Shown: positions 1 to 44,255, counted from the stretch's first letter. The stretch: DNA of 44,255 bases from a virus (IMGVR_UViG_2874920711_000009:1-44255), one strand, 5' to 3'. Numbers and translations: made by a program. The notes: generated from the sequence alone by a model not told the origin.

Positions 1-600
1 TCACCCCGGAAAGTTCCAGCATCGATTGCCAGATCTGTTTGCTGGGTTCCCCGTTGCCGCCGCAAGTTTGGTCACCAGCTGTTTTAGCGCATTGTGCTCC
101 GCCGGTAATAAAGGACGGTCGGTCGCCTCGCGCTGCTGTGGTTGCGGAATAACCATCTTCCCTTCCTGCAACAGGGTGAGAATGGTTTTTAATTGCTCCG
201 GTGAGAGCTGATTCAGCGGCGTCTGACCAAAGTTATGACGGATATAATCCGTGACCGCCTGACGATTATTCCCCAGACGTAAATACTCCCCTAATTGCGC
301 TAAAAGCTGGCGGGCAGAATGGCTTTTTTGCGCGGCCAGCAGACGTTGCGCCAGATTATGCTCAGCGGCAGGGAAGTGACGCGAAAGCAGCGGTGAATCT
401 CCCGACAGACCAATATCGTGCCTGATACCCGCCCACAGTTCTGCTCTTTGTTGTTGCGTCAGTGAGGTCACTTTCGTCATTAAGCTTTCCAGCGAAGTAC
501 GTTGCTGACTGGATAAAGGCTGATTGCCCGCGCCAGACGGCAGGTTATCTCCCTGACCTGGTGGCTGCCCAGGAGGAGGGCCGGAAATAGGTTGTATCAT
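1..600 (-). CDS. hypothetical protein, N-terminal 199 codons only (ORF runs off the window start)
   Basis: ORF track 1..600 minus, ATG at 600; Pro/Gln/Gly-rich N-terminus; lies outside the left att-like repeat so probably host flank. Confidence 0.4.
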   Translation of the reverse strand: MIQPISGPPPGQPPGQGDNLPSGAGNQPLSSQQRTSLESLMTKVTSLTQQQRAELWAGIRHDIGLSGDSPLLSRHFPAAEHNLAQRLLAAQKSHSARQLLAQLGEYLRLGNNRQAVTDYIRHNFGQTPLNQLSPEQLKTILTLLQEGKMVIPQPQQREATDRPLLPAEHNALKQLVTKLAAATGNPANRSGNRCWNFPG

Positions 601-765
601 TACGTATCCTTATACCTGAAATCTTCGCAAGTATGCCTGGCCGCGAGATTATGGCACACTTGTCCGGTTAACTCTCGTCTCATACAGGTAACACAAACGT
701 GAAAATCCTTGTTGATGAAAAAAATGATGACTTAATTTATTGATGTAAAAGGATTTATGTCAGCG

Positions 766-785
766 AGTGTCCACGCAGTGACCAC
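766..785. repeat. candidate prophage attachment core, left copy
   Basis: AGTGTCCACGCAGTG is identical (15/15; 19/20 over the extended CCAC) to 44226..44245 at the 3' end of int. Confidence 0.4.
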
Positions 786-995
786 ATTTTCGAGTACAGA
801 TAACACAAAGCCCGTTTTCACGGGCTTTGTGTTATCTGTGATTGTGGCTAAGCCACATGATTTAATACTATTTCCAGTTACAAGCAGCTTGAAGCGGTTT
901 TAGCGCGTTTGACAGGCCGTTTAAATTGAAAGTTGCACTTACGGGGCTCTCATTATAAGGCGTTATTTTTGTATACATTTTGCTTGAGTTGGCTA

Positions 996-2148
996 AATAG
1001 CTGCGCTTAATACCGCTACACTTTTGCCAGTCCATGTTTGCCTCCGGGGAATGGGCTGACGGTTTCCATAAAATGGCGAACTTTTTTCAACAGTTGCCAC
1101 ATTGAGCGGCACTGATGATTACGCGTTATTGTGTCGTGAAGTGCCTGCCATAGCCGTTCAACATGATTCACCCATGGCGAGTAAACCGGCTGATAAATGA
1201 CCCTGAACTTCGGGTTCTCCTTCAGCCAGCTCTGTGTTTCCCGGCTTTTGTGGATAATGTAGTTGTCCACGATCAGCGTGATGGTTTTCGCCCGACGGTA
1301 TGTCGCTTTAAGCCGCTTCAGCAGGCTGATGAACAGCGCCGAACTTTTGCTGTTGCCGCCCACATAGCTGACTTTACCTGTCCCGCTGTGCAGCGCTCCG
1401 GCCAGATAATATTTTTCATTCTGTCCCGGCGTGACCACCCGTTTTTGCTGTCCGCGCAGTTGCCAGTCCGCACCGATTTTGGGATGAAGATGGATATCCA
1501 CTTCATCTTCATAAAAGACCGGATGCTCTGCGCTGCATTCGTCCAGTGCTTTATGGATTGCTGCCATCTTTTCATCTTTATGCGGGTCACGGATACGCAG
1601 AGTTGGCGCAGCCCTTCGCCACACAATCCCCGCAGACGGCAACCAGCGGCGAACGGTTCCGGCATTTAACTGGCAACCGGTTATCTCATTGATTTTTATT
1701 GCCAGCAGTTCTGTACTCCAGCGTGAACGCTGGTAGACAAAGTCGCCGGGAGAATGTTTTACCAGCTCACGTAACAGTGTGCAGATATGCTCAAACGGCC
1801 AGCGACGGGCACGCCCGGCAGGTAATGATTTCAGTCCCTCAACACCCGACTGCGTGAACCAGTTAATCCAGCGTCCAACAGAGGAACGGGCGCAGCAGAG
1901 CGTTCTGGCAACGTCGCTGACACGGTCGCCCCGGTGCAGCATCAGCATGGCAGTCAGTCTGCGGGCATAATTTTTATCGTGTGTTTTATGGATGGCTTTC
2001 TGCATCAGGCGTCGTTCGTCACGGGAAATTGGTGCTATGATCGGCATTGCTCAGTCCGGTTGGTGATTTGTTTTGATTTGGCGATTGATCAGATCGCACA
2101 ATCCGGGCTAAGTTCCCTCAAAGTGATCTACTATTCCGCGCAGCTATT
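996..2148 (-). mobile_element. IS630-family insertion sequence, 1153 bp
   Basis: 343-aa IS630-type transposase inside; terminal inverted repeats AATAGCTGCGC; flanked by TA on both sides within a CTAG target (993..995 and 2149..2151). Confidence 0.85.
1016..2047 (-). CDS. IS630-family transposase
   Basis: 343-aa ORF of typical IS630 transposase length and sequence character, bounded by the IS inverted repeats. Confidence 0.9.
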   Translation of the reverse strand: MPIIAPISRDERRLMQKAIHKTHDKNYARRLTAMLMLHRGDRVSDVARTLCCARSSVGRWINWFTQSGVEGLKSLPAGRARRWPFEHICTLLRELVKHSPGDFVYQRSRWSTELLAIKINEITGCQLNAGTVRRWLPSAGIVWRRAAPTLRIRDPHKDEKMAAIHKALDECSAEHPVFYEDEVDIHLHPKIGADWQLRGQQKRVVTPGQNEKYYLAGALHSGTGKVSYVGGNSKSSALFISLLKRLKATYRRAKTITLIVDNYIIHKSRETQSWLKENPKFRVIYQPVYSPWVNHVERLWQALHDTITRNHQCRSMWQLLKKVRHFMETVSPFPGGKHGLAKV

Positions 2149-2916
2149 TAGTTTTCGGATGAAATCAATGTCATTACCTTTATAAAAAACAGCCTTTGTA
2201 TCTGTAGATACTAGCCAGTTTCGCTCAACTGCTTTCTGTTTATCAAGGCGATAAAGCATGCTGGTTTGTTCAAGGCCTAAATATACATCCCAACTAAGAA
2301 ATACTTCGGTTTTCTTTTCTCGGCAAGCTATAAACAGAGTAGGAGTAACCGCTTCTCCAAATGGAGTTCTGATATAATCATCACTTTCTAACGATAAAAT
2401 TACATTTTTCGAATCATCAATTGGCGATGTAGTAATGGATGTGTGCCATTTTCCTACATCTGTGGCTTTCTCTAATTTTGATTCAGCTTGAACGGCTTTA
2501 TCCTGTGGGAATAGTTTATCGTAGCAGTTTAGTCTGGCTTCTTTATCATTTTCTGCACGACATTTAGATATCTCAGAAAAATTTGGTTGCTGAGCCTCTG
2601 TTGTTACTGGCTTTTCCGTTTTAGATTTTGAGTTTACAGATGGAGTAAATGTTGGAGAAAAGAAACGATCATAACAAGATAAACGTCTATCATCATCTTT
2701 CTCATCAGGGCATTGATCTCTGCTTTCGAATTTTTCAGCAACTTTCGTTCGAGTCGGTTGTATTGACTTATCGTAACAAGAAAGTCTGTCTTTATTATTT
2801 TCTATTGCTCGGCACTGGAGTACTGCATTGAAGTTCTTATGTTCAGTTGCTGCGTGAACAGGCAGTACACTAATTGATATAAATGATGCACCTATAGAAA
2901 AAATTATATTTTTCAT
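2131..2916 (-). CDS. secreted protein with three Cys-containing repeats (C-x8-9-RLxCYD[KR]); 3' end replaced by IS630
   Basis: N-terminal signal peptide MKNIIFSIGASFISISVLPVHA; last 6 codons and stop (KLNSCAE*) are encoded by the IS630 terminal repeat; low GC. Confidence 0.6.
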   Translation of the reverse strand: MKNIIFSIGASFISISVLPVHAATEHKNFNAVLQCRAIENNKDRLSCYDKSIQPTRTKVAEKFESRDQCPDEKDDDRRLSCYDRFFSPTFTPSVNSKSKTEKPVTTEAQQPNFSEISKCRAENDKEARLNCYDKLFPQDKAVQAESKLEKATDVGKWHTSITTSPIDDSKNVILSLESDDYIRTPFGEAVTPTLFIACREKKTEVFLSWDVYLGLEQTSMLYRLDKQKAVERNWLVSTDTKAVFYKGNDIDFIRKLNSCAE

Positions 2917-2920
2917 TTTA

Positions 2921-3253
2921 TTATCCCTTTGGTTTAGTAAGAAATACTAAAATTCCGATAATGATATCGCCAATAACCCATAAGCTTCCAATGGTAATTA
3001 AACCTAAGCCTGTACCAATAACTGCACCGGCTTTTTCGGCATCGGATGTGGCATTATTTATTATTTCACTAGTGCCTCCTAGTCCAACTAAAAGCGTATA
3101 GGTCATAAAAATATTAAATAATATAAAAACCCACTTAATGATCCGTCCAAAAAATGAACGCTTAAGTTTTTGTAGTTGTTTACCACAAGCAGGGCAATAC
3201 AATGCTGAATCGCTTACCTCTTTCTGGCATTCAGGACATTTGATTAATGCCAT
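2921..3253 (-). CDS. zinc-ribbon membrane protein
   Basis: CPEC..x13..CPACG ribbon followed by two hydrophobic helices; 4 bp upstream of the secreted-protein gene, same strand; low GC. Confidence 0.6.
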   Translation of the reverse strand: MALIKCPECQKEVSDSALYCPACGKQLQKLKRSFFGRIIKWVFILFNIFMTYTLLVGLGGTSEIINNATSDAEKAGAVIGTGLGLITIGSLWVIGDIIIGILVFLTKPKG

Positions 3254-3513
3254 GTAATCCGCCTCCTTTGGATTAATACGAGTTGATATTTGTTACAAAA
3301 CATTTTGATTTTATCAGATTTTTTTTATTGATAAGTGTCAATTGATTAGCTGGTATAGAGTGAGGCATATAGAAGGGCTGAGCTGCGTCAGTATGTGATG
3401 CAAAAATCCCACAGTTTCATGGAATTTTTGCATTTAGAGCTGTGAGATAGGGTGCCTTATCGACCTTACCCTGGCAACCGATTGACGGGGATTGCTCCCC
3501 CGTCGCGGTTTCC

Positions 3514-3654
3514 TTACTGCTTACACTGTAAGAACGCCGCAAACTCCGCTCCCCAGAAGCTCATCCGTATTTCACACAGCGAACCGTGTAGCATCCAGAT
3601 GATGAGGATTACCGTCACGCAGAACGTGATGGCCGTAAGCGATTTTTGCGACAT
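3514..3654 (-). CDS. Hok/Gef-family type I toxin-like peptide (46 aa)
   Basis: Hand translation MSQKSLTAITFCVTVILIIWMLHGSLCEIRMSFWGAEFAAFLQCKQ: N-terminal TM helix then LCEIR..x6..EFAAF, matching the Hok/Gef motif LCE[IV]R..EVAAF; not in the ORF track (under 60 aa). Confidence 0.5.
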   Translation of the reverse strand: MSQKSLTAITFCVTVILIIWMLHGSLCEIRMSFWGAEFAAFLQCKQ

Positions 3655-3845
3655 AGCGCTTGCTCCTTTGTTGGAGAGGCGCTAACCTATCACTTGCTTA
3701 AGGTAGATATGTTAGGGCCTCGGTTAAACAAAAATGTTTTCCGGGGCCTTTCCACATCTGGCCTTCGGGTATTCCCTCCGACCATCAGCCGAAAGGCACC
3801 CGCGCGTAATCTATCGCTTTTTTGTTACTCCGGCAATTCTGCCTG

Positions 3846-4106
3846 TTAATTCTGAGGTAAAGGCAAACTCATCTGATTGTTTCCCCTGTGTGAAGCTGGC
3901 AGTTCATGCCACGGGATACCTTCTGAAGAGTGAACGCCGGAGGCATGTTTCGATGTGAATTTATGGAAAGCTTCCAGTGTTGAGAAGCATACGCCGCATT
4001 CCAAGTTGTTACACTGGTAATACTTTTGCCGCACGGTGTTTGAATCATTTTCCGGACGACTGGTGCGGATACGGGCAGATGCGCCACAAAGCGGACAACG
4101 GAACAT
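3846..4106 (-). CDS. ogr: Ogr/Delta-family zinc-finger late-gene activator
   Basis: MFRCPLCG...YYQCNNLECG zinc-finger pattern; GGGAGG RBS; adjacent to gpD as in P2. Confidence 0.8.
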   Translation of the reverse strand: MFRCPLCGASARIRTSRPENDSNTVRQKYYQCNNLECGVCFSTLEAFHKFTSKHASGVHSSEGIPWHELPASHRGNNQMSLPLPQN

Positions 4107-4148
4107 AGCGACCTCCCTTAACGTGGTGCTGCCGCTATTCTAAGTTGC

Positions 4149-5258
4149 TCACTCTGTTTCCGCTATCCATTCCGGGATTTTTGCCTCAAGCTCAAGCTGC
4201 GTGGTAAAGCCGCTGTTATCAATGGTGTGCTCGACTTTCGCAATAATCCAGTCCTGATTATCAATCTCGCTTTTAAATCCTGTTACCGTGCCATGCATTT
4301 CGGGGTAGAGTTCTGCGCGTCCACGTGCCAGTGTGATGGAGAACGCTGCGGCTCCGCGTTGTAGCTGCTGCCACTTTGCCGCCGCTGCGCGTCTTGCTGC
4401 CTGCTCGTTCTGATAAGTCTTGCGTAACACAAACACATTGCCTTCCGCGCCTTCCATATAATCACCTTCACGGCTGCTGCTTTTCTCCTTTTTCGGTTTG
4501 GGTGGTTTGCGGCGTTTCACGCTGACTTTTTTCTTTTTCCCATAGTTAAGATCAAGCCAGTAGGCGCGCACCCCCGTATACGCCTCGCGGTCAGCAATGC
4601 GGAACTGATGGCGATCGCCGCTGCTGCGTGTGATGGCGAACGATGGCAACGGCTGGCCCTGTGCGTTCACGCCACCACCTGGCATGATGAATAACAGATT
4701 GCCGCTTTTTACCGTGGTGATTGCGCCCAGCATTTCCGCCATGCGCGTAAGGAAGGACATGTCGCTTTCTTCGGTCTGGTCGGCGTGGTCGATTTCGATC
4801 TCCATCAGCATTTCGCTGATTTGCGGTTTCAGACCGTACCGATGAGCGATGGCAGATACCACGCGCTCAACGGTCACATCATGCCAGGATACTTCATGTT
4901 TAACGTTAAATTCATCCCGAAAATCTGCGCTTCTGGCTGAAACAGTCAGCCTGTCCGGCGGTCATTCGTGAGCGATTTCATCAACAATGTAAGTGCCTTT
5001 TTCTGTCAGCGGTTCTCCTTTCCAGCCAATGAGAACCGTCAGGCGCGCGCCCCGTGGCGGTAGCTGCAACTGACCATCCGCATCATCCAGCGTGATGGTG
5101 AGCTGGTCCGCCTCAAATCCCCGGTTGTCGGTCAGTGACAGGCTCATCAGGCGCTCTGCCACGCCTGACAGCGCTTTACCCTCCGCGAGAATATCAAAAT
5201 CCGGCATTTTCACGGGGTCTGTGCCCTGACTGAGCAATTGCATGGTGGTGTCGGTCAT
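4149..5258 (-). pseudogene. D: tail protein gpD (late control D), frame broken between about 4880 and 4960 as given
   Basis: N-terminal fragment from ATG 5258 (GGGAGG RBS) ends at 4962; C-terminal 242-aa fragment 4149..4877 in another frame. Confidence 0.75.
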
Positions 5259-5414
5259 CTGTTCCCTCCCTGTGCGGCATGGTCGCATGTGCGTGCGGAG
5301 GGGGTTACTGCTTTTTGTTGTCGCCGTGGCGGGAGAACGGCGCAGGGGTGAGATTACGCGCGTGGTGGGTGATGATTGTTGCCGAATCATTTAACGGATA
5401 CAAGGGCTGAAGCT

Positions 5415-6599
5415 ATGAGTGAAACTCGTTTTCATGGTGCCCGTGTTACGGCAAATACCGACCTGGTAACAGCGATTAACGATGTTGATTCCAGCATTAT
5501 CGGTATCGTGGCAACGGCGGATGATGCGGACGCGAAGCTGTTCCCGCTGAACAAGCCCACACTGCTGACCCGCGTCAATGACGTGCTGGGAAAATGCGGG
5601 ACAACGGGGACGCTTTATCGTGCGCTTAAGGCCATCGCAGACCAGGTGAGCACAAAGGTGATCGTCGTTCGCGTGGCTGAACACAAAGAAGAAGACGGAA
5701 AGACGCAGGATCAACTGGTTATCGGTGGTTCTGAGGATGACGGCAGCTATACGGGGATGTATGCGCTGCTTGTTGCAGAGCAGGATGAAAGCATCGGATA
5801 CCGTCCGCGTATTCTGGCCGCGCCGGAGCTGGACACGGAGGCGGTAACAAAATCCCTGTGCGTGATTGCGGGTAAACTGCGCGCGTTTGTGTATGCCTCA
5901 TGTCACGGCTGTAACACGATGGCTGAGGCGATTACCTACCGCCAGAAATTCAACGAACGTGAGGTGATGCTTCTGTGGCCGGATTTTATCGCTTACAACC
6001 CGAAAAGTGGTAAAAACGAAACGTTCCCCGCGCCTGCTTATGCGTGCGGCCTTCGTGCGTATATTGACCATGAGCAGGGCTGGCACAAATCGCTGTCCAA
6101 TGTTCCGGTTAAAAATGTCCTGGGCATGTCAAAACATGTTTTCTGGTCGTTACAGGCCGAGGACAGTGACGCCAACAGCCTCAACAACAAGGAAATCACC
6201 ACCATCATTCGCCGCAACGGGTTCCGCTTCTGGGGCAACCGCACACCGGAAACGAACGCCTACATCTTTGAGGTGTATACCCGAACCGCACAGGTGCTGG
6301 CTGATTCAATTGCGGAAGCGCAGTTTGAAACCATCGACAGTCCACTGACACCTGCGAACGTGAAGGATGTTATCAGCGCCATCAGGGCAAAACTGGATTC
6401 GCTGGTTACTGCCGGGAAACTGATTGGTGCGGAGTGCTGGTATGACGTGGTGGATAACGGCACCACGGATTTACGTCAGGGACGTGTGCGTATTCGCTAC
6501 AAATATACGCCCGTTCCGCCACTGGAAGACATGGAGCTTTACCAGACGTTTACTGATGAATTCTTTGGTCCCGCATTTGCGGTGCTGGGAGGTGCCTGA
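5415..6599 (+). CDS. FI: contractile tail sheath protein gpFI
   Basis: Intact ORF; strong similarity to recalled P2 FI (FPLNKP..., AIADQ..., LRAF.Y.S..GC.T..E...YRQ.F..RE.M..WPDF, GWHK.LSNV, IRR.GFRFWGNRT, Y.YTPVPPLE). Confidence 0.9.
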   Translation: MSETRFHGARVTANTDLVTAINDVDSSIIGIVATADDADAKLFPLNKPTLLTRVNDVLGKCGTTGTLYRALKAIADQVSTKVIVVRVAEHKEEDGKTQDQLVIGGSEDDGSYTGMYALLVAEQDESIGYRPRILAAPELDTEAVTKSLCVIAGKLRAFVYASCHGCNTMAEAITYRQKFNEREVMLLWPDFIAYNPKSGKNETFPAPAYACGLRAYIDHEQGWHKSLSNVPVKNVLGMSKHVFWSLQAEDSDANSLNNKEITTIIRRNGFRFWGNRTPETNAYIFEVYTRTAQVLADSIAEAQFETIDSPLTPANVKDVISAIRAKLDSLVTAGKLIGAECWYDVVDNGTTDLRQGRVRIRYKYTPVPPLEDMELYQTFTDEFFGPAFAVLGGA

Positions 6600-7108
6600 T
6601 GGCTGTACCAAAACATCTTCGCTTTTTTACGTTGTTTGTGGATGGTGAAAACGAAGTGGGCAAAGTGACATCCGTCACGCCGCCCAAACTGACGCGCAAA
6701 ACCGACAGCTATCGTGGTGGTGGCATGATGGGGCGGTAAGTATTGATCTCGGTCTGGACGACTCCGCGCTTGATGCGAGTTTTGTCATGGGGGAGCTGTT
6801 CGTGCGCTGTTCCTTAAATATGGCGGCACGATTGACGGCACGCTGCTGCGTTTTGCGGGTGAATACTACACCGATGCAGAAAGCGATCTGTATGAAATCG
6901 AGATGCGCGGGCGTGTGACGGAAATTGATATGGGGAAGCCAAACAGGGCGAAGCCACATCACACACTTACGCTGTCAAAAACACCTACTACAAGCTGAGC
7001 GTTAACGATCGCCCGCTGTGGGAAATCGACCTGTTGAACCACATCTACCGGAAGGACGGCAAGGACATTGTGCCTGACCGTATCCGTTCCGCGCTTGGGC
7101 TTGGCTGA
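6600..7108 (+). pseudogene. FII: tail tube protein gpFII, several frame breaks as given
   Basis: Starts MAVPKHLRFFTLFVDGENEVGKVTSVTPPKLTRK (FII-like) then loses frame; no long ORF in 6600..7110. Confidence 0.65.
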
Positions 7109-7163
7109 TAAGTAATATGCAGGCGGCGCAGTGCGTCGCCTCTGACTGAAAAGGAGACAACTA

Positions 7164-7538
7164 ATGAAAGACATCGATACTGAAACCCGGAATAACACCG
7201 TGGCGGATGATGTGACGGCAGGTGAGGATATGGCTGTCGAACGTGGCGTAAAACTGACCCGACCAATTGAGCGTGGTGGCGAAAAAATCACGTATGTGGA
7301 GATCACCGGGGCTATTGAGCAGGGTGGATCCCTGCGTGGTCTGTCGCTGTCTGATGTGCTGAATCTGAAAGCGGATACCATGTTTACGCTGTTGCCTCGC
7401 GTGACCTCGCCACGACTGGATGAAGTGATGATTAAAAAAATGTCGTCACGCGATTTTATTCAGTTGTGCGCTGTGGCTGTAAATTTTATGAGCGAGCCAG
7501 ACTCTGGCGCGAAGAGCGTGCAGGAGACGGCAGCGTAA
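7164..7538 (+). CDS. E: tail assembly chaperone gpE
   Basis: 124-aa ORF after FII with RBS AAAGGAGA; position and size class as P2 E. Confidence 0.75.
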   Translation: MKDIDTETRNNTVADDVTAGEDMAVERGVKLTRPIERGGEKITYVEITGAIEQGGSLRGLSLSDVLNLKADTMFTLLPRVTSPRLDEVMIKKMSSRDFIQLCAVAVNFMSEPDSGAKSVQETAA

Positions 7539-7702
7539 TCACCCTGGTGTGCTTTGAGCACATCGAAGATCTGGTGGCGGATATTGCCGCCATTTTTAAC
7601 TGGTCGCCCGCCGAAATCTTCATGATGACGCCCGGCGAAGTGGTTAGCTGGCGCGAGCGGGCGGCACTTCGCAGCGGGAATGCAGATAATGAAGACTCTT
7701 GA
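7164..7702 (+). CDS. E': gpE+E' fusion via programmed -1 ribosomal frameshift near the A7 run 7434..7440
   Basis: -1 frame opens exactly at the A7 run (stop TAA 7433..7435 just before) and continues to 7702, overlapping the T start at 7680. Confidence 0.5.
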
Positions 7703-10492
7703 TATCCGGGTCGCTTTCAGCGCCGTTGACAGGCTGACCCGGCCTGCCGAAAACGCCCGCCGCCTGATGGGGCAGTTTGGTGACTCCATCCAGCGAACTC
7801 AGGGGCGATCAAAAATCTCGAGCGTCAGGCGCGTTCATTTGAGCGCGCCCGTGACGCTGTCAGTAAAGCGGATGCGGGCATCGTGAAAGCACGACGCCAG
7901 CTTAACGCCCTTAATCAGTTACAACGCACGGGTACAGTGCTCAGCGAAAAACAACAAAAGCTGATGCAGCAGTTAAGCACCCGGCTTGAACGCCTGAATG
8001 AATCGCGCACACGGGAAATTCAGAAAATGCGGGAGCTTGGCGGAGAGCTGAAACGCCACGGCATTTCCCTGACAGGCAGCGATAACACCATCCAGCAGGC
8101 CATCAGACGCACCGAACAGTACAACAACCAGCTTGAACGCGAACGGCAGGCGCTTGCGCGTGTAACGCGGGCGCGTGAGCGGTATTCGCGCGCGCAGGAA
8201 ACAGCGGGAAAACTGAAAACAGGTGGTGCGCTGGCAATTGGGGCGGCAGCGGCGGGCGGCTATGCTGCCGGGCGTTTTTTGCAGCCCGCGATCGGGTTCG
8301 GCAAAGAGATGTCCCGCGTTCAGGCACTGACGCGAATAGACAAAAACAGCCCGCAGTTTAAAGCGCTGCGTGAGCAGGCGTTAAAACTTGGCTCTGAAAC
8401 ACAGTTTACTGCGAGTGATGCCGCCAGTGGGCAGAGCTTTCTGGCAATGGCTGGTTTTACTCCGCAGACCATTCAGGCCGCATTGCCCGGTGTTCTTAAT
8501 ATGGCGCTGGCAGGTGGCGTCGAACTCGGCGAGACAGATGATATAGGCTCCAATATCCTCACACAGTTCAACCTGACAGCCGATCAAATGGACCGGGTCG
8601 GCGATACGCTGACAGCGGCATTCACCCGGACCAATACTGATTTACGCGCGCTGGGCGAAACCATGAAGTATACCGGTCCGGTTGCCGCAAAACTTGGTAT
8701 CAGTCTTGAAGAAGCGGCAGCCATGGCCGGGATGCTTGCCAATAATGGTCTTCGTGGAAGCGATGCTGGTACGGCCATGCGCGCAAGTCTGTCCCGCCTT
8801 GCATCACCGCCAAAAGCTGTGGCTGATGCGCTGAAAGAGCTTGGGGTGTCAGTTGCTGACGCCAGAGGCAAAATGCGCCCGATGGAGGATGTGCTGCTTG
8901 ATCTCTATAAGGCGACACAAAAATACGGACAGGTGGACCAGGTCTCCTTCTTCAAGGACATCGCCGGAGAAGAGGCGTTCGTTGGTTTGCAGACGCTTGT
9001 TGCGGCGGCTGGTTCAGGAGAGCTGCAAAAACTGACCAGAGAATTGCAGGGGCAAGGGGAGAGGCCGATCGCGTTGCAAAAGTAATGGCCGATAATCTTG
9101 ATGGGGACCTGAAAAATCTCGACAGCGCATGGGAAGGTCTTCGTATTCGCATCAGTGATCTGGTTGACGGTCCGCTGCGTTCTGTCACGCAGTGGCTCAC
9201 GCGGGTGCTTGAAAAAATCACCTCGCTGGCGCAGGCCCATCCGGTACTGACGCGCCAGCTACTGATAGCAGGCGGTGCGTTGCTGGCAATGACTGCAACG
9301 ATTGGCTCATTGTCGCTGGTTATTGGGGCGCTTTACGGGAAGCTGGCCACCCTGCGTCTTGGTTTTGACATTCTTACCCGGTCAATGAATGTCGTCAGGG
9401 TTTTGCCTGCGCTGTGGGGAATGGTGACGGGTTCCGTTTCTTTACTGGGAGGCGCTATCGGGGCGCTGTTCAGTCCGGTTGGTCTTATCGTAGCTGCGCT
9501 TGCCGGAGCTGCCGTTCTTATCTGGAAATACTGGGATCCCATCAGGGCATTTTTTGCCGGGGTGTTCAGCGGGATTATGGAAAGGCTGACCCCGTTGCGC
9601 GAAACCTTTGAACGGTTTGGTCCTGTTTTTGAAGCAATCGGAAGCGGGATCAGCCAGGTGTTTAACTGGTTTAAATCGCTGCTGTCACCGATGGAGTCCA
9701 GCAAGGAAACGCTGGATAAATGTACCAGTGCTGGCGAGATATTCGGTAACGTTCTTGGCGGTGCGTTACAACTTGTTCTGACACTTGCAAAAATGTTGCT
9801 GGATACGCTGGCGTGGATACTTGAAAAGCTCGGTGTGCTTCCGGATGAAGCGGAAAGGGCGCGCAAGAAAATCGAAGACGCACAGCGTGCGGCCATTCTT
9901 CAGGACAAGGTTGCCTTGCTTCAGGGGGACCTGGCGAAAATCAATCCGCCGAAGCCTGTGGAAAATGGCAATGGCACCGGAGGTGATAAGCCCAAAGACA
10001 ACAAACCGCTCACAGATAGCAATACCGGTACGCTACGCAGACTCAGCAAAATTGCTGATAACACAGGTAAGCTGGTTGATGAGACGAAAAAACGCATTGG
10101 CCCCGGCGATATTGTCTTTAAGAACCTGCCCGCGCACTTGCTGTTCGTGGGGAGTGGCAGGAGCGGAAGATTGCGCAGGTCAGTAAGCCTGCCCCCGCAA
10201 TTAATATCACCCCGTGGTTCCGGCTCCGCTGCCTCCTGCGCTGGTCCCTGTTATTGCGGCCAGCTCCCGCCCGGTGGCGGAGGCCATACGATCGCCAGTG
10301 GCATCAGTTCCTGCAACTTCCCGTAACCGGGAGCCTGTTGCCTCCGGATTTGGCGGTGAAATTCATGTTCATCTGCATAACGTTGTTACGCAGAATCCCC
10401 GCGAACTGGCGAAACTGGTCGGTGAAATGGTCAGGGCAGAAATGGAACGGCGCGCCCGTGCCTGGCGTGGCAGTTTTTACGATAAAGATTGA
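7680..10492 (+). pseudogene. T: tail tape-measure protein gpT, at least three frame breaks as given
   Basis: Fragments 7680..7886, 7883..9085, 9085..10326, 10214..10492; coiled-coil and Gly/Ala-rich TM-like stretches typical of tape-measure proteins; break near 9050 sits in G4 runs. Confidence 0.8.
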
Positions 10493-10498
10493 GGAGTC

Positions 10499-10993
10499 AT
10501 GGCCATGATGATGATCTACGGCATGTTTGTTTTTGAGCTGCGCACGTTGCCGCATCAGCAGTTACAGCAAAACAAAAGCTGGCGACATGTGAAAAATGAA
10601 CGCGTTAACCGTTCAGCAAGCTGGCAGTATATCGGTGCAGGTGATGATCGCATCGTTCTTTCTGGTGTTCTTTATCCTGAGATTACTGGTGGCGAAGTGT
10701 CGCTGTCGTTGTTGACCACGCAGGCATATACAGGACGTCCTTGGCCTTTGATTGATGGCGTCGGGCAGATTTACGGCATGTATGTCCTGACCGGAACGAA
10801 TACGACCCGCTCCGAGTTTGATCGCTACGGTAAGGCGAAAAAGATAGAATTTTCACTGACTCTTGAACGCTGTGATGAGGATTTGCGGGAGCGCCTGCAA
10901 TCCTCATCGTTCAGCGATATGCTGTCCGGCTTCAAAGATAAGGTGACATCATCCCTTAATAGCGCGGCCAGCTCAGTTAAGGGGCTGCTCTGA
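10499..10993 (+). CDS. U: tail protein gpU
   Basis: 164-aa ORF with GAGGAG RBS; MMMIYGMFVFELRT... resembles P2 gpU. Confidence 0.85.
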   Translation: MAMMMIYGMFVFELRTLPHQQLQQNKSWRHVKNERVNRSASWQYIGAGDDRIVLSGVLYPEITGGEVSLSLLTTQAYTGRPWPLIDGVGQIYGMYVLTGTNTTRSEFDRYGKAKKIEFSLTLERCDEDLRERLQSSSFSDMLSGFKDKVTSSLNSAASSVKGLL

Positions 10994-11149
10994 TTTAACG
11001 TATGTCGCCAATTTCCTGATGAAGGTGACTGGCGACTTGCTGTTGTATGTCCTTCTCAGAAAATTGTTTTTGAATAACAAATAACAGGATTTTATAATCT
11101 CTTAACCTTATAACATGTGTGGTCTGAAATAATAATTAAGGAGATTATC

Positions 11150-11722
11150 GTGCTATCTTACTTAATGGCAATTCACTTTGTTTTATTTGGAAACTCTACT
11201 AATTTAAAAAACTTCTGGAAACATGAAGTAATTCGGCGGAAACGTATGGATATCTGGAGGCTTTTAAGAGAGAAAAAGCAGCGTAACCGGAATTTCCTTT
11301 TCTGGTGGCGGTTGGCTAACGAAATGTATATTAATGGTAATAAATTACATAAGAAAGCAGCCAAAAAGTTAAACAGTAAAATAATTAACAAGTTTGGTTG
11401 TGAAATAGGATTGGGCGCAAATATTGGAAAAGGGTTGACAATTCCCCATCATGCTGGAATTGTTGTTCATTTTGCTGTTGATGCGGGTGAAAATCTGGTA
11501 TTACGACAGAATACTACCATTGGACAGATAGATGGTGATATGCCTGGTTCAAGAGTAAAAATTGGTAGTAACGTTGATATCGGAGCTAATTGTTGCATCA
11601 TTGGATTATCACGTAAAATTGGGGATAATGTAAAAATAGGTGCAATGTCTTTTATAAATAAAGATATACCATCAAATTGCACATATATAACTAAAAAGAG
11701 TGGTGTTGTATTGTATAAATAG
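11150..11722 (+). CDS. hexapeptide-repeat acetyltransferase (serine O-acetyltransferase / WcaB-like), low-GC cargo
   Basis: IGLGANIGKGLTIPHHAGIVVH...IG.N..IG hexapeptide repeats; AAGGAG RBS 7 nt before GTG 11150 (ORF track frame opens at 11117); AT-rich. Confidence 0.65.
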   Translation: MLSYLMAIHFVLFGNSTNLKNFWKHEVIRRKRMDIWRLLREKKQRNRNFLFWWRLANEMYINGNKLHKKAAKKLNSKIINKFGCEIGLGANIGKGLTIPHHAGIVVHFAVDAGENLVLRQNTTIGQIDGDMPGSRVKIGSNVDIGANCCIIGLSRKIGDNVKIGAMSFINKDIPSNCTYITKKSGVVLYK

Positions 11723-11729
11723 AGTACAT

Positions 11730-11769
11730 AAAGCCATCGATATTTTTGTCGATGGCTTTTTCTTTTTAT
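11730..11769 (+). terminator. rho-independent terminator
   Basis: 11-bp stem AAAGCCATCGA/TCGATGGCTTT with 8-nt loop followed by a T-run. Confidence 0.55.
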
Positions 11770-12343
11770 TGTGGGGCGACTGGCCACTCAACATCCGCTG
11801 CTACTGTTGTATCAACACGATTCAACAATACCCGATATGTCTTCCATGCAGCCAGTAACGATGCCTCTTCCTCCGTCGCAATATCCAAATCTACGGCATC
11901 CTGAAGTGGCGCAATATGCTCACTGGCTACCTGCATCAGGCTGTTTTTTGTTTCTTCTGCCTCCCGTACCCGAAACAGTTTTTCTGCTTCTGCATCTTTC
12001 GCCCAGGATGTGCCGTTCCACTTCTGACACTCTCCATCCGGCGACAACTAGGTAACATTTTCCGGTAACGGACCGAGTTCAGAAATAAATAACGCGTCCC
12101 CTGATGCCACGTCATAAACAGTTTTACCCCGATGATCTTCAACGAGATGCCACGATGCCTCATCACTGTTGAAAACAGCCACGAAGCCAGCCGGAATATC
12201 TGGCGGTGCAATATCGGTACTGTTTGCAGGCAGACCTGTATGAGGTGGAATGTATGCATCACCTTCCCCAATAAATTCATTAGTTCCGGCCAGCAGGTTA
12301 TAAATTTTTATGGCCGTGATTGTTCACTCATTCTGAAATCCAT
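11766..12343 (-). pseudogene. tfa: tail fibre assembly chaperone (Tfa family), inactivated
   Basis: Body ...[22 protein letters not shown]...[27 protein letters not shown] is Tfa-like; frame break after codon 11 at a T5/A5 run and an in-frame TAG (ENVT*LSPDG) near 12051. Confidence 0.7.
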
Positions 12344-12351
12344 GTTCACCT

Positions 12352-13254
12352 CTACTTAATATCAGAGACAGAATATTGTTTATTGAGCGTATGGGTGGGA
12401 GTACCAATAACGATGCTACTTCCGTGGCTATGTGCGCCAGAGGTGACATTACCTACGGGATTTTCTGGATTAATCCGGTGTATATGCGAACCAGGGCGAA
12501 AACGGTTATTAGCCTGATGTTGTATCAGTACATCATCAGCCTGATGTTCAGGGTTAATACAGACTTGCCCGGAACGTGAGCAACACGTCCGATAATCGCC
12601 GCATCCAATATATTTAGTATCCGCATAACGGCAAACAGAATTACCCGGACAGTATGCATATGTGCCAAATACTGCCGACTGGCGAGATTGTGCGTATTCC
12701 CAGTTAATTGATTCTGTTTTTTTATTAAAGTTATCCCATGCCTGCTTCATCTGTCGTGCAACACTTTCAAACGGCACCTGACCACATCCGGCCCCCATTG
12801 CAGGGAATACCACTGTTTTTATTTTCATGTCTGTCGTTGCGTTTTTATTGTGCTGAAAGATGGCAAGCAGAGCGGCCCAGGTTGCGTTATATACAGCGTC
12901 TGTTCCGTCAATTGTCAACGGAACACGCATTGTTGGCGCATGTACCAGCCAGGGGTGATGATTATGCCCCGTTTCAATGACAAATGCAGAACCTACAGGC
13001 TGTTCGCCGAGATATTCACGAAGAATATGATTCTGAACGCGGGACTGTAACTGAGTACCGAAGAATGCGGTAATGGCGGCATCAACGCCACCATCCATCA
13101 GGCCGAAACTATTTGCCGCACTTACCATGCAGTCAAATTGTCTGATTGTTTCAAATGGCTTTCCGACAATATTCACACTATCTGCATTTGCAAATATCCG
13201 TTTAAATGCTTCAGCCATTTCTGTTACTGGTGCAGAAAGAATGAGCGTAATCAT
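12352..13254 (-). CDS. macro-domain protein with C-terminal Cys/His-rich extension
   Basis: Macro-domain motifs [62 protein letters not shown]; start ATG 13254..13252 overlaps the H stop TGA 13253..13251. Confidence 0.7.
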
Positions 13255-15397
13255 GCAAGCCTCACAATATAGTTAAATGCGATGTTTTTTACGGTGTTTT
13301 CTGCGTTACCCGTAGCGTTAACGGTGATGGTATGCCCGTGTGAACCTATCGCAACGGAGTGTGTGTGTGCACCAATTCCTACCGTATGAGTGTGTGCGCC
13401 AATATTTACTGTGTGAGAGTGCCCCCTGCGTTACTTGTTTTTCCAGTGCCAAGCCCTGAGTTATAACCAGCCGAAACACCATTACCAGCACCAGTGTTAC
13501 CAACAGGAATATTGTGTGAATGATCCCCGGCGCTATTCGTGGTTTTAGTGCCATGGTTAAATGAACTGGACGTCTTGGTACCGTAATCAAACGACGATGT
13601 GGTTTTCGTCCCCAAATCCGTACTGGATGCACTGGCGCTGTGGGTGTGCGATTTAATGCCGTCCTGTTCCTGAGACAATACTGCACGACCACTGGCGGGC
13701 TTGCCCTTAATCGTCCAGCTACGCATATCAGGGATCACGCCTGACGGATAAGCGGCTGCAAGTTTCGGGTATGCAGATTTGTCAAAAGTCTGCCCCTGCA
13801 TCAGGGCATAACCAGACGGAACGGTATCTGATGGCCAAGGGATCGGTGCGCCAACCGGATAAAGTTCATGAGGCGAAATATACAGCGAATAAACAGAACC
13901 GTCCGTTAATCCTTCCGGCTTATTAGCAGAATATGCTGGTGAAGTATGAATCGTTACGCTGGCGTTACTGGTATAATCCCACTGAATATTAACACCTGTG
14001 GCGTAATTACCTATTTCAACATAAACATCATAGGTATCACCGGATGTATTCACCCATGCAAAATTAGTAAATCCAACCGATGTCCGTCGCCATAACGCAC
14101 CAGTAAGACCTTTTGGATTTCCATTTCCCGCACGAAGAACAAGTTCAGATATACCTGCCTGTTGAGGTGACTCTACGTTAAATCCCGCGCCACCAATCAA
14201 CGTAATTGAAACAACAGAACTCGCCTGCGGCATGGTTACCGTTGCTAATTTGAACCAACCAGCACCACCGCTGAATGACATAGTTGTTGAGTTAAGCGTA
14301 CCAATATCTTTCGGCGTCAGTGTAATATCCGCTGAAAGCGCCTTACCATTCACCTTACGGGCAGAAGGTACCCGACCATTCGCATTGTCATTAGCTGCTT
14401 TCACTGCTTTCGGTGTCGCGGCAAGCGTTTCAGATGTGCTGTTAGTCGCGCTGCTTAGCTGGACAATCCCTTTTTGTGCTGTCGTAGCGTCCTGAGCGGT
14501 ATATTTCCCGTTAGCAAGGTCATATGCTGTCTTTACCGCTTTCGGTGTTGCGGCCGGTGCTTCAGACGTGCTGTTGGTGGCGCTACTGAGCTGGACAAGG
14601 CCTTTCCGCGCTGTGGTGGCATCCTGCGCAGTATATTTCCCGTTAGCAAGGTCATATGCTGCCTTTACCGCCATTGGTGTTGCCGCCAGCGTTTCAGAAT
14701 CGCTGTTGGTGGCGCTACTGAGCTGGACAAGGCCTTTTCGCGCTGTGGTGGCATCCTGCGCAGTATATTTCCCGTTAGCAAGATCATACGCGGCCTTTAC
14801 TGCTTTCGGCGTTGCAGCCTGCGTTTCAGACACGCTGTTAGTGTCGCTACTGAGTTGAACAAAGCCTTTTGCGGTCAGCGAGGCGTCCGGGTGACGTCGT
14901 GACTGTTCATGTTCTTTCAGTTTGTCATTCACGTAATCCACTGTGGCCATAACCATGGTGTTATCCACGGTAAGCGCCACGGTGGCAGTGCTGGATACGG
15001 TCAGAATGGTGCGAAATGTTTGTGCACGTCCGGATCCTTCGGCAACGGTTGGTTTGTAACTTTCGGCAGTATTGCCCACCGCGATCAAATCGCCGTGCTC
15101 ATCAAATACACCAATTTCCCGGATCCAGAATCCGCCCGTTTCAGGAGGAATAACCAGCTCCGCAATAATGCGGTTCTGATGTGTTGCGTCCAGGATGACG
15201 CGATTAACAGTATGTCGCCACACCTCATGCACCAGACGGGTCTGCTTACTGTCTGGTGTGGGCAACGTGCCGCCACCGTCGCCCACGGCCATATGAGTCA
15301 GGCGGACAGGATTACCATCTGGCGCGGCAGCCTGAGCTAATTTTTTGGCACCAGTATCAGTGATAATGGTTTTAAATTTTCGTGTTGTGGTACTCAT
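13251..15397 (-). pseudogene. H: tail fibre protein gpH, frame break at a C5/G5 run near 13422..13426
   Basis: 663-aa ORF 13406..15397 plus out-of-frame C-terminus [57 protein letters not shown]; one extra G would restore the frame. Confidence 0.85.
14410..14890. repeat. four tandem copies of a ~114-bp coding repeat inside H
   Basis: Repeated 38-aa unit KG[FLI][36 protein letters not shown] visible in protein and DNA. Confidence 0.7.
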
Positions 15398-15399
15398 GC

Positions 15400-15930
15400 T
15401 TAATCGTCCGGATAAATGGTAATGACTTCACCGTCGTAAGTTGCTGCCGCCGCGAAAATATCCCCCGGGATCTCCTGAATGATATTCAGCCCTGTCATGT
15501 GGCGGCTGACCGGGCGGGCATCAGCAATCAACCGCTCCATTTCCAGATACATTTCCTCCGTCACGCCACTGTCCAGCGTGCCGACTTCAACGGTAAATGT
15601 TCCCGGTTCTCCGCCGAACTCCCACCACTCAGACACGCGAATGAGGTATCCCAGCGGCTCAATGGCCCTGCGCAGTGCGCTGATGGTCCCTTTGTGTCGG
15701 TGTATCAGCCATGCATCACGAATCACCTGTCGCTTTGTCTCTTCCGGCCAGTTGCGATCCCAGCGGTCAACGGAAAACGCCCAGGCGAGATAAGGCAGCA
15801 GGTGCACCGGGCAGGTGTCCGGCGACCACAGCGTGTTGAGGTCTACCGGAATGTCTGTAATGCGTGTTCCGACTGCTTCGGCACAACGCATGAAACTGCT
15901 GGCTGATGGCGGTAACAGTGAATTACTCAT
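15400..15930 (-). CDS. I: baseplate assembly protein gpI
   Basis: ORF track 15400..15963; likely start is ATG 15930, which overlaps the gpJ stop (ATGAGTAA). Confidence 0.8.
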
Positions 15931-16742
15931 TGCGCCCACCTTCGCTGATGGTAAATGACTCACAGCGCGCCGCCTGTATGTCGCTGATGGCCATATTCTG
16001 TGTGGGTTCGATTATCTCCACGCGTTGCACGCCGTGCACATGCAGTGCGGCAGCAATGGCGGACAACGCCACGTCCTGACCGATAAGCCCCTGTTCAGCC
16101 AGCCACTTCCTGAATGACGATTCTGGCGCTCTGTACCGTCAGGCGGTCGGCCACCGGGCGGGTATCCTCTGCATTCAGAACGGCGCGAACGGTATTAAGC
16201 AACGCCTCCGTTGCTGTGCCGTCGCCTTCAGTGGACAGGATGGAAACCGTCACACAGGCCGGAGACGGACTGATAGCCCGCGCATCGCGCACCAGACCGC
16301 TGGCGCTGCGGGCAAAATACTCGTATGCACCTGACGGGCCAGCAACACTCAGGCCGTCGTACGCCCGCTGCGCCCGCAGTCTCAGCGAGGTGTCGCTCTC
16401 CATCACCGCGTCGGTGGTATCCGTTGCCGGAGTGATAACCAGGCGCTTTGTGTTCATATTGCCCGCGAGGTTGTCCAGGTTTGTCCCTGAACCGTGGCTT
16501 AACATACAGGCGCGTGCGCCCTCATTGACCCGCTGGCGTAACAGCATTTCACGAAACGACATGGTTTGAGCGATAACGTTAAGGGGTTCCGATTCCAGCT
16601 CCAGCGCGGCGGAAACGGCTTCACGCTGTTCGGCGGGATAGGACGCAATCATCATGGCCTTTGTGTCAGCCAGAATTGCTTCAAAGTCAGGCTCCGCGAT
16701 GATGGCGGGTTCCGGTAACTGGGAAAGGTCAACGGCGGGCAT
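15923..16742 (-). pseudogene. J: baseplate protein gpJ, frame break near 16095
   Basis: 215-aa fragment 16095..16742; remaining C-terminus (...LIGQDVALSAIAAALHVHGVQRVEIIEP...) continues in another frame to 15923. Confidence 0.8.
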
Positions 16743-16745
16743 GAT

Positions 16746-17095
16746 TTACTCCCTCAGCGTGATGGTTAACTCAACATTCTGCATGGTCTGCATGACAGTG
16801 CCCGACAGCGTCACCCCGGCGCGGCCTCCGCTTTCCAGACAACGTCGATGGCATCCAGGGCAATGCGGGGTTCCCATCGTGTCAGCGCAATCACGGCAGC
16901 ACTCATGCATTGCAGACGCGTGGTGTTATTCATGGGTTCGTCAATCAAATCAGGCACAAGGCTGCCATATTCCCGTCGCATAACCCGGCTTGCCAGCGGG
17001 GTGGTCAGGATGTCCCTGACTGACTGTTTCAGGTGCTCCATATCGTTCAGGTTTCCCGTTCCGTCCGGGTTCATTCCTGTGTAGCGGGTTGTCAC
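16746..17095 (-). pseudogene. W: baseplate wedge protein gpW (gp25-like), frame break near 16811
   Basis: 94-aa ORF 16811..17095; C-terminus continues in +1 frame to the TAA just before the J start; break at a CCGGGG run. Confidence 0.7.
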
Positions 17096-17673
17096 TGCGG
17101 GCCTCCTGTCGAATCGCTGCCGCCTTTAACGCCACCGTGTTTATGCGTATGCACTGTGATGCCGTTTGAGGTGAAATCGCCGCCGCTGTGCGTGATATTG
17201 CCGCTCATCTTTCCCCCTTTTGTGACGTCAAGCGTCGCTGTTCTCAGAAGGTCTGTGCATTCCACGACGGGCGTATCCAGTGTCACGCTGACGGATGCCT
17301 GCAGGGTGGCCGTTTTCATGCCGCTGGCGCTCAGTGCGCCTGCGTCCGCGTCGTAGCGGAACACCGCGCCATCCGGCGCGCTGACCACGATTTCTTTCAG
17401 GCTTTTTCCGGGGGCCGGATTGGCATCACTCCACAGGCTGCCAATTATCATGGCGGTTTCCGGGTTGCCGCCGATGCAGGCAATTACCACCTGTTCGCCT
17501 GGTGATGGCGGCAGCCACACATTGAAGGCTCCCGCGCGCGTGGTGTTCCAGCGCAACCAGCCTGTTTCCAGTTCGCCGCTGCGAACGCGAACGCGCCAGG
17601 ATTCCTCATCAACTTCAGAGATGATCCCGGTGCGGATGATGTTGCTCAGTAGCCGCATGAGTTCTGCGCTCAC
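17092..17673 (-). CDS. V: baseplate spike/hub protein gpV
   Basis: 193-aa ORF; position between S and W; P2 V-like sequence character. Confidence 0.85.
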   Translation of the reverse strand: MSAELMRLLSNIIRTGIISEVDEESWRVRVRSGELETGWLRWNTTRAGAFNVWLPPSPGEQVVIACIGGNPETAMIIGSLWSDANPAPGKSLKEIVVSAPDGAVFRYDADAGALSASGMKTATLQASVSVTLDTPVVECTDLLRTATLDVTKGGKMSGNITHSGGDFTSNGITVHTHKHGGVKGGSDSTGGPQ

Positions 17674-18314
17674 CGTACAGCCTCCGCAATCCGGCCCAGC
17701 ACCGTGTTATAAATCAGGCGTTCATCTGCCTGACTGATGCCCAGCAGCTCACGTACCGGGTAATCGGTGAAAATGCCCGGCGCAACCTGATCGCGCTCAC
17801 CGAACTGATGAACGCGTGCAATACGTGCAGCCACGCCGCTGTAACCCACCGTCACACCGGAAGCATCCGCACGGGCTTTCAGGTAGCGGGTGGTGCGCAG
17901 TTTTACGAACATGGGGACGCGCTTTGTGCTGTCCTGGTTGATGCGCCGGGTGCGTATTTCCAGAAAACGGTCGATGTCATCCCGGTAAAACGTGCGGATA
18001 TTGTTTTTATCCTCATCCCACCCGGTAATGGTTCGCCCGTATTTCCCCGTGTCGTGATGCCAGTTTTTCAGCGTGCGTGATTCGTTATTCCAGATAAAGC
18101 GAATGCGTTCCTGTATCCGGGTTACGCGGCGTCTGCGTGGTGTCCACGCGGTCCCGTCCGGCGCTTTCTGTGACCGGATACGCGCCTGCTGGGCGCGGCG
18201 TAAATCCTGTGCCAGCTTTCTGGCGATGTTATTGATGGCCTGCTGATTCAGGCTGTCGCGGATGGCCTCAAAGGTTTCATCCACGCGGGTGAATGCCTTA
18301 TCCATCGCTTTCAC
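17670..18314 (-). CDS. S: tail completion protein gpS
   Basis: 214-aa ORF overlapping V start and R stop as in P2 operon. Confidence 0.8.
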   Translation of the reverse strand: MKAMDKAFTRVDETFEAIRDSLNQQAINNIARKLAQDLRRAQQARIRSQKAPDGTAWTPRRRRVTRIQERIRFIWNNESRTLKNWHHDTGKYGRTITGWDEDKNNIRTFYRDDIDRFLEIRTRRINQDSTKRVPMFVKLRTTRYLKARADASGVTVGYSGVAARIARVHQFGERDQVAPGIFTDYPVRELLGISQADERLIYNTVLGRIAEAVR

Positions 18315-18765
18315 CCCACGTCACATCCTGGAATACATGCGACCAGTCGCCTTCGGAAGATGGCAGGCGGGGTTTTGGCTCCGGCAGGTGTTCTGCCTGC
18401 GGTGTGCCCTGATTGCTGCGCGTGATGCGAACGCGTTCCCGCAGGGGGAGCGTAAACAGGAGATCGGCGCTGTCATCGTCATTGATAACGGCGGAGAATT
18501 TGATGTCCTGATTACGCTCAGGGTTGAGCAACAACTGTGGCTGATTTTCGGATAACCACGCCAGCAGCGGCAGCGTGAGGTCATCCAGCTCCCCGGCGTA
18601 ATCCATGACAAACATCACCATCTGATAGCGGTAAACAAACGATGGGGTTTCTCCTGTCGTTTCAATGTTACCGCTCTCCACGAAAATGGTGAATTTTTCC
18701 GGGTTGGCCTGACACCATCGGCATGAACGGGTCATGGCTTCACGCAGGGAATCAGTTTTCAGCAT
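18298..18765 (-). CDS. R: tail completion protein gpR
   Basis: 155-aa ORF upstream of S, P2 order. Confidence 0.8.
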   Translation of the reverse strand: MLKTDSLREAMTRSCRWCQANPEKFTIFVESGNIETTGETPSFVYRYQMVMFVMDYAGELDDLTLPLLAWLSENQPQLLLNPERNQDIKFSAVINDDDSADLLFTLPLRERVRITRSNQGTPQAEHLPEPKPRLPSSEGDWSHVFQDVTWGESDG

Positions 18766-19042
18766 GGTTGTTGTCCTCGTTGTTCAGTCGTTGCAGCCTG
18801 CGCTGTTCCAGTAATTCAATGGCCCGTTTATCCGTGTTACAGGTTTCCAGTGCATCCAGAAGGCGGTCGCCCCATATACCGAGATTTCCCCATGTGGGAG
18901 TGTCAGGGAAGGGGGGAGGCGTTACCGGTATGGTCAGCGTCTGCGGTATAAGCCGGACTGACGGCGCTGGCCGTGGCGCGTTCTGCGTGCCTGCGCAACC
19001 TGTCAGTAAAACGAGCGTCAGGCAAAGCGTGGGCGCATTCAT
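18752..19042 (-). CDS. lysC: o-spanin lipoprotein (LysC/Rz1-like)
   Basis: MNAPTLCLTLVLLTGCAG lipobox, Pro-rich; embedded in and extending past the LysB region in another frame. Confidence 0.6.
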   Translation of the reverse strand: MNAPTLCLTLVLLTGCAGTQNAPRPAPSVRLIPQTLTIPVTPPPFPDTPTWGNLGIWGDRLLDALETCNTDKRAIELLEQRRLQRLNNEDNNHAEN

Positions 19043-19309
19043 CTTTTGCAATATCGTTGCGTAGCTGTTCACGTCTGGCCTCTCCGTCCTGATTTCGTTG
19101 TTGATTTTCCACGCGGAGTTGCGCCAGCACCTGCTGCATATCCTGTACCCGGTGCTGATGATATTCAGGGTGTCGACGGTGCTTTTCAGTGCGCTGGCCT
19201 GCGCTTCGTTTCTGGCGTTCTCCCGGCCCAGCGACCACGACAGACGCATGGATGTTCCCCATGCGGCAATCAGAAGGAAAGCGACGCCCAGCGTGGGCCA
19301 GAGCTTCAT
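18903..19309 (-). pseudogene. lysB: i-spanin (LysB/Rz-like), frame break as given
   Basis: N-terminal TM segment MKLWPTLGVAFLLIAAWG in one frame; coiled-coil remainder (QHRVQDMQQVLAQLRVENQQRNQ...) in ORF 18903..19262. Confidence 0.5.
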
Positions 19310-19698
19310 GCCGGATAGGCTCCGTGTGGTAACTGAAAATGCGGTCCGTCTTTCAGGGTCTTCCAGTCGCCGCCCCATTCCACCGGAATATTCAGTTCCC
19401 GGCTGGCCTGTCTGAATGCTGCTGCGATTTTTTCGTACAGCGGCCATTCCCATGACACCTGGCTACCGATATAAGCCACAACATCCACGGCATGCCCCGT
19501 AAGGTGGCGGCTGTTCATGGTCTGGCTCTTACCCGTGGCCACAAGTTGCTTCTGGCGGTAACGGCTGCGCAACCCTTCGGTGATACCAAAATCCACTTCC
19601 GAGATTTCCAGTGCCCGTCGGGTCACTTTCACCAGATCAGGATTTACGCCCTGCAAATTCTTTTCGCTCCGGCTGCTGAATTTAAATGTGTTGCTCAT
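19306..19698 (-). CDS. endolysin, peptidase M15-type (Zn-dependent peptidoglycan peptidase)
   Basis: HLTGHAVD ... WGGDW ... DGPHFQL motifs typical of M15 endolysins. Confidence 0.8.
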   Translation of the reverse strand: MSNTFKFSSRSEKNLQGVNPDLVKVTRRALEISEVDFGITEGLRSRYRQKQLVATGKSQTMNSRHLTGHAVDVVAYIGSQVSWEWPLYEKIAAAFRQASRELNIPVEWGGDWKTLKDGPHFQLPHGAYPA

Positions 19699-19711
19699 TC
19701 GTCCTTCTCCT

Positions 19712-20017
19712 TCACCCTGCGATTAAAGGCCGCAATAACCTTGTCGTGTGCTTTCTCTGCCCCATAAAACCGATTGATGCGCCGATAAACGTCACGGCAT
19801 CTTCAGGAAAACCGAAGAAGCGCAACGACCCGGCCACGGCCATGGCAAGAACGCCGCACGCCAGCGATCCCGTTACGGTCTGAACCAGTGTTCGTCCGTC
19901 ATAAAGACTCATCAGCGCGGAAATGCTGACCGCCGCGCCTACTGCATACACCGTTGGCAGGTGGTCAAAGAGCCATGCAATAACCTGCTCTGTGATCCCT
20001 GTTTGAATGGTGCTCAC
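19712..20017 (-). CDS. holin
   Basis: 101-aa ORF with two hydrophobic helices directly upstream of the endolysin. Confidence 0.55.
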   Translation of the reverse strand: MSTIQTGITEQVIAWLFDHLPTVYAVGAAVSISALMSLYDGRTLVQTVTGSLACGVLAMAVAGSLRFFGFPEDAVTFIGASIGFMGQRKHTTRLLRPLIAG

Positions 20018-20038
20018 TGCTACTCCCCCACAACTGAA

Positions 20039-20251
20039 TCATTTCTCGTTTCTTCTTCTCCGGCTCCGGCATCTCCACTTCCTGCCCGGCGTCCAGAAAT
20101 ACCTGCTGACAGAGTCCGGGTTGGCATCCAGCACCTTTTCGGTGACGCCCTGCGTCGTGCCGTAGTACCGGAAACAGAGCGAATCCACGGTGTCGCCTTC
20201 CAGTGCCTTAACTTTCATCAGCACAACTCCGCAAAGATTCGCGGGCGGCAC
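20039..20251 (-). CDS. X: tail protein gpX (LysM-like); C-terminus looks frame-shifted
   Basis: MKVKALEGDTVDSLCFRYYGTTQGVTEKVLDANP matches gpX; tail ...RKWRCRSRRRRNEK looks out of frame. Confidence 0.7.
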   Translation of the reverse strand: MPPANLCGVVLMKVKALEGDTVDSLCFRYYGTTQGVTEKVLDANPDSVSRYFWTPGRKWRCRSRRRRNEK

Positions 20252-20721
20252 AGAATGTCAGAGATGGCCCAGCTCACATCGCGCCACAAATCCGATGGCT
20301 GTATATCCAGTGCGTCCGCCCGGCGGTCGCCCTTGTCCGTTGTGTCCGCATCGCGGTAACGCTCCAGTATCAGGGCGCGTGTGGCGGTATAAACAGCATT
20401 GCGCCAGTGCCAGAGATTGACGCTTTCTCCGTTAATTACGGGTGCCGGAACATCGGCCAGCGTCTGATGGCCAGCCGCCTGCTGTTCCTGCTGCCACGCT
20501 TCCAGCTCGCGGGTAACGTGTGCCACGGCCCCGGTGGCGGTATGCAGCAGGCGGGAGGTGGTCACACGGCCCGGCAGTCGTATCGCCAGACGCAGCTCAC
20601 GCAGCACAATATCCGGCCAGAATGCGCCCGCTGAAATACGGGTATCACCATCATCGGTATCGGTGATGTCGTTCTCTGCGGGTCCGGGGTTGGTTCTGGC
20701 AACCATACTCATGGGGTTCAC
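20218..20721 (-). CDS. L: head completion protein gpL
   Basis: 167-aa ORF between M and X in P2 order. Confidence 0.8.
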   Translation of the reverse strand: MNPMSMVARTNPGPAENDITDTDDGDTRISAGAFWPDIVLRELRLAIRLPGRVTTSRLLHTATGAVAHVTRELEAWQQEQQAAGHQTLADVPAPVINGESVNLWHWRNAVYTATRALILERYRDADTTDKGDRRADALDIQPSDLWRDVSWAISDILCRPRIFAELC

Positions 20722-20813
20722 TCCTGAAAAAATCGGGCGGTGGGTGCGCGGTGTAAACGGTCACGGAGTCAAACCGGAACACCGCGCACGCCGCCCGCTG
20801 ACGGGGTCAGTCG

Positions 20814-21614
20814 TTAACCGCGCTTCGCCTTCTGCGTCGCGGTGGTTTTTCGTGTTGCAGGCTTCCGCGTTGTCTTTTTACTTTTGCTGCTTTCGTCCTG
20901 CGTCTGCGGTGTGCTGGCATCTTCTGGTGCGGCTGCAGAATCAGCTTTTTTCAGGGCGCGGGAAAGGGTTGCAATCTCGCGTTTCACACCTGCGTTCGGG
21001 TTCAGGTGCATTGCTTCGCGCAGCAGCTTCAGTGACAGGGCCATGCTGTCCGCATCGCTCAGGCCACGGCGGGCAAAGGCGCACGCCTTGCATAATTTGG
21101 CGCGCACTTCGTCCGGCATGTCCTGGTCGGTGACAATCTCCCGGAGGGTATCCAGTGGTTCGATAAAGGCGGACAAATCCGCGTCGGCATCCGTCCCGGC
21201 CTGCGTCAGTACCGGGTTGCAGATTTCTTCGGTCAGCACTGTGGCAGCAGTACGGCCAAAGTTATCCGGCATGATGAGGTTGTGACGGACCACATACGCG
21301 CCAATACGCAGCGCAAGCGGAAGATCGCCGCAGTCAATCGCCCACACCATCAGCATGGCAATCACTTCGTCCTGCTGCCCACCGTCAGCCTCCAGCGTTC
21401 CCTCAATCCAGCCGGAAAAGTCCGGCAACAACTCTTTTTTGATGGCGGCTTTCGCGCTTCTGGCCTGTACGCCCTTAAGCCGGGCCTGTGCCAGACGCAG
21501 ACGATACAGCACCTCTTCATGCGCGGTACGCGCGGCATGGTCCACGCCTTCATTCGCCCGGCCTGCGCGCTGTGCCATCACGTTCTGCCAGTGTTGCTGT
21601 GCAGGAGTAATCAT
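20814..21614 (-). CDS. M: terminase small/endonuclease subunit gpM
   Basis: 266-aa ORF with basic C-terminal tail, between N and L. Confidence 0.8.
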   Translation of the reverse strand: MITPAQQHWQNVMAQRAGRANEGVDHAARTAHEEVLYRLRLAQARLKGVQARSAKAAIKKELLPDFSGWIEGTLEADGGQQDEVIAMLMVWAIDCGDLPLALRIGAYVVRHNLIMPDNFGRTAATVLTEEICNPVLTQAGTDADADLSAFIEPLDTLREIVTDQDMPDEVRAKLCKACAFARRGLSDADSMALSLKLLREAMHLNPNAGVKREIATLSRALKKADSAAAPEDASTPQTQDESSKSKKTTRKPATRKTTATQKAKRG

Positions 21615-21659
21615 TTTTTCTCTCCGTTACAGGCGGGCATGATGCCCGCCGTGAGTTGA

Positions 21660-22711
21660 TTAGCTGTCGGCGAACTTCAGGCCAGTGACCATCGCGTACT
21701 TGCCATAGTCTTCAACGACATAAGCGTCATTGATGGACTGGTAGGTGGCGATGCGGTTGTATTCCGGTTCGTCTTTCATCAGACGACGCATTGAACCTTT
21801 CTGCCAGTAAATCGACAGGTTGTTGAACGAGGTGATCAGCATCGTTGAATCCGGGAAGAACGGCGCAAGGAACACGCCCAGCCCGCCAATGGTGCGCGAT
21901 GACAGAATGAGCTGCCCGGCGAGTAATTCCGCATTAGGATTCTGGCCGCTGATGCTGTTCAGCACGGACAGACGCAGCGAGTTAAACAGGTTGCGCCCCA
22001 TAATCACCACGAGGTCGTCAGCTTCCTTGTGCCATTCATCCAGCAGGGATGAGCGCGCGTCCTGTACCAGAGCATCAGCGTTCGCATACTTACCGCGTGC
22101 GCCACGGTGTTGTCCATGTTACGGGAGGTCAGCGTCACGTCATTCATAACGCGTTCGCTGGCGTCGGTTCTGATGTGCTCCAGCCACCCCACGTTAACGT
22201 CCTGAAGCAACTTGTTGGTGCTGAAGTTGGACTCATCCGCGTGAGACGTGCCGTTGAAACCGATCATGATGCGGTCAAGTGCCACCTGTCGGGCAATCTG
22301 TGCGCTGATGCGGGACTGAAAATCAGGGTGTGCCGCCCAGGCATCAAGCTGCGGATATGAAATAAACGTGTCGTAGTTCACCTGTTCGCACTGGTATTTG
22401 CGGTTTTTCAGATCAACCACGTTATTCGGGTTACGGCGTTTTGTGCCGTCATAACTGGTATTCGTGCGCGCAATCGGCCCGGTGGTATCCAGGAGGATTT
22501 TTTCGCCTTTCTGGTCGGTCACGCCGATCACGTTAATTCTTTTTGTAAATTCGGTGCTTTCCTTTGAGGCGTTTTCAAAACGCTGCTGTACCGAGGGTTC
22601 CACGGTAAATCGCGATACCAGTGCGGAAACCGGGATATTGTTAAGCGACGCCTGCTGCGCCATATAGCAACCCAGCTTGTTGCGGGTAATATCTGACATC
22701 ACCAGATTCAT
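21660..22711 (-). pseudogene. N: major capsid protein gpN, frame break near 22005
   Basis: N-terminal 235-aa fragment 22004..22711 and C-terminal 116-aa fragment 21660..22010 both resemble P2 gpN (e.g. LQDVNVGWL, YVVEDY). Confidence 0.85.
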
Positions 22712-22734
22712 AAAAAATTTGCTCCTTTGTCTTA

Positions 22735-23569
22735 TCAGAAGTCAGCCAGCTGGTCGGAGGCAGCGCCCGTTGCGGTGAACCGGTTCTGCGGATCGCCGTC
22801 CTGCGTGCGCAGTTTTTCCTTCAGTGCTGCCAGCTCTGTGGTCAGTAAAGTGATTTTCTGGCTGTCCTGTTGATGGCGGGTTTCCAGCACATTAAAACGG
22901 TCGATAATGTCGGCCTGTGACGTTGCGACACCTTCCACCGCTTCCTGAATACGGGAGAAACTGGCGTCATCCGCTTTGCGTCCACGGCCAATAATCCCAT
23001 AACGCGGTTAAACCACTGGGTGCCTTCTTCCTGACGTTGTTCGGTGAGTTCGATAAGTTCTGACTCCATAGCGGCGGTAAACATCGCTACGTCTCCCTGC
23101 TGACAGTTGAATGTCATCAGTTGCATACGTTGTTGTGCCGCAAAGGCCAGACGTTCCGTGCCCAGGCTGGCAGGGGTGTCGGTCATTGCCAGCCCGCGCA
23201 GGTAAGGGCCTCCCGTGATGGTTGACTGTGGTTCCAGCTCAATACTGGAGTAAATTTTTTTACCATCGTTAAGCAGGGACATCATGCGAGCGGTCGGCTC
23301 AATTTCGGCATACAGTGCCGTGCGACCTGCCAGCGGGCCATCGGTTATGTCTTCGGTGCTCAACCCCACAACATCGCCCATAGCGGAAAACTCGCTGCCG
23401 GGAGTGGTGACAGGATGTGCTCAATATTCACACGTGCACCATAAACGGACGGGTTATAACTGGTGGCGGCAGCTTTCAGCATGTCGCCGTTGATTTCGCG
23501 CCCGTCTGCCGTTACACCGGAGACAGCCACGCGAAACTTTTTGCGGGATGTCTTTTTTTCATTAGCCAT
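22735..23569 (-). pseudogene. O: capsid scaffolding protein gpO, two frame breaks
   Basis: Three consecutive fragments 23360..23569, 22842..23381, 22735..22938 in different frames. Confidence 0.8.
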
Positions 23570-23720
23570 AGTTTTTGCCCTCTGACTGGTTCTTCAGTCA
23601 TGATGGCAAAGCGTAACAGGCTGATACAAAGGGCTTTTGTTGTAAGAAAACGGCCAGAACAGGGGTTAAGGAGAACAGTTTCGCGCGCGGGTAATCTTCC
23701 TGTAATTACTCAGGGGAGCA

Positions 23721-25471
23721 ATGATTCAGGACGCTTTTGTGCGCCAGCGTGCGCGGCAACTTTACTGGCAGGGTTATCCGCCCGCAGAGATATCACGTCT
23801 GATGGGAATAAACCCGAACACGATTTATGCGTGGAAAAAACGCGACCAGTGGGATGAAACACCACCCGTGCAGCGTGTTACGCAGTCCATCGATGCGCGC
23901 CTCATCCAGCTTACTGAAAAACAGAATAAAACAGGCGGTGACTTTAAGGAAATAGACCTGCTGACCCGGCAGCTTAAAAAGCTGCATGATGGCCAGCCGG
24001 ATGTGATGGCCGCAGGAAAGAAAGGCCGGGCGAAAAAACTCAAAAATCATTTCACGCCGGAACAGATTGCCGCACTGCGGGAAAAAATCATCAGCAGGCT
24101 GGAGTGGCATCAGCGGGCTGGTTTGACTCCCTGACACTTTGCAGGGAAGCCGGGATACGTAACAGGATGATCCTGAAATCCCGACAGATTGGGGCGACCT
24201 GGTATTTTGCACAGGAAGCTCTGCTGACGGCGCTGCGTGACAATGTGGCGCAACCTTACCAGCGTAACCAGATTTTTTTGTCTGCGTCGCGTCGTCAGGC
24301 GTTCCAGTTTAAAAGCATTATTCAGAAGGCCGCGGCTGAAGTTGATGTGGAGCTGAAAGGGGGCGATAAAATCATCCTCTCCAACGGCGCAGAGCTGCAT
24401 TTTCTCGGCACTTCTGCTGCGTCGGCACAGTCCTATACGGGCAATTTTTATTTTGATGAATTTTTCTGGGTCAGTCGCTTTGCTGAACTGCGCAAGGTGG
24501 CTGGCGCTATGGCAACCCTCAGCGGACTGCGGCGCACCTACTTCTCCACGCCATCCACCGAAACGCACGAGGCATACGCCTACTGGAACGACGACCGCTG
24601 GAACGAGAAAAAGGCCTCGCATAAACGCCAGCGTTTTTCTGTGGACTGGAAAACGCTGCATAACGGGCTTATCTGCCCTGACCGGACGTGGCGGCAAATT
24701 GTCACGCTGGAAGATGTGGTTAATCACGGCTGGAAACACACCGATATTGACGAAATCCGTGATGAAAACACCGAAGACGAGTTCCTCAATCTCTATATGT
24801 GTGAGTTTGTTCGCGAAGGGGAATCGGCATTTAACCTGAATATCCTGATTGGCTGCAGTGTTGACGGATACGACGACTGGAAAGACTGGAAACCTTTTGC
24901 TCCCCGCCCGATGGGGAATCGTCCGGTATGGATTGGGTATGACGCAAACGGCAGCAGTGGCAACGGCGACAGCGGCGCTGTGTCCGTGGTGGTTCCTCCG
25001 GCTGTTCCTGGTGGCCGTTTTCGAACGGTGGAGACGCGACGCGTTCAGGGGCTGGAGTTTGAAGAACAGGCCAGAGTCATTGAAGAGTTCACGTATCGCT
25101 ACAACGTGGAACACATCGGCATTGATGTGACGGGCGGGAACGGGGAGGCTGTTTATCAGATAGTGAAACGGTTTTTCCCTGCTGCTATTCCGTACACCTT
25201 CACGCTGTCATCAAAACGGTCGCTGGTACTGAAAATGCTGCAAATAATGCGTGCCGGGCGGTGGGAATACGATCGCGCCGAACGCGAGCTGGTCGCGGCC
25301 TTTAACGCCGTGCGTAAGGTGAAAACACCGGGCGGCTTTATCACTTACGAAACGGACCGCGCGAGGGGGATCAGCCACGGCGACCTTGCGTGGGCAACCA
25401 TGCTTGCTGTCATTAACGAACCGATTGGCGGCGAAGGAGAAAACGAGCGTTTCACGGTTATGGAGTTCTGA
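23721..25471 (+). pseudogene. P: terminase large (ATPase) subunit gpP, frame break near 24110
   Basis: Fragments 23721..24134 and 24104..25471; divergent from O across a 150-bp promoter region. Confidence 0.85.
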
Positions 25472-26513
25472 TGAGCAGAAAAAATAAAAAAGTGCGCATG
25501 AGTTCACGCATTGATCTCGCTGATGCGCTCAGGAAAGAATCATCGCTCAGTGCATTCACATTTGATGGTCCTTATCGCCTGACCGGGCATGACCTGCTGG
25601 ACAATATGTACTGTGCTGATAACGGACGGTGGTATGAAACCCCGGTGGACTGGTACGGTCTGGCAAGAGCAGCCCGGCAAACGTCCTGGCATCAGTCTGC
25701 GCTTTACTTTAAGCGCAATGTATTACTCGGTTGCTACATCCCGCACCCGCTGCTTTCCCGGCAGGATTTCTCGGCGCTGGCGCTGGACTGGTTTGTGTTC
25801 GGTAACGCATTCCTTGAGCTTAGAAGCAATATGCTCGGCGAACCGCTTAAATTACGGCACGCACTGGCGAAATACATGCGACGCGGAAGCGATCTTGAAT
25901 CATGGTGGTATGTGCAGGATGGCAAGGACGCGTTCCAGTTTCGCCCTGGCAAAGTGTGCCACCTGATGAATCCGGATATTAACCAGGAAATCTACGGCAT
26001 GCCGGAATATCTTGGCGCATTACTCTCGGCCAGCCTTTCTCATTCGGCGGACATGTTCAGAAAACTGTACTACGACAACGGATCCCACGCCGGGTGCATC
26101 ATCTACATCGGTGCAGCGCAGGTAAACCGCGAAAGCATGGACTCCCTGAAAGAAACGTTACAGGGCGCGCGTGGTGGTGCGTTTAAAAACGTGCTCATCC
26201 ATGCGCCCAACGGGGCAAAGAAGGTGTGCAAATTTTGCCGTTCCAGCAGATCACTGCAAAGGATGAGTTCATGAATGTTAAGGCGGCATCCCGTGATGAT
26301 GTGCTGGCTGCGCACCGCGTTCCGCCGCAACTGATGGGGGCGATGCCGGGCGAAAAAAGTGCGTTTGGTGATGTGGAGAAGGCCGCGCGGGTTTACGCAA
26401 TTAACGAGCTGATGCCCGTCATGGAGGCCATGAAGCACATCAATGACTGGCTTGGCGAAGAGGTGATCCGCTTTAACCCTTACGCACTGCTAGATACCCA
26501 GCCCACATCCTGA
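25471..26513 (+). pseudogene. Q: portal protein gpQ, frame break near 26230..26270
   Basis: Fragments 25471..26274 and 26226..26513; start overlaps the P stop. Confidence 0.85.
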
Positions 26514-26934
26514 CGCGCTTCGCTTGTCTGCTGCTTCGCCGGGCATAAAAAATTTATGCCCCGACTCTCCAGCTCCTGTATCAATCAGATAATTTCACGA
26601 CGCTTTTCTGCTTATTGTCATCATCGGCGGTCAGACTCTTACGCAATCCCACCGCGTTGACTGCATGTTCTCGCCGCCTCAGTGCGATTTTGACGGCCTT
26701 ATCTGCCACCCATCAAATCAAAAGCCCTCACGTCTTTTTCACGCTCAGCGTAAGAAATATAGCCATTCTGTTGTGTCTCTGCGACATCGTTCAGGGAATG
26801 CTATTTACCCCTGAAACGCGGGCTGTTCCCCCGTCACCTGCGCGCAGAAAAAGCGCGTTTTTTTGTGCACGCACGGATCCTTGACGGATCCAGCCGCCAC
26901 GCGGGCTGGAAGGGTAAAAAGTCGTTCAAAAAAA

Positions 26935-26961
26935 TTGTGCAAATTTGTGCACTATTGTGCA
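26935..26961. promoter_or_regulatory. three TTGTGCA direct repeats at exact 10-bp spacing (a fourth at 26863)
   Basis: ATTGTGCAAAT / TTTGTGCACT / ATTGTGCATTA; candidate protein-binding iterons next to the cos-proximal end. Confidence 0.3.
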
Positions 26962-26968
26962 TTAAAAT

Positions 26969-26991
26969 AAACGCCCTGGAAGAGGGCGTTT
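26969..26991 (-). terminator. hairpin terminator for the minus-strand cargo operon
   Basis: AAACGCCCT-GGAAG-AGGGCGTTT, followed on the minus strand by ATTTTAAT. Confidence 0.45.
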
Positions 26992-27001
26992 GGGCTCATT
27001 T

Positions 27002-27262
27002 CTATAGCTTTGATGCAGGCTGGGCTAGATGCAAGGGTTGGACATACCAGCCTTTTGATAACCAACTCTCTGCAACCTCTTTACTCCTTGTTATTGCTGG
27101 TATTCCGATGCCGTTATTTACATGCATCCATGCTACTGGCTCTGCTTCCAGTGATACCAGTGCAATTTCATAAGCACGGCGCTCAATATTGTCTCGAACG
27201 TCCAGGCTGCCTATGCGCTCTTTGATTTCTTTAATCAGTTCTTTGTCGGTGAAAGTTGTCAT
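27002..27262 (-). CDS. hypothetical protein (86 aa)
   Basis: ORF track; last gene of tightly packed minus-strand operon. Confidence 0.5.
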   Translation of the reverse strand: MTTFTDKELIKEIKERIGSLDVRDNIERRAYEIALVSLEAEPVAWMHVNNGIGIPAITRSKEVAESWLSKGWYVQPLHLAQPASKL

Positions 27263-27272
27263 GTGTTAGTCC

Positions 27273-27536
27273 TTATCCTGCTGTGCTTTCAACTGATGAG
27301 GGGAACAAAATCTTTTCATCAAACCCTGCATTCATATCATGAACAGCAACACACCAATCCATTGACGAACGATTATCAAGAGCCTCCATGATTTCATCCA
27401 TGTGGCGCAGGTCATACAGGTAAATGCTTTTATCGCCAATGGTGTAAAAACCAATTTTTTTCGGTGATGGGCAGCGATCAAGAACGTCCTGTAATTCATT
27501 CAACCATGCCCGTTCTTTTTTTGTTAAAGTTGCCAT
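27273..27536 (-). CDS. hypothetical protein (87 aa)
   Basis: ORF track; AAGGAG RBS; start 1 nt after preceding stop. Confidence 0.5.
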   Translation of the reverse strand: MATLTKKERAWLNELQDVLDRCPSPKKIGFYTIGDKSIYLYDLRHMDEIMEALDNRSSMDWCVAVHDMNAGFDEKILFPSSVESTAG

Positions 27537-27537
27537 A

Positions 27538-27954
27538 TCACTCTCCTTTGATGCGAATGCCAGTGGTACTCATTCTCCTGATTTCCCAGAGCACACGAGG
27601 AACACCACCGTTTCCGACCGGATCGCGTTTACTCCGCAGGGCGACGCTTGATTCCGCCCAGCTTTTTCTTGGAGGAAGCTCTTTCACACGAACAAAACCA
27701 GCTGCGCGAAGAGATGCTCCTGATTCATCTGCCCGGGTGTACGTAATACAACGTTGATAACCCATAGCTTTTGCTGCCCGCCAGACAGCACCATAAAGCG
27801 CGCTGTTAGCGTTGCGTTCTCCTGTGGTACATGTGCGATTTACTTCAAGCGTTAATCCATCGTCCAAATGTCGTGCAACAGGTCGACCGGCTGTCGCCAC
27901 ACCTATCAATTCTCCGGCATCATTTCTCAGACCAATGCTGAATTTATGCCCCAC
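27538..27954 (-). CDS. hypothetical protein, possible acetyltransferase-like fold; 5' end uncertain
   Basis: GTG start without RBS; a short upstream ORF with AAGGAG RBS (from about 28024) in another frame suggests a frame break at a CCCCGG run. Confidence 0.45.
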   Translation of the reverse strand: MGHKFSIGLRNDAGELIGVATAGRPVARHLDDGLTLEVNRTCTTGERNANSALYGAVWRAAKAMGYQRCITYTRADESGASLRAAGFVRVKELPPRKSWAESSVALRSKRDPVGNGGVPRVLWEIRRMSTTGIRIKGE

Positions 27955-28030
27955 CGGGGTTTATTGTGTCGGTGATGTCTGGATATAAATGCCTTCGCAA
28001 CACGAAGAGTAACCGGTGAAATCTGCACTC

Positions 28031-28345
28031 TCACTCTCCTTTGATACCAATGTTTACAGTCTGGCAAGCTTCTCTGAGCACCCAGTCAACAGCGTCTTTC
28101 CATGCTCCGGTTTCAGTTGGCGGATTCTCACGCTTTACCAGTTCATAGAAACGTACTGCTCTAACCAGTCCATCTGACGGTTTTGCCTGTAGTGCAGCCT
28201 GAGCTATACGGTATGCCTGGAGCATACGGGCGTCGTTGATATCCATTCCGAACGGAATTTCTGATGATCGTGATTCTGCATCTTCAAGCCTGGCAATTTC
28301 TTTACGTAAAAAGTATTTCAACTCTTGTTTTTGTTTTCTGTTCAT
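28031..28345 (-). CDS. hypothetical protein (104 aa)
   Basis: ORF track; start overlaps stop of upstream gene. Confidence 0.5.
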
Positions 28346-28710
28346 GTGTTTTTTCCCTTTTTGTCTGCCACTTCTCTCCTGATAATTTCATTGCACAAAT
28401 CCACGCACTCATTGCAGATGTAAACAGACGGTCCAGCAATCACCTTTGTGACTTCGTACTGGGATTTATTGCAGAAGCTGCAATAAATCGTTTCCTCGCC
28501 TGAAGCCCATGTTTTGCTGGTTTTGCCAGACATCAGTTGTTTGAGGTCTTTTTCACGACGAAGAACTATCTGGCCACATTCAGCTATTTTTTGGATGTTG
28601 ACATTTTCTTCTTTCGCCAGCGCTTCCATCCGCTCAATCAGTCGCTGCGCTTTTTCTCTGTCAATGTGTTGCATTGTGTCCCCTTGTTTATGTTCCCGGG
28701 TTAAAGTCAT
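28342..28710 (-). CDS. small protein with C-terminal ClpX-type C4 zinc-binding domain
   Basis: [41 protein letters not shown] closely matches the ClpX N-terminal zinc-binding motif (CSFCGK...ICDEC). Confidence 0.6.
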
Positions 28711-28736
28711 CAGGGCGGATGCGCCCTGATGTTGTG

Positions 28737-29048
28737 TTATTCGGGAAATAACGCCCGGATATTTCCGGCCATCTGACTGGTTATCTGTGCGGTTGATACT
28801 GGCTGTGATGCGGGGCGTTCTGTCCTGGTTTGTGTCACTGATAACGCCTCATCATCAGCCCATGCAGCCAGTCGGTAAGCCTCTGCCGGATTCATTTTCA
28901 GAAGTGCCAGCCCGGCCAGAAAAGCCACGCGTTGGCCGCTTTTGCGGGCTTCTGGTGTAAGGCTGTCCAGCCAGGCGCATGCTTCGCCTTCGTTCTTGAC
29001 GGCGGCGGGCTTCAGATAGAAACTTATTCGTCTGGTTGGTGTCGTCAT
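28737..29048 (-). CDS. ParR-like partition adaptor
   Basis: Directly downstream of parM homologue; [14 protein letters not shown]...[13 protein letters not shown] resembles ParR; AGGAG RBS before ATG 29048. Confidence 0.5.
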
Positions 29049-29052
29049 TGAT

Positions 29053-30035
29053 TTACTCCTTGTCCATTGCGTACAGCCCATTAACCAGAGCAAACTGTGG
29101 CACCCCGTCCGCGATGAAAGTCGCATTAACTCCGCAGGCTTCGCGGATAGCGGGTGCCACAATCTCCGCTCCTCCACCTACAACCATCACCCGCCCGTAA
29201 CCCGAAAAACCCGCCAGCGCGCGGATCACGCGTTGTTTCAGTGTTTCTTCCTTTTCACGAATAACCGCCATCAGGCTGGCGTAATGTGCGTCATTGTGGA
29301 TGTGCTGGCGCAGCCAGGCTTCATCATGGCGATGTTCGATAATGGTATTGGCGATGTGGTGACTGGTACGCATACCGTTAGTGGCCATCACCGACAGTAC
29401 GGCATCGGCCATCAGGGAAACGCCTACGTGTGGATCGCAAAATACCTGGCTGATACCTGCCAACTGCCCCTGAACCTTTGCCACATCCAGCGTGGTTCCG
29501 CCCAAATCCACAATCAGCAGGGATTCAAACGGACTCATGTCAGCCAGTGTTTTAAAGCCAGTTGGAATGGATTCAGGCATAACCCGTACGTTACGGATAG
29601 TGAATGCTTCGCCGTTCTGGTACTCCACCGGGCGCATAACGTTCGCTTTTTTGCGGTTGATGTTGGCCATGTCCGGCTGTGCGTTTGTGTCGAAATACTC
29701 GCTCAGTGGCAGGGTGACAACCACATCCACCTCCTGTGGCGTGATGCCTGATTTGACCAGCGCGTGATGCCTGATTTGACCAGCGCGTGATGAATGGCAA
29801 TGACATTCACATCGCTGTACTGGTATTGCGTGTCGGTCGTCTGGACAAAGCGATCGCTGACCGGATCAAAACCATAGCGCACGCCATCAAGCATGTAGTT
29901 CGCGGGCTGCGTGCCACCGAACGGCGCAGACCATTCCGACTTGAAGCTGTTCGGGCTGATGGCGTTGCGGCGTTCGCCGTTCTCAGTCCATGCCAGCTTG
30001 ATGTTGGTGGAGCCGTCGTCGATACAAATTTTCAT
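29053..30035 (-). pseudogene. ParM/StbA-family actin-like ATPase, disrupted by a 23-bp tandem duplication
   Basis: MKICIDDGSTNIKLAW...SPNSFK.EW...YSDVNVIAIHHAL and C-terminal LLIVDLGGTTLD, VVGGGAE match ParM; removing one copy of 29741..29763 restores a 319-codon ORF. Confidence 0.75.
29741..29786. repeat. perfect 23-bp tandem duplication (GTGATGCCTGATTTGACCAGCGC x2)
   Basis: Read directly; flanked by GCGTGATG microhomology. Confidence 0.85.
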
Positions 30036-30178
30036 GTCGCTTTTCCTTATGTTGATTAATTAATCGTTTACGGGATTCTGAAATCCCGTTTTTTCCGTAA
30101 GCGCCCCATCAGCGACGTCTTGTGAAAATTGTCCTGTCTGGCAACAATCGCGCCCATCTATATTGATGGACACGAACG

Positions 30179-30781
30179 ATGAATTCCCAGACAACAAAAG
30201 ATATTCCCTGCTTCCGTTCTTATTTGCCTGATGCCCTGCGTTTAAGATTTGAAGATAAACTGACCATCCGGGCCATCGCTCAGCGTCTGGGTCTCAGTCA
30301 TTCCACAATACATACGCTTTTTCAGCGATTTCTTGCATCCGGTATCGCATGGCCATTGCCCGATTCAGTTTCATTCGCTCAACTTGACGCCATCCTTTAT
30401 GCCAACAGAAAGAAGGAATTAACAGAGCCTCAAATCAGAGAAGGCTCATGGCGAAAAGAACGGCGAACCAGCTATAGCCGTGAATTTAAGGTCCGTCTGG
30501 CTAAGCAGGCGTTACAGCCTGGGGCTGTTGTTGCCCGGATCGCCAGAGAACACGATATCAATGATAACCTGCTGTTTAAATGGAAAAGCCAGTACGAGGA
30601 CGGCTTACTGAGCGATGATGACATACAGGAATGCATGCCTGTCCCGGTGGCACTGACTGATACGCCGGAGCCGACCAGACCAGTTACAAATCCCTTCTGG
30701 CGTAACAAGCATGATGAGCGCCCTGAGGGGCTCCCGGAAACGTCCCACGGTGCGAGCTGCATCTTAAATCAGGTGTGGTAA
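30179..30781 (+). CDS. IS66-family TnpA-like protein (HTH)
   Basis: ORF track; 3' end differs from copy B by a G4/G5 homopolymer length. Confidence 0.7.
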   Translation: MNSQTTKDIPCFRSYLPDALRLRFEDKLTIRAIAQRLGLSHSTIHTLFQRFLASGIAWPLPDSVSFAQLDAILYANRKKELTEPQIREGSWRKERRTSYSREFKVRLAKQALQPGAVVARIAREHDINDNLLFKWKSQYEDGLLSDDDIQECMPVPVALTDTPEPTRPVTNPFWRNKHDERPEGLPETSHGASCILNQVW

Positions 30782-30847
30782 AACTGTTTGACCCTCTCAC
30801 TCCGGAACTGTTACGGGCGCTAATCCGCGAAATGAAAGGGGTATCCG

Positions 30848-31195
30848 ATGATAACGCTGCCGACCGGTACCAGAATCTGGATCATCGCTGGCATCACAGA
30901 TATGCGTTGTGGCTTCAATGGCCTGGCTTCGAAGGTGCAGAACACGCTGAAAGATGACCCGTTCTCCGGGCATATCTTCGTCTTCCGGGGCCGCAGTGGC
31001 AAAATGGTGAAAATACTGTGGGCCGATCGTGACGGGTTATGCCTGTTCGCCAAACGCCTGGAACGGGGCCGCTTCGTCTGGCCGGTGACCCGGGAAGGGA
31101 AAGTGCACCTGACGCCAGCTCAGTTATCCATGCTACTGGAGGGGATCGCGTGGCAACATCCCAAACGGACAGAACGGCCTGGCATCCGGATATAA
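30848..31195 (+). CDS. IS66-family TnpB
   Basis: 115-aa ORF typical of IS66 orf2. Confidence 0.8.
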   Translation: MITLPTGTRIWIIAGITDMRCGFNGLASKVQNTLKDDPFSGHIFVFRGRSGKMVKILWADRDGLCLFAKRLERGRFVWPVTREGKVHLTPAQLSMLLEGIAWQHPKRTERPGIRI

Positions 31196-31214
31196 CCCGT
31201 GATAAAACAAGGGA

Positions 31215-32770
31215 ATGAACAATGAACTCCCCGATGATATTGAGCTGCTTAAAGCCATGTTGCGTAAGCAACAGAGTCGGCTTCGACAGTATGCCTGTCA
31301 GGTCGCGGGCTATGAGCAGGAAATTGAACGGCTGAAAGCGCAACTCGACAGGTTGCGTCGTATGTTGTTCGGCCAGAGTTCAGAGAAAAAGCGTCATAAG
31401 CTTGAAAATCAGATCCGACAGGCAGAAAAACGACTGTCGGAACTGGAAAACCGGCTGAACACAGCCAGAAATCTTCTGGAAGATGCATCGTCAGTCACAG
31501 ATTCACCTGACACCAGTCCCCCGTCAGAAAACCCGATCGCCAGTAAGCCTGAATCCCCGGGAGACACATCGCCTTCTGCCTGCTGAAACCAGTTGCCCGG
31601 CCTGTGGAGGTGTTCTGAAAGAAATGGGGAAACAATCTCAGAGCAACTGGATATCATTAATACCGCCTTTAAAGTTATCGAAACCATACGTCCCAAACTG
31701 GCCTGTAGCCGGTGTGATGTCATCGTTCAGGCACCACTTCCCCCTAAACCGATCGAACGCGGTTATGCCAGTGCAGGGTTACTTGCACGGATCCTGGTCA
31801 GCAAATATATGGAACATATCCCTTTATATCGCCAGTCAGAAATATACGCGCGACAGGGCGTGGAGCTGAGCCGTAATACCATGGTGCGCTGGGTATCAGA
31901 AATGGCAGACAAACTCCGTCCTCTGTATATAGCGCTGAATGACTATGTTCTGGAGGCAGGAAAGGTGCACGCAGATGACACTCCGGTGAAAGTACTGGCC
32001 CGGGGAACGGAAAGACGAAAACGGGTCGTCTGTGGGTATACGTCAGGGATGATCGTAATGCGGGTTCATCCCTGCCGGCAGCCGTCTGGTTCGCGTATTC
32101 GGCAGATCGCAAAGGAGAACATCCGCAGCTCCACCTGGCAAAGTATCAGGGCGTACTGCAGGCTGATGCCTATGCAGGTTATAACGTACTGTACGAAACG
32201 GGCCGGGTGAAGGAAGCCGGGTGCCTGGCCCACGCCCGCCGAAAAATCCATGACGAGGATGTGCGCCGTCCGACAGAAATGACTCAGGAAGCGCTCAGAC
32301 GGATAGCAGAGTTATACGACATAGAAGCGGAGATACGTGGCAGTCCGGCAGAGGAACGGCTTGCAGTCAGAAAAGCCAGAAGCGTCCAGTTGATGCAGTC
32401 GTTGTACGACTGGATACAGTTGCAGAGGAAAACGCTGTCGAAATATGCGGAGATGGCGAAGGCGTTCGACTATATCCTGAATCACTGGAATGCGCTGAAC
32501 GAGTTCTGTCGTGACGGCTGGGTGGAAATAGACAACAACATCGGTGAAAACGCGTTACGATCGGTGGCGGTTGGAAGAAAAAATTATCTCTTTTTCGGCT
32601 CAGACAAGGGAGGAGAAAGTGCGGCGATCATCTACAGTCTGCTGGTCACCTGCAAACAGAACGAAGTGGAGCCGGAGGACTGGTTGCGCGAAGTGATCGA
32701 GAAGCTCAATGACTGGCCGTCGAACCAAGTGCATGAACTGCTGCCCTGGAACTTCTCGTCTGTAAAATAA
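31215..32770 (+). pseudogene. IS66-family transposase TnpC, frame breaks at homopolymer runs
   Basis: Fragments 31215..31586, 31593..32210, 32207..32770; copy B has the corresponding 504-aa ORF intact. Confidence 0.8.
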
Positions 32771-32798
32771 TCCTTACGCTACGTACTTCTCGGGGCGC

Positions 32799-35090
32799 TT
32801 ACTTATCAGGCAAAGGCCGCTGCTGTTTGCGGCTCTGTGTCCAGCTCTGCATTTCATCACTGCTGTTTTTTGCCTGTTTGTCACGAAGCGAACGCATCAG
32901 CGCCCGGCGTTCGTGCCGTTTCAGTGAGCGCATCCATTCGTTCACTTCAACGCCGTCAGGGAGCTGCGGCCACGGTGCTGGCCGTTCTTTCGGCTGTTCT
33001 GTCCCGTTGTTGTCCGTTTCCTGTACACGGGGACAGTTATTGCCACGAGTCCAAGGGGCGGCAGGGCCGCCCTGAAGGTCAAAACCATTTTCGCGGGTGC
33101 TGTCCTCCGCTTCCGGTTTACGTCTTACCAGCTTCCAGTTATCCGGATGCGTGCACACACGGGAGGATTCCCCGATGAATGGCGACCAGATCCCGTAAAT
33201 CTGTACACTCTGTTCGCCGTAATCGTTCAGCTCATCTGCGAGGTCGTAGGCTGTGCGAATCAGGTAGTCCTTGCGCGGAACAAGTACGCCACCCTGTTTT
33301 TCAATGTAGGTGGCAAAACACCCGGCATCAGCGGCAGCAAGAACCGCATCCATTGCGTCATCCTTCAGCCGTTGCGGGCCTTCTGGGTTGCGTGCTATCT
33401 GGCTGGCAAGGCGGCGGAGTTCACGCCACACCTGACGGGAGGGGATGCCAAAGAACTGGAACTGGCGGACCCGGTGAAGGCGCGCCCAGCCGATGGCGCG
33501 CTCCACGCTCTCGGCCATTGATTTACCTGTTTCGTGGTCAACGCGTGGCTTGCCCGTTTTCGGGTCGATGCCATCCACGGCGCGGCTGTCCAGGTTCTTT
33601 CCGATGTAGGTGGCGATGTAGCTGGTTGGCGTGCCTTTTGAGCCGTCGACGTACTCCGCCTTAAAGCGTGGGGTAATATCATCACCCAGCTCGTGACGAT
33701 CTTCCTGAATGGCAATATCGCGGGTGTGGGACACAATGGTGTCGATTTCTTCCGGATGAGCAAAGACCATCATATGCCAGTGCACGGTGCCGTCATGGTG
33801 AGGCTCCACCGTGCGGATGCCATACCAGCGCAGGCCGTCGCGGTTCAGTTTCTTGCGGACCGCTGCAAAAAACGTGTTAACCAGGTAATCGCTGGAGTCG
33901 CGCATGGTGGCCCCGTTCCATTTGGGATTCGGATGACTGTTCTCTGTTGTGGCGTGGTATTTTGACGGGCAGGTGACAGTCAGAAACACCGCTTTGTCGC
34001 CACGGGCTTCGGCCAGAAGTTCCAGCCCCTTCATGGTGGCCATCATTTCTGCCTTACGGTGAACCGGGTTACTTACTCCCGCGTAATACACTGTCTCGAG
34101 ATCAATCGTGAACCCGTCTTCGTTTTCCAGCATGAAACTTTTCAGGAAATCGCGTGTTTTCTCGCGCTGTGCGCGAAACTCGCTTAACGCGTCCTGGCTC
34201 AGATAGGGTGATGTTTTTCTGGAAACCAGACAGGCGGCGCGGAGTTGTTCTTCTCTCCACTCGCAACGTAACAGCCACAGTTTGCGTTTCCACCATTCCG
34301 CACAGGTCAGGCGAAGGATTGCGCCCGGCAGCAGCTCCGTGTCCGGTTCGTTCCTCCGGTCTTTGTCTGTTGTCAGTGCGTCATAATGTGGAGGCATGGC
34401 GTGCAGGTGTAACGCCATGCGGGCCAGCATCTGATACGCCTTCAGCGTTACATCCATGGTCAGTTCGCCATCGGTCGCGCCAAAGCCATCGCAGAGTTTT
34501 TCGAAGGTGCTGCTGAACATCGCCGCCGTCATGGTGGCCAGCGTCTGTATCTGGTGTTTGTTGAGCTGCGGCAGGTAAAGCAAATCGTCCAGGCGTTCGC
34601 GTCCGGCAAGGGAGCGATAACCCGGTGTCAGCCAGTGTCCGTCAGTGCGATCCAGACGTTCGAATATTTTGCGCAGGGTTCCGCGTGCATAGCGTTCCGC
34701 CTGCCAGCTCTTTTTGCCTTTCCGGCGATCGGCTTCCTGTTTTTTGCGCAGGAAGGAGAGGTGGCGAATAAGCGGATCGCGCAGATAGGACGGCAGCAGG
34801 TGCAGCGAGGCCATGGCTTCATCCACCGCGCCGCGTGCCTGTTTTCTGGCGTCTCCTGCCAGTGTGATGGTTTTGTCCTGTTTTTCCTGTGCGTCCAGGC
34901 TTTTATTAATCAGGTTGCCCAGCGGCGTGGCGGAGAACGCCGCATTAGCCATTTCCTGGCGGCGCTCGTTCTCTACCCGGTAGGCATCCAGCCAGGAGGA
35001 AAGCACGGATTCAGGAGCGGGGATCCCCGTTCCTTCACGCCCCACTGCGTGGCGCGGTTGTTGCCAGTCCCTGATGTACTCTGCCGTCAT
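32799..35090 (-). CDS. A: rolling-circle replication initiation protein gpA
   Basis: 763-aa ORF of gpA size and character; stop codon TAA is formed by the IS66 terminus (G-TAA-GCG). Confidence 0.85.
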   Translation of the reverse strand: MTAEYIRDWQQPRHAVGREGTGIPAPESVLSSWLDAYRVENERRQEMANAAFSATPLGNLINKSLDAQEKQDKTITLAGDARKQARGAVDEAMASLHLLPSYLRDPLIRHLSFLRKKQEADRRKGKKSWQAERYARGTLRKIFERLDRTDGHWLTPGYRSLAGRERLDDLLYLPQLNKHQIQTLATMTAAMFSSTFEKLCDGFGATDGELTMDVTLKAYQMLARMALHLHAMPPHYDALTTDKDRRNEPDTELLPGAILRLTCAEWWKRKLWLLRCEWREEQLRAACLVSRKTSPYLSQDALSEFRAQREKTRDFLKSFMLENEDGFTIDLETVYYAGVSNPVHRKAEMMATMKGLELLAEARGDKAVFLTVTCPSKYHATTENSHPNPKWNGATMRDSSDYLVNTFFAAVRKKLNRDGLRWYGIRTVEPHHDGTVHWHMMVFAHPEEIDTIVSHTRDIAIQEDRHELGDDITPRFKAEYVDGSKGTPTSYIATYIGKNLDSRAVDGIDPKTGKPRVDHETGKSMAESVERAIGWARLHRVRQFQFFGIPSRQVWRELRRLASQIARNPEGPQRLKDDAMDAVLAAADAGCFATYIEKQGGVLVPRKDYLIRTAYDLADELNDYGEQSVQIYGIWSPFIGESSRVCTHPDNWKLVRRKPEAEDSTRENGFDLQGGPAAPWTRGNNCPRVQETDNNGTEQPKERPAPWPQLPDGVEVNEWMRSLKRHERRALMRSLRDKQAKNSSDEMQSWTQSRKQQRPLPDK

Positions 35091-35096
35091 AGTGAT

Positions 35097-35462
35097 TTAC
35101 TTCGTCATGCCATTCAGGGTGTCGCGGCAGACTGTAGCCAGCCGCTGAATTTCCAGCACGGTGTCTTCTGTGTCGGCATGGCGATGTGTGATGCGGATGC
35201 TGTCGGCAATCACATCGACGATTGCAGAGGATGGGCGCTGGTAAATGCCAATAACGGACGGGGTGCCACCTTCAATGCGGTAAAGCCTGTAATTTCCCTC
35301 GTGGCTGTCAATCATGTAGCGACCATCAATAACAATCTTTCCGTCAGCGAGCTGCGGTACAGGCAGGGATTTCAGGTACATGTCATAACGATCACGCACG
35401 CGAGCGGCAAGATCACGCTCTGTGTTGAGCAGGTATTCAAGAAAGTCGTTGGCGAGAATCAT
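35097..35462 (-). CDS. hypothetical early-region protein (121 aa)
   Basis: ORF track; immediately upstream of A. Confidence 0.5.
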   Translation of the reverse strand: MILANDFLEYLLNTERDLAARVRDRYDMYLKSLPVPQLADGKIVIDGRYMIDSHEGNYRLYRIEGGTPSVIGIYQRPSSAIVDVIADSIRITHRHADTEDTVLEIQRLATVCRDTLNGMTK

Positions 35463-35534
35463 TGCGGCAATCCTCTTGTTACAGATGTGCGAAGGCCTCC
35501 CGCCGCAAGGTGCAGGAAAGGCCCGGAACAGGAA

Positions 35535-35765
35535 TTAATGGAGTTTGTTTTGCTGCTGGATGAGCTGTTGAAGCTCGTGCAGATCATCCGCCAGATAGCT
35601 GAAAACAGAGGCGGAATAAATGTTTGATAGTGCGTGGCTGCGCTCATGCAACATATTGATGTGCATGATTTGCGCGACGCGTGATGCGCGGGAAAGTCTG
35701 CGGTTGATTTCAGTCTGGATGTGACGACGCTCCGCGATAGCGCGGTGTGGTTTGCGGTTTGCCAT
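35535..35765 (-). CDS. hypothetical early-region protein (76 aa)
   Basis: ORF track. Confidence 0.5.
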   Translation of the reverse strand: MANRKPHRAIAERRHIQTEINRRLSRASRVAQIMHINMLHERSHALSNIYSASVFSYLADDLHELQQLIQQQNKLH

Positions 35766-36087
35766 GGTGTGGCCCCTTGTGTAGTAAGTTGTGAAAACTC
35801 ACCATCCAGAGCTGCGAAACTGTGGGTGGCGAGACGTACGAGGTTCGCAGTACCGGCTACACAAGAACCCGGCCCGACCGAAGTCGGCCCCGTACGCCCC
35901 GCCATAATTCTGACGCGAAAAAAACGTAGCAATACAGTACGCACAAAAAAACCGCTGGCGCGGTTGTGCGCTTGTGTAGTCAGCAGGCTGCGAAACCCGG
36001 CACCCGTTTTGTGAGGTGCAGCGGAAATGTAACCTGACTGATTGCGGCATGGCAAGCGGTTTTTTTGTGTGTGCATGTTCTGGTTTC

Positions 36088-36387
36088 TTAGTGGTTCAGA
36101 AAAAAATCAAAAACCTTGTCAATGCGTTGCAGCAGCTCTTGCTGTATTGCTTCCGGCGTTTCCGGTTCGCCTGGCGCCTCCAACGTCGCGCAGAAATCCT
36201 CGATTTCATGACGGAGCGTCAGGCGAATGGCGAGAGGTGTGGTTCTGGCGTGCTCCAGCTCATCCAGCAGCGCCAGCACAGCAGACGGCGAGAGCATTGC
36301 GCGAAACGCCAGTAATTTTTGAGGCGTTGCCATTCGTTGCAGGTCAGTCGCCAGTTCGCGTAATTCCTGGTGGTTGATGGCGCTCAT
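36088..36387 (-). CDS. hypothetical early-region protein (99 aa)
   Basis: ORF track; overlaps next gene by 4 bp. Confidence 0.5.
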   Translation of the reverse strand: MSAINHQELRELATDLQRMATPQKLLAFRAMLSPSAVLALLDELEHARTTPLAIRLTLRHEIEDFCATLEAPGEPETPEAIQQELLQRIDKVFDFFLNH

Positions 36388-36629
36388 GCTCTGGCTTCCT
36401 TCAGTAGCTGGTTAAACGTGTTGGTAAGTGGATTGCCGCACCCGAACGGCATCGGGTTTATCTGGTAAGAAAAGCGACCGCCTGTTTTGCGCTCTTTTCT
36501 TATGACTGAACCACTGCGCCAGAGTCGGCGTAACTCCGCATTAATGGCTGTGGTTGGGGTATTCAGTGCTGCGGCGATTTCTCCACCGCTACACCCCGGA
36601 TTGGCGGCGATATAGTCCAGAATGGTCAT
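36384..36629 (-). CDS. putative winged-helix DNA-binding protein (81 aa)
   Basis: MTILDYIAANPGCSGGEIAAALNTPTTAINAELRRLWRSGSV has HTH character. Confidence 0.5.
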   Translation of the reverse strand: MTILDYIAANPGCSGGEIAAALNTPTTAINAELRRLWRSGSVIRKERKTGGRFSYQINPMPFGCGNPLTNTFNQLLKEARA

Positions 36630-36829
36630 CTGCGTGACTCCTGTACCTGTCGGATAAGGTTCACCCGCACCACATTCGTGGCGCAGAAGTAAGTGCCGTC
36701 AGTGAGATAGATGTGATGTGCATCCTTTTCTGAACGGTGTTTGTCGATTGTGGTAATCAGGCGTTCGTCGACTTCGTATTCACGCCCTCTGGAGGTAAAA
36801 CGAACGACAGGAAAATGCTTAATTGCCAT
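36626..36829 (-). CDS. hypothetical protein (67 aa)
   Basis: ORF track; overlapping start/stop with neighbours. Confidence 0.45.
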   Translation of the reverse strand: MAIKHFPVVRFTSRGREYEVDERLITTIDKHRSEKDAHHIYLTDGTYFCATNVVRVNLIRQVQESRR

Positions 36830-36915
36830 TACGCCTCCTTGGCGTGTGCGAATACCTCCGCGAATGCGGATTGTTTTTACATTTTCTTATTTAATCTGTG
36901 GTTTTATTTGCTCTG

Positions 36916-37029
36916 TTATTCGCCAGTGAAAAAGCGTTCAATCTTTTTTATTGAATGAATAATTCGCATAATCCCAATAGCGCAGGCCACCGAAATAATC
37001 AGAACAAGCCATGAGATAAATATACTCAT
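36916..37029 (-). CDS. small hydrophobic peptide (35 aa), single TM
   Basis: Hand translation MSIFISWLVLIISVACAIGIMRIIHSIKKIERFFTGE; ATG overlaps stop of upstream gene (ATGA). Confidence 0.3.
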   Translation of the reverse strand: MSIFISWLVLIISVACAIGIMRIIHSIKKIERFFTGE

Positions 37030-37271
37030 GCGATATTCCCCAGCTTATACGGTTCAATATGTTCCCCGCATTCTGCGGCACAGATCAGCTCGGAAAGTTC
37101 GTTAAGTGCATCCAGATCATCAGCGTAAAAAGCCACGTCATACAGACTTCGGATTGCTCTGGTCAATGAGTCACGGGCCGCACGTTCAGCATGAGCGCCT
37201 GATGCACTTAAGCGAAAATAAAAACGCTCAAGTGCTTTGTTAATGAGAGTTTTATATTCTTTGCCCATCAC
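37026..37271 (-). CDS. hypothetical protein (81 aa)
   Basis: ORF track. Confidence 0.45.
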   Translation of the reverse strand: MMGKEYKTLINKALERFYFRLSASGAHAERAARDSLTRAIRSLYDVAFYADDLDALNELSELICAAECGEHIEPYKLGNIA

Positions 37272-37279
37272 AACGCCCT

Positions 37280-37567
37280 TTAATCTGCTTTCTGTATTTC
37301 AGCTTCTGAATCCATACAAATAATTTCGATATAGGGTTCATCGCCATTAACCTGGCGTGCCTTTTCAGCTTCGCTAATGATTTTTCGTACGGTCTGGTAC
37401 GGAAGTTCCACAAGCAGTCGCGTGCCGTTCAGATAAACGTAAGTGGCTTCGTCGGCTCCGTTTTTACCCGCCGGAGTCACTCCGTCAATAGCGGATGCAC
37501 GTAATAACAGTTCACCGCGAAAATCAATAAAACGGATAAATACACCTTGTGCATGGTCTTTGGTCAT
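37280..37567 (-). CDS. hypothetical protein; probable start ATG 37567
   Basis: ORF track frame 37280..37681 overlaps the upstream gene; internal Met at 37567 follows its stop by 10 nt. Confidence 0.4.
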   Translation of the reverse strand: MTKDHAQGVFIRFIDFRGELLLRASAIDGVTPAGKNGADEATYVYLNGTRLLVELPYQTVRKIISEAEKARQVNGDEPYIEIICMDSEAEIQKAD

Positions 37568-37577
37568 AAAGCACCTG

Positions 37578-37919
37578 TTATAAATCAGCCTGTTTAATAA
37601 AACTTTGCCCGCGAAGCAGACGATCAACCGTGCGAAGTGCTTCGTATAATGTGAAATCCTGCCCGAACTGATTGTCGCCACAGCTTAGAGCAAAAATGCG
37701 GTTTCCGGTAAACGGATTGCGTGGGCATTTGTGGATCACGATTCCAGCTTTCTCAATCAGCCAGGCATGCTCGCCGATTTGTTTTACTGGGTAGCCATCC
37801 GGCGTTGCGCGTGTATCACTCAGGCTGTAGCGGATGTTGCTGCGTGATGCACTGGTAGCAAAACGGTTAGCGTGGCGTTCTGCACCATTGCGAAAGCGTG
37901 AATTACGTTGCTGTTTCAT
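37578..37919 (-). CDS. hypothetical protein (113 aa)
   Basis: ORF track. Confidence 0.45.
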   Translation of the reverse strand: MKQQRNSRFRNGAERHANRFATSASRSNIRYSLSDTRATPDGYPVKQIGEHAWLIEKAGIVIHKCPRNPFTGNRIFALSCGDNQFGQDFTLYEALRTVDRLLRGQSFIKQADL

Positions 37920-38173
37920 GTTAAAGACTCTGTACAGATTTAATTATTCCGGCATAGAGGCCGAACTCAAAATATTTGCGATTAAATCGCATCGCATTGT
38001 TTTCACGTTTTGCGGACTGCTGGTTCATTTTCGTTTGCCTCCGCACATGAGAATTGCGCCGCTTAAGAGGTAACCGAAGTTAATTGATAGTATTACAATT
38101 AACATAAGGTCCAATTTGTCCATGCCACACATAATTACCCTCATTGCAGTAGTTGTGGGTTGTGGATTTGCCC

Positions 38174-39079
38174 CTATATTTCCAGACATCTGTTATCACT
38201 TAACCCATTACAAGCCCGCTGCCGCAGATATTCCCGTGGCGAGCGATAACCCAGCGCACTATGCGGATGCCATTCGTTATAATGCTCGAACGCCTCTGCA
38301 AGGTTCTTTGCTGCCGTTAACCCGTCTGGTTTGGGCATGATACTGATGTAGTCACGCTTTATCGTTTTCACGAAGCTCTCTGCTATTCCGTTACTCTCCG
38401 GACTCCGCACCGCCGTGTTCTTCGGTTCAAGTCCCAACATCCGGGCGAACTGGCGTGTTTCATTAGCCCGGTAGCATGAACCATTATCCGTCAGCCACTC
38501 CACTGGAGACGACGGAAGATCGTTGCCGAAGCGGCGTTCCACCGCTCCCAGCATGACGTCCTGTACTGTTTCACTGTTGAAGCCGCCGGTAGTCACCGCC
38601 CAGTGCAGTGCCTCACGATCACAGCAGTCCAGCGCGAACGTGACACGCAGTCTCTCTCCGTTATCACAGCAGAACTCGAACCCGTCAGAGCACCATCGCT
38701 GATTGCTTTCTTTCACGGCCACTCTGCCTGTATGTGCCCGTTTCGATGGCGGTACAGCAGGTTTTCGCTCAAGCAACAGCGCATTCTGGCGCATGATCCG
38801 GTAAACACGTTTGGCATTAATCGCAGGCATACCATCAAGTTCTGCCTGTCTGCGAAGCAGCGCCCATACCCGACGATAACCATACGTGGGCAGCTCTCCG
38901 ATAACATGGTGTATACGGAGAAGCACATCCGTATCATCAGTGTGACGACTGCGGCGGCCATCCATCCAGTCATCGGTTCGTCTGAGAATGACGTGCAACT
39001 GCGCACGCGACACCCGGAGACAACGGCTGACTAAGCTTACTCTCCATCCCCGGGCAATAAGGGCGCGTGCGCTATCCAC
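38174..39079 (-). CDS. insD: IS2 transposase OrfB
   Basis: 301-aa IS3-family transposase with DDE region. Confidence 0.9.

Positions 39080-44255: not shown

Follow-up and report, generated by a model that had tools for sequence, protein, structure and literature searches.

The truncation of the replication initiator gene in this prophage is best explained by insertion of an ISSfl3-like element of the IS66 family and a subsequent loss of 550 bp beside it. We put the probability of this reading at roughly 90%, and within it we lean slightly toward homologous recombination as the route of the loss. The 44,255 nucleotides of DNA analyzed, called the window below, represent a P2-like prophage of the P88 type (Xuanwuvirus) that adjoins pdxB in chromosome CP026824.1. 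Its gene order is that of P88, with 92 to 97% DNA identity in the well-aligning blocks, while parM is frameshifted and the immunity and integrase region is unlike that of P88. An IS2 element is present in the early operon, and the second of two IS66 copies lies between the repressor gene and int; these two insertions make it very probable that the prophage can no longer leave the chromosome.

The boundaries of the IS66 copies were set by comparing the two copies with each other and from their common terminal 11-mer, GTAAGCGCCCC. Copy A, the ISSfl3-like element next to gene A, occupies positions 30097..32802 on the plus strand, with tnpA to tnpC running from left to right; the interval 30089..32810 given in the original prediction corresponds to copy A plus 8 bp on each side. 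It is 2706 bp long as assembled, and its true length in the lineage is 2710 bp. Copy B (40507..43213, minus strand) is inverted relative to copy A and is located between a repressor-like gene (40119..40457) and int (43236 onward). The two copies are the same apart from seven single-base indels in G/C homopolymers.

Both gene content and termini place the element in the IS66 family. It carries tnpA, tnpB, and tnpC in that order with an IS66-type DDE transposase, although tnpC is broken. TnpB scored 125.6 bits against NCBIfam NF033819 (IS66_TnpB; cut-off, 50) and TnpC scored 452.6 bits against NF033517 (transpos_IS66; cut-off, 180), and the Pfam domains HTH_Tnp_1, TnpB_IS66, zf-IS66, DDE_Tnp_IS66, and DDE_Tnp_IS66_C were all found. 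The 11-bp terminal repeat GTAAGCGCCCC, perfect at both ends of both copies, starts with GTAAGCG, and IS66 inverted repeats reportedly begin with GTAA. Matching copies are labeled ISSfl3 in RefSeq. Compared with a 2754-bp RefSeq ISSfl3 copy (FDAARGOS_943), the window element is nearly identical, differing by 8 to 9 substitutions, an 8-bp repeat polymorphism, and a 44-bp deletion. This deletion shifts the frame of tnpC, which is intact in the 2754-bp ISSfl3, and because it is present in both copies, neither is able to supply its own transposase. The IS copies are identical inside each genome, with strain-specific polymorphisms common to both, and chimerism within the IS consequently gave no signal as a trace of recombination.

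The two copies differ in their flanks. Copy B is bordered by a perfect duplication of GGAGAAAT, at 40499..40506 on the inner side and 43214..43221 on the outer side (8/8 positions matching). Copy A has TTTTTTCC at its tnpA end (30089..30096) and TTATCAGG at its tnpC end (32803..32810; read along gpA it is CCTGATAA, where the phage part of the truncated gene ends), and these match at only 3 of 8 positions. The original prediction, that copy A lacks a target duplication and copy B has a perfect one of 8 bp, was thus borne out. Perfect 8-bp duplications were found at copy B, at two of the three complete ISSfl3 copies in an E. coli genome, and at two copies of a related isoform, and they are the norm for this element. 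Since the element normally makes such duplications, their absence at copy A marks a secondary event; it reflects a deletion and is no argument against membership in the IS66 family. All 13 intact relatives have TTTTTGCC where the window has TTTTTTCC, so that the tnpA-end flank is one base off all of them (GGAAAAAA in the window versus GGCAAAAA), a difference explained by neither of the two routes of loss discussed below. The five other target duplications are T-rich (ATTGATCC, TTTTCAAA, ATTTCTCC, TTTTCTTC, and GATTTCTG). Target-site preference was considered as a pointer to the flank of the primary insertion and was dropped, as five T-rich sites are too few and too loose.

We compared the copy A locus with those of the 13 intact relatives, namely P88, P88_4B11, PhiR44_2, and ten prophages. 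Exactly 550 bp, equivalent to P88 8245..8794, are missing from the window, the sequences bordering copy A being collinear with P88 8244 on one side and 8795 on the other. Of the absent stretch, 535 bp are the end of A and 15 bp belong to the 76-bp spacer between A and parM. In every phage relative, ∼550 bp lie between the positions of the copy A flanks, and none of the relatives contains the window junction without the IS. These comparisons uphold the proposal that an IS-associated deletion took the natural end of A. The accompanying suggestion that genes between A and a "cargo" operon (parMR) had been lost as well did not hold, as parM directly follows A in all 13 intact relatives, at a spacing of 76 to 77 bp in twelve and 101 bp in one.

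The copy A junctions are identical in six independent assemblies, which rules out a misassembly of the window record as the source of the missing duplication. At least one of the junction-sharing assemblies is from S. dysenteriae, AFFZ01 being S. dysenteriae 155-74 (PMC4374849), and the common junctions could serve as a lineage marker. The record itself is error-prone, with the seven homopolymer indels between the IS copies and dozens relative to P88; its frameshifts should be read with care because they are mostly homopolymer sequencing errors. This could be taken to mean that two direct IS copies and the intervening 550 bp were collapsed in assembly, or that homopolymer errors created the truncation. 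However, besides the agreement among the six assemblies, many short-read contigs stop at the gpA-IS junction, and the gpA region aligns without gaps to P88 across 3267 bp. We regard such an artefact as extremely improbable.

The truncated gene A, delimited from the open reading frame and the P88 alignment, spans 32799..35090 on the minus strand and encodes a gpA of 763 aa. Its reading frame ends GAT AAg taa (RPLPDK, then stop): codon 763 consists of AA from the phage (32804-32803) and G from the IS (32802), and the TAA stop codon (32799..32801, minus strand, read from 32801 to 32799) is made up wholly of bases 2 to 4 of the IS terminal repeat (G-TAA-GCG), in agreement with the prediction that the IS terminus supplies the stop. 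Residues 1 to 762 are 97.5% identical to P88 gpA, and the IS junction contributes residue 763 (K) and the stop. The nuclease domain is retained, with Phage_GPA intact at aa 179-503 (PF05840, 435.8 bits, profile positions 1-321 of 321); the P88 gpA motif YIATYIGKN aligns to YIAKYISKN of P2. What is missing are the C-terminal 177 residues and the stop of a 940-aa protein. The comparison of C-terminal length with homologues gave 938 to 946 aa in the 13 intact relatives, all of which have the C-terminal region, versus 763 aa in the window, where the natural end is gone. The lost tail is coding sequence, being open in 12/12 relatives with a pN/pS of 0.21. In PHROG 91, the general gpA profile of 852 positions, the 178-aa stretch of P88 gpA absent from the window corresponds to positions 699-852 (E 4.6e-19). 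The truncation would be expected to cost gpA its function. A homologue of the P2 ori nick region is kept inside gene A at 33015..33086 (minus strand; GCCGCGCCTCGGAGTCCTGTCAATAACTGT in P2 and GCCGCCCCTTGGACTCGTGGCAATAACTGT in the window; nick site at 29892 in the P2 record), more than 200 bp inside the gpA/IS junction, and, judging by homology only, it may act as a nick site.

The exact 763-aa gpA is indexed in 61 blocks. Its length is close to the 761 aa of P2 gpA, as would fit a natural short allele at the end of which the IS had inserted without a duplication. P2 gpA, however, aligns to residues 77-800 of P88 gpA and so ends beyond the break point, the nearest relatives (96 to 99.7% DNA identity) all run 177 codons further, and the stop codon is IS sequence. 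The alignments with P2, P88, and the relatives refute a natural short allele, to which we give practically no credence. The 763-aa "replication endonuclease" of the Shigella genomes with these junctions should be read as a truncated pseudogene product with an IS-made stop and not as a gpA of P2 length.

The 7.7-kb early region between the inverted IS66 copies (32803..40506), which comprises the repressor gene, cox, IS2, the early genes, and gpA, lies in the opposite orientation in three other assemblies. Its orientation could serve as a strain marker for the carrier S. dysenteriae strains. As such inversion does occur among strains, the unlike flanks of copy A could in principle have arisen with no deletion at all, by recombination between copies A and B that flipped the segment and swapped the flanks. 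But after an inversion the flanks of both copies would be unlike, and in the window those of copy B form a perfect duplication; the gene order there is also that of P88. In the inverted strains, moreover, the gpA-side flank pairs with GGAGAAAT and is still without a repeat of its own, and neither orientation contains the 550 bp. Inversion as the cause of the unlike flanks is refuted by the perfect duplication at copy B together with the loss of the 550 bp in both orientations; its probability is negligible.

We return to insertion followed by deletion. The ISSfl3-like element would have entered the early operon at its 3′ end and generated the usual 8-bp duplication, of which one copy would later have disappeared along with the 550 bp adjoining one end of the element. 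The outcome would be a gpA with its nuclease domain and ori-like site but without the conserved C-terminal 177 residues, ending in a foreign K and an IS-borne stop. For the loss itself, we slightly favor RecA-type recombination between copy A and a second direct copy 550 bp away, which would leave one IS with its left flank from one insertion and its right flank from the other. Copies A and B have evidently recombined with each other, as seen from the inversion polymorphism; they have their strain-specific polymorphisms in common; and both carry the 44-bp frameshifting deletion in tnpC and have no transposase of their own. An IS66 deletion by recombination between direct copies, leaving a single copy with unlike flanks, is on record for Agrobacterium plasmid pAt15955 (PMC6778807). 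This route needs a third insertion, in the same orientation and within 550 bp, and is not parsimonious in that respect.

Transposition would end in the same product, with a likelihood only slightly lower. A single copy would attack a target in its own molecule, at a distance of 550 bp, in an intramolecular, replicative-type reaction, excising the DNA between and leaving an IS with one old and one new flank. This alternative, which concerns the route only and which we rate somewhat short of even odds, accounts for exactly the observed product with no third insertion. The presence of two copies in one prophage suggests local hopping, and a member of the IS66 family is reported to keep its donor copy in a "copy-and-paste" mode (PMC12898284). 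In addition, the T-rich tnpA-side flank TTTTTTCC resembles ATTTCTCC, TTTTCAAA, and TTTTCTTC among the other duplications of the element. This hints weakly, on the basis of five sites, at a first insertion into the spacer and a deletion that then extended into A from the tnpC end. On the other hand, with both tnpC genes frameshifted by the 44-bp deletion, the transposase must have come from another copy, and the chemistry of IS66 transposition is not established. We found no report of adjacent deletions by IS66 in the literature on its mechanism, where only Agrobacterium and Deinococcus studies were found. The term "adjacent deletion," as used in the original prediction, implies a transposase-driven event, which is one of two routes between which the sequence does not discriminate.

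An intermediate would be either the IS with a duplication at one site or two copies 550 bp apart. A search of 5,426 complete E. coli genomes, the GTDB species representatives, and the JGI metagenomes yielded none. Junction queries returned no place with at least 80% coverage in the 5,426 genomes, and the exact gpA/IS junction had no match in the GTDB species representatives. The hypothetical junction IS/CCTGATAACC was likewise absent from the GTDB representatives and JGI metagenomes, as was CAGGCAAAAA/IS from the JGI metagenomes.

On the far side of copy A, 61 of the 76 bp of the A-parM spacer remain, upstream of the parM ATG (30036..30096, minus strand, by alignment with the relatives). The parM gene for an actin-like partition ATPase (29053..30035, minus strand; Pfam StbA_N/ParM_N) is frameshifted by a 23-bp tandem duplication (29741..29763 and 29764..29786) and is intact, at 319 aa, in four other assemblies. 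It is followed by parR, encoding a 103-aa partition adaptor (28737..29048, minus strand; PF10784, Plasmid_stab_B; PHROG 2515 "partition protein," E 1e-58), the exact protein of which is present in 12,744 index blocks. With an actin-like ParM and a ParR adaptor identified by these profiles, the locus has the two protein components of a type II (ParMRC) partition system. In intact relatives, two conserved 42-nt units 73 bp apart are the only repeats upstream of parM, and R1-like 11-bp iterons are absent there. The window has lost copy 1, located in the relatives within the final codons of A, and copy 2 is clipped by 9 nt, its palindromic core ACGGGATTTCAGAATCCCGT (30070..30089, minus strand) lying within the remaining spacer. 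We detected no consensus sigma-70 promoter in P88 8200..9000 or window 29900..30300, which cover the lost stretch and the spacer, and no Rfam match in the lost DNA at E values up to 1. It is conceivable, though we consider it unlikely, that the two repeats (core ACGGGAyTyAsrAATCCyG) form the ParR-binding centromere and operator of P88-type ParMR. If so, the replication gene of a P2-like phage, maybe one that is both integrated and a plasmid, would overlap at its end with a partition site, and the IS-linked deletion would have halved the centromere as well as truncated gpA, as the original prediction had guessed.

Shigella genomes are marked by IS expansion and by decay of prophages and genes. 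The window prophage is one more instance, with no difference of substance: several IS insertions and IS-linked rearrangements probably disable it and are fixed in the lineage, and the IS66-linked loss of the gpA end is ordinary IS-driven prophage decay. In sequence and gene order (repressor gene, cox, early genes, gpA, parM, parR, variable cargo, portal, and terminase), the prophage resembles P88 and Citrobacter phage PhiSM (Xuanwuvirus, Peduoviridae), which are inducible, functional phages with a 940-aa gpA (PMC6456863). It differs from them in its truncated gpA, two IS66 copies, IS2, other immunity and integrase region, and frameshifted parM. For IS1, IS26, IS903, and Tn3, adjacent deletions arise by intramolecular replicative transposition. 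Copy A is like these in that there is one element, no target duplication, and DNA gone from exactly one terminus outward, but their replicative chemistry is established, which does not hold for IS66. In Agrobacterium tumefaciens pAt15955, a 270-kb IS66-mediated deletion was credited to homologous recombination of two direct copies, with the two-copy parent in hand and the deletion abolished by removing one copy (PMC6778807). Copy A shares with that case a single IS66-family copy at the deletion junction and nonmatching flanks, whereas for the window the searches turned up no two-copy parent, the loss amounts to only 550 bp, and an ISSfl3-like element is involved whose tnpC is defective.

The two IS66 copies were delimited by the terminal 11-mer that they have in common, GTAAGCGCCCC, found at 30097, 32802, 40507, and 43213. 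These positions place copy A at 30097..32802 (the original prediction's range extended 8 bp beyond copy A at either end) and copy B, in mutually inverted orientation, at 40507..43213. The element contains tnpA, tnpB (NF033819, 125.6 bits), and tnpC (NF033517, 452.6 bits), and identical copies in E. coli are named "IS66-like element ISSfl3 family" by RefSeq. As predicted, copy B has a perfect 8-bp duplication (GGAGAAAT at both 40499..40506 and 43214..43221) and copy A has none, its flanks TTTTTTCC (30089..30096) and TTATCAGG (32803..32810) agreeing at 3 of 8 positions. Such 8-bp duplications are the norm, being present at copy B, at two of three complete ISSfl3 copies read in E. coli FDAARGOS_943, and at two copies of a related isoform; since the element normally makes them, copy A must have undergone a secondary event. 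ISSfl3 copies that have lost the duplication are not rare. Another complete copy without one, on the FDAARGOS_943 plasmid NZ_CP065616.1 (3003..5756, GTCGTACC versus CCTGAAGT), has other IS fragments as neighbors. Separately, at the third base beyond copy A's tnpA end (30094), the window and UYIS01 read GGAAAAAACGGG, compared to GGCAAAAACGGG in all 13 intact relatives. With this change the copy A flank begins GGA, as does the copy B flank; either a SNP arising by chance or a short conversion tract extending out of the IS could account for it.

We aligned the copy A flanks with relatives lacking the IS. In phage P88, the right flank extends to 8244 and the left flank picks up again at 8795, and the 550 bp between them (P88 8245..8794) are absent from the window; the same two flanks lie ∼550 bp apart in P88_4B11, vB_EcoM-569R5, PhiR44_2, and PhiSM. 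We consider it highly probable (about 0.9) that these 550 bp were deleted. In P88, gene A spans 5957..8779 (940 aa) and parM starts at 8856. The missing stretch comprises the final 535 bp of A, from the third base of codon 763 through 177 further codons to the stop, and 15 of the 76 bases of the A-parM spacer, the other 61 corresponding to window 30036..30096. What remains of A is a minus-strand ORF of 763 aa (35090..32799, ending ...CCT GAT AAG TAA) that still encodes a P2-type replication initiator (PF05840, 435.8 bits, aa 179-503). The G of codon 763 and the entire stop codon come from the IS terminal repeat, being its first four bases, just as had been proposed, and the further proposal that an IS-associated deletion removed the natural end of A agrees with gpA lengths of 938-946 aa in relatives versus 763 aa here. 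The lost tail was found in 14 of 14 P88-type phage records, is an open frame in 12 of 12 relatives with a pN/pS of 0.21, and aligns with the C-terminal end (positions 699-852 of 852, E 4.6e-19) of PHROG 91, the general gpA profile; it is genuine protein-coding sequence. The closeness of 763 aa to the 761 aa of P2 gpA is a coincidence, as P2 gpA aligns to P88 residues 77-800, past the break. An ori-like stretch, homologous to the region where the P2 record places the nick site (29892), is kept at 33015..33086.

Among public assemblies, 61 indexed blocks contain an exact copy of the 763-aa protein, and both copy A junctions recur base for base in six long contigs from independent assemblies, including AFFZ01 from S. 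dysenteriae 155-74, serotype 2 (PMC4374849). The missing duplication and the truncation are not artefacts and are fixed in a lineage. Three complete or long assemblies (CP026824, CP027027, and UYIS01) have the window order of int, IS_B, early region, gpA763, IS_A, and parM, and three drafts (AMJQ01, AFFZ01, and AAMJ02) have the order parM, IS, early region, gpA763, IS, int, and pdxB. In the drafts, one side of the early region reads gpA-IS-int-pdxB and the opposite side parM-IS-repressor gene. This 7.7-kb region, bounded by the IS copies (32803..40506), thus occurs in both orientations among the six assemblies, the second order being an inversion produced by recombination between the inverted copies. 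Because the copy B duplication is perfect in the window order, and this order matches that of P88, the window arrangement is the older; the same two observations rule out inversion as the cause of the unlike copy A flanks.

The original prediction had invoked an IS-mediated adjacent deletion; the deletion is real, but adjacent transposition is one of two routes to the same product. In the other, recombination between two directly oriented IS copies 550 bp apart would have removed the intervening DNA. Recombination between direct IS66 copies is documented in Agrobacterium (PMC6778807). The window's copies evidently recombine with each other, have strain-specific polymorphisms in common, and both carry a frameshifting 44-bp tnpC deletion relative to the intact 2754-bp ISSfl3, all of which favor recombination. 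Intramolecular transposition would not require a third insertion, but it would need transposase in trans and relies on chemistry not established for IS66. We regard the two routes as roughly evenly matched, with a slight preference for recombination. Searches of 5,426 complete E. coli genomes, GTDB species representatives, and JGI metagenomes turned up no intermediate.

The tnpC deletion lies between TCCCCGGG repeats in both copies in all six assemblies (31500..31560 in copy A and 41750..41800 in copy B), as defined against the intact FDAARGOS_943 element (locus L032, 3004..5757; TnpC, 533 aa). It shifts the frame, and both copies are therefore non-autonomous. The seemingly intact 504-aa TnpC ORF of copy B (40539..42053) is an artefact, because the real 44-bp deletion and a 1-bp miscall together remove 45 bp and restore the frame. 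An 8-bp unit, CATACAGG, near IS position 526 (∼30620 in copy A) occurs as a single copy in CP026824 and CP027027 and in duplicate in the remaining four assemblies. Its copy number and a T/C site near IS position 2360 have the same state in both IS copies of each genome, which suggests concerted evolution by gene conversion. The only differences between copies A and B are seven single-base indels in G/C runs (30726, 30837, 31625, and 31998 in copy A; 42322, 42081, and 41793 in copy B), where the gap is confined to the present record (window and own locus) and the base is present in every other assembly. Compared to P88, the window has ∼60 gaps, most of them single-base losses in short G/C runs. 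Such losses disrupt the ORFs for portal, terminase, scaffold, and other proteins, which are intact in CP027027 and UYIS01; most window frameshifts are sequencing errors rather than pseudogenes.

On the other side of copy A lie parM and parR (StbA_N/ParM_N and Plasmid_stab_B), the cargo operon of the original prediction. The proposed loss of genes between A and this operon was not borne out: searching with the exact ParR sequence of the window yielded ten further prophages, and in each of them parM and parR come directly after a gpA of 938-946 aa (split in two in one case). In no relative does any gene intervene between A and parM. A consensus scan found no sigma-70 promoter in P88 8200..9000 or in window 29900..30300, around the remaining spacer, so parMR may be transcribed from the early operon; if it is, the main block to its expression would be the 2.7-kb IS itself. 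The one feature that stands out is a 42-nt direct repeat, found in P88 at 8713..8754, inside the end of A, and at 8786..8827, in the spacer, each with a palindromic core of 8-bp arms conserved in 13 of 13 relatives. The deletion takes the first repeat and the first 9 nt of the second, whose core remains at 30070..30089. The repeats could be ParR sites (parC or operator); they had no match in Rfam. On the antisense strand, both resemble intrinsic terminators, and variants among relatives preserve pairing only as G-U on the sense strand. Within parM, a perfect 23-bp tandem duplication (29741..29786, GTGATGCCTGATTTGACCAGCGC twice) causes a frameshift that leaves ORFs of 110 and 225 aa. It is common to the window strain and CP027027.1 and absent from the four other assemblies, where parM encodes 319 aa, and represents a genuine strain-specific mutation.

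The window matches the reverse complement of CP026824.1 exactly and, overall, shows collinearity with Escherichia phage P88 (Xuanwuvirus, Peduoviridae), the main blocks being 92-97% identical. Three overlapping 230-nt units at 14376..14869 (132-bp spacing, 79-82% identity), within a 663-aa ORF (13406..15397), align with the P88 tail-fibre gene and look like an internal fibre repeat. An IS2 (38163..39492), flanked by a perfect 5-bp duplication of its target (GGTTG), splits the early operon, leaving cox/orf68 on one side and the DUF4761 gene with those downstream of it on the other, and is probably polar on all downstream genes, including A. In P2-type phages, int is expressed together with C. 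Copy B separates the repressor-like gene (40119..40457; PHROG 147, E 1.5e-29) from int (43236..44255), which reads in the same direction, and probably uncouples int from its promoter. The loss of the end of A is a commonplace IS-associated deletion in a Shigella prophage undergoing decay, an event of a kind already known. P88 and PhiSM are inducible and have full-length gpA (PMC6456863), whereas the window prophage has a truncated gpA, an IS2, and copy B between the repressor-like gene and int; by this comparison, it is very probably cryptic.
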